A stretch of DNA of 64,000 nucleotides from an uncultured Phycisphaerales bacterium (GTDB taxonomy: Bacteria; Planctomycetota; Phycisphaerae; Tepidisphaerales; Tepidisphaeraceae), in contig CAVWLP010000003.1 of assembly GCA_963755915.1 (NCBI GenBank), positions 640,001 to 704,000 on the forward strand, given 5' to 3'. The notes beneath the pieces were generated by a model. It was not told the DNA's origin and did not search any database. It saw nothing but the letters and a program-made list of their open reading frames with translations. A program made the translations under genes and the position numbers. Of this stretch, positions 1 through 64,000 are shown piece after piece (position 1 is the stretch's first letter; each line of letters begins with the position of its first letter).

Positions 1-1009
1 CGGTGGAGTTGAGGGCGGCGGTGGGGTCGAGGTCTTCATTTGTGGAAGAGACGCTGCTGTAGCCGTTGAGACCCTGGCCGCTGGCGTAGATGGAGTTGAG
101 CCCGAAAATCAAACCACCGGCGAGGTTATTGAACTGCTGCTGCACCTGGTTGAGCTGCGTTTGGGCGGAGAGGTCTGCGCCAAGCTGGCCGCTGGTGGCC
201 GGCACGGGGCCGTTGTCGGAGCCGAAGACCAGGGAATAGACGGGTTGATCGTTCACCTGATTTTCCTGCACCTGAATGCTGTCGGCCGTCGTGCCGACGA
301 CGAGCGGCTCGGAGCCGATGTAGAGATTCACGGTGCCATTGCCCTGGTTCACGGTCTGGATGTTGACCAGTTGCGAGAGCTGCTGGACGGCGGCGTCGCG
401 CTGGTCCTCAAGCTGGCTGTCGGAGCCGGCGGGTCCCTGGCTGGTCGAAATCTGCTGATTAAGCGTCGCGATCTGCTGGGCAAGCTGGCTGGCGTTGGCG
501 GAAAGGGAGGTCAGGTCGCTGCCGATTGACGTCTGGATCGTCTGGAGTTGATTTTCGTAGCCGTTGAATTGCTGAGCGAGCGTTTGGCCGTCCTGAATGA
601 TCGTCTGCCGCTGGGTGATGCTCGACGGGTCGTTGGCAAGCTGCGACCAGTCGTTGGTGAAAGTCGTAAGCTGGGAATCGAGGCTCTGGCTGCCGAGGGC
701 GTTGAAGACGTTTTCGATCTGGCCGCTGAAATTCTGGGTGGTGGTGGCGGCCTCGTTGTCGCTCATGGCGGAGTTGAGGCGGCCGTTGAGCGATTCATCG
801 ACCTGGCGCTGGATGGCGGTGATATCGACGCCGGTGCCGACGTACATCCCCGGCTGAAGTTCCTGATCCGGGGTTTCGCTGGCGACGGCAACTTCGCGGG
901 TATAATTGGCGTTGCCGACGTTGGCGATGTTATTGCCGGTTACCTGGAGCGCAATCTGGCTCGCCTGAAGAGCCGAACCGGCGATGTTGAGTGCTCCGTT
1001 GAGGGACAT
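1..1009 (-). CDS. flgK: Flagellar hook-associated protein FlgK (runs off the window start)
   Basis: Manual translation from ATG at 1009: MSLNGALNIAGSALQASQIALQVTGNNIANVGNANYTRE, a basal-body/hook N-terminal motif; follows flgN. Confidence 0.85.
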   Translation of the reverse strand, partial: MSLNGALNIAGSALQASQIALQVTGNNIANVGNANYTREVAVASETPDQELQPGMYVGTGVDITAIQRQVDESLNGRLNSAMSDNEAATTTQNFSGQIENVFNALGSQSLDSQLTTFTNDWSQLANDPSSITQRQTIIQDGQTLAQQFNGYENQLQTIQTSIGSDLTSLSANASQLAQQIATLNQQISTSQGPAGSDSQLEDQRDAAVQQLSQLVNIQTVNQGNGTVNLYIGSEPLVVGTTADSIQVQENQVNDQPVYSLVFGSDNGPVPATSGQLGADLSAQTQLNQVQQQFNNLAGGLIFGLNSIYASGQGLNGYSSVSSTNEDLDPTAALNST

Positions 1010-1020
1010 AATTCAGCCAA

Positions 1021-1514
1021 TCAGCCGACGGCATCCATAACGCCGATTCGCTCGGCAACGCTGGGAATTCCGCGCCGGGTGTAGAGTCCGGCCCGCTGCG
1101 CGGCGCCGGCGAGAATTCGCAGGACGGTGTTCAGATGACCAAGCACGGCGGAGGCCAATCGGCCCGAGCCGTGCGAACGATGGGAGATTTTTGCAGCGAG
1201 ATCGCGCAGGTCATTGCGGGCTTTCAGCAGCGCCGGGGCATAGCAGAGGAAAGAGCTCGGCGATTTTGGTAAGCCGCGGCTCCTGGGGAAGCTTGAGGGT
1301 GGCGGTGAGCTGGCGCATGACCATCCGGCGCTTGTTTTCCAGCTCGCCGATGCGAAGACGGGTGCATTCCTGGCGGGGCATGAGATCGGCCATGGCGCCG
1401 AGGTTGAACTTTTTCATCGCGACGTGCTGATGCTCGAGCTGCTGGAGCAGCTGGCGAGTATTCGGCAGTGAGCTGCGAGAGGATTGCCTGGAGATCAGTA
1501 ATAAGTCGAGACAT
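1021..1514 (-). CDS. flgN: Flagellar export chaperone FlgN-like protein (about 2 frameshifts)
   Basis: Helical fragments MSRLITDLQAILSQL / LRIGELENKRR / ASAVLGHLNTVLRILAG..GLYTRRG; lies between flgJ-like gene and flgK. Confidence 0.65.
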
Positions 1515-1561
1515 GACTGGCTCCCATGGATCGTGCCCGCATGCGATCGGCGCCTTCGCGT

Positions 1562-1914
1562 TCAGCTTTTATCTTCTCCGGCCGACTGGCGGGCGTAGGC
1601 TTTCCCGCCTTCGATCTTGCGAACGATGGATTGAACGAGCGTATCGGAAGCGCCGCTGGCTCATTTTTTCCGCGAGACGTTCATCGAACATTGTGCCAAA
1701 CGCCTTTCCGGCGTCGCCGCCGTCGAATAGTTTGCTGTGGAACGGGTCATTGCGCATCGCATCGAGCATGGGTTCGAAGAAGGAGATGGCGACCCACTTG
1801 CGCGTCTGCTGGATAAGTTTGTCGTGGCTGCGACATGGGGCCGCGCGTATCGAGGACAATGGGGTTTGACGCTCCGCGTCGTTGGGTTGGCATAGGTTGA
1901 AACGCCGTGTTCAT
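1562..1914 (-). CDS. flgJ: FlgJ-like rod-binding protein (frameshifted; ends approximate)
   Basis: WVAISFFEPMLDAMR..FDGGDAGKAFGTMFDERLAEKMS resembles the rod-binding domain; directly after flgI. Confidence 0.65.
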
Positions 1915-1916
1915 GA

Positions 1917-2997
1917 TTACTCCTCGATCAACTCCGCGTGAAGTTTTCCGGTTTTGTAGAGCTCCTCGATGATCTGGATGCGGTCATCCGCGGGAACTTT
2001 GAGCTGCTCCATCGCATCGACGAGGTCCTGAAGGTTGGCCGTTCCCTGGTCCGTCGTGGAAATGGCGAATGGCCTCGTGATCGGTCACAACGGGATTGCG
2101 CGGCGTGGGCTGGGGAGGGGGCATGATCGTGGAGATCGAAAGGCCGTTGTGGCAGATAACGACGGGGCTGATTTCGACGTCGCCGGTCATAATGATCGTT
2201 CCTGTTTTCTGGTTGATCGTGACGCGCGCCTGGGTGGCGAGCATCTGGACGGGCAATTGCTGGATGCGGGCGATGAAGCTGTCCGGGTGTTCGCGCTCGC
2301 TTTGCGGGATGGTGACGATGATATTTTTGCCGTCGATAGCGCTGGCGAGGGTTTCACCGTCCGAGGCTTCGGAATCGTTGATGATCTTGGCGATCCGGCT
2401 GGCTGTTCCCCAGCTCGAGGAATATTCATCGAGGATGAGCGTGAAATGCCCGCCGGAATCGATGACTTTCGCGGGAAGATCGGCTTCCATGACCGCCCCA
2501 CCGGCGGCGCCGCGGATGACGCCGACCGTGGGCGTGCTGGGGTCTTCGATGGTGATCGGCCCTTCGGCCAGCGCCAGTAGCGGCCCGCCGGGTATGGGAC
2601 CCTGCATGGGGGTGACGAAGAGCCGGCCGCCGTGAAGGCTGGCGGCGGCGCCGACACTGGAGATGTTGACGTCGAGGTGATCGCCGTCGCGCGCGCCCGA
2701 GGCGGGGACGGTGGCGGTGACCATCACCACGGCGACGTTGGCCGCATTGGCGAGCTGCTGGACGGTGACGGGATCTCCAAATTTGCCGAGCATGGAGCGA
2801 AGGGGCGCGATCGCGGGCGTAAAGCCGCCGCCGTCGCCGGTGCCTTTCAGGCCGTACACCAGGCCAAGACCGGTGAGGACGTTGGTCCGCTCCCCACCGA
2901 TGCGAGTGATGTCGGCGACCTTGACGGCGCCCGCGGGCGGCGCGATCAGGGCGATCGCCGCCAGCAAAACTGAAAGTGGAAAGAGTCGTTTAGTCAT
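1917..2997 (-). CDS. flgI: Flagellar P-ring protein FlgI (frameshift near the C-terminus)
   Basis: Signal peptide; NVLTGLGLVYGLKGTGD, NVAVVMVTA, ARVTINQKTGTII; C-terminus GKLHAELIEE* in another frame. Confidence 0.92.
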
Positions 2998-3012
2998 TCG
3001 CGGTAACCGTCA

Positions 3013-3819
3013 TCAGAAAAAGTGAAAGAAGTCCAATACTCGATAAAGAATGCTGCGATTGTTGGCGTCCTTCACGGCGCCCTTGTTCTGCTTGTTCAAG
3101 GTGAGGTTGAAGAGCTGATTACTGATAATCGTGTTGGCGGCAGTAATGTCTTCGACGCGGCAGGTGCCCAAAAGAGTGAGCTTCTGATCTTCTGAGTCGG
3201 TCTTGATGTCTTCGGTGGCCTCGAGGATCAAGGTGCCGTTGGGCTTTACGTCGACGACCTCGGCGGTAATGCGACCGGTGAAGGTGTCCTGGCGCTGGAT
3301 GTTTCCGTTGCCCTGGAACTGCCGATTAGTGCTTCCCTCGATTTGGATTGGGGTCGCGGGCGCATGCTCGACAAGGGAGAGCCCGCCGCCTGCACTTCCG
3401 AGCATGACGTAGCTGTTGAGCAGCGCGTCGAGATTATTTTGGCGCGAAAGGTCGGTGACGTCATTGTTCATCACGGCGCTGGATTCAGCGATGACGATGG
3501 TGACCAGGTCGTGTTTTTTGAGGAGCTTTGGCTTGGGCTCCGGGACGTCGTAAAAACTCGCCGAGGCGGTGGTGACGGCGGCGGAATCTTCCTGTCCCAT
3601 GGTTTCGGCGCGAAGGAGCGAGCCGCCGGAGCGCTGCACGCCAATGCCAATGGGAATCGGCGGCGAATCGGCATCCACCGAGGTGATGCCCGCGGCCGCC
3701 GGAGACGTTGTGTACGCGGATTGATTTTCCTGCGGCGCGTTTTGCGCCAGCGTCGGCCAGGCGATGGAAATGGCGCCTGCGGCTGCGATCGAGAGGAGGG
3801 CTCGGGATTTATTTGGCAT
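3013..3819 (-). CDS. flgH: Flagellar L-ring protein FlgH
   Basis: DLVTIVIAE, ITAEVVDVKPNGTLILEA, LLGTCRVEDITAANTIISNQL. Confidence 0.9.
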   Translation of the reverse strand: MPNKSRALLSIAAAGAISIAWPTLAQNAPQENQSAYTTSPAAAGITSVDADSPPIPIGIGVQRSGGSLLRAETMGQEDSAAVTTASASFYDVPEPKPKLLKKHDLVTIVIAESSAVMNNDVTDLSRQNNLDALLNSYVMLGSAGGGLSLVEHAPATPIQIEGSTNRQFQGNGNIQRQDTFTGRITAEVVDVKPNGTLILEATEDIKTDSEDQKLTLLGTCRVEDITAANTIISNQLFNLTLNKQNKGAVKDANNRSILYRVLDFFHFF

Positions 3820-3834
3820 CTTCGGTCAGACCTT

Positions 3835-5040
3835 TCAATTGTCGGACTCGGGGTTGTCACTGAGGTTCGCCTCCTGCGGGCCGGTGACGGTTACGTCCAT
3901 AACGTCGCGTGTGTTTTCCTTGCGCACGCGAATGGTTTGCCCCATGGCGCCCTCCTCCATGGCGCGGGCGACGGAGCGCAGCTCGATCGTCCCCTTGCGG
4001 AGGGTGATGGTGACCAATTGACCTGGCTTCACGAGGGGAACGGGATCGACAAGCTGCGCGTTCATGATGGTGCCGGGCTCGAGCTGCTCGGCGGCCTCCT
4101 GGCCGACGCACTGGTCGACGCTGAGCAACTGATGCTCGGGCATGGAATCGACAAGGATGCGATGCGTGGCGAAATCGGTGGCGTCCAGCACGGTATGCGC
4201 GGGAATCGGCTTGGCGACGATGGTCTGGTTTTCCCACGCGCGGGCGACGGCCGTAAGGTGCACTTTCTTGTTGGCGTTGTCGGTGTAAATCGTCACGTCC
4301 CAGGAGACGTTGCCGAGGGCCAGGGCGCGGGACGGGATGACATCGAATTTGAAGACCGGCTCAGAGAGGGAGAGGATACGATTCTCGTCCTGGCCGAAAT
4401 CGAGCTGAAGCGTTTCGGCGGGAATGTTGAGCCGCTGACTGAGATCGGTGACGAGCAGATCGCGGAGGCAGTGGAAAGCCTGATCCGGCCTGGGCTCGGT
4501 GTCGGACGCAAGCACCGGGTTTCCCTTTGCAGGATCGGGCGCCTGCTGGGTGTCGAGCCATTGCTGGACGTTTTGCCCGGTGCTGCCGGGGCCGTCGGTG
4601 CGGGTGATCGAGCAGATGGTAGCGCCGGTGAAGTTGATCATAGCGATGTTCACACCGGCTTCGTGCAGGGTTTCGCGAACGTCATCGACGGCCACGGTGC
4701 GGAAAGATGCGCCGTCGTCGAAATGAAGGACTTTCAGATCGGCGATGGGGGTGAAGATGGGTCCGTCGCCGTCGGACCAGCGGCAGATTTGCTTGAGCGT
4801 GACATCGGCGCCGGAGATGTTGGCGTCTTCGCGCAGTTCCAGCGTTCCGCTGGGCGTGGAATCAGTGTTTTGCGGGACGAATTTTTCCTGCCCCGGCGCA
4901 TCGGACATCGCGTCCAGCGGCGGTGTAACGTCCTGGCCGAAGCCCCATTGGTGCATGAGGGTTTGCGTCGCCCAGGCGAGGAGGGTGAGGAGGATCAGGA
5001 ACTGGACCTGCTTTTTCTTGGTTAGCCTGCGATTATTCAT
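3835..5040 (-). CDS. flgA: Flagellar P-ring formation chaperone FlgA
   Basis: C-terminal SAF-type region PLVKPGQLVTI..ARAMEEGAMGQTIRVR; between flgG and flgH. Confidence 0.85.
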   Translation of the reverse strand: MNNRRLTKKKQVQFLILLTLLAWATQTLMHQWGFGQDVTPPLDAMSDAPGQEKFVPQNTDSTPSGTLELREDANISGADVTLKQICRWSDGDGPIFTPIADLKVLHFDDGASFRTVAVDDVRETLHEAGVNIAMINFTGATICSITRTDGPGSTGQNVQQWLDTQQAPDPAKGNPVLASDTEPRPDQAFHCLRDLLVTDLSQRLNIPAETLQLDFGQDENRILSLSEPVFKFDVIPSRALALGNVSWDVTIYTDNANKKVHLTAVARAWENQTIVAKPIPAHTVLDATDFATHRILVDSMPEHQLLSVDQCVGQEAAEQLEPGTIMNAQLVDPVPLVKPGQLVTITLRKGTIELRSVARAMEEGAMGQTIRVRKENTRDVMDVTVTGPQEANLSDNPESDN

Positions 5041-5070
5041 TGGGGCCTCTCATCCATGAGATGCGTGCGT

Positions 5071-5880
5071 TTAGGAGCGTCTGAGGTTGGTAATGGTTTC
5101 AAGTGCCTGGTCGGCCGTCTGGATCGACTGGCTGTTAAGCTCGAACGCGCGCTGGGTCTGGATGAGCGTGACGAGTTCGTTAACCGGATCGACGTTGCTG
5201 GCCTCAAGAAAGTTCTGGAGAAGCGTGCCGCCTCCCTGGGTGCCGGGGTTTCCGATGATCGGCGGCCCGGAGGCCTGGGTTTCCTGATAAAGGCTGCCGC
5301 CCAGAAGCTGCAATCCCTGGGGATTGACGAACTGGGTGATCTGGAATTGGCCGAGCTGTGTCGGGGCGGTTGCACCCGGTTGAATGCCGGTGATGGTGCC
5401 GTCCTGGCCGATCTGGATATTGGTGACGCCGGTGGGGATGGTGATCGGCGGATCGAGCTGGTAACCATCGCCCATGCCCAGGACGAGCTGGTTCTGGTTG
5501 TTGACGAAGAATTGTCCGTTGCGCGTGTAGGCGGTCCCGTCTCCGAGGGAGCTGAGGACTTTGACGCGGAAGAATCCCGGACCCTGGATGCCGACGTCGA
5601 GATTGTTGCCGGTGCTCTCCATGCTGCCTTCGGTGAGATCGAGCTCGGTGTTGCTGATTCGGGTTCCGAGGCCGACGAAGATGCCGGAGGGGGAGATATC
5701 GCCGTTGCCGCTGGTGGTGCCGGGGGCTTTGAGGGTCTGGTAGAAGAGATCCTCGAAATTGACGCGGCTGCCCTTGAAGCCCGTGGTTTCGGCGTTGGCG
5801 AGATTGTTGGCGATCACGTCGATTGCAGTGGAAAGTCCCTGCAATCCAGTGGCGGCGGAATGAAGCGCGGTAATGGCCAT
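5071..5880 (-). CDS. flgG: Flagellar basal-body distal rod protein FlgG
   Basis: IANNLANAETTGFK, FEDLFYQ, YTRNG, FLEASNVDPVNELVTLIQTQRAFELNS. Confidence 0.95.
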   Translation of the reverse strand: MAITALHSAATGLQGLSTAIDVIANNLANAETTGFKGSRVNFEDLFYQTLKAPGTTSGNGDISPSGIFVGLGTRISNTELDLTEGSMESTGNNLDVGIQGPGFFRVKVLSSLGDGTAYTRNGQFFVNNQNQLVLGMGDGYQLDPPITIPTGVTNIQIGQDGTITGIQPGATAPTQLGQFQITQFVNPQGLQLLGGSLYQETQASGPPIIGNPGTQGGGTLLQNFLEASNVDPVNELVTLIQTQRAFELNSQSIQTADQALETITNLRRS

Positions 5881-5911
5881 TCGAAGTGCCTACGTTGCGA
5901 AGATTCCTGGA

Positions 5912-6673
5912 TTAACTGACTCGGCCGACGTCGTTCACGAGCTTGTCGAGGGTTTCATCCTGAATGTGCATCATGTTGGCGTTGGCCTCGAGCTGGCGCT
6001 GGGCCTCCATCAGATCCGTGAGCTCGATGGCCGGGTCGACGTTCGAGCGTTCGATGAAACCGCTGCGCACCGTGGGGGTTGCCGCCTGGAGGGCGCCGCC
6101 GTCGGCGGGAAGACCCAGTAGCGTGTTTCCCGCCTTCGTCAACCGCGTCGGATCGGCGATGCTGAATAGTCCGAGGCGATCGACCACCTTGCCGTTCTGG
6201 GTAATCGTTCCGTCCGCGGAAATGGTAGCCGGATATTGCATGTCGAGATTGATCGCTTTCTGGCGGTAATCGAGAAACGTCTCGGTTGGATCGTTGGAGA
6301 GAGCAAGCTGCCCGTTGCGGTTGACGACCATCTGGCCGTTGCGGGTGAGGTGGGTCTGATTCCCCTTGCTGACGGCGAGAAACCCGCGTCCCTGGAGGGC
6401 GACGTCGAGATTGTTGCCGGTCGGCTCGATTTCGCCGGCTCTGGAATCGACAACGGTGTCGGCGGCAAGGAGGCCGCCCCCGATGGGCTCGAGCAGGGGG
6501 TTGGTCTGGCCGTCGCGGCCAAGTTCCTGTGCGGCGGTTGGGCGCTGCTGGAGGAGGGCGAGGTCTTTCTTGAAGCCAACGGTTTCGGAGTTGGCGATGT
6601 TATTGGCAATGACGTCCTGCCGGTAGGAACTGGTCAGGACGCCGGAGGCCGAGAGGTAAAGGCCGTAAATCAT
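5912..6673 (-). CDS. flgF: Flagellar basal-body rod protein FlgF
   Basis: Start MIYGLYLSASG at 6673; IANNIANSETVGFK, LTRNG, GFIERSNVD; first gene of the operon. Confidence 0.85.
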   Translation of the reverse strand: MIYGLYLSASGVLTSSYRQDVIANNIANSETVGFKKDLALLQQRPTAAQELGRDGQTNPLLEPIGGGLLAADTVVDSRAGEIEPTGNNLDVALQGRGFLAVSKGNQTHLTRNGQMVVNRNGQLALSNDPTETFLDYRQKAINLDMQYPATISADGTITQNGKVVDRLGLFSIADPTRLTKAGNTLLGLPADGGALQAATPTVRSGFIERSNVDPAIELTDLMEAQRQLEANANMMHIQDETLDKLVNDVGRVS

Positions 6674-6925
6674 GGGGCCTCGCTTTCGGCGGCCGCGGGG
6701 AAAGCCGCGGCGAAGGTGGAGGAGGAGCGTGCGCCATCCGTGGCCGCTTCTCCTTCGTGATCGGCTCCGCCGACCAGATGAAAACCGGAGGGGGGTAAAT
6801 CGAGCGACAGTTGAAGATGCAACAAGGCCGCGAGTTGTGCGGCCTCGACGATTCGCATGCCGAGATCCCTGGGCAGGTCCATACGCATTTGCTCCGCAAA
6901 AAGACCCAACGTCCGGCGAGGCTAA

Positions 6926-6940
6926 ACAAGTGGCGTGCCA
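6926..6940 (-). promoter_or_regulatory. Candidate sigma54 (-24/-12) promoter for the flg operon
   Basis: TGGCACG-CCAC-TTGT versus consensus TGGCACG-N4-TTGC; one mismatch at -12. Confidence 0.45.
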
Positions 6941-6972
6941 AGGGGGATTATGGGCAGCGGAGAACGGGACGA

Positions 6973-6994
6973 TTGCGACGACAGGATGTCGCAA
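6973..6994. promoter_or_regulatory. Palindromic candidate activator site
   Basis: TTGCGAC-N8-GTCGCAA perfect inverted repeat upstream of the sigma54-like site. Confidence 0.35.
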
Positions 6995-7111
6995 CTTGTT
7001 TGTTCAGTTGTACTTACAAAAATAGCGGCTGCCGGCTTTTTGAGGCGGGAAGAAATGTGGCTGGATTGGGGAACTGGAGCGGAAACTGCGTTAGGAAGGG
7101 CAAAATCTGCG

Positions 7112-7981
7112 TCATGGAGAGCCGGGAATTGACTGGGAGAGTTTGTCGATCAGCGGCTGGCGATCTTCGGGGGAAAGAGGCTGGAGGGTGATGTTGATCT
7201 GGCCATTGTCGAGGGTGATGGCGCTGAGTTTGACGGGTAAGCCTCGGTTTAGGTGAGCCAGATCAAATGGAATGATAAGGTTGGAATCCGCAGGCTGGCC
7301 GGAAAGGCCGGCGAGCAATAACCGGATCCAGCACGAGGCAAGGGCGTAGCCGTTGGCGGTCATGGTGCGATCGATGTTCACGTAGGGCAGTTCGTTGGAG
7401 AGCTGGTCCTGAAGGATGACTTCAAGCCGCTGGAAATAGGGTGCAGCGGCGGATTGGGGAATGGGAAGCATGCCGGCGCAAAGCGCGGCGATCGACAGGT
7501 GAAAATTCTGCTGATCGTCAACCGAGGCGGCGAACTGGGCGCTGACCAGGGATCCCAGCGACGGGGATTGCCCCGCAAGAATGATCCCGCCGCTGGTAAA
7601 GAAAACCCGCCCACCGGTGAAATAGCGGGACATTCGCTCGTCCCAGTCGCCGCTTTCGGGGCCATTCCAGGAAGCGAACAGGGCATTGACCTCGTCATCG
7701 CTGAGCGTGACCGTTTTCGGCCCGACCGGCACTTCATCGGGGCTTGAAATTCCCTTCGAATCGCGAACCTGCTGGGCCTGGGCACTGGCCGCCCAACTGA
7801 AAAGGTCGAGCAATTTCTGGTCGGCGCTGTTGGCGGCGTCTTTGATCTCCTGATCGCTCGCCGGTGGGGGACGATACCAGCTTGGCGTGCCGTGATACAG
7901 GTAGAGTCCGATAACACACAGCACGATCGTGATCGTGACCAGATAGATGACGTAGTAATAGAGCCGCTTGCGCCATTTCAT
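7112..7981 (-). CDS. Hypothetical N-terminally membrane-anchored protein
   Basis: 289-aa ORF with one N-terminal hydrophobic helix. Confidence 0.75.
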   Translation of the reverse strand: MKWRKRLYYYVIYLVTITIVLCVIGLYLYHGTPSWYRPPPASDQEIKDAANSADQKLLDLFSWAASAQAQQVRDSKGISSPDEVPVGPKTVTLSDDEVNALFASWNGPESGDWDERMSRYFTGGRVFFTSGGIILAGQSPSLGSLVSAQFAASVDDQQNFHLSIAALCAGMLPIPQSAAAPYFQRLEVILQDQLSNELPYVNIDRTMTANGYALASCWIRLLLAGLSGQPADSNLIIPFDLAHLNRGLPVKLSAITLDNGQINITLQPLSPEDRQPLIDKLSQSIPGSP

Positions 7982-8108
7982 ATTGACCGCAGCATTTTAC
8001 CGTCACATTCGACACATGTGTTACAGGCGAGAGGCGGAGGAGGATTACGCCTGTGGAAAAAGAGCACAATTGAAAGCGCCCAGCGGCAATGGGGGTAGAT
8101 TGGAGGCA

Positions 8109-8462
8109 ATGCCTGCTGCCGAGATGACTGCCGTTAAGATTCGCCGCGACTGGTCGAAGTCCGCCGTGCTGGGAGAACGCAGCGCCAAGGCGCGCACGTA
8201 TGCCGACCTGGTCGCCAGCCAGCTCGTCGACACGGTACTGCCCCTGAGCCAGCGGGAATCGCTGATCCGCCTGGCGGCTCGCCAGGGAATCAACCGGTTC
8301 GAGGCGAATCTGATTATTGCGGCGGTGCAGAATCAGCTTGAGGTCGGCCGCACGCGTCCAGCCCCCCCACCGCCGAAACGGGCGATGCGCATCGCCGCGG
8401 GAATCGCCATGTTCGTGGTCATCCAGGCGGGGATTGTTGCCGCCGCGTGGTATTGGCTCTGA
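8109..8462 (+). CDS. Hypothetical protein with C-terminal TM helix
   Basis: GGAGG before ATG 8109; RLAARQGINRFEANLIIAAVQ; hydrophobic C-terminus. Confidence 0.7.
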   Translation: MPAAEMTAVKIRRDWSKSAVLGERSAKARTYADLVASQLVDTVLPLSQRESLIRLAARQGINRFEANLIIAAVQNQLEVGRTRPAPPPPKRAMRIAAGIAMFVVIQAGIVAAAWYWL

Positions 8463-8516
8463 TCGCAATTTTCCGACCCCTCCCCGTCCAGCGCAGCGGC
8501 TATAATCACATTCCAA

Positions 8517-9020
8517 ATGGAATTGAAGGTTCTCAAGACCCCCGAGGCTGATGAGCCCTGGTTTGCCGAGGGTTTGCGTTTCACGTGCAGCCAGTGCGGA
8601 AATTGCTGCACGGGCGGGCCGGGGTTTGTCTGGATCAGTCGCAGCGAGATCGCGACACTGGCGGAATTTCTCGGGCTGACGCGGCTTCAAGTGATCCGGC
8701 GATATTGCCGCAAGGTGGGGAGACAGTTCGCGCTGAAAGAAATTAAAAATCCGCGCACCGGTGGCTTCGACTGCATCTTCATCAAGGAACTCCCCACCGT
8801 CGGCGATGCCCATGCTCGGCGAATCTGCTCGGTCTATGAATCCCGCCCGCTCCAGTGCCGGACGTGGCCGTTCTGGGAGGGAAACCTGATGACGCGTAAG
8901 GCTTGGCATCGCGCATCGCGGACTTGCCTGGGGATGAACAGCGGGCGGCTTTTCAACCGCGGTGAGATTGAAAAGCTGAGGGATGCGAAAGATTGGCCCA
9001 AGCGGCCGCCAACGTCGTAG
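8517..9020 (+). CDS. YkgJ-family cysteine-cluster (CxxCxxCC) protein
   Basis: FTCSQCGNCC, DCIF, CSVYESRPLQCRTWPFW. Confidence 0.9.
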   Translation: MELKVLKTPEADEPWFAEGLRFTCSQCGNCCTGGPGFVWISRSEIATLAEFLGLTRLQVIRRYCRKVGRQFALKEIKNPRTGGFDCIFIKELPTVGDAHARRICSVYESRPLQCRTWPFWEGNLMTRKAWHRASRTCLGMNSGRLFNRGEIEKLRDAKDWPKRPPTS

Positions 9021-9057
9021 GGGGCTTACCCGGACATCTTCGCTACAATACCCGCTT

Positions 9058-9549
9058 ATGGACCAAAGCAGCAGAGAATCGCCTTTTTCCCTGCGGCGGT
9101 TGATGCAAGTTGCCGTCGTCATCTCGCTGATCTGCTGCATCTGGTCCGACGTTTATCGTGAGTATTTTGATCCGAAGACGTGGAACAATCGCAAAGGGTA
9201 TGCGCTGTGGGAATACTGGCTTGAAAAGTCGACCGCGCCGGGGCGGGCGATCTTTATTCATTTCGATTTTTCCGATCGCGGCAGGAACGCTGGGTTTGCG
9301 CAGACGATTTATTATCTGGGCGTTTATGATCTTTATCCCCAGCGCGCACTGGTGGCCGATCCGGCGGTTCTCATCAACGATGGCCACGATATCCTGCACA
9401 ACAATTCAAATCCGAATGACCCGTGGCTCCTGGACCACGGCGTCGGGTCGATCATGTCGGTCATCATGGACCCGCACAGGAATTTGCCGGTCGTGAACTC
9501 GGTGCGCTTCCTCGGCCAGCCTCGGACAACCGAATCGCATGGCGGTTGA
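9058..9549 (+). CDS. Hypothetical exported or membrane-anchored protein
   Basis: ATG 9058, N-terminal hydrophobic segment. Confidence 0.6.
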   Translation: MDQSSRESPFSLRRLMQVAVVISLICCIWSDVYREYFDPKTWNNRKGYALWEYWLEKSTAPGRAIFIHFDFSDRGRNAGFAQTIYYLGVYDLYPQRALVADPAVLINDGHDILHNNSNPNDPWLLDHGVGSIMSVIMDPHRNLPVVNSVRFLGQPRTTESHGG

Positions 9550-9564
9550 GCAGATCAAACGAAT

Positions 9565-10937
9565 ATGTTGAGCGTACTTTATCTTTGCTGCCTGATCGTT
9601 GTGGGTTATTCGGTGGCGGCGGGATTGATGGCGCGGCGACGAAACTGGAGATTGCCGCCCTCAGCCTCTGCGTCGGTCCGGGGGTCATGGCAATGTGCCT
9701 CATATTCCTCTCGATGATGGGCCTGCGGCCGACGGCCGCGGAAATTCTTGAGATCACAGCAGGGTGGGGAATTTTGGGGATTTTCGTCTCGGTGCTGCGC
9801 CGCAAGGGCGAACCGATTGAACTTGCGCCGTCGACATATCCGCCGAAATTGTGGAGCATCGTCTGCCTGCTGGCGCTCGCATATGGCATTGCCGCGGTCG
9901 GATACGACGCGCTGAAGATTCCCGTCAGTGAGTGGGACGCGTTTGCCATCTGGCAGCTCAAGGCGGAAGTTTTGGCGATCCATCCGCTTTATCCGCGGCC
10001 CGGATATTTCTGGGATGTGAGCCTCAGCTACAGCCACTTGCGGTATCCGCTCCTGGTCCCGATGGCGTCTGCCGGCATGCACGCGATGACCGGAAGGCTC
10101 GACGATCTCGGCAAGGCAATCTCATTGCTTTGGTATCCGGGAATGTTCGCAGCCGTCTACGCCCTGGTGCGGAGGATCAACGGCGCAGCGGCCGCGCTCA
10201 CGGCGACGGCGCTGACCGCCTGTTTGATGCCGATGTGCAGATTCGCGGGATCGGGAACCGCCGAGGCGGCGCTGACGGCGTTTTACACGTGCGGCATCCT
10301 CACCATCGTGCGCTGGCGGCAGGCGCAGGCGTGGGGATACCTCATCCTGATGGCGGTCCTCAGCGCGCTCATGGCCTGGACGAAAAATGAGGGACTGGCG
10401 CTGGCGGCGATCAACGTGGTTGTGATCGCGGTGACGGGCCAAAATCGGCGGAAGTCGCTCGCCGCGGCGGCGCTGCTGGCCGCTATCGTGACTGCTGTCT
10501 ATCTGCCGTGGATTTTTTATACCTGGGGATTGCCCCGCACGGATGAAGACTATGCGGGAAGATTGCGGCTGCACCAATTCATTGCAAACGCCGGGAAAAT
10601 CTGGCCGGCCCTCATGGGCATTGGCGCGGAATTATTTGATATCACGCATTGGGGACTGCTCTGGGAAATCCTCGTCGTGCTGGCAGCGGTGCAGTGGAAG
10701 AAATTTAAGAATCCAGCAGTGGCGACGATCGGACTTCTGGTGGTGCTGCATCTGCTGGTCTACGTTCCGCCCATGGTCGTGTCGAATTGGAAGTTGGACG
10801 AATTGCTCTATACGACGTCAGAGCGGTTGATGTTGCACGTAGTGCCGGCTGCGGGGATTTTGATAGGGGTGCTGTGGCCGCGGCGGGAAGCAAATCTTAA
10901 TGGTTTGAATCAGCCAGGCGCTGCTGGACCTCTTTGA
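9565..10937 (+). CDS. Polytopic membrane protein, GT-C (ArnT/PMT-like) glycosyltransferase candidate; frameshift near the N-terminus
   Basis: More than 10 TM segments; WDAFAIWQLKA, YPLLVP, WTKNEG motifs. Confidence 0.65.
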
Positions 10938-12443
10938 GTAGCTGATCGATATCGCTGGGCCAGTGGTCGCGGGGAAGATTCTCAACCTGCTGGAAATAGT
11001 ATTCGGCCGCGGAGAAATCCTGCCGGCCCTCGGCATCGAGGCCGTTGCTGCGAAGCTGCATGGCCAGTTCGTCAAGGTCTCCGCCGGTGGATTGGCGAAG
11101 CTGCTGAACCGTCTGCTCAGCGGCCGCAGTGCTGGAGTTTGCCGGAGGCGCCGTGACAGCCGGAGGAGCGACTGCAACCACCGGTTGCGGAGCGGCGCAG
11201 GCTCGGGCGCGGGCTGTGGCGCTGGAGCGGTTACAACTGAAGCCGGCGCTGGCGTCGGAGCGACGGGCTTATCCGGGACCGGCGCAGTGCCGGAGATTGC
11301 GACTGAACCGGCGTGGGAACCTGCGCTAGACCCCACGGGAGCTGCCGATGCCACCGCCGAATCGTTCGCTGCCGGCTTCTGCGGCGTCGTGATCGGCGGA
11401 ACGTCGTCGGGGAGATTCACGTTCCAAGGCGCGGTGTGATCCGGCAGCGGCTTGGGAAGGGGCGAATCAGTCGTCGAAGTGTTGTCGGCCGGGGCGGGCG
11501 GCTGCGTGTCCTGCACCCAGGCGACGAATCGCTCGCGAAGCGATGGCACGAAATAAAACGTCGAAGCGGCGCCACCGGCGACAAGAAGCAGGATCGCCGC
11601 GGTGAGGATTCCATGCCCGCCGCGCCGTCGCGAACCGCCCACGCTGCTGTCCATCGTTGGGTCGTATTGGAGGCTGAAAGCAGCGGCAAGCTCGCGCGGC
11701 GTAAGAACGCCTTCCTGCGGACGCTGCCGTGGGCGAGACTGGAGCTCGGTAGGCGCGTTGTGCGGCGACGGAATCTGGGCCAGCTCGGCCATGGTTTCCG
11801 CGGCCGAGGGAATCTGCGACGGCGGACGCCCCTGACGATCAATTGGACGGTCGATTTCCGATTCAGCCGGATTCTGGCTGCGCGAAGAAGAGTCCGTTTC
11901 AGGGGGACGCGTGTCTCTCGGCTCGGCCGGTCGCTGGACCACTTCCCGATAGACGGGCTTGCTTGCCTGCGGCTCGGTTTCCAGCAAGACGTCTGGATTC
12001 GGCGGAAGTTCCTGCGAACGCGAGCAACGTGGGCAGAATGTGGAAGTTCGCTGAAGCTCGGCCCCGCACGAATAGCAGAGCCCGAATTCCCGGCTGATCC
12101 CCTTCACCCGGGCGGCGAAACGCCAGAGCTGAAATGTTGTCGGCCCGCGAATGACGGATCGTGGGGTCACCTGCCCTTTGCGAATCAGGGCCAGCAGCGT
12201 GTTGCACTTCATCCCCGGCGCCGATGGATTGCGCGACTGCATCACATACCACGGCCCGATGCGGGCTCGAGTGGCCTGGCGCGTCAGCGCAGAGTTTTCC
12301 ATCTTGCAGCGCGGGCACGCGGCATCATTCTTCTCCGCGATCGCGCCGCAGAACGGGCAGACGGACATAACCGCAGCCGATGGTTTGGACACCTCGGCGG
12401 TTCGCTCCGTCTCTTCGGGTATGGTGTCGAACGATCGTGTCAT
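10897..12443 (-). CDS. Zinc-ribbon/GYF_2-like domain membrane protein with Pro-rich linker (frameshift near 11190)
   Basis: CPFC..CPRC, GPWYV..LIRKGQVTPRSVIRGPTT..W, CYSC..CPRC, one TM helix, helical tail in a second frame. Confidence 0.65.
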
Positions 12444-12650
12444 CGATGTGTCGCCAATCGCATTGGACCCGCTAACGCATGACCGCGCAGAATAATACCG
12501 CGCTGTCGCTGCTGGGTCTGAAGCGACCGATTGGTTGAAGTAAGGCTACCCAAGTTTGCCGCGCCCGTCCACTGTCGAAACCGGGAATGACAGGAAAAAA
12601 TTGGGCGGAGGTTATTCGCCAAACCATTCATTTGGCAGTCTTTGCGCGAA

Positions 12651-13190
12651 TTAACCCGGATTCAGTGCCACTTTGGGAAAATCGACCTCGGTTTGATTCA
12701 TATTATTGAAGTAATTCGTGAAGCAGTTGAGTACGACGTTGGCGACGACCTCTGCAATCTCCCCATCGTCCAGCCCGGCGGCATGGGCCGCGACAACGTC
12801 GGAATCTGAAACCGTCCCCCGGCTGGCGATGATCTGGCGAGCCAGGGCGATGGCCATGTTGGTTTTGCCATCGGATGATTTCCCCAGCCGGGCGTCGCGA
12901 ATGGCGGCATCGTCCAGCCCGGCGCTCTTCCCCATGACGTGGTGGGCGGCAAGGCAGTATGCGCTATTATTGCTCTGTGCGACCGTGATGGCGATCGCCT
13001 CGCGGATTTTGGCGTCAAGCTTCCCCTCGCGCAGGGCGCCGCTGAATTTGAGATACGCGTCGAGAACGACGGGGCTGTTGGCCATGCCGCGGAAGATGTT
13101 CAGGAGCATTTTCTTCGATTCGAGCTCTGCCATGAGCTGCTGCGATAGAGGACTGGCCTGCGATTTTTCAAGACACTTCAGACGCGGCAT
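12651..13190 (-). CDS. Carboxymuconolactone decarboxylase/AhpD-like protein
   Basis: NIFRGMANSP, REAIAITVAQSNNSAYCLAAH, FTNYFN..TEVDFP. Confidence 0.88.
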   Translation of the reverse strand: MPRLKCLEKSQASPLSQQLMAELESKKMLLNIFRGMANSPVVLDAYLKFSGALREGKLDAKIREAIAITVAQSNNSAYCLAAHHVMGKSAGLDDAAIRDARLGKSSDGKTNMAIALARQIIASRGTVSDSDVVAAHAAGLDDGEIAEVVANVVLNCFTNYFNNMNQTEVDFPKVALNPG

Positions 13191-13258
13191 GGTTGGTTCC
13201 TCCGGTTAAGATTTCGCAAAGATTAACCGGCCAGTTTGAAAAGAGAAATGTGGGAAGT

Positions 13259-14073
13259 CTATCGCCGCATTTCGCGGAGGAGCTCGGCGTGGGCCGCCGG
13301 GCCGGCCAGCAAGTACGGCACCTTGGCGCCGCGATAGCCCGCCAGATTGAACGGGAAGATCGGCTTTCCCGCCGGGTCGGTGACGATCGCGCCGGCTTCA
13401 ATGGCAATCGCCGCCGATGCGGCAATGTCCCAGAGCTTGCCGTTCAGCGTAACCGCCCCGTGGGCGATGCCCGCGGCAACATTGACGGCCTCAATGGCCG
13501 CGGAGCCCAGCATGCGGATTTTCCAATTGGTCTGGTCCAGCCAGCGCCGGGCATAGGCGGGAGCTTTGCCGTCGGGTAGAAGCAGGTTGCTGGTGAGCAT
13601 GAGCATGGGACCGTCCCCCATGGGGGTTTTGAGCGCTTCCAGCCGGCGCGTTCCAAGCCAGGCGCCGTGCCCCTGCGCGGCAGCGTAAAGCTGATCGCGG
13701 GTAACGTCATAAACAACCCCGAGCACGGGATTGCCGCCGTCGAGCAGCCCAATGCAGACGGCGAAGATTCCGAGCCCGGAGATGAAATTGTTGGTCCCGT
13801 CGATCGGGTCGATCACCCAGTTTCGTCCCGAGGGATTGGAAACGTCGAAGGTGATCGCATCGCCGGTTTCGTTTTCCTCGCCGACGATTCCATCCGTGGG
13901 AAATTTCTTTCGCAGCGCCGAAACGATAAGCCGCTGGCTGGCGCGGTCGGCATCGGTGACGGCCTCGTTGTGCCGCTTAACAAGCCGATCGACTTTTCCG
14001 TAATTTTCCAGGACCAGCGCCCCGCGGCGCGGGCGAGTTCAGCGGTGAATTGCAGCTCTTCAGACAGGCTCAT
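13259..14073 (-). CDS. Inositol monophosphatase family protein (frameshifted)
   Basis: IDPIDGTNNF, RMLGSAA, WDIAA; N-terminus MSLSEELQFTAELARAAG in another frame. Confidence 0.85.
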
Positions 14074-14854
14074 GAGCGCCGAGGTTAACGAGATGCTCGG
14101 CCGCGTCAAACCAGGCGACCCCAAAGCGATGCCGACCCAGCAGAAGAATCGTCCCCTGCGCGACCGGGGTCAGGGCGGGATCCTTGAGAGCCTCCTGGAG
14201 CCCGTTCGGCGTGCAGTGAACCGCCAAGACGGCGTCGTGCTCTTCGGGGAGGAGCATTTGTTCGATCTCGCCGCGCGTACGCTTTGATTTCACCCCGAAG
14301 ATCAATTCGGGCTGGCAGATGGCGACGTCTTCAACCACGCCGATACAGGCGATCTGGGCGATGTCGGAGTCGGTGAACCCCAGCTCCTCCGACAGTTCGC
14401 GCCGGACTTGCGCAAAAACATCCACCGGGTGCGACGGCTCCAGCGCCCCGGCAAATGGATGAACACGCGAGGGATAGTAGGCAACGCTGGCGTTTCTTCG
14501 GCCCATGAGCAGAAAGCCGTCGGTGCTTTCAAGAGCGCAGCTCATCCCCACGGCGTTGGACAGGGCCGCGGCGCCGAAACGCTCGGCCAGGCAGGCATTG
14601 TTGAGATTGGTGCCCCAGAAAATACGGTAGGACGTTGGGCTTAGATCAAGCTCAAGCTTTTCGTTTGCGACCACCTGCTCCAGCCGGCACATCGGGCCGT
14701 CGAAAAGCTTTTTGCCGGGCAATTGCTGGGCCTGGTCCCACGCCTGCTGGATAACTCGTTCGATGTCAGGGTGAATTGGCCGGCGGTTTTCGACCCAGCG
14801 GGCAACCACTTCCGATGGTTTCCAGTATCCCGTGGCCTGGACGCGCAACTTCAT
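14060..14854 (-). CDS. NUDIX-family hydrolase
   Basis: LFDGPMCRL, RRELSEELG Nudix box. Confidence 0.75.
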   Translation of the reverse strand: MKLRVQATGYWKPSEVVARWVENRRPIHPDIERVIQQAWDQAQQLPGKKLFDGPMCRLEQVVANEKLELDLSPTSYRIFWGTNLNNACLAERFGAAALSNAVGMSCALESTDGFLLMGRRNASVAYYPSRVHPFAGALEPSHPVDVFAQVRRELSEELGFTDSDIAQIACIGVVEDVAICQPELIFGVKSKRTRGEIEQMLLPEEHDAVLAVHCTPNGLQEALKDPALTPVAQGTILLLGRHRFGVAWFDAAEHLVNLGAHEPV

Positions 14855-16893
14855 CCAATCACATTAACAGGCGGCAGCGTAAATGAGAACGTACTTCCTT
14901 TGTCCGGCTCACTGGAAATTTCCAGCTTGGCGCCCATGAGCTCGACGAGTCGCTTGGAAATGGGCAGCCCCATCCCAGTGCCGCCGGTTTTAGCGCGTTG
15001 GGGACTCTTTAGTTGAACGAACTCATCAAAGAGTCCGTTCATATTTTCAGCCGGGATGCCCACACCGGTATCGGTGACGTCAAAACGCAGGGAGCGGTTG
15101 TCCAGCAGATTGGCTTCGACGGAAACCTCCCCACGCTGGGTGAACTTGATGGCGTTGTCGATCAGAATTCCCAGCAGCCGCGAAAGGCGAATCTTGTCCA
15201 CCCGCAGGCGAAGCTTGGGGCTGGAGGTGGTGCAGGTGAACCGAAGATGTTTCTCGGCCGCGAAGGGCTGATATCGCCGCGCAACCTCATCGAGCCAGGG
15301 GCCAAGCTCGATCTCGACTTCGTTCAGATCGACCGCGCCCAGATCCAGGCGGGTGAGTTCGATCGAGTCGGTAACCAGCGAAACGAGGCTCGTGCTGGTG
15401 CGCTGAAGCTCCTGCGCAACCTCGGGGATCTCATCGGTTTGCGTTGGATCGTGCGCGGACTTCCCCAAAAGCTCGGCGAGAAGATTGATCGCATTTGCCG
15501 GCGTGCGAAGATCGTGGGCCAGCGCCGCAAGGAACCGCCCCTTGCGCGACGAAACGTCGCTGGCCTGCCGGCGGCGGCGCTCCAGCTCCTGCTGAAGCGA
15601 TCGGTTGGCGCTGATATCGACGAACGCGCTGATCGCCCCCGCGATGCGCCCGCCGCGGTCGCGGATCGGGGCGGCGTTGCAGAGCGTCGTCAGAACCATG
15701 CCGTCGGCCAGGCGGATGTCTAACTCCATGGCCGCGGTCACTTCCCCTCGGAGCGCGCGAAGCAACGGGTCGCGCCCGCGGGGGATTTCGCCTTTCGGAC
15801 CGATCAAGATCATCGGCGGCCACTGGCTGGCGTCGGCTTCGACGACCTCGGGGAATCCAAGCATCGCCGCCGCCGCGGGGTTGCAGACCAGCCGCGAGGC
15901 GGCCGCATCCGTGCGCAGAATTCCGAACGGAACGGCGTCGACAATCGTTTGCAACTCACCATGCTCGTCTTCAAGCTGCTCGACAAGCTTGGTGGCGGCC
16001 AGGCTGACCGAAGCCTGGGCTGCCAGCGATTCTACCACGGAAACATCGCTTTCGGTCCAGCCGCGGGGCTGCGGGCTGTAGATGACCAATGCGCCGACGG
16101 TGTTTGCCCCACTCTTGAGAGGCGCGCCCAACATGGCTTGAAACGCCTCCCCGTCGCGGACGCGCTCCGGCTTGATTTCGGGACGCTGCGAGACGCTCTC
16201 GATTCCCAGCGTCTTCTGCTCCGCGATAATTTGCCCGGCAAATAGCCCCGCCGGCGGTGCGCTGGTGGTTTCCGGTTCGCCCTTGCCGAAGCCTTCGCGG
16301 GCCGTCATTTCGATGGTTTGCCCGCGCGTTTCCCAGATCGCCGCGCTGACGGACGCCCCCAGCAGATGGTGAATGGTCTGCGCGATTGCCGCGAAGATGT
16401 CCTGGCGATTCTGCCCGACCGTCAAGGAACGGGAAAGCTTCAACAACACTTCCATCGTCTCCTGGCGCTCGACGAGGCCTTCGTTGCTCATGCGCAGTTC
16501 CTGCTCGCGGCGATGCAATTCCTCGCCGCGCAGGTTGTAGACGGCCTCGGTGTGGATGACGACGTTGACGATCGCGGCCACCACGATCATGTCCAGCATC
16601 AGGAGGGCAAATCCGCCGATGCGCTGATCCATCGGTGTTTCGCTGACGTGAAAATTCAGCACGAACTTGGTCGCCGCCATGAGGGCAAAAAGCCCCGCCA
16701 TGATCCAGACATAGCGCGGCCGGCGCGTCCAGCCGACCAGGACGATGGGCAACCCATATCCGATCCCCACGGAAGCGTGCGCGAACACATACAGCCGCAG
16801 CCACGCGACGATAATGAACAGCACCGCGCAGACAGCAACCGAGGCCCCGACCGAAGGCTGACGCCAGTTGGACCCGACAGGCCGATCGTTCAT
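14851..16893 (-). CDS. Membrane sensor histidine kinase (TM-GAF-PAS-HisKA-HATPase)
   Basis: HDLRTP H-box, DNAIKFT, DTGVGI, GTGMGL. Confidence 0.92.
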   Translation of the reverse strand: MNDRPVGSNWRQPSVGASVAVCAVLFIIVAWLRLYVFAHASVGIGYGLPIVLVGWTRRPRYVWIMAGLFALMAATKFVLNFHVSETPMDQRIGGFALLMLDMIVVAAIVNVVIHTEAVYNLRGEELHRREQELRMSNEGLVERQETMEVLLKLSRSLTVGQNRQDIFAAIAQTIHHLLGASVSAAIWETRGQTIEMTAREGFGKGEPETTSAPPAGLFAGQIIAEQKTLGIESVSQRPEIKPERVRDGEAFQAMLGAPLKSGANTVGALVIYSPQPRGWTESDVSVVESLAAQASVSLAATKLVEQLEDEHGELQTIVDAVPFGILRTDAAASRLVCNPAAAAMLGFPEVVEADASQWPPMILIGPKGEIPRGRDPLLRALRGEVTAAMELDIRLADGMVLTTLCNAAPIRDRGGRIAGAISAFVDISANRSLQQELERRRRQASDVSSRKGRFLAALAHDLRTPANAINLLAELLGKSAHDPTQTDEIPEVAQELQRTSTSLVSLVTDSIELTRLDLGAVDLNEVEIELGPWLDEVARRYQPFAAEKHLRFTCTTSSPKLRLRVDKIRLSRLLGILIDNAIKFTQRGEVSVEANLLDNRSLRFDVTDTGVGIPAENMNGLFDEFVQLKSPQRAKTGGTGMGLPISKRLVELMGAKLEISSEPDKGSTFSFTLPPVNVIG

Positions 16894-16962
16894 GCGTAGG
16901 ACTCGTTCTCGATCAAGACAAGTGCCGATGGAAATGCTCTGCGAACCGGAATCGAACCCGGT

Positions 16963-19900
16963 TCACGCATCAAAATACTTTGCCTGCGGGTGATGTACAA
17001 CCAGTGCATCCGTAGATTGCTCGGGCTGAAGCATGAAATTCTCGCTCAGTTGAACGCCTATCAGCTCGGCCTTCAACAATTCGACAATTTTAACACGGTC
17101 TTCGAGGTTTGGGCAGGCGGGGTAACCGAGGCTGTATCGGCTGCCGCGGTAGCCCTGGTGGAAAAGTTCTTCTATGCCGGCGGCATCTTCGCTCCCGAAA
17201 CCGAGCTCCTGCCGCATGTATTTGTGCCAGTATTCCGCCAGTGCCTCCGCCGACTCTACCCCGAAACCGTGCAGGAAAAGATAATCCTGGTACTTGTTCT
17301 CTTTGCGAAGCGCCTCGGCAGCCTCGGTGGCGTGATCGCCGATGGTGACAAGCTGGAGACCCAAAACGTCAAATTCACCCGAAGATTTTGGCCGGAAGAA
17401 ATCGGCGATGCAAAGCCGCCGCCGGCCGGTTTGGCGTGGGAACGAAAACCGCATCCGCTCGCGCGGTGAATTGCGCGGGCTTCGGCCGCCGGCCGCGAAA
17501 TCTTCGTGGTGATAAACGATCAGATCGTCCCCATCCGCCTGGACAGGAAAATATCCGTAAACGACTTTGGGCTGGATCAGCCGCTCGTCGAGGCTCCGCC
17601 GTTTCAGCGCTTCAAAAACCGGCTCGGCCTTCCCCGCGATGAGCTTGCGATATTCCTCCGGTGAAAGGCCCTTCTGCTTGAACCCCCATTGCCCGGTGAA
17701 GACCGCCGTCTTGTTGATGAACGGAAAAACGTTACGCGGAGAAATATTTTCCACCACCACGGGCCCCCAGAACGGCGGATTGGGAACCGGATTGTCGTGG
17801 GCCACGGCCGGCTCGGCCTTCTCGCCCGCGATGATGTGGCCGAATTTCTTCTCGCTCTCAGCCCGAAGCGCCTTGCGCCGCTGGGCGCGCTCGCGCTGCC
17901 GCGTCGCGGCATCGGCCACGGCGCCGGTCGAAATCTCATCCATCATGTGCAGGCCTTCAAACGCATCCTTGCAATAAAGAAGCGGCCCGCGATAAAGCTC
18001 GGCAAGCGTGTCCTCGGCATAATCGCGCGTGAGCGCCGCCCCGCCCAGCAGAACGGGAATCGTCACCCCAAGGGCGTTCAACTCTTCGAGATTTTCTTTC
18101 ATCACCGCCACCGATTTCACCAGCAGTCCACTCATACCGATCGCATGCGCCGATTTTTCCTTCGCCGCCTTCATGATCTCTCCAAGCGGCTGCTTGATCC
18201 CCAGGTTAAAGACGGTGTACCCATTGTTGGTCAGAATGATGTCGACAAGATTCTTCCCGATGTCATGAACGTCGCCCTTCACGGTGGCCAGAACGATCCG
18301 CCCTTTGCTCTGGCCGTCGATCTTCTCCATCATCGGTTCGAGATAGGCGACCGCCGCCTTCATCGTCTCCGCGCTCTGAAGCACAAACGGCAGCTGCATC
18401 TGCCCGCTGCCGAAGAGGTCCCCCACCACTTTCATCCCATCCAGGAGAATTTCATTGATGATCTGAAGCGGCGGATGTGTTTTAAGTGCTTCGTCCAGAT
18501 GCGACGTCAGCTCGCGCTTTTCCCCGTCGATGATGTGACGCTTGAGCTTTTCCTCTATCGGCAAATTGTCCGGAACTTTTTCCTTCGCCGTCTCCTCGCC
18601 ATCGGGAAAAAGCGAAATGAAATGGGTAAGAGGATCGAATCCCTCCCGTCGCCGGTCATAAATCAAATCCATCGCCGCGTTCCATTTGTCATCTTCAATC
18701 TTGTTGCGCGGAAGAATCTTGCTTGCATGTGCAATCGCCGCGGTGAGGCCCGCTTCGATCAGCTCATGCAGAAACGCGCTGTTAAGCACAACCCGCGCCT
18801 GCGGCTTAAGACCAAAGCTGACATTGCTCAGCCCCACGACCGTGTGACACTTGGGCAGTTCCCGGCTGATGCGCCGGGTGCCTTCGATCGTCTCCAGCGC
18901 ATTGCGCCGGTCTTCCTCAATGCCCGTGCTGATCGGCAAAACCAGCGGATCGAAAAGGATATCCTCATCCTTCAGCCCATATTTAACCGCCAGATCGCGA
19001 ATACGCGTGGCGATTGAAATCTTCCGATCCGCCGTGCGCGCCATCGCCGACTGCTTGTCCTCGTCGATGGTTCCCGCCACGACGGCCGCGCCGAATTTCT
19101 TCGCCAGGCGCAGATCTTCGCGATCCGCTCTTCCCCATCTTCCAGGTTCATCGAATTCAGCACGCATCGCCCGCCGGCCAGCTTCAGCCCGGCCTCCATC
19201 ACCTCGGCATTGGTGCTGTCGAGCATAAGAGGGCCGTGCAGCGAATTCACAAAACGCCCGGCAACTTCTGTCATATCCGCAACGCCATCGCGGCCCACAA
19301 AATCCACGCACACATCCAGCAGGTGCGAGCCATCGCGCAGTTCGTCTCGCCCCATGCCGACCAGGGCATCCCAGTTGTTCTCCTGGAGCAGCCGCTTGAA
19401 CTGCCGGCTGCCGTTGGTGTTCGTGCGCTCCGCGACGATTAGATAGCTCGTCTCCTGCCGAATATCGACGGCGCTGTAAAGGCTCGAAACCTGCGGCTTG
19501 CAAACCGGCGACCGCTTCTTCGCCGGCCGCAATCCCACGGCTTCGCACAGCAGCTTCAAATGCTCGACCGTCGTCCCACAGCACCCCCCAACAATATTGA
19601 CCCCAAACTCCTCCACGAACCGCATCACACCCTTGGTGAAATCCGGCGGCGACATCGGAAAGTGCGCCTTGTTATTCACATAAACCGGCAGCCCCGCATT
19701 CGGCAAAACGCTCACGAACCGCGGCCAGCTTTCGCAGATATATCGCACCGTCTCCGTCAGCTCGTACGGCCCAAAAGCGCAGTTCAATCCCAGCACGTCG
19801 ACTTCATCAAACGGCTGAATCGCCGCCACCAGCGCCGTCGGATCCGATCCGGTCAGCATCTGCCGCCCATTTTGCTGGTCCATCGACGCCTGCACCATGA

Positions 19901-20462
19901 TCGGCACCCGCCGGCCGACATCCGCGAACGCGCGATTCGCCGCCGCGATCGCGCATTTAATCGCCAGCAAATCCTGCTGCGTCTCGATCAGCAAAACATC
20001 CGCGCCCCCCTGGAGCAATCCCAGCATCTGCTCGAAGAAGCTGTGCTCCATCTGGTCCCAGTTGATCTGCCCGAGGGTGATGATCTTGGTGCCCGGCCCA
20101 ATCGACCCGATCACATAGCGCGGCCGGTCCGGCGTTTCAAACTTGTCGCACGCCCGCCGGGCTATCTGCGCCGAGAGCCGGTTGATCTCCACGGTCTGCT
20201 CAACCAACCCCGCCTCAGCAAGCACAATCCGGCTGCCGCCAAAAGAGTTGGTCTCAACCGCGTCGCATCCCACCGCGAGAAAGCTCTCGTGAATCTGCGA
20301 AATAATGTCCGGCCGGCTGAGATTCAGGATCTCACAGCAGTTCTCCTGTTGTCGCCAATCCTCGGCCAGGTCCAGCGGAAATGTCTGCAGGGTAGCCCCC
20401 ATCGCGCCGTCGAGGATGACGACGCGTTCGCGAGCCAAATCTAGAAATGGCTTTCGTGACAT
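16963..20462 (-). CDS. metH: Cobalamin-dependent methionine synthase (frameshift near 19115)
   Basis: DGAMG, GLNCA, PNAGLP, GGCCGT, ERTNTNGS, DVHDIGKN B12 motif, RYSLGYPACP. Confidence 0.95.
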
Positions 20463-20556
20463 CACAAACTCCGCGATTCTTTGTTGGTCGCGATGCAACC
20501 GTTTAGCCGCGACCCGCAGGGGAGCGATCTGCTCCCAAAACAAAAACAGCCATGCA

Positions 20557-20585
20557 AGTATAGGTCCAGTACGGATGCCGGTAAA
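20557..20585 (-). promoter_or_regulatory. Candidate sigma70 promoter for metH
   Basis: TTTACC-N17-TATACT. Confidence 0.45.
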
Positions 20586-20663
20586 ACTAGCATCGGACGA
20601 TAGTAAGGTGAGCGTTTGGAAAACTTGACCGATACAGAAAGTCCGCCCTTGCAAGTAAAGCGG

Positions 20664-20963
20664 CTAGGCGGCACGTCCGCCCCATGGCCTTATTTTTTGC
20701 AGGACCTTCGATAATGCTGCCTGGGCCACTTCGCTGTCGTGTGCCGCCTGGGCTCGCAGCCAATACCCGTTGGAAAGTCCGAAGAACCTGCAAAGCCGAA
20801 GGTCCGTATCCGCGGTGATAGAGCGCTTACCTGTGATGATTTGCCCAATACGCTGAGCCGGCACCCCAATTTCACGCGCCACGCGGTATTGCGACAGTCC
20901 CGTAGGCACAAGAAATTCCTCTCGAAGAAGCTCGCCCGGAGTGACTGGTTTTAGTTTTCGCAT
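20664..20963 (-). CDS. higA: HigA-family addiction module antitoxin (HTH)
   Basis: TPGELLREEFL..SQYRVA..GKRSITADTDLRLCRFFGLSNGYWLRAQ. Confidence 0.88.
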   Translation of the reverse strand: MRKLKPVTPGELLREEFLVPTGLSQYRVAREIGVPAQRIGQIITGKRSITADTDLRLCRFFGLSNGYWLRAQAAHDSEVAQAALSKVLQKIRPWGGRAA

Positions 20964-21011
20964 GAGCCGACTCTCAATGATAGTCAATGATCATCCATCG
21001 GCACAGGCGAT

Positions 21012-21617
21012 TCATCCGATCCTCGCTTCAACCGCCGGAGGAATCGTCCCACACTCCGGGCACCGCTGCGGCGTACCCCGCAGATCGTACCCACATGCCA
21101 CGCACTGGCCCATCGCGAATCGCCTTTGTCGCCTGCGGCGTTTCGTAAATGCAACAAATCGCCACGTCGGCAGCGAAGCGGTCAGCACCGCGATCAACCA
21201 GTTGTCGATGTAGAAGTTGTGTGACCGAGACACTTGAGTCGTCACCGGGCCGATATTCGCGTCAATGCCGTATGATTCGGTCCGGTAGAATCCAAATCCA
21301 ATCCCCGTTCTGCCTGTCGGCCCGCGAAAGGTCGGCATACTGAAATGGAATAGTGCCTCGAAGCCTGACGCCTGCGTTGCCGCACCTATTTGAATCTTGG
21401 GATTCGGGCTGGCGGAATTCAGGATCACCGCCTGGAACCACTGCGAATGGGATAGCCGGAAGTTGCCTCCACCCGCGCTGAATTGCCATGTACCGTTCGG
21501 ACTCGAAAAAATATCGCTACGCCAATATCCCACTATCCAGGCAGCGAGATTGAGAACGAAAAGAATGGCACAGAATACTGCGAGCGATGTGAGGATTCGT
21601 CTCAAGGCCTTCCTCAA
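21012..21617 (-). CDS. Hypothetical 2-TM protein with C-terminal zinc ribbon
   Basis: CVACGYDLRGTPQRCPECG after an Arg-rich post-TM segment. Confidence 0.75.
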   Translation of the reverse strand: MRKALRRILTSLAVFCAILFVLNLAAWIVGYWRSDIFSSPNGTWQFSAGGGNFRLSHSQWFQAVILNSASPNPKIQIGAATQASGFEALFHFSMPTFRGPTGRTGIGFGFYRTESYGIDANIGPVTTQVSRSHNFYIDNWLIAVLTASLPTWRFVAFTKRRRRQRRFAMGQCVACGYDLRGTPQRCPECGTIPPAVEARIG

Positions 21618-21632
21618 TCCGGCACGCCAAAG

Positions 21633-22611
21633 TCACCTTGGCACCGGCCCCATTCCCCTGTCCCGGCACAATTCCCCCGGCGCATTCAGCGCATCCACCG
21701 CCTTCACTTCCTCCGCCGTCAGTTTCACATTCAGCGCCCCCATATTGTCCTGCAATTGCTCCACCGTTCTCGGCCCAATTATTGGACACGTCACCCCCGC
21801 AACCTGCAAACACCACGCAATCGAAAACTGGCTAGACGAAATCCCATGCGTATCCGCCAGTTTGTCCACCCCTTCCATCACTGGCCACTGGCTCGCCGGA
21901 AAGTCCGTCTTCCCCTGCGCCTTATACCATGACCCTTCCGGAATCTTCCGCCCGCCACGCGTATACGCCCCCGCCAATCGCCCGCGCGCAGCGGCGCCCA
22001 GGTAATCGTCGCGATTTCATACTTCTGGCAAAATGGCAGCACTTCCGCCTCAATTCGCCGGTCGATGATATTGATCTGCGGCTGCTCCACATCAAACCGC
22101 ACCGTCCCCAGCTCGCGCGCAAAAAATGCGCCTCCGCCAGTTGCCACGCCGCGAAAACGCTGCTGGCCAGATAAAGCACCTTCCCCTGGCGCACCAAATC
22201 ATCAAGCGCCCGCAATGTCTGATCGATCGGCGTATCCGGATCGGGCCGGTGAATGTGGTACACATCGATCCGCTCGGTATTGAGCCTCCGCAGAGACTCC
22301 TCCACCTCGCGCACGATATGCCAGCGATGGTTCCCCGCATCGTTAATGTTCGGCGACCGCCGGCCATGCACTTTCGTGGAGAGCACGATCCGATCCCGCG
22401 TCCCCCGCTCCTTCATCCATTGACCGATGACCTCCTCCGATTTTCCGTCGTTGTAAACATTGGCCGTGTCGATGAAGTTCCCGCCAAGCTCCAGATAATT
22501 GTCCAGGATTTTTTTCGACTCGGCCGCGGAGCTTCTCCCGCCGAAGTTCATGGTGCCAAGACAGAGCGGGGTAACTTTTACGCCGGTTCGGCCGAGAATG
22601 CGGTATTGCAT
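21633..22611 (-). CDS. Aldo/keto reductase (2 frameshifts)
   Basis: LCLGTMNFG, FIDTANVY, SLRRLNTERIDVYHIH, PIIGPRTVEQL. Confidence 0.88.
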
Positions 22612-22634
22612 GCTTATCCTTCAAAAAACGTCGC

Positions 22635-22832
22635 CTACTTCGCAATGCGCCGGCGTCGATTATCAGGCTTTTTCATTTTCAATCCAAGCTCGCGCCCCAA
22701 CTGCTGAATCGCAAGCCGCGATTGCTCCGCAAGCTTCCGGACATCGCCGCCCGCCTCGCGACTGAGTCGGTCTCGAATTTTGCGCACATCGTCGACGGCG
22801 GTTTTTTCCGATCTTTTCTTGGACTTAGTCAT
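22635..22832 (-). CDS. Small basic protein downstream of the PIN gene; candidate antitoxin
   Basis: GGAG before start; AVDDVRKIRDRLSREAGGDVRKL. Confidence 0.55.
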   Translation of the reverse strand: MTKSKKRSEKTAVDDVRKIRDRLSREAGGDVRKLAEQSRLAIQQLGRELGLKMKKPDNRRRRIAK

Positions 22833-22842
22833 TGCCAATCTC

Positions 22843-23304
22843 CTACAACATATCCGGCGTCACCAGCAATGGCGGCGTCAGGCCTACCCGAGCGCAAATC
22901 ACCGAAAAATTAATGCGCTTATTCGGATTAGCCAGATGTTTCACATTCCATGTCATCAGATAATCCATTCGATGAACGGCCGCGACGGCCACGTGAAGCG
23001 CATCTCCGGCAACTGCCGGTGACGGCATCACGCGCTCATCCACCAACAGTTGACCGAATTGTATCACCTCTTCCGTGATTTCAAGCGCACTGAGGTTTCG
23101 CAGCATTTCAAGTGCCTTGGCGCGACCTTTGAAGTCGGGATGAGAAAGCTCTTTCACAACTTCGGAAGAGATGAAAAGATCGAACGTGGACGCCTCGTTA
23201 TTCCACCAAAGGTTCGTCGACTCGCGCCACCCTCGGTTACGAGCCCCCGAACGCGTGCTCACACTCACACTGAAAAAACTGGTTTCGAGGTAGACCCTTA
23301 CCAT
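22843..23304 (-). CDS. PIN-domain (VapC-like) protein
   Basis: VYLETS, SEVVKEL, DALHVAVA, DYLMTWNVKHLAN; own ATG at 23304 with TATTTT 6 nt upstream. Confidence 0.85.
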   Translation of the reverse strand: MVRVYLETSFFSVSVSTRSGARNRGWRESTNLWWNNEASTFDLFISSEVVKELSHPDFKGRAKALEMLRNLSALEITEEVIQFGQLLVDERVMPSPAVAGDALHVAVAAVHRMDYLMTWNVKHLANPNKRINFSVICARVGLTPPLLVTPDML

Positions 23305-23339
23305 GAAATTAAAATACCAGAAGATCCCGCGCACTACGG

Positions 23340-24987
23340 CTAAATCCTGCGCCAGCAAAAACGTCCGATCATCCGTGATCGGCGACGCCCCGCGCGTCTC
23401 GTCCAATTCTTTCGTCAGCTCATCCCGAAGCTGGCTGAGTGGAATCTCGGGATTCGCCGCATAGAGCGAGCCAATCTGCTTCTTGACGCCTTCAACGCCC
23501 AGCATTTTCCCCTCGGCATCGTACATTTCCGTCACCCCGTCGGTGTACAGGTAAAGCAGCTCCCCAGGCTTCAGCTCGTCGGAGTCGATGAAAGGACTTG
23601 TAGGCAAAACCCCCAGCGGCGGATTGTTGCCGTAATTCAACTCGCGCACTTCGCCAGACCGGCTGGCAATGAAAATCGGCGGATGCCCCGCGTTGAGATA
23701 TTCGACCATGCCCGTCGCCGGATCGAACAAAACCGCCAGGAGCGTCAGATGGCTTTGCCGATCCATCGAATTGATTAGAAACTGGTTGAGGTCCTGCGCC
23801 ATCTCAGAAAGCGACTCGCCGGAACGAATCGAACGGTCCACAACGCTGTGAACGCCCGTCGCCACCATCGCCGCCGGCAATCCCTTCCCAGAAACATCCG
23901 CCACAACCAGCGCAACCTTCCCGCTGGGAGCGCTGACGACGTTCGCATAATCCCCCCCGATCCACAGACACGGCTCAAACCCGATGGCAACTTCCAACCC
24001 CGGCGCCGTCGGATCGCGCGACACCAGCGACAACTGGATCTTTCGCGCCCGCTGAAGCTCGTTCTGAATCACCGTGTTGTTTTGGGTATTTTTTCGCGCT
24101 TCGATCTGAAGCTCCGCCTTTTTGTATTGCTCCGCCGCGAGGGTAAGCAGCGCAAGCCGCTCGAGCGTGCCAAATTCATGCGGAACCGTCGCATAGAGCA
24201 CATCGGCGACACTCGACTCCACGCGCAGCGGGCACGCGATGATCGCCGTAACCCCTCGCTCCGCGTCCGAAAAGGTAACGGTAAGCCCGCTCGAAATCGC
24301 CCCACCCGCCAGCACCGGCTGCTGCCCGTCAATCGCGGCCTGCACGACCGTCCGCGAAATTCCTGCCGGCACCGCGCATCCGACCCGAAGCTGATATGGG
24401 CACAAAAGCTGCGGCCCCGCCCCACCATCGCGCCCCACACGCAACGCCACCGCGGAATCGCAGCTCATCCCCTCCCCCACAAGGCTCTGGCAAAGCTCCA
24501 AAAGCCGCCGATTCGAATCGGCAATCTCCATCAGGTGCGACCCCAGCGCGTTCACCTTGGCCAGATTCGATGCATTAATCCTCCGCGCCGGCGAAGACGA
24601 AAGCGTCCGAAAATCCGTCGACTGCGGCTCCTCGTGCGACCACGTCGTCGATCGCGCCGCCCCCGTCGCCGTCTCCATCGACGGCCACAGAATCCGCATC
24701 TGAAACTGCCCGATTTCAATCAAATCGTCATGCTTCAGCGGCCGTTCCGTAACGATCTCCCCATTCACCCGCGTGTGATTCCGGCTCTCCAGATCGCGAA
24801 TCGTCCATTGCCCCGCCTCATCGCACGAAATCTCCGCATGCCGCCGCGAAATCCGCTGGCTCTCCAGCGGAATATCGCACTCCGAATGCCGCCCCACCAC
24901 GATCGGCGAACTCTTCATCTCATGCCGGCTCGTCTGCCCCTGCGGCGACATGATTTCGAGGATGGGAAATTCCGGCGCTTCCGACAT
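23340..24987 (-). CDS. FHA-GAF-SpoIIE/PP2C protein phosphatase
   Basis: VGRHSECDI..ISRRHA..DLESRNHT (FHA); GGDY, ADVSGKG, NAGHPP, YTDGVTE, DDRT. Confidence 0.88.
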
Positions 24988-25139
24988 GACGCCGCAAATA
25001 ATAGACCCACGCGCACCGGAAAGAAACGTCGATCTCCCTCCAACGCCCCACACCGGGAATGAGCCGGGCCGTCCCCGGCCCGTTCCCCCCGGATCCTTTT
25101 GGCATTCGGCATTCGAACTTCCCCCGTTATATTTCCCCC

Positions 25140-25562
<423 letters not shown>

Positions 25563-25617
25563 GGGTGTGAGCAGGAGCGTCCGCCCGTCACGCCTCACGG
25601 GATGCTAGAATAACGGG

Positions 25618-26013
25618 ATGGCGTCTTCGGCAATCGATAAATGGCTCTGCGCATTTCCTCTGGACGGATGGATCAGAGATCATGTCGCGGCTGTCGTCGA
25701 GAATCTACCGAGTGAGGTTAGGGCCGATCTGATGAATGATCCGGAATTTGTGGTATACGATTTCGATCCTGGGCCGCATGCGGTGATGGAGGTGCCGGTG
25801 CGATTCAGCTGCGGGGGCAAACCAGGCCGTTCCATTGTTCTCAAGCGAACGATCAAGCAGAAGCCCATTCCGTTCGTGAGATGGGTGATCGCCCATGAGT
25901 TCGCGCACGTCTACCTCCGGCATGGAGGCCGCTGGCCTGATGAAGACCCGGAGCACGCGGCAGATTCGCTGGCTGCGGCATGGGGATTTCCGAAGCCCGA
26001 TAAGAGGCTGTGA
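25618..26013 (+). CDS. Small HExxH zincin-like protein
   Basis: VIAHEFAHVYL and downstream EHAAD..AAAWGF. Confidence 0.65.
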   Translation: MASSAIDKWLCAFPLDGWIRDHVAAVVENLPSEVRADLMNDPEFVVYDFDPGPHAVMEVPVRFSCGGKPGRSIVLKRTIKQKPIPFVRWVIAHEFAHVYLRHGGRWPDEDPEHAADSLAAAWGFPKPDKRL

Positions 26014-26158
26014 CGGTTGAACACCGGCTTTCCATGCCAGTATTGCTTGGAAACTTCCGGGGGACGCGACTGGCTTTCTACATCAAATTCGCCCGAAGCG
26101 GCCTAAAAGAGAGCGGTTTCTTGACGCCTCCCCCCATTTCGTATCCAATTCCCGCCCT

Positions 26159-27052
26159 ATGGCCAAGGCTCGTGCGATCGTCAAGCGCCGCAAAGCGGTG
26201 CGGAACATCAAGAAGATCACCAAGACCATGCAGATGATCGCCACGGCGAAATTCCAGAAATCGCTTAAGCGCACCGTCGGAACCAAGGTCTATTCCAACA
26301 AGGTCCGCGAACTGGTCGCCGAAGTCGCCCGCAGCATCGGCGATATCTCCCATCCGCTCCTCCGCCGGCCCGGCGAAAACGACCCCGGCGAAGTCGCCCT
26401 GCTCGTCATCACCAGCAACCGCGGCCTCGCCGGCGCGTACAACGGCAGCGTCCTGCGAACCGCCACCCACTTCATCAGGGAGCAAGAGGCGAAGGGCAAA
26501 AAAATTGACCTCTTTGTCGCCGGCAAAAAAGGCATCAGCTATTTCAACTTCCAGCGCCGCCCGATTGTCCAGCGCATCGATCTCGGCGACGCCCCCAAGT
26601 TCGAAGACGTCGAAAAAGTCGCCTTGGACTTCATTGCGAAATTCACCACCTCCAAATACGCCGCCGTCCACGTCGTCTACATGAACTTCATCAGCGCCGG
26701 CGTCCAGAAACCCGAAGTGATGACCCTCCTCCCCCTCGCCGGCGTCGATGCGAAAAAGCCTGACCACAGAGAAGGCGGCTTCAAGATCAACGCCATTTAC
26801 GATTTCGTCCCCGACGCCCAGACCCTCCTCGACGAGCTACTTCCCCAGACCGTCAAGACGGCCCTCTTCCAGGCTTTCCTCGACGCCACCACCAGCGAGC
26901 ACGTGGCCCGCATGATCGCGATGAAGAGCGCCACCGACAACGCCGACAAGATGGTTAAGTCCCTGACCATGCGATACAACCGCGCCCGGCAGAGCCAGAT
27001 TACGACCGAGCTGTCGGAAATCATGGGTGGCGTTGAGGCGATGGAATCCTAA
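26159..27052 (+). CDS. atpG: F1 ATP synthase gamma subunit
   Basis: KITKTMQMIA, TSNRGLAGAYN, SEHVARMIAMKSATDNA, YNRARQSQITTEL. Confidence 0.96.
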   Translation: MAKARAIVKRRKAVRNIKKITKTMQMIATAKFQKSLKRTVGTKVYSNKVRELVAEVARSIGDISHPLLRRPGENDPGEVALLVITSNRGLAGAYNGSVLRTATHFIREQEAKGKKIDLFVAGKKGISYFNFQRRPIVQRIDLGDAPKFEDVEKVALDFIAKFTTSKYAAVHVVYMNFISAGVQKPEVMTLLPLAGVDAKKPDHREGGFKINAIYDFVPDAQTLLDELLPQTVKTALFQAFLDATTSEHVARMIAMKSATDNADKMVKSLTMRYNRARQSQITTELSEIMGGVEAMES

Positions 27053-27142
27053 TGCCGAATGGCAAGTCGTCAATCCGAATCGAGAATGCCTAATCCCAGA
27101 ACGCTGAATTTTACATTTTTTTACGTTTTTTTACGTTTTAGA

Positions 27143-28665
27143 CAATAGTGTCCGGAACGCAGGCTCACAAATAACACAATCTTGCGCTTGCGCGAAGCAG
27201 CGTTTTGTGGTTCACTGCCGCCACGTGCACGCGGACCTTTGCCCAGCTTCTGGATTGCCCGCCAAGCCGGGACGAAAGCCGCGGCCGGCGGTGCGGGGGG
27301 AGGATTTGTTCGGCGGCAAGTACGTCGGTATTTTGCAGGATCATCTGGCCCGCCTGCGGGCGGCGCATCCCCACCCCAATCGCACGCTTTTTTATGACGA
27401 TGTGACCCTTGCCTATCTGCTGGCGTTTTTCACGCCGGCGATTCGCAGCCTGCGGACGATGGAGGATTTCAGCCAGACCGAGCAGATGCAGGAGCAGCTT
27501 TCGGTCGATCGCCTGCCGCGTTCCACGCTTTCCGATGCCAACGCCCTGTTCGATCCGACGCTGCTGGAGCCGATCATCGAGGAGTTGCGGGCGCGGCTGC
27601 CGCACCTGCGTCACGGCGATCCGAAGCTGGCGGAGTTGACCGAGCGGGTACGGGTGGTGGATGGGTCGCTGTTCACCGTTGCCGCCGACGTGGCCTGGGC
27701 GCTGCATCAAAGTCGACCCAACGGAAAGCCCATGGACACGATTCGCCTGAATCTTCAATGGGCGGCGGGCGTGGGGGTTCCCGAGGGAGTGACGATCAGC
27801 GGCGCGGGATGCTCCGAGGCGCAGGCGCTGATGCAGTCCCTGGAGCCGGGACAGATTTACGTCATGGACCGCGGCTACGTCTGTTTCGAGCTGCTGGAGC
27901 GGATCGTACATGCCTGCAGCGATTTTGTGCTCCGGCTCAAGTCAAACAACTATTTCATTCCCATCGAAAACAATGACTTGACCCCCAAGTCCCTGCCGCT
28001 GAGCGATGAAGACCGCGCTGCCGGCATTCTCAGCGACCGGATCGGATACCTGGGCTCAGAAGGGCCACGCTTTGCTCCTCCGGCGGGAAAATGGCTTCGG
28101 GAAGTGACGATCTTCGACCCGGACAAACCCGACAGGCCCCTGCGGCTGCTGACCAATCTTCTTAACATTCCCGCCCATGTCATCGGTCTGCTCTACCGCT
28201 GGCGATGGAAGATCGAGCTGTTTTTCCGCTGGCTGAAAGTGCACGCCCACTTCCGCCATCTCACCAGCCACAGCAAAAACGGCGTCACCACCGGGTTCTA
28301 CATCGCGGTCATCGGGGTGCTGTTGATCTATCTGCACACGCAGCGTCCGGTGAGCAAATATGCCTACGCGATGCTGAGCCTGGTCGCCGCGGGAGGGGCC
28401 ACGTTGCAAGAGATTATTCCCATCCTGCAGCGCCGAGAACGGGAATGCGAGCTGCAGCGTCAGCGTGTGGCACGGAAGAAGGCTGAAAAAATCGTCAAGT
28501 AAGTCACCGGGGGTTTTTGTTGTCCGGCCGCCGGTGAACGCCGCGGCATGCGCTGCAGGAGCAGCGCTGAACCTTCCACGCCGTTGCCCATCGAGGCAAC
28601 GCAGCCTTTCGAGTGAAAACCCGAAAAATCCCAGCTCTAAGACGCGGAAGTCCCGGACAATATTG
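27143..28665 (+). mobile_element. IS4-family insertion sequence, 1523 bp
   Basis: Terminal inverted repeats CAATAGTGTCCGGAAC / CAATATTGTCCGGGAC (14 of 16 match); 9-bp direct repeat CGTTTTAGA at 27134-27142 and 28666-28674. Confidence 0.93.
27207..28502 (+). CDS. IS4-family DDE transposase
   Basis: VVDGS, MDRGY, YRWRWKIELFFRWLK (YREK motif). Confidence 0.93.
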   Translation: MVHCRHVHADLCPASGLPAKPGRKPRPAVRGEDLFGGKYVGILQDHLARLRAAHPHPNRTLFYDDVTLAYLLAFFTPAIRSLRTMEDFSQTEQMQEQLSVDRLPRSTLSDANALFDPTLLEPIIEELRARLPHLRHGDPKLAELTERVRVVDGSLFTVAADVAWALHQSRPNGKPMDTIRLNLQWAAGVGVPEGVTISGAGCSEAQALMQSLEPGQIYVMDRGYVCFELLERIVHACSDFVLRLKSNNYFIPIENNDLTPKSLPLSDEDRAAGILSDRIGYLGSEGPRFAPPAGKWLREVTIFDPDKPDRPLRLLTNLLNIPAHVIGLLYRWRWKIELFFRWLKVHAHFRHLTSHSKNGVTTGFYIAVIGVLLIYLHTQRPVSKYAYAMLSLVAAGGATLQEIIPILQRRERECELQRQRVARKKAEKIVK

Positions 28666-28847
28666 CGTTTTAGAAGAAATGATTAGTATGTACTAGTTTA
28701 TCGAGACGATGATAAGTCTGTTTGGGGCAATTGGTTGGGCTGGATCGGGGTTAATCATTCAGAAAAACTCGGCCAGGGGATGTAACATGAGACCGCGACT
28801 TCAGGACCGCCATTGATCTCTACGCAACTGCTGGGAGAAAACATGCT

Positions 28848-28925
28848 TTTCTTGGCGCTCTTGGCGTCTTGAGCGAAGCGGGCGGTTATAAGATTTTTAA
28901 CCGCCACGCGAAGGGCGCCAAGAAA
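28848..28925. repeat. Palindromic repeat family A, degenerate copy
   Basis: CTTGGCG-based arms and the same TAAGATTTT loop as 50773-50845, plus a 10-bp insert. Confidence 0.8.
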
Positions 28926-28930
28926 AGAGG

Positions 28931-30142
28931 TTACTCATCCCCGCCATCATTCTGCGCCGCCAGCACTTCCGCCGGATCCTTCGGCGTCTCGTCCGGCAGC
29001 CGGAACTGGGAGCGATACGACGTCGGCGTCGTCCCCACCAGGGCCCGGAAAACCTGCGACAACTGCTTCGCCTCCGAAAACCCCGACCGCCGGGCGACGA
29101 TCGGCATCGGCAAATCCGTGCTCGATAGAAGCTGCTTGGCCAGGTCCACCCGTACCCGGCGGATCTCTTCCAGCGGACTGCGCCCCAGGACTTTTCGGAA
29201 TTTCCGCTCCAGCGACCGCCGCTGCACCGGCAGCGCCAGCAGCAGCTCGCGCACGCCGATCCATTCGCCTGCATGCGCCAGAATAAACCGCAGGGCGTTG
29301 GCCACATCGGGGTCGCGCACGGAAACATTGTCCGTCGATTCGCGTGGGATGACGCTGGAGACCTGGATCACTCGATGCCGCTCGGCCGGGCGTTTGCCGC
29401 TGATCAGCGTCGCCAGCAGGTCGGCCGCTTCAAACCCCACCCGCTCGGCGGGCAATGCCACGCTGCTCAGCGCCGGGCTGGAAAGCCCGCAGATCACCGG
29501 ATCATTGCCGCACCCCAGAACCGAAACCACTCCCGGCACGCGAACCGACGCCGACCGGCACGCATCCACCACCATGCGCCCCAGCCCATCATTCATCGCA
29601 AATATCCCCGCCGGCTTTGGCAGCGATTCGATCCATTGCGCCAGCGCGGCAAACGCCGCCGAGTCGATTTCCTCCGGCACCTCATGCTTGGAAATTTTCG
29701 TGAACCCGTCGACCGAAAGGCGATCGGCGAACCCGCTGAACCGCACCTTCGAATCATTCCGATCGGCATAGCCGACAAATCCAAAATGCCGCATCTGCCG
29801 CTCGAGAAAATGGCTCGCCGCCAGCGAGCCGATCATTTTGTCATCGCAGGCCACGGTGAGAAGATCAGGCTCATTGAGGGCGGATGAGATGCTCACGCAG
29901 GGAATGGAGAGGGACTCAAACCGCTGAGCCTGCTCCTCCGATTCAATCAGGGCAACCACCCCGGCACACTCCGCCCCCGACCAGTTCGACTCCTTCAGGC
30001 CCACCGCCCCGTTCCTCTGAACCGGAGCATCGGCCAGAATCCAATTGGTGGTGGCTGCAAACCGGATAATTCCCTGAATAACCCCCCGGCCATATTCAAT
30101 GTCGGTGGGCACGCTAAGCAGAATGGATGCCGATTTGCGCAT
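28931..30142 (-). CDS. XylR-type regulator (periplasmic-binding-like domain plus AraC HTH)
   Basis: YGRGVIQGI, PALSSV, VQRRSLERKFRKVLGRSPLEEIRRVR. Confidence 0.9.
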   Translation of the reverse strand: MRKSASILLSVPTDIEYGRGVIQGIIRFAATTNWILADAPVQRNGAVGLKESNWSGAECAGVVALIESEEQAQRFESLSIPCVSISSALNEPDLLTVACDDKMIGSLAASHFLERQMRHFGFVGYADRNDSKVRFSGFADRLSVDGFTKISKHEVPEEIDSAAFAALAQWIESLPKPAGIFAMNDGLGRMVVDACRSASVRVPGVVSVLGCGNDPVICGLSSPALSSVALPAERVGFEAADLLATLISGKRPAERHRVIQVSSVIPRESTDNVSVRDPDVANALRFILAHAGEWIGVRELLLALPVQRRSLERKFRKVLGRSPLEEIRRVRVDLAKQLLSSTDLPMPIVARRSGFSEAKQLSQVFRALVGTTPTSYRSQFRLPDETPKDPAEVLAAQNDGGDE

Positions 30143-30392
30143 AATGGTTCGTCGAAACTGAAAAACTGACTACTTAGGCGAGGCCGCGAAAGGTTACCTG
30201 AATTGCCCGGATCGTTCAATGAAAAAGCCGCAATTTGCGAACCGACTTGGCGTTTTTGAGGTTACCGTCTGGTTAGGCTGGGAAATTCGGGCTCACCGCG
30301 GAGAAAACGGATAATTGCGGCAGGATGGGGGGCTCTAGATTGCCGGCATTAACCAATATGCGAGGCAACTGGCTCGACGCTAGAATGGGTCA

Positions 30393-30524
30393 ATGCTTTT
30401 TGCCGTTGGGGTGGCCCTTTTTCTGCTCCTGATCGTGGTCGGATGGATCGTCATTCGTCTGGCGATGAGGGACCGCAATGATGCCAATGGGTGGAATTGC
30501 AATAATGGCGGATGGATTGGGTGA
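30393..30524 (+). CDS. 43-aa single-TM small protein (not in ORF track)
   Basis: MLFAVGVALFLLLIVVGWIVIRLAMRDRNDANGWNCNNGGWIG; TAGAAT 6 nt upstream. Confidence 0.5.
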   Translation: MLFAVGVALFLLLIVVGWIVIRLAMRDRNDANGWNCNNGGWIG

Positions 30525-30644
30525 ATCAGCGGTAGGTTCACTGCTTTTGTGACGGCGGCACATAAACCTAAGGCCCTGCACATTTACTAAATGGTCCGAA
30601 GCGGCATAAGCGCAATGCCGAGGCAACTGAGTTTTTGCATTGAG

Positions 30645-30675
30645 TCTCTGCGATCTCAGCGCTCTCGCCGGTGAA
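30645..30675 (-). repeat. Repeat family B copy
   Basis: Reverse complement matches 50706-50736 at 26 of 31 nt. Confidence 0.6.
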
Positions 30676-30685
30676 GCATCCGGAT

Positions 30686-31644
30686 TCAAGGATACGGTGC
30701 CGCCTTTGGCTGGTCCCCTGGAAGCTGGAGAGACCCGATAAGCTGGCTAAGATTCGGCAGGCTGTTCCTTTGCATGTAGTCGGTCAACCCCTCCAGAATC
30801 TTGTTCGGCGCGGAAGGATCGACAAACAGCGCCGTCCCCACCCCCACCCCCGTAGCCCCGGCCAGGATAAACTCCAAAGCATCGGTCCAAAACTGAATCC
30901 CCCCCATCCCGATGATCGGCACGCCAGCCGGCTTGGCCACCGTACGGTACACCCGGCTCACCATATGCAGGGCGATCGGCTTAATCGCCGGCCCCGAAAG
31001 GCCCCCGGTCACATTCGCCAGCCGCGGGCGCTTTTTGTTAAAATCGATCGCCATCGCCGTGAAGGTATTAATCATCGAAAGGACCTGCGCCCCCCCATCG
31101 ATCGCCGCCCGCGCCGTCGCGGTAATGTCATCCACATTCGGCGAAAGCTTCACGATCAAAGGCTTCCTTGGCAGCGCCTTTTTCACCACCCCAATCAACT
31201 CCTTGAGCCTTCCCGGATTGGTCCCAAACGTCAGCCCATCCTTCACGTTCGGGCACGACACGTTCAACTCAACGGCCGCCGCACAATCCAGATCGTTCAT
31301 GGCGGCGCAAGTTTCGGCGTAATCGTCATAGCTATGCCCCGCCACGTTCACAATGATCGGGCAGGGCATCTTCCGCAGCAGCGGCACCTTTTCCACCAGA
31401 AAACGGTTTAACCCGACATTCGCCAGGCCGATGGCATTGAGCATTCCCGCCCGTGTTTCGACAATGCGTGTGGGCTCATTTCCTGGCGCTCTTCGCGCGT
31501 AATCGACTTGGTGACGAACGCCCCGAGCCTGGAGAGGTCCATAAAATCGGCATATTCGAAGGCGTAGCCGCTCGTGCCCGAGCAGGTCATAATGGGGTTG
31601 GAAAGTTTCAGACCCGCGAGATTGACGGAAAGATCGAAAGCCAT
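30686..31644 (-). CDS. pyrD: Dihydroorotate dehydrogenase family 1B catalytic subunit (frameshift near 31480)
   Basis: SGTSGY, TKSIT, MLNAIGLAN, ELNVSCPNV, GGLSGPAIKP. Confidence 0.93.
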
Positions 31645-31691
31645 ATTTCCCATTGCCGATTTCCTATTGTCTATTAGAAGAAGCACATTGA

Positions 31692-31767
31692 AGTGCCGCC
31701 GGTGTCCTCACCGGCGGATTCAGGTTGGTCGCAAGTCGATTCCGCCGGTGAGGACACCGGCGGCACT
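31692..31767. repeat. REP-like inverted doublet
   Basis: Perfect 27-bp inverted repeat (31692-31718 / 31741-31767); each arm is itself a hairpin. Confidence 0.85.
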
Positions 31768-31809
31768 AGATGCCGTCTTAGACAGGAAACAGGCAATTGG
31801 CAATCCATT

Positions 31810-32094
31810 TCATTCCCCATACACCTTATGCCTCGGCCTCCCGCGCAGGATTTCCGCTTTGCCCCAACTGGTAACCTGCCGAAAGGCGTCGCTGTGGATG
31901 AAGTCTTCGAAATCTTTCTTCGCCGACCAGTTGCTGAGAATCAAAAACGACCCGGCTGACGAGACATCCTCATAAAGATGCGAATCGACATGCCCGGGGA
32001 TGGTTTTCAGGTGGTCGATGACCTTCAGGAACCCCTCCTTGAACTCATCTTCCTTGCCGGGGATGACGTCGTAGTGCATGCCGATGGTGGTCAT
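31810..32094 (-). CDS. Antibiotic biosynthesis monooxygenase (ABM) domain protein
   Basis: YDVIPGKEDEF..PGHVDSHLY..SNWS..F..SDAF. Confidence 0.85.
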   Translation of the reverse strand: MTTIGMHYDVIPGKEDEFKEGFLKVIDHLKTIPGHVDSHLYEDVSSAGSFLILSNWSAKKDFEDFIHSDAFRQVTSWGKAEILRGRPRHKVYGE

Positions 32095-32157
32095 ATCCGC
32101 CGCAAAATACCGGAGCCGATATGAATGGGCAAATTAGACCCCGCGGACGCTCCTGTC

Positions 32158-34572
32158 CTATTCCCAATCGATCCGATCCGGACATCGCAGCGGGCGCACG
32201 AACCAGCGGTTGGTGATCGTATTTTCCGGGGCCCCCGGTGGATCGGCAAAGCCGCGCACTCCCGAATATTGCATCGGCGAGATCAGGTGTTGATCGCCAT
32301 TGAAGTAGCGGTTCGGACCGAATCGGTTAAAGGCGCTGGGATGAAGACGAAGGCGAAGCCGCCCGGCTTTTCGCGCCAGCGAAGTCGGCACATTCACGGT
32401 CCACTGCGGGCCCCACGCGTAACCGAGATCGGTCCCATCCAGCTCGACTCGAATTTGATCCGCCTCCGCGCCGAAAAAGCGAAGCGCTGCCGCTCCGGCC
32501 AAGTCGATGTCCATCGGCTCGGACTCGACGACAACACCCTCTTGCGAAAAGGCGAAGCCCGCTTCCACAAGATCGGAGACGGGCATCTTTTTCCCGGGCG
32601 CCAGCCGAAACGGAAGAGCCAATTCCACCGTTCCGTTGGGCACCGGCACCGGTAATGGCGGGCACTCAACCCAAAAAACGCCGAGCAGCCAGGCCGACAC
32701 ACCCGATGTCGGCGTGGCGAACGTAAATTCGATTGTGTTGACCGTCTGAACTCGCGTTTCTTCCACCCGCGCGGTCGTTCCTTCGTCATCCACGGATTCC
32801 GCTAGCGGCTCTCCGTTGAGTGTCAGTCTCGAGATCGCCTGGTCCGCAAATCGAACTTTCAATGGCACCGGTTGCGAACAGAGAAATGTCGCCCGCCAAC
32901 GATCCGGACCGATCCGCAGCGGGTCCAGCGGCATCGCGTTCTGCTGGGGCGCGGCGAACCATTTTGGCGAAACCGTCCCACGTCGCGGGCGCGGCGGGAT
33001 GACCAGAATTTGAGAATCATCCCTCTGAATCGGCAAGACCGTTTCGACCGCGACCCCCAATCGCTTCGCCTCCGCCAGGAGCGATTTTCCGGCGGCCGTC
33101 AGCAGGCAATCTTCCCCCACGATGACACGTCGATATTTACATTGTCCGATCGCCAGCTCTTGCTGGTCTATCGTAGCCTCTTCGAAAGTTCGCTCGTCAA
33201 CGTAATGCGGATTGAGCGTCGCCGCGGCATCGGCAACGACCGAAAGAAATCGGCGGTTGATCGCCCCTGCTGTGGTTGCCTCATACGTCGCCGCATTGTG
33301 AATATTGAACCTAAGGAGTTCCCGCGGCTGGTAGCTTGCCATGATCGCCCTGTGCGGCGACACAACAACCGTATCGGTGCCGACATCCAAAACCGACAGC
33401 TTCAATTTGATACCCCGCAACACAGCCGCGAACACATCCCGCCACCCGATGTGGTTGGGGATCGACGCCGGCCAGTCCCGGATGGCGGCGCTATCCAGAT
33501 GGTACTGCCAGAGGTGAATCACATAATCGGTGATTCCGTTTCGGCCCAGCCAGAGAATATATCGCTCGAAATCTTCCGCCCGCGCCCACCCGGCGCCGCC
33601 GAAACATTCGGCCATGCAGCGCCCGTCGCCGAACTGCGCCGCGGCGCTCGTCGCCTGGCGGGGAAAATAATCGTTGGAAGGAAAACGCTCCAGTGCATCG
33701 ATGCCCGGCAGGCTCAGATGCCGGAAGATCCGGTTGCATGATCCGACCATCGGCACCTGAAAGAGCGGGTGCTCTTCACCCTTGATGTGAGCCGTGAATC
33801 GTTTGCCGTTCTTCGCGCACCACTGGTCGATCGGACTGATAAACGAGTCGACGAAAAGATCGGTCAGCAGCTCCCAAAACCGCACGCGAGCCGCCCCGGA
33901 GCCCTCGCCTGGGAAGAAAATCAGCGGAAGGATCGAGGCGATCGGATCGCCGTAACGACGCTGATAGATTTCCGGAAGCTCCGCCGTCCAGGGTATGGCG
34001 CCGCAGCGGCTGAGCGCATCAAACGCGTGCCCGAGCCCGAACTCCGGCTCATCGCAGAAAATCGTACTCACGTGATCCCATGCCCCCGGCTCCAGCCCCT
34101 GCCGGTAGCGATCGTGCGTCATGCTCAAAAAATGTTGCGTGAACCGCGAGCTGAAGTAATCCACCCCTTTCCCGACCTCTCGCGCGACATACCACCGTTT
34201 CCCCCCATGCTCAAAACTGCCCAGGCACTCCCGCGGCTCCTCCAAAACCAGGTTCGCCCATTGCTGGCCATCTTGCGGATACCTCTTGAGCAGCTCCCCG
34301 CTAACGGTTCCGCTGGGCCACCCATCTTCGTCATAGATCCACAGATCGAGGCCGATGGATTTGGCATACAAAATCGTGCCCGACAGCACCTTCATATAAG
34401 CGTCGCCCAGGTAGGCCGGCTCATTCGGATAAAATCGCGGGTGAAAGACCGCGCCATCGAGTCCGAACGCGCGCATCTGATCCAACTGCCGGCAAAGGCG
34501 CCGCTCGTCGAGCGGGCCGTTGATGGCCCACAAGGCATAAAAGCGGGGAATGTGTTTTGGGCGGGAGGTCAT
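32158..34572 (-). CDS. Glycoside hydrolase, GH106 (alpha-L-rhamnosidase)-like
   Basis: WIYDEDGWPSG, IFCDEP, PWT, LPGID, ECFGGAGW. Confidence 0.65.
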   Translation of the reverse strand: MTSRPKHIPRFYALWAINGPLDERRLCRQLDQMRAFGLDGAVFHPRFYPNEPAYLGDAYMKVLSGTILYAKSIGLDLWIYDEDGWPSGTVSGELLKRYPQDGQQWANLVLEEPRECLGSFEHGGKRWYVAREVGKGVDYFSSRFTQHFLSMTHDRYRQGLEPGAWDHVSTIFCDEPEFGLGHAFDALSRCGAIPWTAELPEIYQRRYGDPIASILPLIFFPGEGSGAARVRFWELLTDLFVDSFISPIDQWCAKNGKRFTAHIKGEEHPLFQVPMVGSCNRIFRHLSLPGIDALERFPSNDYFPRQATSAAAQFGDGRCMAECFGGAGWARAEDFERYILWLGRNGITDYVIHLWQYHLDSAAIRDWPASIPNHIGWRDVFAAVLRGIKLKLSVLDVGTDTVVVSPHRAIMASYQPRELLRFNIHNAATYEATTAGAINRRFLSVVADAAATLNPHYVDERTFEEATIDQQELAIGQCKYRRVIVGEDCLLTAAGKSLLAEAKRLGVAVETVLPIQRDDSQILVIPPRPRRGTVSPKWFAAPQQNAMPLDPLRIGPDRWRATFLCSQPVPLKVRFADQAISRLTLNGEPLAESVDDEGTTARVEETRVQTVNTIEFTFATPTSGVSAWLLGVFWVECPPLPVPVPNGTVELALPFRLAPGKKMPVSDLVEAGFAFSQEGVVVESEPMDIDLAGAAALRFFGAEADQIRVELDGTDLGYAWGPQWTVNVPTSLARKAGRLRLRLHPSAFNRFGPNRYFNGDQHLISPMQYSGVRGFADPPGAPENTITNRWFVRPLRCPDRIDWE

Positions 34573-34683
34573 TGTCCCGATTAGACGATCGCCATTCTCG
34601 AATTTCCACCCGCGCGGTACGCGGGATGCAGTCCTCCGGGGGAGAGTTAGCGTGCGGGTCTTGCAAATCGCCGACGAGGCGTT

Positions 34684-35769
34684 TCAGTTGATCTTCTCCG
34701 GCCGCGTCGTCGCATCGGGGGAGATCGAAACGGTTGTCGTGAGGTATCGCGCGAACCATTCATCCGACTGCTGCATGATCTCTCGAATCGCCACCAGCCA
34801 CAGGTCGAAGTGATTAGCCCCGGCGATGAGGATCAACCGCGAGTGATCCGGGTCGGCTGCATGCAGCCGGATGCTGTGGGAGGGACTCAAAAAATCATCC
34901 GACAATCCATGTATGATCAGAACCGGCGTCGAAGTGTGGGCAATCGCATAGAGCGGGCTGTCCCGATCGGGGTCGAACCCCGCCAATTGCCCAATGTCTA
35001 TCGTGATCACCTTGTAGTCCTTATAGCTGAAAAACCACCGCCCAATCCCCATGAGTTGCGGGCCCGCGTCCGCGGACGCATAGCGGATCGAACTGAACGG
35101 CTCCAGCGCGACCACCCCATGAATCCGCGGATCAATCGCCGCCCAGCAGATCCCCACCGAAGCCCCGTAAGAGATCCCCAGCACCCCCACTTCCCCGCAG
35201 ATCAGCCCCTGCTTCTCCAGCGCATCCAGCACCTGCACCATGTCGTGCGATTCGTGTGCGCCGTAGCTGATGAGATCACCGGTCGAGCGCCCATGCCCGC
35301 GCTGATCGACGAGGATGACCCGATACCCTTCCCCCGCCAGTGCAAGCGAGTAGAGCTCATAAGGCGGATCTTCCTTGCTGTCCCCCAGCCCCGGCAGGAT
35401 GAACAGCGTCCCCTTCGGCGGCGCCGGCGGATCGTCGTGGGTCGAGCGCGTGACATTGAGTGAAACAACCGTGTCGCCCGGATATCGCCCGCGGGTGATG
35501 GAAACGGTGCCGTGCCCGTCGACGGGATTGACGATCCAAACCGACAGCGTCGCCGCGGGCGGCCCAACTTTGATGCGGAGCTGTTTGGTGACGTAGTGCT
35601 GGGCCAGGACAAGCGATGAAGCGTCTTTGCCGCGCGTCGGCCAGTCGAGGTTGGGCGCTTTGACGAAGTCGTAAGCGACCCAACTGTCGCACCCGCCCGC
35701 AAGCAGCGGCGTCAGAAGCAGGCAGAGTGTTGGTATTTTCAGTCGGATCGATTTCAAGACTGAACTCAC
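34684..35769 (-). CDS. Alpha/beta-fold hydrolase, probable lipoprotein
   Basis: LAGGC lipobox-like; DQRGHGRS, GISYG nucleophile elbow, GANH. Confidence 0.85.
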   Translation of the reverse strand: MSSVLKSIRLKIPTLCLLLTPLLAGGCDSWVAYDFVKAPNLDWPTRGKDASSLVLAQHYVTKQLRIKVGPPAATLSVWIVNPVDGHGTVSITRGRYPGDTVVSLNVTRSTHDDPPAPPKGTLFILPGLGDSKEDPPYELYSLALAGEGYRVILVDQRGHGRSTGDLISYGAHESHDMVQVLDALEKQGLICGEVGVLGISYGASVGICWAAIDPRIHGVVALEPFSSIRYASADAGPQLMGIGRWFFSYKDYKVITIDIGQLAGFDPDRDSPLYAIAHTSTPVLIIHGLSDDFLSPSHSIRLHAADPDHSRLILIAGANHFDLWLVAIREIMQQSDEWFARYLTTTVSISPDATTRPEKIN

Positions 35770-35781
35770 GAGAGAAAAATC

Positions 35782-36735
35782 TCACCACAGAAGCTGAGTT
35801 GCGGTAAACACAGGCCCGTCGGTGCAGGCAAGGCGATAACACCAATCGCTTCCGGGCAGCGGCGGGTCCGCCGGGCGGGGCTTCCTGACGCGGATGCAGC
35901 AGCTCTGACAAGTGCCCATCCCGCACGCCATCGCGCGCTCCACCGCAATCTGGCAGGGAATATTGCGTTTCAGCGCGATATCGGCCACGCGCTTCATCAT
36001 AGGCTCAGGGCCGCAGGTGTAAATGACGGGATGCAGTCCCTGGCGGGGAATTTCGTTAGCGAGTCGATAGTCCAGAAAATCCTCCAGCGCCTGTGTTACA
36101 AACCCCCGGCAGCCCAGCGAGCCGTCATCCGTGCAAAGAATAGTCGGAATCCCATGCGGGAAAAACTCGGCGACTTCGTAAGCCTCTGAGCCGAGCGTGA
36201 GAGGCATCAGGTCGCGGCACAAAGCGCCCGCGAATGCGATCGCCCGCCTCCCGCCAAGCTGGGATGCCAGATAGATCATCGGCGGAATGCCCACCCCCCC
36301 GCCAACGAGAAGAGCAATTTGATTCTCATCCGGGGGAATAAACGCATTGCCAAGCGGCCCGATGATAGAAATGGTGTCACCGGCACTTAGCCGGGCAAGG
36401 GAATGGGTGGCAAGCCCGACGACCCGGTGGATGATGTCTAGCTGCGCGCCTCGCCGCCCGGCGAGGGAGAAGGGTCGGCGGAGGACGGAGTGCGGGGAGA
36501 GGAGCTCCGGGTCGGCGATCTCGATCCGCGAGCCGGGCGTCCAGTCGACTTCGGGGGGTTCGGACGGCGCGGTAAGGCCGGAAGTGGCGATTTGGATGAA
36601 CTGGCCGGGCTTGCTCGGGGGGAAATCGGGGACTTCCAGCACAAGACGGTAGTGATCGCGGCAAAGCTGGGTGTTGGAGAGGGTTTTGGCGACGAATTGG
36701 CCCTTATGGGACCGGTCTGGGCGTGGGCGAGTCAT
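35782..36735 (-). CDS. pyrK: Dihydroorotate dehydrogenase electron transfer subunit
   Basis: LRRPFS, GGGVGIPP, TDDGS, CGPEPMM, MACGMGTCQSC, CTDGPVF. Confidence 0.92.
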   Translation of the reverse strand: MTRPRPDRSHKGQFVAKTLSNTQLCRDHYRLVLEVPDFPPSKPGQFIQIATSGLTAPSEPPEVDWTPGSRIEIADPELLSPHSVLRRPFSLAGRRGAQLDIIHRVVGLATHSLARLSAGDTISIIGPLGNAFIPPDENQIALLVGGGVGIPPMIYLASQLGGRRAIAFAGALCRDLMPLTLGSEAYEVAEFFPHGIPTILCTDDGSLGCRGFVTQALEDFLDYRLANEIPRQGLHPVIYTCGPEPMMKRVADIALKRNIPCQIAVERAMACGMGTCQSCCIRVRKPRPADPPLPGSDWCYRLACTDGPVFTATQLLW

Positions 36736-36755
36736 TCAGCAGATTCTAGCGGGTC

Positions 36756-36806
36756 GCCAAAAAAAGACTTCCGCCAAAAAAAGACTTCCGCCAAAAAAAG
36801 ACTTCC
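36756..36806. repeat. Tandem repeat, 3 x 17 bp
   Basis: GCCAAAAAAAGACTTCC three times exactly. Confidence 0.95.
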
Positions 36807-36837
36807 GGAGGGGTGGCTCCTGTCCACCTCCGGAAGT
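36793..36837 (-). terminator. Intrinsic terminator
   Basis: ACTTCCGGAGG / CCTCCGGAAGT stem followed by CTTTTTTT on the minus strand. Confidence 0.8.
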
Positions 36838-36893
36838 TTGCCACGGCTAAGAAGCCGCTAAATCACTAAGTTAAACAGACAATTTCAAATGCT
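36793..36893 (-). ncRNA. Candidate ~100-nt small RNA
   Basis: Lies between a near-consensus promoter and a terminator; no ATG-initiated ORF; internal hairpin CGGCT-TCTT-AGCCG. Confidence 0.55.
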
Positions 36894-36899
36894 CAGGCG

Positions 36900-36928
36900 A
36901 CTATAACCATGCTCCAAAAAGCTGTCAA
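36900..36928 (-). promoter_or_regulatory. Near-consensus sigma70 promoter
   Basis: TTGACA-N17-TATAGT. Confidence 0.75.
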
Positions 36929-37060
36929 TTGACGGACGATAAGGAAAACCAAACATTTTTGTATTATAAGTTTATTGATTTCAATATGTTGTGGCTGTTT
37001 TATTTTCTCGTCATTCGGTTGTATCTTTCGGCTCATCAAGGGTAGAGGCAGGGCTCGGCG

Positions 37061-37465
37061 ATGCGTCGAATTACGGTGGCAATTGGGGTGGTTGGACGCG
37101 GCGGAAGGGTTCTGATCTGCCAGCGGAAGAAGGAGAACACGTTTGGGGGATACTGGGAGTTTCCGGGGGGGAAGTGCGAGGAGGCGGAGAGCCTGGAAGA
37201 TTGCCTGAAGCGCGAGCTGATGGAGGAGGTGGGGATTCAGGTTGAGGTGAAGCGGGAATTGACGCCGATCGTGCATGACTATGCCAATGGGCAGGTGACG
37301 TTGCACCCTTTTTTGTGCGGGCACGCGGAGGGGGAGCCGAGGGCGCTGGAGTGCGAGCAGACGAGATGGGTTTTGCCGGGGGAGCTGGGGAACTACCGGT
37401 TTCCACCGGCAAATGAGCCGCTGCTGGAGGAGATCTTGCGGGTGTGGGGTGAGAATCTGGGGTAG
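37061..37465 (+). CDS. mutT: MutT-like NUDIX (d)NTP pyrophosphohydrolase
   Basis: WEFPGGKCEEAESLEDCLKRELMEEVG, FPPAN. Confidence 0.85.
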   Translation: MRRITVAIGVVGRGGRVLICQRKKENTFGGYWEFPGGKCEEAESLEDCLKRELMEEVGIQVEVKRELTPIVHDYANGQVTLHPFLCGHAEGEPRALECEQTRWVLPGELGNYRFPPANEPLLEEILRVWGENLG

Positions 37466-37511
37466 CTGGGGTTTGCCAAGGGAGATTTTTTGAGTTACGA
37501 ATGATAGCTCG

Positions 37512-38138
37512 ATGATCAATCGGCCGCTGGCGAGCATCGCGGACTATGCGGATGCGCTAACGACGGCGCGGCGGGCGCGCAGCGTGCTCGTTCTGCTCAT
37601 TTCAGTGCTGTTGGTTTTTCAGATCGGGGTATTTTTCGCCGCGCGGTATCGGATTCACGTTGACGTGGATTCGGCCCAGGTCGATCTGCTGAAATATGGG
37701 GTGGGGCTGACGAATTTCCTGGGGGTGGTGACGCCGATCGTGCTGGCGTTCGTGCTTTTCCTGATCGTGGAAGTGATGCTGGTGGCGCGGCTGTTAGGAA
37801 TCGCCCGGGTGGTGTGGGGGTTCATCGCCTGCGTGGTGCTGATCACGCTGCTCTTTCCCTGGCAGGCGTTTTTGATGAACCAGAGCTTTACCTCCGTGGA
37901 GTTTAAGATTCCGGGGGTGCTGTATACGTGGCAAGAGCTGGTCCTGCGGGCGCGGGTGCATCCGGACGGATTTTTGCGGGAGCTGCTCTACTGGGGGCGA
38001 TTCGTGTTTTGGCCGGGGGTGGCGCTGCTGCTGACCTGGTTGATTCAGTATCAAAGTGGGCGCGGGTTGCGGACGGCGTTTGGGGAGAGCGTCTCGGTAG
38101 ACATTGCGCCAGCGGCGCCGGCGGGGATCAAACCATAA
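37512..38138 (+). CDS. Hypothetical 4-TM membrane protein
   Basis: Four hydrophobic segments. Confidence 0.75.
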   Translation: MINRPLASIADYADALTTARRARSVLVLLISVLLVFQIGVFFAARYRIHVDVDSAQVDLLKYGVGLTNFLGVVTPIVLAFVLFLIVEVMLVARLLGIARVVWGFIACVVLITLLFPWQAFLMNQSFTSVEFKIPGVLYTWQELVLRARVHPDGFLRELLYWGRFVFWPGVALLLTWLIQYQSGRGLRTAFGESVSVDIAPAAPAGIKP

Positions 38139-38142
38139 GGCC

Positions 38143-38499
38143 ATGCGGGAAGAACGCGGGAAACTCAGCGGGGATTGCACGATCGACGAGCAGTATACGC
38201 TGTGGGGGATGATCGTGGGGAACGTCACCGTCGGCGAGGATGGGAAATTCTATTTGCGCGGGAGCATTTATGGCGACCTGACCGTGCAGTATGGGGGAAG
38301 GGTGCATATTTTCGGCAATTTGCAGGGATCGCTGGTCGTGATGCGCGGGGCGAAGGTGATTCACAGCGGGCTGGTGGGCGGGGATATCACCAACCGCGGG
38401 GGAAGAATCTTCATCGAACTGGCCGCCAAGACGATGGGGAAGATCAAAACCAAATCGGGGGAGACGACGTTCGAGCAGAAGCAGAAGTTCTTGGAATAG
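38143..38499 (+). CDS. Bactofilin-like beta-helical (polymer-forming cytoskeletal) protein
   Basis: Repeating G-x-(I/V)-x-G-(N/D)-(V/L)-x-V pattern. Confidence 0.6.
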   Translation: MREERGKLSGDCTIDEQYTLWGMIVGNVTVGEDGKFYLRGSIYGDLTVQYGGRVHIFGNLQGSLVVMRGAKVIHSGLVGGDITNRGGRIFIELAAKTMGKIKTKSGETTFEQKQKFLE

Positions 38500-38542
38500 A
38501 CAGTTTTTGCGATTTGCGGCGCGGGGGATTACCTTCTGGGGC

Positions 38543-38899
38543 ATGTCAGTTGAGAAATGGTCTGAGTCGGTGATGGTCGTGCACCTGGGGAGCGATCCGC
38601 ATTTCTCGGAAGATGTGGAGACGGCGACGGAATTGTCTGGGGGTTCGATCAACCGGGTGCTCGATTTCTCGGCCGTGCATTATGTGAATTCGTCCAACAT
38701 CGCGGCGCTGCTGCGGCTGCGGCGGCAGGTTGCGGAGAAGAATGGAAAAGTGGTTTTGTGCGGCGTGGGGAACGCAGTATGGACGACCTTTCTGGTTACC
38801 GGGCTGGATAAGATTTTTGAATTCAGCGAGAACGTGCCGACGGCGCTGGCGACGATTCAGATGAGCCAACCGAATAAGCTCAGGGACGCGGGGGAGTAA
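38543..38899 (+). CDS. STAS-domain anti-sigma factor antagonist
   Basis: LDFSAVHYVNSSNIAALL, VTGLDKIF. Confidence 0.88.
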   Translation: MSVEKWSESVMVVHLGSDPHFSEDVETATELSGGSINRVLDFSAVHYVNSSNIAALLRLRRQVAEKNGKVVLCGVGNAVWTTFLVTGLDKIFEFSENVPTALATIQMSQPNKLRDAGE

Positions 38900-38910
38900 A
38901 CCCCCCGGGG

Positions 38911-40493
38911 TTAAATTCTTGCAGCGCGGCGACGATGTTATCGATCACCGGGGGCCAACTCCTGAATTTTGGCTGACGAAAGAGACGCATGGTGGGATAC
39001 CAGGGCGATTGTTCGCCGCGCAGGCCCCAGCGGAAATCGGCGGTGAAGGGGAGCATTGTCCAGACGGGTTTGCCCAGGCGCCGGCGAGATGGACGACGGC
39101 GGTGTCGACGGAGATGACCAGGTCGAGCTGCTCGATGAGGGCGGCCGTGTCGGCGAAATCGTGAAGCGAGGGAATGAAATCGACCAGACGCAAATTGGGG
39201 GGCGGGATCACCGCTTTTTCATTGTCGTTGAATTTTTGTAGCGTGAAGAAGGTGACGTTAGGGACCTGCGCCAGGGGGGATAGAAGCGAGGAATCGATGG
39301 AGCGATTGACGTCATTTTTGTGCTTTGGGTTTCCCGCCCAGGCGATGCCGACACGAAGGGAAGTCCCCCTTGGGGCGGCGGATTCGACGCGGGGGAGCCA
39401 GGATTTCCGCAGCGATGGATCGACGTGAAGGTATGGAACAGGGGCGGGGATGGTTTCGATCGTCGTGCCGAAGGCGTGGGGCAGGCTCATCATGGGAATG
39501 TGCCAGTCGTAGGCGGGGAGCTGTTCGCTGAGGGCGTAGGCGAGGCGCACGCCGTCGCATTTTTGGAGAAGAGATTTGAGGGGCCACGCAACCTGGACGA
39601 TGACGCGCGCGCCCATCTTCGCGAAGAGGGAGGCGTAGCGGATGAAGTGAATGGTGTCGCCGATGCCCTGCTCGCCGTAGATGAGGATGGTTTTTCCGGC
39701 GACGTCGGGGCGGCCGGTGGGCTCAGCGCCCCACTGGCGGGAGGGGTCTCGGCGGACGTTGCCCTGGAAAGTTTCGCAGTCCCAGCGGGATTCGTAATTG
39801 AGCCAGCCTTTTTCGTAATCGCCGAGGGTGATGAGGCACATCGACCATTGTCCGCGTGCTTCGCTGCAAGCGGGGTCGATTTCCAGGACTTTTTTCCAGA
39901 GGTCGGCGGCTTCCTGGAAGCGGCCGGAGGATTTGAGGCAATCCGCGGCGCAGCGGACGGTTTCGCAATCGACTTTGCCAATGGCGTGGATGTAATCGAA
40001 GAGGACGGTTAGAGCGCGATCGATCTGGTTGCCGCGACCGAGGGCAAGGACAAGGTCGTGGGGGATGGTGTTGTCGGAGGGGTCGAGATCGCGAGCTTTC
40101 TGGAGAGCTTCGGCGGCTTCGGTGAACTGGCCGTTTTTGCCGAGGCAGGTACCGAGGCGGTGCCAGTTTTCGGCCAGATCTGGGCGGAGCTCGATGGCGC
40201 GGCGTCGGGCGGCGATGGCCTGGTCGTAGTCTTCGAGGCGCTCGGAGGCGAGGCTGAAGTTCGCCCAGCCGTCGTGATAGGCGGGGTCGATCTGGGTGAT
40301 GGATTTAAAGACGCCGACGGCTTCCGACATCCGCTTGGCGTCGCCGAGGCACATGCCAAGGCCGTTGAGGGCGGCGACGTTGTCGGGGGAAGCGATGAGA
40401 ATTTTTCGGTACAGGTCTTCGGACTCGGCGAGCCGGCGCGGCGCGGAGCTGTTCGGCATTTTGCAGTCCCTGGGAAATACTGAGCGACGGCAT
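38911..40493 (-). CDS. TPR-repeat protein with C-terminal glycosyltransferase domain (frameshifts near both ends)
   Basis: Multiple TPRs; EQGIGDTIHFIRY, GIAWAGNP, DLVISVDTAVVHLAGA. Confidence 0.85.
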
Positions 40494-40564
40494 GGTCAGA
40501 ATCGTATAGGAAGAGCCGCGGGGCTTCTATTGGGAGTTTGGGGACGGCGCGATATCTTGAGGAG

Positions 40565-41136
40565 ATGGAGATTCGCGGGATGACGGCGGCGGATTTGGAC
40601 GGCATCAAGGATATCGATGCCACCGGCGAATCGTCGCATTATCTGCATGTGGAGCGCGGGGGAGAGCATGGGGGGGAGGGCCTGGCGGCCTCCTGGAAAA
40701 TGGAGGTGCGCCCGCTGCGGGAAAAGCGGGTTAATCGGCATGCGCTGGACGACGAGCAGCATTTTGCGATCCGGCAGATTGTGACGGGAGCCGAGGAGGG
40801 TGTCGCCCTGGCGGCGGAACATGAGGGGCATGCAGTTGCCGCGGCGGTAGCGACGCCGGACCGGGCGACGGGAGTGATGCGGTTGGTCGATCTGCGGGTC
40901 GATTATGATTTTCGCAGGCAGGGGCTGGCATCGGCGCTGATGTTTCAACTCATCCAGCGGTCGCGGGAGGAAGGTTTTCGCGCGGTGATGGCACAAACGA
41001 CAGCCGATGATTTTCCTTCGCTTCAGCTTCTGGGAAAGCTGGGGTTTGAGCCGGCGGGGCTGAATACCCATTTCCATTCCAATCACGATCTGGTGAAGGA
41101 ATCGGTGACTTTATTTTCTATCTCACACTTGATTAG
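40565..41136 (+). CDS. GNAT acetyltransferase (stop obscured by a missing T)
   Basis: VDYDFRRQGLASAL, LGKLGF; restoring one T gives TLFFYLTLD*. Confidence 0.8.
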
Positions 41137-41143
41137 GTCGCAC

Positions 41144-42486
41144 ATGAATGAGGAATCGATATCACACTTGGCGGGTGAGAAGTACGATCCGCGCGAAATC
41201 GGCGCCCGGCTGGGGACGATGGACCCGGACGACGGCGCGGTGGTGCTGGAATTTTTGCCGATGAAGGTGGCGGCGGCGGCGCTGGAGAAGACGGAGACCA
41301 GGGTGGCTGGGCAAATCGTCCACCGGATGGATCCGGTGCGGACGGCAAATCTGATCGCGCGGATTCCCCAGCCAACGGCGGTAGGGATCTTAAGCGCGAT
41401 GGCGCCGGACGATCGGGTCGACGTGCTGGAGGGACTGAAGCCGCAGTTGCACGATGAGCTGCTTCGGCAGATGGAGGCCGCGCACGCTGAGGAGTCGAGC
41501 GCCTGGAGCAGTATGCGCCACACACCGCCGGCGGAATCATGACGACGCGGGTGACGGCGCTTCTGAAGAAGATCACGGTGGAAGAGGCGGTCGCGGAATT
41601 GCGGCGGATCAACCAGGAGATGGGGCAGTTTTTTTATGTGTACGTCGTGGACGAGCAGCATCGTTTGATCGGCGTGCTGTCGATGCGCGATCTGCTCCTG
41701 GCGCAGGGGCCTAAAACACTTGAGCAGATCATGATTCCGATGGTGCGGAGCGTGCCGGCGTCGATGCACCAGGATGAAGTGTCGCGGTTGATGCGATCTT
41801 CGCGATATCTGGCGCTGCCGGTGGTCGATGAGCAGAAGCGGCTGGTAGGGATGGTCACGCTAGATGACGTCGTCGACGTGATCGAAGAAGAGGCGACCGA
41901 GGACGTGCAGAGAATGTTCGGCGCCGGGGCAGAGGAAAGATTGGGAAGCTCCTGGCGGTTCAGCTTTTCGCGGCGGTTCTGGTGGCTGGAGGTGAACCTG
42001 GGGACCGCGTTCCTGGCCGGGCTGGTGGTGGCGATGTTCGGGCAGACCATCGCCCGGTTTGCCGTGCTGGCGATCTTTATCCCCATCGTTTCGAGCATGG
42101 GAAGCAACGCGGGGGCGCAGGCGATGTCGGTGGTGATCCGCGGGATTGCGCATGGAAGGACCGATCGGAAGCTGCTGAAAAAAGTGCTGGCGCGCGAGGC
42201 GATTGTGGGGCTTCTGAGCGGCCTGGCGATCGGAGCCACAACGGCAGTCATTGCGATGATGTGGCAATATCATCATGGCGTCGTGCTGGGGATGGTGGTT
42301 GGGGTGTCGATCGTCATCACGCAAACGCTGGCGTGTGTCAGCGGCGCCGGAATTCCCTTCCTGGTGAAGCGCATGGGGTTTGATCCGGCCCAGTCGGCGA
42401 CGATTATTATCACGACGATCACTGACGTGGCGGGGTTTTTGAGTCTGCTGGGATTGGCGACGATGTGCGAAGGATGGATGCGATAA
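41144..42486 (+). CDS. mgtE: Magnesium transporter MgtE (frameshift near 41500)
   Basis: MAPDDRVD, CBS pair, EEEATEDV, GSNAGAQ, FDPAQSA..TTITDV. Confidence 0.9.
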
Positions 42487-43865
42487 TAGAGGAAGAGCCT
42501 CGATCTCCGCTTGTTGAACTGCTTTTGCTGGCGCTGCCGACGGTGGCGCAGATGGCGTCGTACACCATCATGCAGTTCATCGATACGCTGATCCTCTCGC
42601 GCCTTGGAGCGACCCCCCCTACCGCCGCTTCCAACAGCGGGATCCTGGTCTTTTCGCCGATCGCGCTGGGGATGGGGATATTGGTGCTGGTGAACACGAT
42701 GGTGAGCCAGAATTTCGGGCGGGGGGATTTCGCGAAGTGCGGGCAGTATTTGTGGCAGGGAATCTGGCTGGGAGTGGTTTTTGGCCTTGGGCTGCTGCCA
42801 TTATCGCTGGCGGCGCGGCCGATTTTCGCCGGCTTCCATCACCCGGCAGCGCAGGCGGCGATGGAGGCGACCTATTTCCGGATTACCGTGCTGTCGTCGC
42901 CGGTGAAGCTTATTTCGATGACGATCGGGCAGTTTTTGCTGGGGATCAATCGGCCGAATGTGTTGACGATCGCGGCGGTGATCGGCGTGAGCATCAATGC
43001 CGTCGCGGCGTGGTGCATGGTGCTGGGACACGGCGGGTTTTCATCGTGGGGAATCGCGGGGGCAGCGTGGGCCCAGAATATCGGGGTGGTTTGCGAACTG
43101 ACAACGCTGGTGGCGATTTCGTTTGGCAAGGAGATCCGGCGGAAGTTTAATGCGATGGATGCGCGGCTGAGATGGGAGGAGATGAAGACGCTGATCCGAA
43201 TCGGCCTGCCATCGGGGTTGCAGACGTTCAGCGATCTGCTGGCGTGGTCGATTTTCTGCAACCTGGTGCTGGGAATGCTGGGGCCAAAGGCGATGGCGGC
43301 CAATGCATTTATGTTCCGGTATCTGGTGGCGGGGTTTATGCCGGTGGTGGGGATTTCGGCAGCCGTGACGGCGCTGGTGGGACGGTATATCGGGAGGGGA
43401 GAGCCGGACGTAGCGGCGCGGCGGGCGCATTTGGGATTCGCGGTGACGCTTGTTTATATCGGGATATGCGGGGTGGTTTATATCGTCTGGCGGAGGGCGC
43501 TGATTGAACTGTTCACCGACGATCCGGAGATCATCCGGATCGGGGGGATTTATCTGATCGTCGCGGCGATTTATGAAATTTCCGATGCGATGTATCTAAC
43601 CTATATGGGGGCACTGCGCGGGGCGGCGGATACGCTTGCCCCCTCGGTGGTGGGAGCGGTGTTGTGCTGGACGATCACGGTAGGCGGGGGGTATTGCGCG
43701 GCGCGGTTTGCGCCGGGGTTGGGGTATGGGGGGCCGTGGATGGTGGCGTGTGTGTATGGGTGGGTTTTGGGGTCGTATATGTTGATACGATTTTCGAAGG
43801 GAAAGTGGAGGAGAATTCACGTGATGGAGACGGTCCGGGCAAAGGCGCGATTCAGCGCGGATTGA
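42474..43865 (+). CDS. MATE family efflux transporter
   Basis: LALP, about 12 TMs, GALRGAADT. Confidence 0.9.
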   Translation: MDAIIEEEPRSPLVELLLLALPTVAQMASYTIMQFIDTLILSRLGATPPTAASNSGILVFSPIALGMGILVLVNTMVSQNFGRGDFAKCGQYLWQGIWLGVVFGLGLLPLSLAARPIFAGFHHPAAQAAMEATYFRITVLSSPVKLISMTIGQFLLGINRPNVLTIAAVIGVSINAVAAWCMVLGHGGFSSWGIAGAAWAQNIGVVCELTTLVAISFGKEIRRKFNAMDARLRWEEMKTLIRIGLPSGLQTFSDLLAWSIFCNLVLGMLGPKAMAANAFMFRYLVAGFMPVVGISAAVTALVGRYIGRGEPDVAARRAHLGFAVTLVYIGICGVVYIVWRRALIELFTDDPEIIRIGGIYLIVAAIYEISDAMYLTYMGALRGAADTLAPSVVGAVLCWTITVGGGYCAARFAPGLGYGGPWMVACVYGWVLGSYMLIRFSKGKWRRIHVMETVRAKARFSAD

Positions 43866-43873
43866 AAGTTCGG

Positions 43874-43913
43874 CCCCCTCCCCTGCCCTCCCCCGGAGTA
43901 CCGGGGGTGGGGG
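43874..43913. repeat. Repeat family C hairpin
   Basis: CCCTCCCCCGGAGTACCGGGGG; related copy at 58099-58140. Confidence 0.7.
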
Positions 43914-43960
43914 AAAGAGTGGGGAAAGTGGAGGAAGATTCATGTGGGGGAAACAGCAAA

Positions 43961-43988
43961 TTGACGGGGGGGATCTATCCGATAGAAT
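43961..43988 (+). promoter_or_regulatory. sigma70 promoter for the ileS leader
   Basis: TTGACG-N16-TAGAAT; the spacer contains a G homopolymer. Confidence 0.65.
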
Positions 43989-43998
43989 CCGGTGCGTT

Positions 43999-44061
43999 AT
44001 GCGGAATGCCGCGGTCGCGATTATTCTCCGAATGATTATTGTCCCGCGGCAACTCGGGTAG
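43999..44061 (+). CDS. Ile-rich leader peptide of the ileS attenuator
   Basis: MRNAAVAIILRMIIVPRQLG*; two tandem ATT-ATT pairs. Confidence 0.75.
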   Translation: MRNAAVAIILRMIIVPRQLG

Positions 44062-44094
44062 GGCGCAAACTATGTATTAAGCATTTGTGAAACG

Positions 44095-44120
44095 CCCTGC
44101 CGGTTCGGCGGGGTTTTTTT
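44095..44120 (+). terminator. Attenuator terminator upstream of ileS
   Basis: CCCTGCCG-GTT-CGGCGGGG then T7; the 5' arm is complementary to GGTAGGGCG (44057-44065). Confidence 0.8.
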
Positions 44121-44153
44121 ATTTTGGCGTGTTGCTAGAGTTGGGAACTAAAC

Positions 44154-47112
44154 ATGGAAGAGAAGAAGAATTTTAAGGCGACGCTGAACCTTCCGCAGAC
44201 GAGCTTCGCGATGGAGGCGAAGCTGACGGCCAATGAGCCGGCGCGGCTAAAGAAATGGGACGAGCTGAAGCTGTATGAGAAGCTGATGTCGGCGCGCGCG
44301 GGAGGGAAGAAGTGGGTGCTGCACGATGGGCCGCCGTTTGCGAATGGGGACATTCACATCGGGCACGTGATCAACAAGACGCTGAAAGACGTGGTGATGC
44401 GGTTTCGCTCGATGCAGGGGTATCAGACGCCGTACGTGCCGGGGTGGGATTGTCATGGGTTGCCGATCGAGCACAAAATCCAGCAGGATGTGGGGCCGAA
44501 ACTTCGGCAGATGAACGTGGTGGATGTCCGCCGGCTTTGCTTCGAGTATGCGGATAAATACGTGAAGATTCAGGGGGAGCAGTTTCGACGGCTGGGGATT
44601 CTGGGGCAGTGGGATGAGCCGTATCTCACGATGAGTCCGCGCTACGAGGCGGCGACGCTGGAGGTCTTTGCGCGGTTTGTGGAGGCGGGGCTGGTGTACA
44701 AGAAGCTGAAGCCGGTGCCGTGGTCGATCGAGAACCAGACGGCGCTGGCGGATGCGGAATTGGAATACCAGGATCGGACGGACGACAGCGTATTCGTCGA
44801 GTTTCCGCTGGAGGGGCAAGATGAGTTTCTGCTGATCTGGACGACGACGCCCTGGACGCTGCCGGCGAACCTTGCAGTGGCGGTGCATCCGGATGTGGAG
44901 TATTCGCGGGTCAGGTACGGGGACGGAAGAGTCGGAGTTGTCGCATCGGCGTTGGCGGAGCGCGTGCTGAAAGACCGGCGCGGGGAAGTCGTGGGAACGA
45001 AAGCGGGGAAGGAACTGGTGGGGCTTGAGTATCGGCATCCGTTTATCGAGCGCAAAGGGAAAGTCGTGGCGGCGGAGTATGTGACGACGACGGATGGCAC
45101 CGGATTGGTACACACCGCGCCGGGGCATGGCGAGGACGATTACGAGACGGGAATCCGCGAGGGGCTGGAGGTTTACAGCCCGGTGCTGGCCAATGGGCGG
45201 TTTGATGAGACCGCGCCGGAATTTATCCGCGGGAAGTCGGTGTGGGAGGCGAATCCGCTGATCGTTGCCGAGCTGAAATCGCGCGGCTTATTGCTGGGCG
45301 AGGAGAAGATCGCCCACAGCTATCCGCACGATTGGCGGAGTAAGAAGCCGATCATTTTCCGGGCGACGGAGCAGTGGTTTATTGCGATGGATAAGCCATT
45401 TTCGGCTGGGTCTGACCCTGCCGGATTAAGGCCGATGACACTTCGCGATCGCGCGTTATCGGCGACGGGGCTGGACCCTTTCAATCCTCTTACGGAACAA
45501 CAGAAAGGTATCGCCGAGGAGCACTGGCGGATTCATGACGAGGCTCAACGCGAGGGGTTGGAACGCGAGGAGCGGGGAGAGCCATTTAAGCCGGCTTCGG
45601 ATGAAGAGCTGCGCGAAATGAATCGTAAGATTGGGCCAATCCTGCCCCAAGTGAAGAGGTTCGCGCCGGCATGGGGCAGAAATCGGCTACGGGGAATGCT
45701 CGAATCTCGCCCCGACTGGTGCATTTCGCGCCAGCGGGCGTGGGGATTGCCGATCCCCGTTTTCTACAATGAGAAGGGAGAGGTGCTGCTGACGGCGGAA
45801 TCGGTGCGCGCGGTGGCGAAGCAATTTGGGGAAAAGGGAAGCGATGCGTGGTTTAACGAAGAGCCGAAGGATTTGCTGGGGGCGGAGTTTAAATATCCAG
45901 CCGGGTTTTCGGCGGAGAAGCTGCGGAAGGAGAAGGATATCTTTGATGTGTGGTTTGAATCCGGCAGCTCGTGGCACGCAGTACTTCAGGCGCGGCCGGC
46001 TCTCAAATTTCCGAGCGATCTTTATCTCGAAGGGTCGGACCAGCATCGCGGGTGGTTTCAGTTGTCCATGCTGCTGAGTTTGGGAGCCGAGGGGAAGCCG
46101 CCATTTGAGCAGGTGCTGACGCACGGGTTTGTGGTGAAGCCGGATGGGACGAAGGTCAGCAAGTCGGACAAGGAATACGTGACGGCCACGCAGGAGATTC
46201 AGCGGCATGGGGCCGATCTGATCCGGCTTTGGTGCTGCAGCGTCGATTATCAAAACGATATCCCGGCAAGCCCGGCGGCAATCCAGGAGTTTGGGGATAA
46301 GTATCGCAAGATCCGCAACACCCTCCGATATCTCGTGAGCAATCTTTACGATTTCGATCCCAACGCGGACAAGACGCCGGCGGATTTTCGCGGGCTCGAT
46401 GGATGGGCGATGAACGAACTGGGCAAGCTCGTCACGGAAGTGGAGCAGGCTTACGGCGCATATCAGCTTCACCGCGCGTTTCGGCTGCTGCATGATTTCT
46501 GCGCAGTGCAGATCAGCGCGATCTATAGCAATGCGATGAAGGACCGGCTTTACTGCGATGCGGCGAATTCGCCGCTGAGGCGAAGATCTCAGGCGGTGAT
46601 GTATCGGATGGCCGATGCGCTGATCCGGTTGCTTTCACCCATGCTGGTCTTCACGGCCGATGAAGCGTGGGAGCATTTGCCGAACAAACTGGCGAAGGAT
46701 GCCGCCGCGGCCAGCGTGCATCTGCTGCTGTTCCCCAAGGTGGAATTGCCGGCTTCGGAGGAAGATCGGAAGCGCTGGTCGCTGCTGATTGAGGCCCGCG
46801 ATCAGGCGACGCCGCAGCTCGATGCGCTGAAGAAATCGGTGGGGCTGAACAAGGCGCTGGATGCGGAGCTGATTTATCATTGCGATGAGGCGACGCAGAA
46901 GCTGCTGGAGGTTTGCGGGGCCGATCTGGAAGACGTGGTGGGAGCCGGATTCCATAGCTTTGCGCGCGGTCAGTGGCGAGTGGAAGTCGTGGATCGGCGG
47001 GAGAAATATAAGGCCTGCGCGGAGCTGGAAGAGACGGCCGGACGTGGGATCGGACGGCGAATTTCCGGATCTGTCGGCACGGGATGCCGCCGTGGTGAGG
47101 GCGCTTCGATGA
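44154..47112 (+). CDS. ileS: Isoleucyl-tRNA synthetase (frameshift near 47020)
   Basis: HDGPPFANGDIHIGH, GWDCHGLPIE, WTTTPWTLP, DWCISRQR, EGSDQHRGWF, KVSKS. Confidence 0.96.
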
Positions 47113-47741
47113 TGGAGCTGGCACCGATCAAACTTGCGGTCCTCGTCAGCGGTTCGGGAACGACGCTCGAGAACATCGTCGCTAAGATCGCGGATAAATC
47201 GCTGAGCGCGAAGATTGAGGCGGTGGTCGCGTCGCGGCCGAAGATCAGGGCCATCGAGCGGGCGACGAAGGCGGGGCTGCCGTGTGAGGTGGTGGATCGG
47301 TCAAAGTATTTTTCGGTGGAGGAGTTCAGCCGGGATGTCTTTCGGATTTGCAGATCGGGCGGGGCGCAATTGATTTGCCTGGCGGGGTGGTTGTCATTCC
47401 TGGAGATTCCGCAGGATTTTGAGGGGAGGATGATGAACATTCATCCGGCACTGTTGCCCAGCTTTGGTGGGAAGGGGATGTATGGATTGCGGGTACACCA
47501 GGCAGTGCTGGAGCAGGGATGCAAGGTGAGCGGGTGTACGGTGCATTTTGTGGATGGGGCGTATGACACCGGGCCGATCATTTTGCAGCGGACTTGCCCG
47601 GTGCTGGAGGACGACACGCCGGAGATGCTGGCGCACCGGGTGTTCGAGGAGGAGCAGATCGCGTTTCCGGAGGCGATCCGGCTGTATCAGGAGGGTCGGC
47701 TGCGAATTGAGGGAAGGCGCGTCAGGGTGATTTCCGAATAA
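47109..47741 (+). CDS. purN: Phosphoribosylglycinamide formyltransferase
   Basis: VLVSGSGTT, NIHPALLPSFGG, GCTVHFVDGAYDTGPII; ATGA overlap with the ileS stop. Confidence 0.93.
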   Translation: MMELAPIKLAVLVSGSGTTLENIVAKIADKSLSAKIEAVVASRPKIRAIERATKAGLPCEVVDRSKYFSVEEFSRDVFRICRSGGAQLICLAGWLSFLEIPQDFEGRMMNIHPALLPSFGGKGMYGLRVHQAVLEQGCKVSGCTVHFVDGAYDTGPIILQRTCPVLEDDTPEMLAHRVFEEEQIAFPEAIRLYQEGRLRIEGRRVRVISE

Positions 47742-47768
47742 AAAAGGCGGCCCGCAAAGGGCCGCCTT
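47740..47768 (-). terminator. Intrinsic terminator, probably bidirectional
   Basis: AAGGCGGCCC-GCAAA-GGGCCGCCTT with a T-run on the minus strand. Confidence 0.8.
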
Positions 47769-47808
47769 ACAAGGCCTCAACCGTTATTTTCAGGTGGAAG
47801 CAGGCTTC

Positions 47809-47949
47809 TTAAGACTTCTTGTGGTGATGATGATGTTTGTGTTTGTGATGCTTATGGATGAGTTTCACAACGTCGCCATGGGCCGGCGCGGCCGGTAGCA
47901 CCGCAAAACTGAAGGCCCCCAAGATTAGAGCAACAAGAAGCTTACGCAT
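47809..47949 (-). CDS. 46-aa secreted His/Lys-rich peptide (not in ORF track)
   Basis: MRKLLVALILGAFSFAVLPAAPAHGDVVKLIHKHHKHKHHHHHKKS; GGAG RBS; terminator downstream. Confidence 0.8.
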   Translation of the reverse strand: MRKLLVALILGAFSFAVLPAAPAHGDVVKLIHKHHKHKHHHHHKKS

Positions 47950-48117
47950 CGCTTTCTCCAAAGATTCCGGATGTTTCATCCCCAGACCAACGGTCCAGGC
48001 GGATGGGGATAACCCGATCCCACAGTACTAAACGCCACAGGCAGCCGAATATTTCCAGGCAATTTTTATGATACCGGGGGAATAGCGTGGAAATTCTATG
48101 GGAATTGCCGTAAGCGC

Positions 48118-48678
48118 CTAGATTTGCATGATTTCGGCGCGTTTTTTCTCGACCAGTTCATCGACCTTGGCTTCGTAAGTTTTGGTCAGTTCCTGAATCT
48201 GTTCCTTGCCGGAGACAGCTTCGTCTTCCCCAACGACGCCGCCTTTTTCCTCGGTCTCAAGGATCTTGTTGGCATCGCGGCGGGCGTTGCGGATGGCGAT
48301 CTTGGCGGTTTCGGCCATCTGCTTGCACTGGCCGGCAAGCTGCTGGCGGCGCTCCTGGGAAAGAGCGGGCAGCACCAGGCGGAGCTGCTTGCCATCGCTG
48401 TGGGGGGTGAGGCCGATCTTGCTGTCGTTGATCGCTTTTTCGATGGCCCGAAGATCGCCGGGGCTGAAGGGTTTAATCAATATCTGCGTGGCTTCCGGGA
48501 CGCTGATGGAGGCGATGGAACGCATATCCGTCGGCGAGCCGTAATAATCGACCTTGATGTGCTCGACGAGTCCGGGGGTTGCCCGGCCGGTGCGGATGCC
48601 GCGGAGCTCGTGGAGGAGGTGGTCGTTGGCCTTCTCCATGTGCATCTCGGCGTCGATGAGGATGTCGTCGAGGGGCAT
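48118..48678 (-). CDS. frr: Ribosome recycling factor
   Basis: IRTGRATP, VDYYG, AIRNARRDAN. Confidence 0.96.
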   Translation of the reverse strand: MPLDDILIDAEMHMEKANDHLLHELRGIRTGRATPGLVEHIKVDYYGSPTDMRSIASISVPEATQILIKPFSPGDLRAIEKAINDSKIGLTPHSDGKQLRLVLPALSQERRQQLAGQCKQMAETAKIAIRNARRDANKILETEEKGGVVGEDEAVSGKEQIQELTKTYEAKVDELVEKKRAEIMQI

Positions 48679-48824
48679 ATGTGTCCATCATAACACTAAG
48701 GGGGTGGGGATGCATCAAGTGTCGGAGGGGATGCAGTGAAGCGTGTTAGAGCAGGTGGCTTTTTTTATTTCGGAGACCGAGCGGCGAGCTTTTTAAAGGC
48801 AAAGGCAAATGCAAAGGCAATGCA

Positions 48825-48893
48825 GGAGGGGCGAGGGGGAACCAAACGAGATGAGTTGCGTGGGGGCCCCAAAAGTTTCCCCCTCGCCCCTCC
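48825..48893. repeat. 17-bp perfect inverted repeat preceded by AAAGGC-like hexamers
   Basis: GGAGGGGCGAGGGGGAA / TTCCCCCTCGCCCCTCC. Confidence 0.8.
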
Positions 48894-49041
48894 CGCACCC
48901 TCCCCACACCCCTTCCATTTTCGCTCGACGCTACGGGAGATGTGAGCGGACGGCCATGCGCGGTTGTACCCCCCTGGCAGGGATCGGCGAAGCATGCGAG
49001 TGGAGGCGAAATCCGATGGCGGTCGCTCAGCGTTAGGGTTG

Positions 49042-49323
49042 CTACGGACGAGGATGTTTCAGCTTACGCCGGAGTCTCGCAATGCACCACACCAAAATGC
49101 CCCCCCATCCGACGACGAACACAGAAATTAAAAAATGGACAAAAGCCTCTTCCGGACCACCCAGCAATGTACTCATGTCGTAAGGCGGTCTGTACGGCGC
49201 GATGGCCAATTCATGTAATAGCCAGATTATCCCGCCGACGAGAACCAATAGGACAAAGGGAAGCACGACCGACGGTCGTCGCGGGTGCTCGCTTCGATAC
49301 TCAAGTTGAAAAATGGGATTCAT
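49042..49323 (-). CDS. Small 2-TM hypothetical protein
   Basis: 93 aa, LEY motif then two hydrophobic helices. Confidence 0.6.
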   Translation of the reverse strand: MNPIFQLEYRSEHPRRPSVVLPFVLLVLVGGIIWLLHELAIAPYRPPYDMSTLLGGPEEAFVHFLISVFVVGWGGILVWCIARLRRKLKHPRP

Positions 49324-49396
49324 GGTGCGCGATTATGCCGTCCCGGGCGGAGGACGAGCCATGCGAAAGCCATGTCCGCAGCAATACGGCAGTCGG

Positions 49397-50145
49397 TCAT
49401 TCCGGCGAAATTCTTGTCCCGATATCCTCGCCGCGAATGGTGCGGACGATATTGCCTTCAGTTTTCAGGTTGAAAACCACCAGCGGGATCTTGCGTTCCA
49501 TGCAGAGGGTAATCGCCGTCAGGTCCATGACGCGGAGCTTGTCGGTGAGGACCTGCTCATAGGTGAGGTGGCGGAAGAGCTTGGCGTTTTTGTCTTTCTT
49601 GGGGTCGGCGGAATAGACGCCGTCGACTTTGGTTGCCTTGAGAAGAACGTTGGCGCCGATTTCGGTGGCGCGGAGGGCGGCGCAGGTGTCGGTGGTGAAG
49701 AAGGGGTTGCCGGTGCCGGCGGCGAGGATGAGGACCCGGCCTTTTTCGAGGTGTCGGACGGCGCGGCGGCGGATGAAGGGCTCACAGACGCTGTAGATGC
49801 TGATGGCCGACTGCACGCGCGTGGGTTGGCCCATTTTTTCCATGGTTTCCTGCAAGGCGACGGCGTTGATGACGGTGGCGAGCATGCCCATATAGTCGGC
49901 GGTGGCGCGGGGGATGTTGCCGTCCTCGGCGAAGGTGGCGCCGCGGATGAAGTTTCCCCCCCTACCACGATGGCAAGCTCCACTCCCATCTGCGCGACCT
50001 GGACGCACTGGCGGGCGATGTTTTCCAGCTCGGTGCTTTCGATGCCGAAGGAGCCTTCGCGGCAGAAACCTTCGCCGCTGATTTTGAGCAGGACGCGGGC
50101 GTAGGGGCCGGCGGGGACAGTCGTTTTCGAGGCGGTCTTGGGCAT
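49397..50145 (-). CDS. pyrH: Uridylate kinase (frameshift near 49960)
   Basis: [37 protein letters not shown]. Confidence 0.95.
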
Positions 50146-50200
50146 GGGGGGGAATTATAGCGATTGCCGGTCGCTTAGAAATGCGGAATATAGTGTTGGC

Positions 50201-50725
50201 GTGAGCATCATTCTGATCGGATATCGCGGCAGCGGGAAAACAACGGTCGGCCGGCTACTGGCTGGGCGATTAGGGAAGAAATTCGTTGATGCGGATGATC
50301 TGATCGTCATGCGGGCCGGGCAGTCGATCCGGGAGATTTTTTCGGCAGGCGGGGAGCAGGCGTTTCGCAAGCTGGAGATGGAGGTGATTTCCGGGCTGGT
50401 GAAAGAAGTTGACGCGGTGATCGCGCTGGGGGGAGGAGCCGTGACGCGCGAGGAAAACCGCAAGGCGCTGGCGGGGCATAAAATCGTCTATCTGCGCTGC
50501 GACGCCTCGGAACTGCATCGGCGGATCAGTTCGGACCCGGGAACGTCCGATAATCGGCCGAGCCTGACGGCGCTGGGTGGCGGAATCGACGAAATCGAAG
50601 CGCTTTTGCGGCAGCGCGAGCCGATCTATACGGCTGTGATGAGCGAAACGATCGACGTCACCGGCCTTTCGGTGGAGCAGGTTGTCGATCGAATCATGGA
50701 GAGTATTCACCGCGGAGAACACTGA
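50201..50725 (+). CDS. aroK: Shikimate kinase
   Basis: [26 protein letters not shown]. Confidence 0.92.
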
Positions 50726-50736
50726 GAACGCAGAGA
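50706..50736 (+). repeat. Repeat family B copy overlapping the aroK stop
   Basis: TTCACCGCGGAGAACACTGAGAACGCAGAGA. Confidence 0.6.
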
Positions 50737-50772
50737 AATAGATTTATGGAAACTTCGGGCTGGCTCTGATTT

Positions 50773-50845
50773 ATTTCTTGGCGCTCTTGGCGTCTTGGCG
50801 GTTATAAGATTTTTAACCGCCAAGACGCCAAGAGCGCCAAGAAAT
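50773..50845. repeat. Palindromic repeat family A, intact copy
   Basis: Perfect 32-bp arms built of CTTGGCG units around a 9-nt loop. Confidence 0.9.
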
Positions 50846-50881
50846 GCAATTGATGTTGGGAGCCGCCGCAAAGATTGAACG

Positions 50882-52081
50882 ATGCCGGATTGGTTTTATA
50901 TTGTTTTTCTGTTTGCGGTTGGCGCCTGCGTGGGGAGCTTTTTGAACGTGGTGGTTTATCGGGTGCCGAGGGGGATGTCGATCGTTTCGCCGCCTTCGCG
51001 GTGTCCGGAGTGTGAGACGCGGCTGGCGTGGCGCGACAATATTCCGGTGTTTGGGTGGATATTTCTGAAGGGGAAGTGCCGGTATTGCGGGAAGCCGATC
51101 TCGATGCGGTATCCGATCATCGAGGCGATCACGGGGCTTCTATTCGTATTTTATTATGTGATGTTCTTTATGCTGCACGTGGGGACGCCGGCGGGGATGA
51201 ACTGGCCGATTTACGGGCTTTACATGGCGCTGATTTCCGGACTGCTGGCGGCGACGCTGATCGATGCGGAGCTGTTCATCATTCCCGCGGAGATTCCCTG
51301 GACGCTGACGGCCGTGGGGATTTTGGTTCATGCGATTGTGGATTCGACGGGGTCGCCGGGGTCGCTAATGCAGACGCCAGCGGTGCTTTCGCTGAGCGCC
51401 GGGGCGGGGATTGGGGTGGTGATCAGCATCGTGCTGTTGCAACTGAAGGTTTTGCCGCTGAGTTTTCCGGAGGGGGATTTGCTGGAAGTGGAGCGGACGG
51501 AGCTTAACGAGCAGGCGAAGAAGGCGGAGGAATCGGGGGAGGCGGGGCCGGAGATTCCGCCGGAGTATACGGGGAAGCAGGTGAGGGGGGAGATTCGCAA
51601 GGAGATGCTCTTCCTGATGCCGCCGTTCGTGCTGGGGGGGGTTTCGGTGCTGCTGTATGGGCACGTGGCGGCAATTGGGGGGATGTGGGTGTCGGCGGCG
51701 CGGCTCGACTGGCTGAATGCGGGCCTGGGGGCGGCACTGGGGGCGATGGTGGGCGCGTTTGTGGTCTGGATCACGCGGATTCTGGGGTCGTATGCGCTGG
51801 GGAAAGAGGCGATGGGGCTGGGGGATATGCACCTGATGCTAGGGATCGGGGCGGTGCTGGGGGGCGGGGCTGCGACGATTACATTTTTTATTGCGCCGTT
51901 CTCAGCGATTGTTGTGGGGCTGTATCTGCTCATCGCACATTCGAGGAGACAGCTCCCGTTTGGACCGTATTTGAGCCTCGCGGCGGGGTTTGTGATGCTG
52001 TTTTATGAGCCGATCGCGGCATATGTACGGCCGGGGTTGGAATTGATCGTGGGGTGGGTGCATCAGATTCTGGGATTTTAA
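50882..52081 (+). CDS. pilD: Prepilin peptidase (A24)
   Basis: GSFLNVVVYR, SRCPEC..GKCRYC, MGLGD, PFGPYL. Confidence 0.92.
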   Translation: MPDWFYIVFLFAVGACVGSFLNVVVYRVPRGMSIVSPPSRCPECETRLAWRDNIPVFGWIFLKGKCRYCGKPISMRYPIIEAITGLLFVFYYVMFFMLHVGTPAGMNWPIYGLYMALISGLLAATLIDAELFIIPAEIPWTLTAVGILVHAIVDSTGSPGSLMQTPAVLSLSAGAGIGVVISIVLLQLKVLPLSFPEGDLLEVERTELNEQAKKAEESGEAGPEIPPEYTGKQVRGEIRKEMLFLMPPFVLGGVSVLLYGHVAAIGGMWVSAARLDWLNAGLGAALGAMVGAFVVWITRILGSYALGKEAMGLGDMHLMLGIGAVLGGGAATITFFIAPFSAIVVGLYLLIAHSRRQLPFGPYLSLAAGFVMLFYEPIAAYVRPGLELIVGWVHQILGF

Positions 52082-52149
52082 GAATCGGGAGATTGGCATC
52101 TTCAGCGCGTTCCGATCAAAATACGACTCAGGGCTGAAAGGGCTGCGTC

Positions 52150-52500
52150 ATGCAAAATCTGTGGTTGAAAATCAAAATCTGGACGAAGATCGGGTTGTTT
52201 TCGATCGTCGTGATTTATCTGCTGATGTTCGTGTTCAAGAATTCGGACCAGCAACTTTCGATCTGGTTCTGGTTCGGGCACGTGATTGAAACGTCGATGC
52301 TGGTGCTGATTCCGGTGGTGCTGCTGGCGGGGGTCATCGGGACATTTGTGGTCAGCATGGCCTATCGGGCGCTCCGGCAGATTCAGGAATTGAGGCAGCG
52401 GACGGCGGCGGCGCAGATGCATAGCGACGTGCAGGAGCTGAAAGCGAAGGCGGAGGCGGAGGCGGTGGAGAATAAGCCGGGGGATGCGGCCGTGAAATGA
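52150..52500 (+). CDS. LapA/DUF1049-like small membrane protein
   Basis: TM-FKNS..WFWF-TM-coiled coil layout. Confidence 0.6.
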   Translation: MQNLWLKIKIWTKIGLFSIVVIYLLMFVFKNSDQQLSIWFWFGHVIETSMLVLIPVVLLAGVIGTFVVSMAYRALRQIQELRQRTAAAQMHSDVQELKAKAEAEAVENKPGDAAVK

Positions 52501-52544
52501 GGGGTTTTGGTGGGGATGCCGGCGCGGGACTATAATCGGCGATC

Positions 52545-53159
52545 ATGCGGATCGCGATTTTGGATTATGGAATGGGCAACCTGCGCTCGGTGCAGAAGGG
52601 GTTTGCACAGGCGGGGACGGAGGCGCAGATTATTTCCCGGCCGGAGGAAATCGACGCCGCCGAGAGGCTGGTGCTGCCCGGCGTGGGGGCCTTCAAAGAT
52701 GCGATTGCGACGCTGCGGGGGGAGAACCTCGCGGAGGCGATCGTGCGGCACATCAATCGCGGAAAACTTTTTCTGGGGATCTGCCTGGGACTTCAGATGC
52801 TCTTTGACGTGGGGTATGAGGATGGGGAACACCGCGGGCTGGGGGTGGTGAAGGGAAAGTGCGTGCGGTTTGACGTGGATAAGACGATGGGGCTGAAGGT
52901 TCCGCACATGGGGTGGAACCAGCTCATCCTGCGGAAGGGCTCGCCGCTTTTTGCGGATCTTGCGGAAGGATGTGGCGTTTATTTCGTGCATGGTTACCAC
53001 GTGGTGCCGGAGGACAATTCAATCATTGCAACGGAGACCGATTATGGAAGGCCATTTGTCAGCAGCATCCGGCGTGACAACCTGTTTGCCACGCAGTTTC
53101 ACCCGGAAAAGAGCCAGAAGGCGGGGCTGAGAATTCTGGCCAATTTTGCGGGGATGTGA
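52545..53159 (+). CDS. hisH: Imidazole glycerol phosphate synthase glutaminase subunit
   Basis: DYGMGNLRSV, PGVGAF, GICLG, PHMGWN, QFHPEKS. Confidence 0.96.
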   Translation: MRIAILDYGMGNLRSVQKGFAQAGTEAQIISRPEEIDAAERLVLPGVGAFKDAIATLRGENLAEAIVRHINRGKLFLGICLGLQMLFDVGYEDGEHRGLGVVKGKCVRFDVDKTMGLKVPHMGWNQLILRKGSPLFADLAEGCGVYFVHGYHVVPEDNSIIATETDYGRPFVSSIRRDNLFATQFHPEKSQKAGLRILANFAGM

Positions 53160-53162
53160 TCA

Positions 53163-55620
53163 GTGGCGCAAAGCGGTGCGACAGATCGGAAGAAGGAAGC
53201 GATCACGCGGGTGATCTCGGAGATCATTTCGCAGGAAGCTTCGTCGGAGCCGATCGATGAGTCGAAGATTATCGCGGCCCATCCGGAGCTGATGCCGGAG
53301 CTTCAGACGGCGCTGCGGCGATTGCATTCGATGACGTCGATGCCGTCGTCGACCTCGACGCCGATCGGCGCGACGGCGGTTCCGCCCGTGGGGCGAAGCA
53401 CGATTGAGGATGCGGGCGAGCCGGAGGGGACCAAGATCGAGGGTTATGCGCTGGAGCGGGAGCTGGGGCGCGGGGGGCAGGCGGTGGTTTACCTGGCGGT
53501 GCAGAAGAACACCGGCAGGAAAGTCGCCCTGAAGCTGATGCGGAGGGAAGCGATCGCCGACGAGCGGGCATTGGCGCGGTTCAAGCGGGAAGTGCAGGTG
53601 CTGGCGGCGCTGGACCATCCCAACATCGTGGGGGTCATGGACACGGGGTCGGCGGGCACTGGGGCGCAGTTCATCGTGATGAACTATGTCGCGGGGACGT
53701 CGCTCGATGAATACTTGAAATCGAAATGGGGGGAACGGACGGAACTACTGAGATTGTTTTTGAAGATCTGCGACGCGGTGAACTTTGCGCACGTGAGGGG
53801 GATCGTGCATCGGGATTTGAAGCCGGGGAATATCAGGATCGACGAGCGGGGAGAGCCGCACATTCTGGATTTTGGGCTGGCGCATACGCCGCTGGATCGA
53901 CTGGCGGGCGGGCTGGCGGTTTCGGGGGAGTTTCTGGGGAGCTTGCCGTGGTGCAGCCCGGAGCAGGCGGCGCGCGATCCGGACCGGATCGACATGCGGA
54001 CCGATGTCTACAGCCTGGGGGTGATTCTGTTTCAGATGCTTTCCGGCGGGAAGTTTCCCTACGACGTCAAGGGGGATATCCGGGTGGCGCTGGACAATAT
54101 CACCAACGCCGCCCCGGCGCCGCTGGTGGGCGTGGATGGGCGGCTGGAAGCAGTCGTGCGAAAGGCGCTGTCAAAGAACAAGGAACAGCGCTATCAGACA
54201 GCCGGCGAGCTGGGGCGGGAAGTCTCGAACTATCTGGCGGAGCGCGACAAGAAGCAGCATGGCGGGCGTCGCAAGAGCGTGGTGCTGATTGTGGCGGGGT
54301 GCATCCTCGGGCTCATTTTGGCGGAGCATGCGCGGCATTCGCACCTGCCGCGGGTGGTGTCGGAATCAGTTGCCCCGGCGCGAACGATTTTCCCGGCGAC
54401 ACAGCCGGCGGCGGCTGCGGAACTTGTGGTGCCGGCACCGGAAGCGCCGCAGGCGCCGATGGAATTTGGCACCGGGCGGGGGCGGGGTTGGCCGATTGTT
54501 TTGGCGATGGGAACCTGCCATCTCGATGGGGATGAGCTGGCGCTCACGCCGGCGCCGCTTCAATGCGTGATGTACCTGGGATTTCCGGCCTGGACGGCGT
54601 ATGACCTCTCGTTTGAAGTGAAGACCAATGCAACGTCGGACAATCGGGGCGTGAGGGTGATGGTAAACCAGACGCGGGGCAATGCCTGCGTGCTGTGGCT
54701 GGGGAGAAATGACAATTCGGATATGGAATTGTCGTCGCACCTGGAGTCGCTGCCGGTGCGTCTGTCGTCGGTGGCGGGCCGGCTGGAGCCGGACCGGTGG
54801 TATGAAGTGAAAGTGCAGGTGCGCGGGGATGAGATTCACTCGTTTCTGGATGGGAAGCTGCTGCTGCAGGGATCGGACAACCGGCTGACGCATCGGGCGC
54901 ACGGGGCTGGCGGTGTTTGATTCGTCGGTGAGGTTCCGGGATATCGTGGTGAAATCACCCGATGGGGCCGTGATGTGGCAGGGTCCGCCGGATGTTGCGC
55001 GGTTGCCCCAGAATGAGGTTGACCGGCCCAACTCGGTTCCGCCGGTGGACATGAAGCTGACGGATTTGTTTCGGCATTTGGATTTGACGGGGGATGCGCT
55101 GGCGGGGCAATGGACGGAAAGCGGGGATGGGATTCGGGGGCAGGGAGATGGGGCGCAGATTCAGTTCCCGACGCCACCGCCGGCGGAGTATGACTATCGC
55201 ATTACCTTTGTGCGATACAGTGGGAACGGGGGCGTGGGGCTGATCGCGTCGCAGCGGGGGAAATCGTTTGTGTGGATTTTTGGGGGGCATAATGGGACGG
55301 CCTCGGGTTTGGGACAGATCAATGGGGAGCCGTTTGACAATAATGAGACGTTGCGGCACTCGATGAACTGGCTGCCCAATGGGCTGGTGCATACGCTGGT
55401 GGTGCGGGTAAGAAAAGATTGGGTGATTGGGTATCTGGATGGGCAGTTTTTGGGCAGGGCGAATGGGGTGCTCACGCAATTGTCGTTGCCGTCGTATGTG
55501 AAGACGCCTAGCGCGGCGTCGCCGCTGGGGATCTGGCTGGAGAGCGACGCGGTGATCGTGAAGTCGGCGGATGTGTTTGCTCTGTCGCCGCGGGCGACGA
55601 CGGAACCGGGGGAGAGGTAA
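53163..55620 (+). CDS. Hanks-type Ser/Thr kinase with TM and two C-terminal beta-sandwich (DUF1080-like) domains (frameshift near 54900)
   Basis: GRGGQAVV, VALK, HRDLKPGN, DFG, SPEQ, DVYSLG. Confidence 0.85.
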
Positions 55621-55643
55621 GGGCCGATCCGCAGACGGCCGAA

Positions 55644-57860
55644 TCAGCTATCCAGCAGGTTCGATGAGGAATCGGTCAGCAATTGGTCGTCGACACCCGT
55701 ATCCGCGGCGAAACTCTCCGTTGCTGAATTGACGGTAACTCCGCCCTCGCTGCCGCCGCCACCAGTGTCGTCGGTGGGCGCCGGGCTGGAGACGCCCGGA
55801 TCAGGGTTGCGGCCCTCGTCGTAACCGTATTCGACATACTGGTCGTAAACCGATGTAAGCGGCTCGCCGGTGATGTAGGGGTCAATGTCGCTGTTGAATT
55901 CCGCGTAGCTGGTTGTGTTGAAAGTGGGCGTCGGGTTGTATCCCTCGTACTCGCCGTAATCAACGAAATGTTGATAGGCGGAGGTCAGCGCGTGGCTGGT
56001 AACAGCGGAGGCAACGTTGCCATACTGCTGGAGGTAATAGGAAGTGTTGAACCAGAAGAGGCCACCGCGGTTTTCGTATTGGCCGTAGAGGTAGTATTGC
56101 ATGAAGCCGGAGCTTACGGTGCCGGCGGTCACGGCGGCGGCGACGTCGCTGTTATAGGCGAGGTAATACGACTCGTCCCAGAAGGGGGAGGGGCTGTAGC
56201 CTTCGTATTGGCCGTACTGGAGATAATGGGCGTAGCCGCTGGCGAACTGGCCGTCGGCAAGGGCGGAACCGATATAGGCGGCATAGGTTCTCTCATACCA
56301 GCCTTCGTCGAATAGTGAGTTCTGGCTGACGACCGTTCCGGAGCCAAGCAGAACATTGGTGCCCGTGGTGGTGTCGATGGCGTAGACGGCGTAGCTGTGG
56401 GTGCCGGCGCTGAGGAGGGGCATGTAGTACTGGAACCCGTGGTCGGGGGAGCCGATCACGCCGGTGAGGTCGTCGCGCTCCATATCGGCGGAGAAGGTCT
56501 GGGTGATGGTCCCGCCGTCGATAACGACTTCGACGTTGATGGGGTTGGTGGGGTTTGCCGGATCGTAGGCCCAGCCGACGATTTGGCCCCAACTGGCGGC
56601 GTCGACGTGGCCGGTGGCGGGCTCGTTGGACTGACCTTCGACCTGGTAGGAATAAGATCCGAGGCCGGTTTGTGAATCGGGATCGACGGTGTTGATCTCG
56701 ACGTCGGCGTCTGATATGCCCGGAGTTGCAGTGTAGGTCGCAGTAATCGTGTCGACAGAAAGCGTGGAGGTATTCGTGATTACGTCAGGCTGTGAAACGG
56801 AGAAGGCGTCGGTTCCGACGCCGCCGAGGGTGATCGCAGCGATTGAGTTGGCAGCGGTGGTGGTAAGAAGGGAGGAAAGGCCTAAGGCCCTGGACGAGCC
56901 GTCGCCGGTGTCGCTGATGGTAAAGGTGTTGGTTACCGGGGCGGCGCCGAGGTTCATGTCCCCGAAATAAGTGCCGGCGCCGGTCGTCGGATCGGATTCG
57001 TTGGCGGGAATGTTGACATTTTGCGCGGTGCCGCCGGTCACTGCGATTAGATTTCGCAGGGTTATTGAAAAGATGAGATTGGAGTCCGCCGGAATGCCGG
57101 TTTGCGCATTGCCGCCGTAGCCTTCGGCGAAGGGAATATAGAGGGCACGAGTTTCGCCGACCTGCATACCAACCACACCCTGATCCCAGCCTTGAATCAC
57201 CTCTCCCAAACCAAGCTCGAACTGGAATGGGTTGGCGGTGGTGAGAGAGCTTTGGAACATGGTTCCGTCGGTGAGGTAACCGGTATAGTCCATGACGAGA
57301 TAGTCGCCGTCGGCAGCGGCAGGTCCCGTGCCTGGGGTAACGGTGGTGTACTCAACACCGCTGGGAAGGGTCGTGGTGGCATCGCCGGTCCCGTCGATTT
57401 CGAAGGTATAGGCCGTCAGAGAGGAATCGATGGTGACGGTGGACGAGAAGCTCTGTGCTTCATTGGGGGTGAAGGTGATGGTGAAGGTGGTGTCGCCATT
57501 TTGGGCGATCGTGGAGCTCGCCGAGTTACCGGTGAGGGCGAACACGGATGAGCCGCTGAGCGAGACGCTGACGGTGTTGATCTGACCCGATTCCGCGGCA
57601 ATGGTGTAGGTGCGCGTGAGCGGGATGGTTCCATCGTGGGCGGTGTCGCCGAAGTTGGTGAAGTTTGAAAAGGTGGGCGTGGTCTCGCCATTGGCGATGT
57701 TGGCGGAATTGCCGGTCACGACCATGGTCGCCGAGAGGAGCACGCGGGATTCCATCTGCTCGATGAGGTTCTGATAGCGCCGGCAATTTTTGCGCTTGCG
57801 CAGTTTCTTCAGGGTTTGGATTGCGGAACCTTCAGCGGAGCCAAAACGCGATGCGTTCAT
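55644..57860 (-). CDS. Large extracellular protein: LEPR-XLL-like motif, Ig-like domains, FKBP PPIase, Tyr-rich repeats
   Basis: EQMESRVLLS; YTGYLTDGTMF..VIQGWDQG..IP..GYG..IPADSNLIF; repeats YY..DVA.AV..G..Y..YG.YE. Confidence 0.8.
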   Translation of the reverse strand: MNASRFGSAEGSAIQTLKKLRKRKNCRRYQNLIEQMESRVLLSATMVVTGNSANIANGETTPTFSNFTNFGDTAHDGTIPLTRTYTIAAESGQINTVSVSLSGSSVFALTGNSASSTIAQNGDTTFTITFTPNEAQSFSSTVTIDSSLTAYTFEIDGTGDATTTLPSGVEYTTVTPGTGPAAADGDYLVMDYTGYLTDGTMFQSSLTTANPFQFELGLGEVIQGWDQGVVGMQVGETRALYIPFAEGYGGNAQTGIPADSNLIFSITLRNLIAVTGGTAQNVNIPANESDPTTGAGTYFGDMNLGAAPVTNTFTISDTGDGSSRALGLSSLLTTTAANSIAAITLGGVGTDAFSVSQPDVITNTSTLSVDTITATYTATPGISDADVEINTVDPDSQTGLGSYSYQVEGQSNEPATGHVDAASWGQIVGWAYDPANPTNPINVEVVIDGGTITQTFSADMERDDLTGVIGSPDHGFQYYMPLLSAGTHSYAVYAIDTTTGTNVLLGSGTVVSQNSLFDEGWYERTYAAYIGSALADGQFASGYAHYLQYGQYEGYSPSPFWDESYYLAYNSDVAAAVTAGTVSSGFMQYYLYGQYENRGGLFWFNTSYYLQQYGNVASAVTSHALTSAYQHFVDYGEYEGYNPTPTFNTTSYAEFNSDIDPYITGEPLTSVYDQYVEYGYDEGRNPDPGVSSPAPTDDTGGGGSEGGVTVNSATESFAADTGVDDQLLTDSSSNLLDS

Positions 57861-58098
57861 GGTCAGAGCCCTCTAGATGCGAAATTTTGAAAACCATTGA
57901 TCGCTGCTGGAGCGACCCTACCCCCGGCCCAGTCGGTACACACTGACTGTTGGTCCGGATATGCCTCGCCATCCTTACGTCTGATTTTGTCCAACCGAGA
58001 TAGACACAATAATACACCGAAATCACAGTCGGTCAAACCAAGCCGGGTTTCAGATATATACGCTTGAGGCGCGTCGATGGTTGCACCTGAAAAATTTG

Positions 58099-58140
58099 CC
58101 CCCCTTCCCAGCCCTCTCCTGGAGTACCGGGGGCGAGGGA
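58099..58140. repeat. Repeat family C hairpin
   Basis: CCCTCTCCTGGAGTACCGGGGG, similar to 43874-43913. Confidence 0.7.
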
Positions 58141-58503
58141 ACCAACGGGCGAACGGCGCAGCGGCCTGAAGCGGGTAACCGGGGCAAGATGCGCCCGGCT
58201 GGGTGGGTTAACCGGGGGATTTTACCGGACGGCTGAAGAGATCCTGAATCCGCGTAAAACGCCGGGCGATTTTCCCGGACCTTGGCGTTTTGGGACGATG
58301 GTTATTCCAACCCCTCCTGTTCAAAACAACCTGTTTGCATGGTGATGCCTCCAGATGCTGGAGTTGCGCAAAAAACCGCGCACGGCGCATGGTTAAATTA
58401 ACCATTTTTCCCCTTTTGTAGAAAATAGCGTCCGAAAAGGCCCTTCGGCGCAAGCGGCAGCGATCGCGCGGGTTACGCGCAAAATTTTCCTGTGCCCGCG
58501 CCG

Positions 58504-58518
58504 CGGCACGGATCTCGC
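58504..58518 (+). promoter_or_regulatory. Candidate sigma54 promoter
   Basis: CGGCACG-GATC-TCGC with GG-N10-GC spacing. Confidence 0.4.
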
Positions 58519-58604
58519 TTTGGAGTAGGGCGTTACCGGAGGGCAACGGAAATCGCCACGTCGGTGAATCGATGCCAGCCACACATCTCAAACAGAGGTT
58601 CGCC

Positions 58605-59042
58605 ATGTTCAAGTGCCAGGAAGATCAAATCGCAGTGCTGGGAATCTGCGTGGATTCGCCCGCGACCAGCGGCCGCGCGGAAGACATGAACTTTCATGCC
58701 GTCCACAACGCCCGCCGCGGCATCGACATGCTCCGCATGGTCAGCTTCGACATCGTGCTGGTCGGGATGAAGCTCCCGGACATGTCGGTCTGGGATTTCC
58801 TCCGTCATCTCAAGGCGGGATTCCCCAACCAGAAGTGGGCGATGGTCGGCGGCCCCATCACCGAGAAACAGGAAGTGCAGGCCCGGATGTTCGGCTGCAC
58901 GACGCTGTTCGATACCACGCCGAGCAGCAAGGAGCTGCTGCAACTGACCGCGCGGATGCGCGAGCAGGCGGTCACCAGCGTGCTGTCCGGAAAGGTTGGC
59001 CGGCAGGCAATGCAGAAGCCGCAGATTCGCAGCGCGAGCTGA
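58605..59042 (+). CDS. Single-domain pseudo-receiver protein
   Basis: FDIVLVGMKLPDMS aligns with receiver DLVLLD-xx-LPD but has Gly at the phospho-Asp position. Confidence 0.65.
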   Translation: MFKCQEDQIAVLGICVDSPATSGRAEDMNFHAVHNARRGIDMLRMVSFDIVLVGMKLPDMSVWDFLRHLKAGFPNQKWAMVGGPITEKQEVQARMFGCTTLFDTTPSSKELLQLTARMREQAVTSVLSGKVGRQAMQKPQIRSAS

Positions 59043-59141
59043 AACGCGAGCTGACGTGGGTGTGCATCGAATGCAGTGGGTCCGGCACCTGAGCAACAGG
59101 CCGGGCGACGGGAAAGATGGTTACGGAGTCGGGAGAAACCT

Positions 59142-60062
59142 GTGAAGACGAATCGTTCAAAACACGGATCGAAGGTCTCTGGAGCGAAGTTCTCGGCAGC
59201 AAAGTTGCTCGCCAATTGCAGTACAGTAGCAGTTGGCGCGGCAATGCTGGCGGCTTCTTCAAGCGGTCTATTATGCGGATCGCAATGCGAAGCGGCACTT
59301 ATTTCGCTCAGCAACGGTAACTCCTCCGTAACCATCAATCCCAACTCCTCGGCCGGACTTGAGAACTGGTCGATCAACGGGCAAAACCAGATCAACCAGG
59401 AGTGGTTCTGGTATCGCGTCGGAACCTCCGGCGGGCAATCGAGCATCGATACGATCTCCACTCCTTCTACCCAACTCTACGACACCACGGGTGACGGATC
59501 GAACGACACAGCCATGATCACCTATGCCGACAGCTCGCTTGAGGTTTCAGTCCTCTACCGCCTCTCCGGCGGACAGAACGGAACGCTTACCTCCGACCTT
59601 GGCGAAACAATCGAGATCGAAAACCTGAGCAAGACGACGCAGACGTTTAACTTCTTCGAATATTCGAATTTCACGCTGGCGGGACTGAAGACGGGACAGA
59701 GCGAATCAATCACCGGAAGCAACACCGCAACCGACATCGGCAACGGCTGGCAGGAAGAGACAACGGTCAGCCCCAAGGCGACGGATTTCGACGCCAACAC
59801 CGATCCGACCCTCCTGAACAAGCTGACGACGGCGACCGATTACACGCTGCCCAACGTGGCGACCTCCGGACCGGGCGACGTGGAGGGGGGTTTTGAGTGG
59901 ACGGTCTCGATCATGGGCGGGTGCTCCTACGAGATCAGCGGCGATCAGATCATTAAGGGACAAGCGGTTGGGGCGGTTCCCGAGCCGATGAGCGCATCGC
60001 TGGCGGCGATGGCGCTGGGCGGGGTGCTGATGGCCCGGCCGCGGAAGAAATTGGCGATCTAG
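59142..60062 (+). CDS. PEP-CTERM sorting-domain protein
   Basis: Signal-like N-terminus; C-terminal VPEPMSASLAAMALGGVLMARPRKK. Confidence 0.88.
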   Translation: MKTNRSKHGSKVSGAKFSAAKLLANCSTVAVGAAMLAASSSGLLCGSQCEAALISLSNGNSSVTINPNSSAGLENWSINGQNQINQEWFWYRVGTSGGQSSIDTISTPSTQLYDTTGDGSNDTAMITYADSSLEVSVLYRLSGGQNGTLTSDLGETIEIENLSKTTQTFNFFEYSNFTLAGLKTGQSESITGSNTATDIGNGWQEETTVSPKATDFDANTDPTLLNKLTTATDYTLPNVATSGPGDVEGGFEWTVSIMGGCSYEISGDQIIKGQAVGAVPEPMSASLAAMALGGVLMARPRKKLAI

Positions 60063-60163
60063 CCAGAAACAGTACACACAAGTTCCACACCGAACCCTGG
60101 GCGGCGCGTGCCGCCCTGGTTTCGTTTCTTGATCCGCCGAAGCGCACCACTATCCTCTAGCAA

Positions 60164-62142
60164 ATGGCGAACAAATTTCTGCTGGGAACGTGTTATTACC
60201 CCGAGCACTGGCCCGCGGCGCGGCATGAGAGCGATTTCCGGAGGATGAAGGATGCCGGCATCGACGTGGTGCGCATGGGGGAAGGGGCGTGGGGATATTT
60301 TGAGCCCCAGGAAGGCACGTTTCAGTTTGAACTTTTCGACCGGGCGATTGCGCTGTGCAGGCGGTTTGGGATCAAGGTGATTTTCGGCACGCCGACGTAT
60401 TGCGGGCCGGCCTGGATCGCCGGCAAATATCCGGAGGTTTTGCGGTGGGATTTTCAGCGCATGCCCATGGCACACGGGTCGCGGCGGAATTTTACCTACG
60501 CATCGGCGAAATATTTGCAGCTTTCGGATCGGATCTGTACGGCGCTGGCGGAGCATTATGCGGGAGAGAAGCAGATCATCGCCTGGCAGCTCGACAACGA
60601 ATTCAATTGCCATATGGATGTGAGCTATTCGCCCAGCGACACGCTGGCGTTTCGGAAATGGCTGCGCAAAAATACGGCACGCTGGAGAAGCTGAACGGGG
60701 CATGGGGGACGGCGTTCTGGTCGCAGCAGTATGACGATTGGGGACAGATTGATTTGCCCCACCCTACGAGCGCGCCACCAAATCCATCGCAGATTCTGGA
60801 TGAGTCCCGGTTCATCAGCGATACCGTCGTGGAATTTGCCCGGAGGCAGGCGAAGATTTTGCGGAAGCACAATCCGAAGTGGCAGATCACGCACAATGCG
60901 CTGTTTGCGAATGTTGATGGGCCGTCACTGGTAAAGGAGCTGGATTTTTTCAGCCACGATCAATACCCGCTTTTTTGTGATGATTGGCCGAGCAGGGCGG
61001 AGGGATTGGTCCAGGCGAGGAGCCTCTCCTTTCCGTATGGGATTCTGGAGCAGCAGTCGGGGCCTGGGGGGCAGTTGAGTTATCTTCAGCGCACGCCGCA
61101 GCCGGGAGAGGTGTGGCTGTGGGCGTGGCAGTCGGTGGCGCATGGGGCGAACCTTGTAAGCTTTTTTCTCTGGCGGACGTGCCCGTTTGGAGCCGAGCAG
61201 CATTGGCATGGGCTGATCGATCAGGACAATAAATCGACGCGGCGTTTGGAGGAGGCGAAGCAATTTGGAAAAGAGGTGCGGAAGTTGCCGGAGGATTTCT
61301 TTCGATATGCGCCGATGAAATGGATCGCAGTGCTGCGGGATTTTGATAATGAAATCAACGAGCGGCGGATTGATACGTTTAGCAAATCCGGGCAGGCGGA
61401 ACACGCGCGGTGGATGCGGGTGATGTCGGCGAAGAAAGTTCCAGTGGATTTTGTCTGGCCGGAAAGTGAATTTGAGGGATATGGAGTGCTGGTGGTTCCG
61501 CATCAGCAGATTATCACACCGGCGCTGGCGAAAAAGCTGGAGAAATATGTCGCCGCCGGCGGGATTCTTGCGCTGGGGGCGCTGGCGGGGGTGAAGGATG
61601 AGAATTGTCATATCGTTGAGCGAACAGCGCCGGGGTTGCTCGCGAAACTGGCGGGGGTTGAGGTGGACGAATGGACGACGCTGGCGGCGAACCAGACGCG
61701 GACGGCACGCATGCCGGGCGGAGCGGAACTGACGATGACGACTTTCGCCGAGCGGCTTCGGTTGCGCACGGCGAACGAAGTGGCGCGATGGGTGGGCGGG
61801 GATCGAGTGCTGGGGGATGGGCCGGCGGTCACCGTCAACGTGGTTGGGAAAGGGAGCGTATATTACGTTGGCGGGTACTGCACGAATGGCGCCATAGAAA
61901 TACTTCTGGAAGAATTGCTGCTACCGACAAAATTGAGCATTCCGGTGGTGGCGCCGCCAGAGGTCGAGGTGGTGGTGCGCGTGAGCGGCAAAAAAATCTA
62001 CGCGGTGGCAATGAATCATTCCGCGCTCGCCCAGCAGGTGGTCTTCATCGAGAACAGCATGGATTTATTGACAGGTAAAAAGATCGCGAAAGAAACGACG
62101 ATTCCAGGATTCGGCGTTGTTGTCGCGGCTTCGGGGTTATAG
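60164..62142 (+). CDS. Beta-galactosidase GH42 (frameshift near 60670)
   Basis: YYPEHW, WQLDNE, LNGAWGTAFWS, GAEQHWHG. Confidence 0.9.
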
Positions 62143-62603
62143 TTCCAGCAGCATTTCAGTTGTGCTGGGACGAAATCCGCAGGCAGCGAAGAGTTTTCGG
62201 GCCGCGTCGTTGGGGGCGGCGGTGTCGAGGCGGATTTGCGGCACGCCCATCGATTTGAAACGCTCGACCGCGAGCATCACCATCTGCCGGGCGATCCCTT
62301 CGTGGCGATATTCCTCTTCCACCCACAAGTCATGGATGAAGCCGAATTGCCTCAGGCGATAGATCGGGATTTCGTCTTCGATAGTAGCGATGAGAAATGC
62401 GATGGGGCGATCTTCGCGCACGGCGACAAGGAAGACGCTACGGGGATCATCGGCGCGGGCGGTGAGCCAGCGGCTGTAGCGCTGCTCGGGATGGGAAAGG
62501 AAAGTGTACTTGGCCGGGTCCCATTTTTCGTGAAGCGCCAGGTTTTGGCGACCATCGGCAGGACGCCGGGCACATCGGCGGCGGTTGCGGGGCGGATTTC
62601 CAT
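62137..62603 (-). CDS. GNAT acetyltransferase (frameshift near 62540)
   Basis: MEIRPATAAD; DLWVEEEYRHEGIA, NDAARKLFAACGF. Confidence 0.85.
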
Positions 62604-62630
62604 GTCTCTGATCGAATCATACCCGCAAAA

Positions 62631-63029
62631 TCAGGACGTGGCGGTCGCCTGGATGATCAGATGGCCGGAGGCGTTGACGGCGCTGGGAAGGCGCGGCAAA
62701 TCGTGGATCGCGGGGCCGTGAACGACTTTGCCCGTGGGATCGTAGCGTGAGCCGTGGCAGGGGCATTTGAAGGAGCCGTCGTTTTGCGCTCCTACTTCGC
62801 AGCCGAGGTGGGTGCAGACGGAGGAGAGAGCGATGAGGTTTGGGCCGGAGCGGATGACGAAGAATCCCTGATCGGCAAACTGGGAATAGACGCCGTCCTT
62901 CTCGAAATCGGAGGCAGGCCCGGCGTCGATGGCGGCGGCCTTGAAATCCGGCTGTTTATTCACGGAACAACCGGCAGCGAGAACGGCGGAGGCAACGATG
63001 AACTGTCGGCGGTTGATGTTGATACTCAT
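62631..63029 (-). CDS. Rieske 2Fe-2S protein with Tat/lipoprotein signal
   Basis: NRRQFI..LAAGC; CTHLGC, CPCHGS. Confidence 0.9.
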
Positions 63030-63097
63030 TGCCGAATGAAAAACCTTGCCGGCAAATTTGTCAACGTGAAATCGGCGCCAACACGATTTAATTCAAT

Positions 63098-64000
63098 TCA
63101 GTTCGTGGGGCCCCAGGGACACCAGATGATGTCAGGACGGTTGGCGTTGTAGTAGTCCCCATATTCCGTGGCGGGCTTGGCAGCGGGAACGGGATTGGGT
63201 TTGACGGCGAGTTGCACATCGGTCCACTTGTAATAGGCGACATGCCCGTCGGCGAAGAGGAGGTTACCGCCCCCGTTGTGAATGGCGGCGAAGGTTTTCC
63301 AGTTGGCTTTTAGCTGGGAGATTTTTCCGGTGTAGCCGACCGTGGAATTGATGGAGCTGCCGAGAAATCCGTTTTGCTGTGCCCAGCGCTGGATGGTGGG
63401 ATCGAGATATTCGCCGGGGGTTGAAAGTTTTTCGCAAAGGACGACGACGGAAGAAGCCGGGCGAAGCTGAGACATTTTTCCGGCGTAGACCATGCTCGGG
63501 CTCGGGTTGGCCAGCGTCGCCACCGGTGGATTCATGAGGGATTGGCTGTAGCAATAGCTGATCTCGGATTTGAAAAGTTGTGGAGTGGTGGCGGAAAGGA
63601 GCTGGCCAGTGGAGTCGGTGCCATACTGCGCGTAGAAGTTGGAGTTGCCGGGATAAAGTGTGTCGGAGGCGGTTGGCACGGCTGATTGCACCGCGGGGCA
63701 CGTGAAGATGTTGTTACCCCCGGGGGAGGGGAGGGGATTCACTCCGTTTTTGTCGTCGAGGAGCAATTGGTAGTAGCTCTTGCCGACGGTTTTGGAGGGG
63801 ATGGCGTTGAAGTAGATAGACATGTCATCGAGGCCGGCGGGATAGCCGGGAATGGGGTTGGCGAGGCTGGGCCCAAAATATTCGGTGGCGGTTCCATCGG
63901 GGACGCGCAGAGGAAGCTGGCCGCTGCTTTCATCGACGTACATCTGGAATCCCGCCCCCCACTGTCTCATGTTGCTTTCGCATTGGATAAGCAGGGCCTG
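63098..64000 (-). CDS. DUF1559/prepilin-type protein with H-X9-DG motif (N-terminus beyond the window)
   Basis: CESNMRQWG, FTCP, HNGGGNLLFADGHV. Confidence 0.88.
   Translation of the reverse strand, partial: QALLIQCESNMRQWGAGFQMYVDESSGQLPLRVPDGTATEYFGPSLANPIPGYPAGLDDMSIYFNAIPSKTVGKSYYQLLLDDKNGVNPLPSPGGNNIFTCPAVQSAVPTASDTLYPGNSNFYAQYGTDSTGQLLSATTPQLFKSEISYCYSQSLMNPPVATLANPSPSMVYAGKMSQLRPASSVVVLCEKLSTPGEYLDPTIQRWAQQNGFLGSSINSTVGYTGKISQLKANWKTFAAIHNGGGNLLFADGHVAYYKWTDVQLAVKPNPVPAAKPATEYGDYYNANRPDIIWCPWGPTN

Follow-up and report, generated by a model that had tools for sequence, protein, structure and literature searches.

A candidate isoleucine-gauging transcription attenuator in front of ileS in a Phycisphaerales bacterium and its relation to the attenuator of cimA

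The locus considered here raises the question of how a planctomycete controls the synthesis of its isoleucine--tRNA ligase, since its ileS gene is preceded by a promoter, a short reading frame rich in isoleucine codons and a terminator. The window, i.e. the whole stretch of 64,000 nucleotides that was analysed, carries these parts in the intergenic region between a MATE transporter gene and ileS. The earlier note had interpreted them as an isoleucine-sensing leader-peptide attenuator rather than a T-box, a reading that agrees with the results below, since the relatives keep the Ile-rich upstream ORF together with alternative stems and no T-box was found. Taking comparative sequence analysis and folding models together, we regard the element as very probably a ribosome-mediated transcription attenuator, which would gauge the supply of Ile-tRNA(Ile) and thereby set readthrough into ileS (and purN).

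The promoter, the ORF, both pairs of Ile codons, the hairpin around them, the antiterminator and the terminator that the earlier note had listed are all present at the positions given in Table 1. The promoter is the sole promoter-like site between positions 43400 and 44400 (mean of 0.4 in shuffled sequences) and is kept among the aligned relatives as TTG[A/C]C ... GATA[C/G/A/T]AAT. The antiterminator consists of 9 bp (-19.4 kcal/mol, z -3.9), and for the hairpin enclosing the Ile codons the calculated values are -20.5 kcal/mol and z -3.4. The terminator, whose T7 tract lies 33 nt 5' of the ATG of ileS, is the lone terminator-like site in a scan of 1 kb, where shuffled sequences yield a mean of 0.9, so that alone it is not above chance. 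The element as a whole stands above chance because of its conservation: all 13 genomes of the genus contain it, and 100 of 108 pattern matches are located before two isoleucine genes (see below). In one metatranscriptome run, a fraction of 0.10 of the words was found and a single contig of 177 nt was obtained, which lies at 44398-44573, inside ileS and not in the leader.

Table 1 Features of the ileS locus (positions within the window) and of the Leu leader found elsewhere in the same genome
Feature	Position	Strand	Description
MATE transporter gene	42465..43865	+	TIGR00797; context, outside the control of the element
Sigma-70-type promoter	43961..43988	+	-35 box TTGACG 43961-43966, -10 box TAGAAT 43983-43988, 16-nt spacer, 10/12 matches
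Leader ORF	43999..44061	+	20 codons, MRNAAVAIILRMIIVPRQLG and stop codon; ATG 10 nt after the -10 box, without Shine-Dalgarno sequence
Hairpin enclosing the Ile codons	44007..44051	+	TGCCGCGG 44007-44014 / CCGCGGCA 44044-44051; formable here, not conserved
First ATT ATT Ile pair	44020..44025	+	Codons -13/-12 from the stop codon
Second ATT ATT Ile pair	44035..44040	+	Codons -8/-7 from the stop codon
Antiterminator 5' strand	44057..44065	+	GGTAGGGCG, over the leader stop codon
Shared segment	44093..44101	+	CGCCCTGCC, antiterminator 3' strand and terminator 5' arm
Intrinsic terminator	44094..44120	+	9-bp stem 44094-44114, T7 44114-44120; predicted from sequence
ileS	44154..47112	+	Isoleucine--tRNA ligase, presumed controlled gene; TIGR00392 821 bits, cut-off 621
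purN	47109..47741	+	Overlaps the ileS stop codon; TIGR00639 165 bits, cut-off 150
Leu leader before a leuA-like gene	G000:C2 about 4221708-4221844	+	Stop codon inside an antiterminator competing with a terminator

The region upstream of ileS was compared in 39 of 40 relatives (G018 left out), an alignment which the earlier note had proposed as a check and which revealed the Ile-rich upstream ORF and the alternative stems. Within the genus, the ORF, the helix at its stop codon and the terminator precede ileS in all 13 genomes including that of the window. The other 12 contain an ORF of 18-20 codons with 4-6 Ile codons, which ends with GGG TAG and is followed by CCCTGCC and the terminator; the lengths of the ORFs differ by whole codons, and the frame is open and Ile-rich in 13 of 13 cases. 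None of 27 genomes from other genera of the family (11, and 16 added later) has the element before ileS; one of these 27 negatives is G014, a genome marked unpublished. G030, a genome of another family, carries it as well. Across the class the distribution is patchy: an automated caller was positive for ileS in seven of the 79 genomes scored (out of 103 matches), one of the seven being doubtful (G152), and it missed at least G030 and G066, while G032, G111, G069 and G139 also look positive by eye. The idea of a family- or class-wide ileS feature was rejected on the basis of these numbers (7/79 and about six more by eye); planctomycete ileS genes do not generally carry the element, and its main target is cimA. 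Among the ileS leaders seen by eye, those of L304 (G069) and L307 (G139) end with LRGGIA and LRRGIA before the stop codon, thus containing a single Ile codon, and are followed by a terminator-like hairpin; upstream of ileS in G054 a hairpin is present and a leader is not obvious.

The connection to cimA emerged from a search with the pattern GGTAGGG-N15-45-CCCTGCC-N2-8-GGCRGGGTTTT, which describes only the stems and the U tract and holds no information on isoleucine. In 185,579 genomes, one per species, it matched 108 times, 31 of the matches being located before ileS, 69 before cimA and eight before genes left unassigned; four of these eight are likewise associated with Ile-rich ORFs, and all but three or four of the 108 matches are titled Phycisphaerae or other Planctomycetota. 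The identity of cimA was supported by TIGR00977, which scored above its cut-off for four of four matches tested and for the gene of the window's own genome. Citramalate synthase catalyzes the start of the threonine-independent route to isoleucine. The genome of the window possesses a second copy of the element, situated before cimA, with the leader MSFARNMTGPIIITPRKLG (L149; G000:C2:4819179, minus strand).

None of the 100 ileS and cimA leaders (31 and 69, respectively) has a stop codon among the 16 codons that precede the TAG. Isoleucine accounts for 29% of these codons (about 5% in the long ORFs of the genome), with a mean of 4.7 and 4.6 Ile per 16 codons in the leader frame versus 0-0.3 in the other two frames, and at least three Ile codons are present in 97 of the 100 leaders. 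Leucine (3.5-4%) and valine (1-3%) are not enriched in this frame. The Ile codons peak at positions -12 and -9 to -7, position -12 being Ile in 21 of 31 ileS leaders and 39 of 69 cimA leaders, position -8 in 27 and 54, and position -7 in 29 and 54, respectively. The codons used are ATT (287), ATC (169) and ATA (8), which means a preference for ATT, since it amounts to about 28% in the long ORFs of the genome.

As a sample independent of the pattern, 90 cimA upstream regions (of 106 matches in 131 genomes of the class) were evaluated with a caller that is blind to amino acids, as it searches for a terminator, then for the best upstream duplex, then for a stop codon, and reads the peptide last. 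Terminators were called in 57 regions, 51 of which had an upstream duplex, 46 a stop codon located there and 37 at least two Ile codons; as a control, 28 of 1040 terminator-like sites of the window's own genome were positive. Among 26 loci examined outside the class, seven of them with a simpler Ile-ORF scan, the element was detected before cimA in all five genomes of one family and in a single genome of a second family. The first genome-wide scan for a leader plus terminator gave 16 matches at 193 terminators; the five of them that were inspected are unrelated, and the leaders of cimA and leuA, which were recognized subsequently, are not among the 16.

The antiterminator helix is 96% paired in an alignment of 14 sequences. 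For the 100 pattern matches, the complementarity of the core is given by construction, and attention was therefore directed to the flanks. The base 5' of GGTAGGG and the base 3' of CCCTGCC form a Watson-Crick pair in 74 of 100 cases compared with 42.9 after shuffling, realized as G-C (40), C-G (32) or A-T (2), and the next pair outward is formed in 49 compared with 29.5. This covariation is not explained by the terminator, because the base on the 3' side belongs to the loop of the terminator. On the tree it corresponds to only one (starred branches) to three independent pairs, and in the window this flanking position shows a G-G mismatch. Different families have stems of different sequence, such as GCCTTAGGGC/GCCCTGAGGC, GGCCCCGGG/CCCGGGG and CTGACCC/GGGTCAG, with pairing within families exceeding that across most pairs of families; the strand of family f1, for example, yields -21.6 kcal/mol with f1 arms compared with -14.9, -12.8 and -11.2 kcal/mol with arms of f2, f3 and f8. 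As judged from these sequences, the antiterminator and the terminator appear to be mutually exclusive and the antiterminator to be kept through sequence change.

Of 96 leaders, 88 have a TAnnnT motif whose end lies 6-15 nt upstream of the ATG (4.3% for random ATGs), 70 of these 88 also having a TTG at -35 (0.3% for random ATGs), and a Shine-Dalgarno-like word occurs in five of the 96. The leader ORF is thus predicted to start at the 5' end of the RNA or a few bases from it, i.e. to be near-leaderless. Deeper families seem by eye to deviate from this arrangement, as they have longer leaders with a Shine-Dalgarno-like GAGG and often a GTG start (L169, L171, L173, L174, L181, L182, L209, L222, L227, L237, L029, L024, L304 and L307). 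In these families the start codon can pair with a stretch before the first Ile codon (GTGCGGAC/GTCCGCGC), both sides being changed in G048 and G032, and such a start-codon helix may limit re-initiation.

How the position of a ribosome would influence the choice between the two structures was modelled for 96 elements by an equilibrium folding calculation with a hard ribosome mask of 12 nt, a calculation that does not describe kinetics. The median probability of the terminator is 0.01 with the A site of the ribosome at the first Ile codon, 0.35 at the last Ile codon, 0.99 two codons further and 1.00 at the stop codon, the corresponding values for the window being 0.00, 0.55, 0.78 and 1.00. At the last Ile codon, the probability exceeds 0.5 in 47 of 96 elements. 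In the nascent RNA, before the 3' arm of the terminator is available, the antiterminator wins in 88 of the 96 elements when no ribosome is present, in 95 with the ribosome at the first Ile codon, in 84 at the last Ile codon and in none at the stop codon; in the ribosome-free full-length RNA, the terminator has a probability above 0.5 in 58 of 96. In the model, the spacing thus fits a ribosome gauge clearly for the first Ile cluster, and the result is mixed for the last Ile codon. The earlier note had proposed that stalling at Ile codons frees the antiterminator; according to the model, however, the antiterminator is already the default structure and is removed by a ribosome at the stop codon. 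The decision therefore appears to depend on whether the ribosome passes the Ile codons and reaches the stop codon in time.

From these data the following sequence of events can be proposed. Transcription would start a few bases before the AUG of the leader, and, as the spacing suggests, a ribosome would load without a Shine-Dalgarno sequence. In the nascent RNA, GGUAGGGCG, which covers the leader stop codon, would pair with CGCCCUGCC, so that the terminator's 5' arm is held within the antiterminator, as indicated by the folding model and by the compensated sequences. When charged tRNA(Ile) is scarce, or when IleRS is limiting or inhibited, the ribosome presumably pauses on the Ile codons, which lie 7-13 codons ahead of the stop codon, and so stays short of the antiterminator helix, and the polymerase would read through into ileS. 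When isoleucine is plentiful, the ribosome would arrive at the stop codon and cover GGUAGGG, whereupon the terminator is predicted to form and transcription to end near position 44120. With one cassette before cimA, in the same genome and in much of the class, and another before ileS, synthesis and charging of isoleucine would share one signal.

The hairpin enclosing the Ile codons, which the earlier note had listed, is not conserved. Across the relatives, 68.6% of the cells are paired, no pair is compensated, and seven of the 14 rows have gaps at six of the eight pairs; its core excludes the antiterminator strand, and it was rejected as a conserved protector. Its role is doubtful. The alternative register GTCGCG/CGCGAC is no better (74.1% paired, uncompensated), and a pairing UUAUCC/GGGUAG seen in some single folds is absent from the consensus. 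When 64 elements were subjected to RNAalifold, the terminator was the single consensus helix, and no conserved 1:2 helix functioning as protector or pause structure was found in the leader; single lineages may have private 1:2 pairings.

A different view of the same parts would be that leader and terminator are functional and the signal is something other than plain pausing at Ile codons, such as an arrest by the nascent peptide or a general gauge of translation speed for which isoleucine is one input. We consider this improbable. Several features agree with it: in deeper families an arginine is retained at the third codon ahead of the first Ile (VRAGII, ARAGIV, LRRGII), proline often follows the Ile run, some ileS leaders have the single Ile codon mentioned above, and expression of ilvB of S. 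coelicolor was reported to be unchanged when candidate control codons were mutated (PMC1262725). No residue besides isoleucine, however, is invariant among the 100 leaders, and the arginine codon is CGC in the sequences inspected and is located, as seen by eye, inside the helix formed with the leader start codon, pointing to a constraint at the RNA level. A further argument against this view is that the type of codon switches with the operon, to Val with valS and to Leu with leuA.

The switch to valine was recognized in genomes in which a valS-like gene follows cimA. Direct inspection of 20 genomes and the window's own genome revealed 15 with such a gene, belonging to families f2, f3, f5, f9 and f11 (in G028 a short ORF lies in between), and six without it, i.e. 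five genomes of f1, f7, f8 and f15 and the own genome. In five of five cases tested, the gene after cimA matched valS best, the hits being partial sequences below the cut-off. Leaders of the families with a following valS have on average 2.65 Ile and 3.39 Val codons (n=23), those of families without it 4.26 Ile and 0.05 Val codons (n=19). This contrast follows family lines, and as kin are not independent, it may represent one or a few events. A valS-like ORF after cimA was also noticed in one genome outside the class (L331), and five Phycisphaerae families with this arrangement are represented in L241-L254 and L260. The window's own genome furthermore has a leuA-like gene, split by a frameshift in the assembly, which is preceded by a 24-codon leader with six Leu codons (MTQVNPLLSLQLTPTLPGLGNARS; L150:1209-1345, plus strand) in the same layout as the Ile element. 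As far as can be deduced from these sequences, the control codons match the downstream genes: Ile before ileS and cimA, Ile plus Val in operons with valS, and Leu before the leuA-like gene.

The restriction of the ileS element to one genus within its family allows its origin to be considered. In other genera the gap between the MATE gene and ileS has a median of 30 nt and is within 34 nt in 12 of 20 genomes; in the genus, the median is 314 nt with a range of 135-860 nt (n=9, one of the MATE distances coming from G014), some of the large values probably being inflated by frameshifts. In an IleRS tree built from 49 rows (3 skipped), starred branches place the genus within the family, which makes a single gain a simpler explanation than repeated loss. 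Each of the 13 ileS cassettes of the genus scores best against a cimA cassette, and 10 of the 13 against one of three cimA cassettes of the same genus. The ileS cassette of L083 can be aligned with the cimA cassette of the window's own genome throughout, -35 box and U tract included, and the promoter before ileS in the window aligns with that of the cimA copy. On the other side, the cassettes of the window and of its nearest relative have diverged and find their best matches in cimA cassettes of other genera, and the tree of the elements is weak (see below). Overall, it is likely that the ileS copy of the genus originated by duplication of a cimA promoter plus attenuator into an older MATE-ileS-purN operon.

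We are less confident that cimA cassettes were copied to ileS repeatedly and independently. The tree of the elements is weakly resolved, with 48 of 99 branches open; the free tree requires nine label changes, and the AU test does not reject one common origin for all of the ileS elements (p 0.066). The proposal of independent origins was dropped for this reason. The widest picture compatible with the data, which we put forward tentatively and rate at somewhat below an even chance, is that of a Planctomycetota isoleucine regulon operating without a transcription factor or T-box. Its unit would be a portable cassette of about 170 nt, composed of a promoter, a leaderless Ile-codon ORF, a default-on antiterminator and a terminator, which would have been old before cimA, copied to ileS independently in several lineages, retuned to Ile plus Val with valS and provided with a Leu counterpart before leuA, and which would manage with two helices, a ribosome at the stop codon being the off-switch.

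If the cassette was acquired from cimA, it might no longer regulate ileS here, and what is seen would be a terminator that is constitutive and partly leaky, accompanied by an ORF that is a relic or due to chance. The window's cassette is among the most diverged of the genus, with a mismatch at the end of the antiterminator and a strong private hairpin, and most other genera manage without an element before ileS. Against such a decay speaks the fact that the frame, the start and stop codons, four Ile codons at conserved positions and the 9-bp antiterminator are intact, in the nearest relative too, and an unregulated terminator before the one full-length ileS match of the genome would presumably be costly; we therefore judge this explanation very unlikely.

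A T-box or another leader binding tRNA, a ligand or a protein, with the Ile codons serving as specifier, can practically be dismissed, even though ileS is T-box controlled in Actinobacteria, as are most aminoacyl-tRNA synthetase genes of Firmicutes (PMC1262725), and diverged T-boxes can escape Rfam (PMC5314783), since the leader has about 125 nt versus the 219 positions of the model, RNAalifold gives no consensus stem besides the terminator, and a single open frame retains several Ile codons, ATT and ATC being exchanged for one another. A search of the genome (81% complete) with RF00230, the T-box family, which the earlier note had suggested, gave no match, the control having matched in five of 14 genomes. 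Rfam detected no family at gathering score in the region 43000-44600 (best E-value 1.8) and no match at 20 related loci.

Leader-peptide attenuators as such are well known: the leader of pheST is designated pheM, and the enterobacterial leaders ilvL, ivbL and thrL are attenuators with Ile codons. The E. coli pheST attenuator and the predicted Streptomyces leuS and trpS attenuators resemble the element described here in combining a leader of cognate codons, an antiterminator and a terminator before a synthetase gene (PMC1262725); they differ in that the target here is ileS, the lineage is Phycisphaerae, the leader is near-leaderless and there is no match in Rfam or by sequence. With ilvL, ivbL, thrL and leuL the element shares the Ile-codon gauge and the segment common to terminator and antiterminator (for leuL, see PMC5314783), and Ile codons likewise act as a gauge in the ilvB leaders of Corynebacterium and Mycobacterium (PMC11857589; PMC13236596). 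The bivalent Ile plus Val leaders of operons with valS come close to ilv-type leaders; the gauge of the genus, in contrast, is Ile only (Leu 4%, Val 3%) and the targets are cimA and ileS. Unlike ilv-type leaders, which are drawn with three hairpins, the element has no conserved anti-antiterminator (1:2) helix that could be found. Judged by sequence comparison and the folding model, it is not a classical four-segment attenuator of the trp/leu type, no conserved protector helix having been found, and it is predicted to work like pheM or ilvL.

Further candidates for comparison are found among small upstream ORFs. uORFC-8-2 before cysS of Rhodobacterales is likewise a computational attenuator candidate before a synthetase gene; it represents a Cys gauge in another phylum, and no mention of ileS, isoleucine, citramalate or planctomycetes was found in that study (PMC8632094). 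The leaderless polycysteine sORFs of mycobacteria, termed 'Cys ribulon', also gauge one amino acid at several loci (bioRxiv 10.1101/834739), the output as described there being a freed ribosome-binding site; in the present case the output is an intrinsic terminator, and the various loci resemble one copied cassette. The T-boxes of ileS, which are translational in Actinobacteria, act on the same gene and, in effect, also gauge the charging of tRNA-Ile (PMC1262725), and they differ in binding the tRNA directly and needing no leader ORF; no T-box model matches here. Attenuators are known to switch the type of sensor and to hop between genes, and no mention of ileS or planctomycetes was found in that connection (PMC2965389).

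The earlier note was not aware of a description of such control for a planctomycete ileS, and full-text searches yielded no account of a leader-peptide attenuator for ileS or cimA or of any in planctomycetes; supplements may list such leaders. The abstract of the survey by Lopatovskaya et al. of 2010 reportedly lists neither ileS nor planctomycetes. The mechanism is a known one; what is new is its target and its lineage, along with the near-leaderless start and an apparent duplication of the cassette. As the underlying mechanism is textbook knowledge, the surprise is limited. The element would add a third way of controlling ileS to the two types of T-box, would extend leader-peptide attenuation to a phylum without a description in the literature searched, and would, from the side of regulation, independently support a role of the TIGR00977 enzyme in the isoleucine synthesis of these bacteria. 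It would also be a clear case of regulon growth in which a whole promoter-attenuator cassette, short and self-contained, was copied onto a new gene, placeable on the species tree.

The earlier note had extended the control to purN. This gene does adjoin ileS and is probably co-transcribed with it; the gene order, however, is the same with or without the attenuator. In the window, ileS and purN form one frame of 1195 amino acids. A fusion protein was rejected, since purN is a separate ORF 3' of ileS in 12 of 12 relatives fetched (eight of the same genus and four of other genera; G014 supplies one of the 12), with stop and start overlapping or close, and the C-terminal IleRS sequence ...ARSWKRRPDVG... 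continues out of frame in the window and in frame in all 12. The probable cause is an assembly error of 2 nt near 47013-47028.

Some minor observations concern the surroundings of the element and other sites. The interval from the MATE gene to the promoter contains, at window positions 43877-43915, a C-rich/G-rich inverted repeat (ccctcccctgccctcccccggagtaccgggggtggggg), which is possibly a small dispersed repeat; a similar sequence is present upstream in L003. An ORF of 11 codons, MLIWSIITIAR (G000:C2:1230812, minus strand), is situated before a strong terminator and just after an apparent tRNA or tmRNA end; it is probably due to chance because no gene is close downstream. The pattern match in Pseudomonas (L049) lies before a gene which we take to be rnk-like, and the leader of the window weakly matches the rnk_pseudo leader of Rfam (E 5); this resemblance probably reflects a shared terminator-like sequence.
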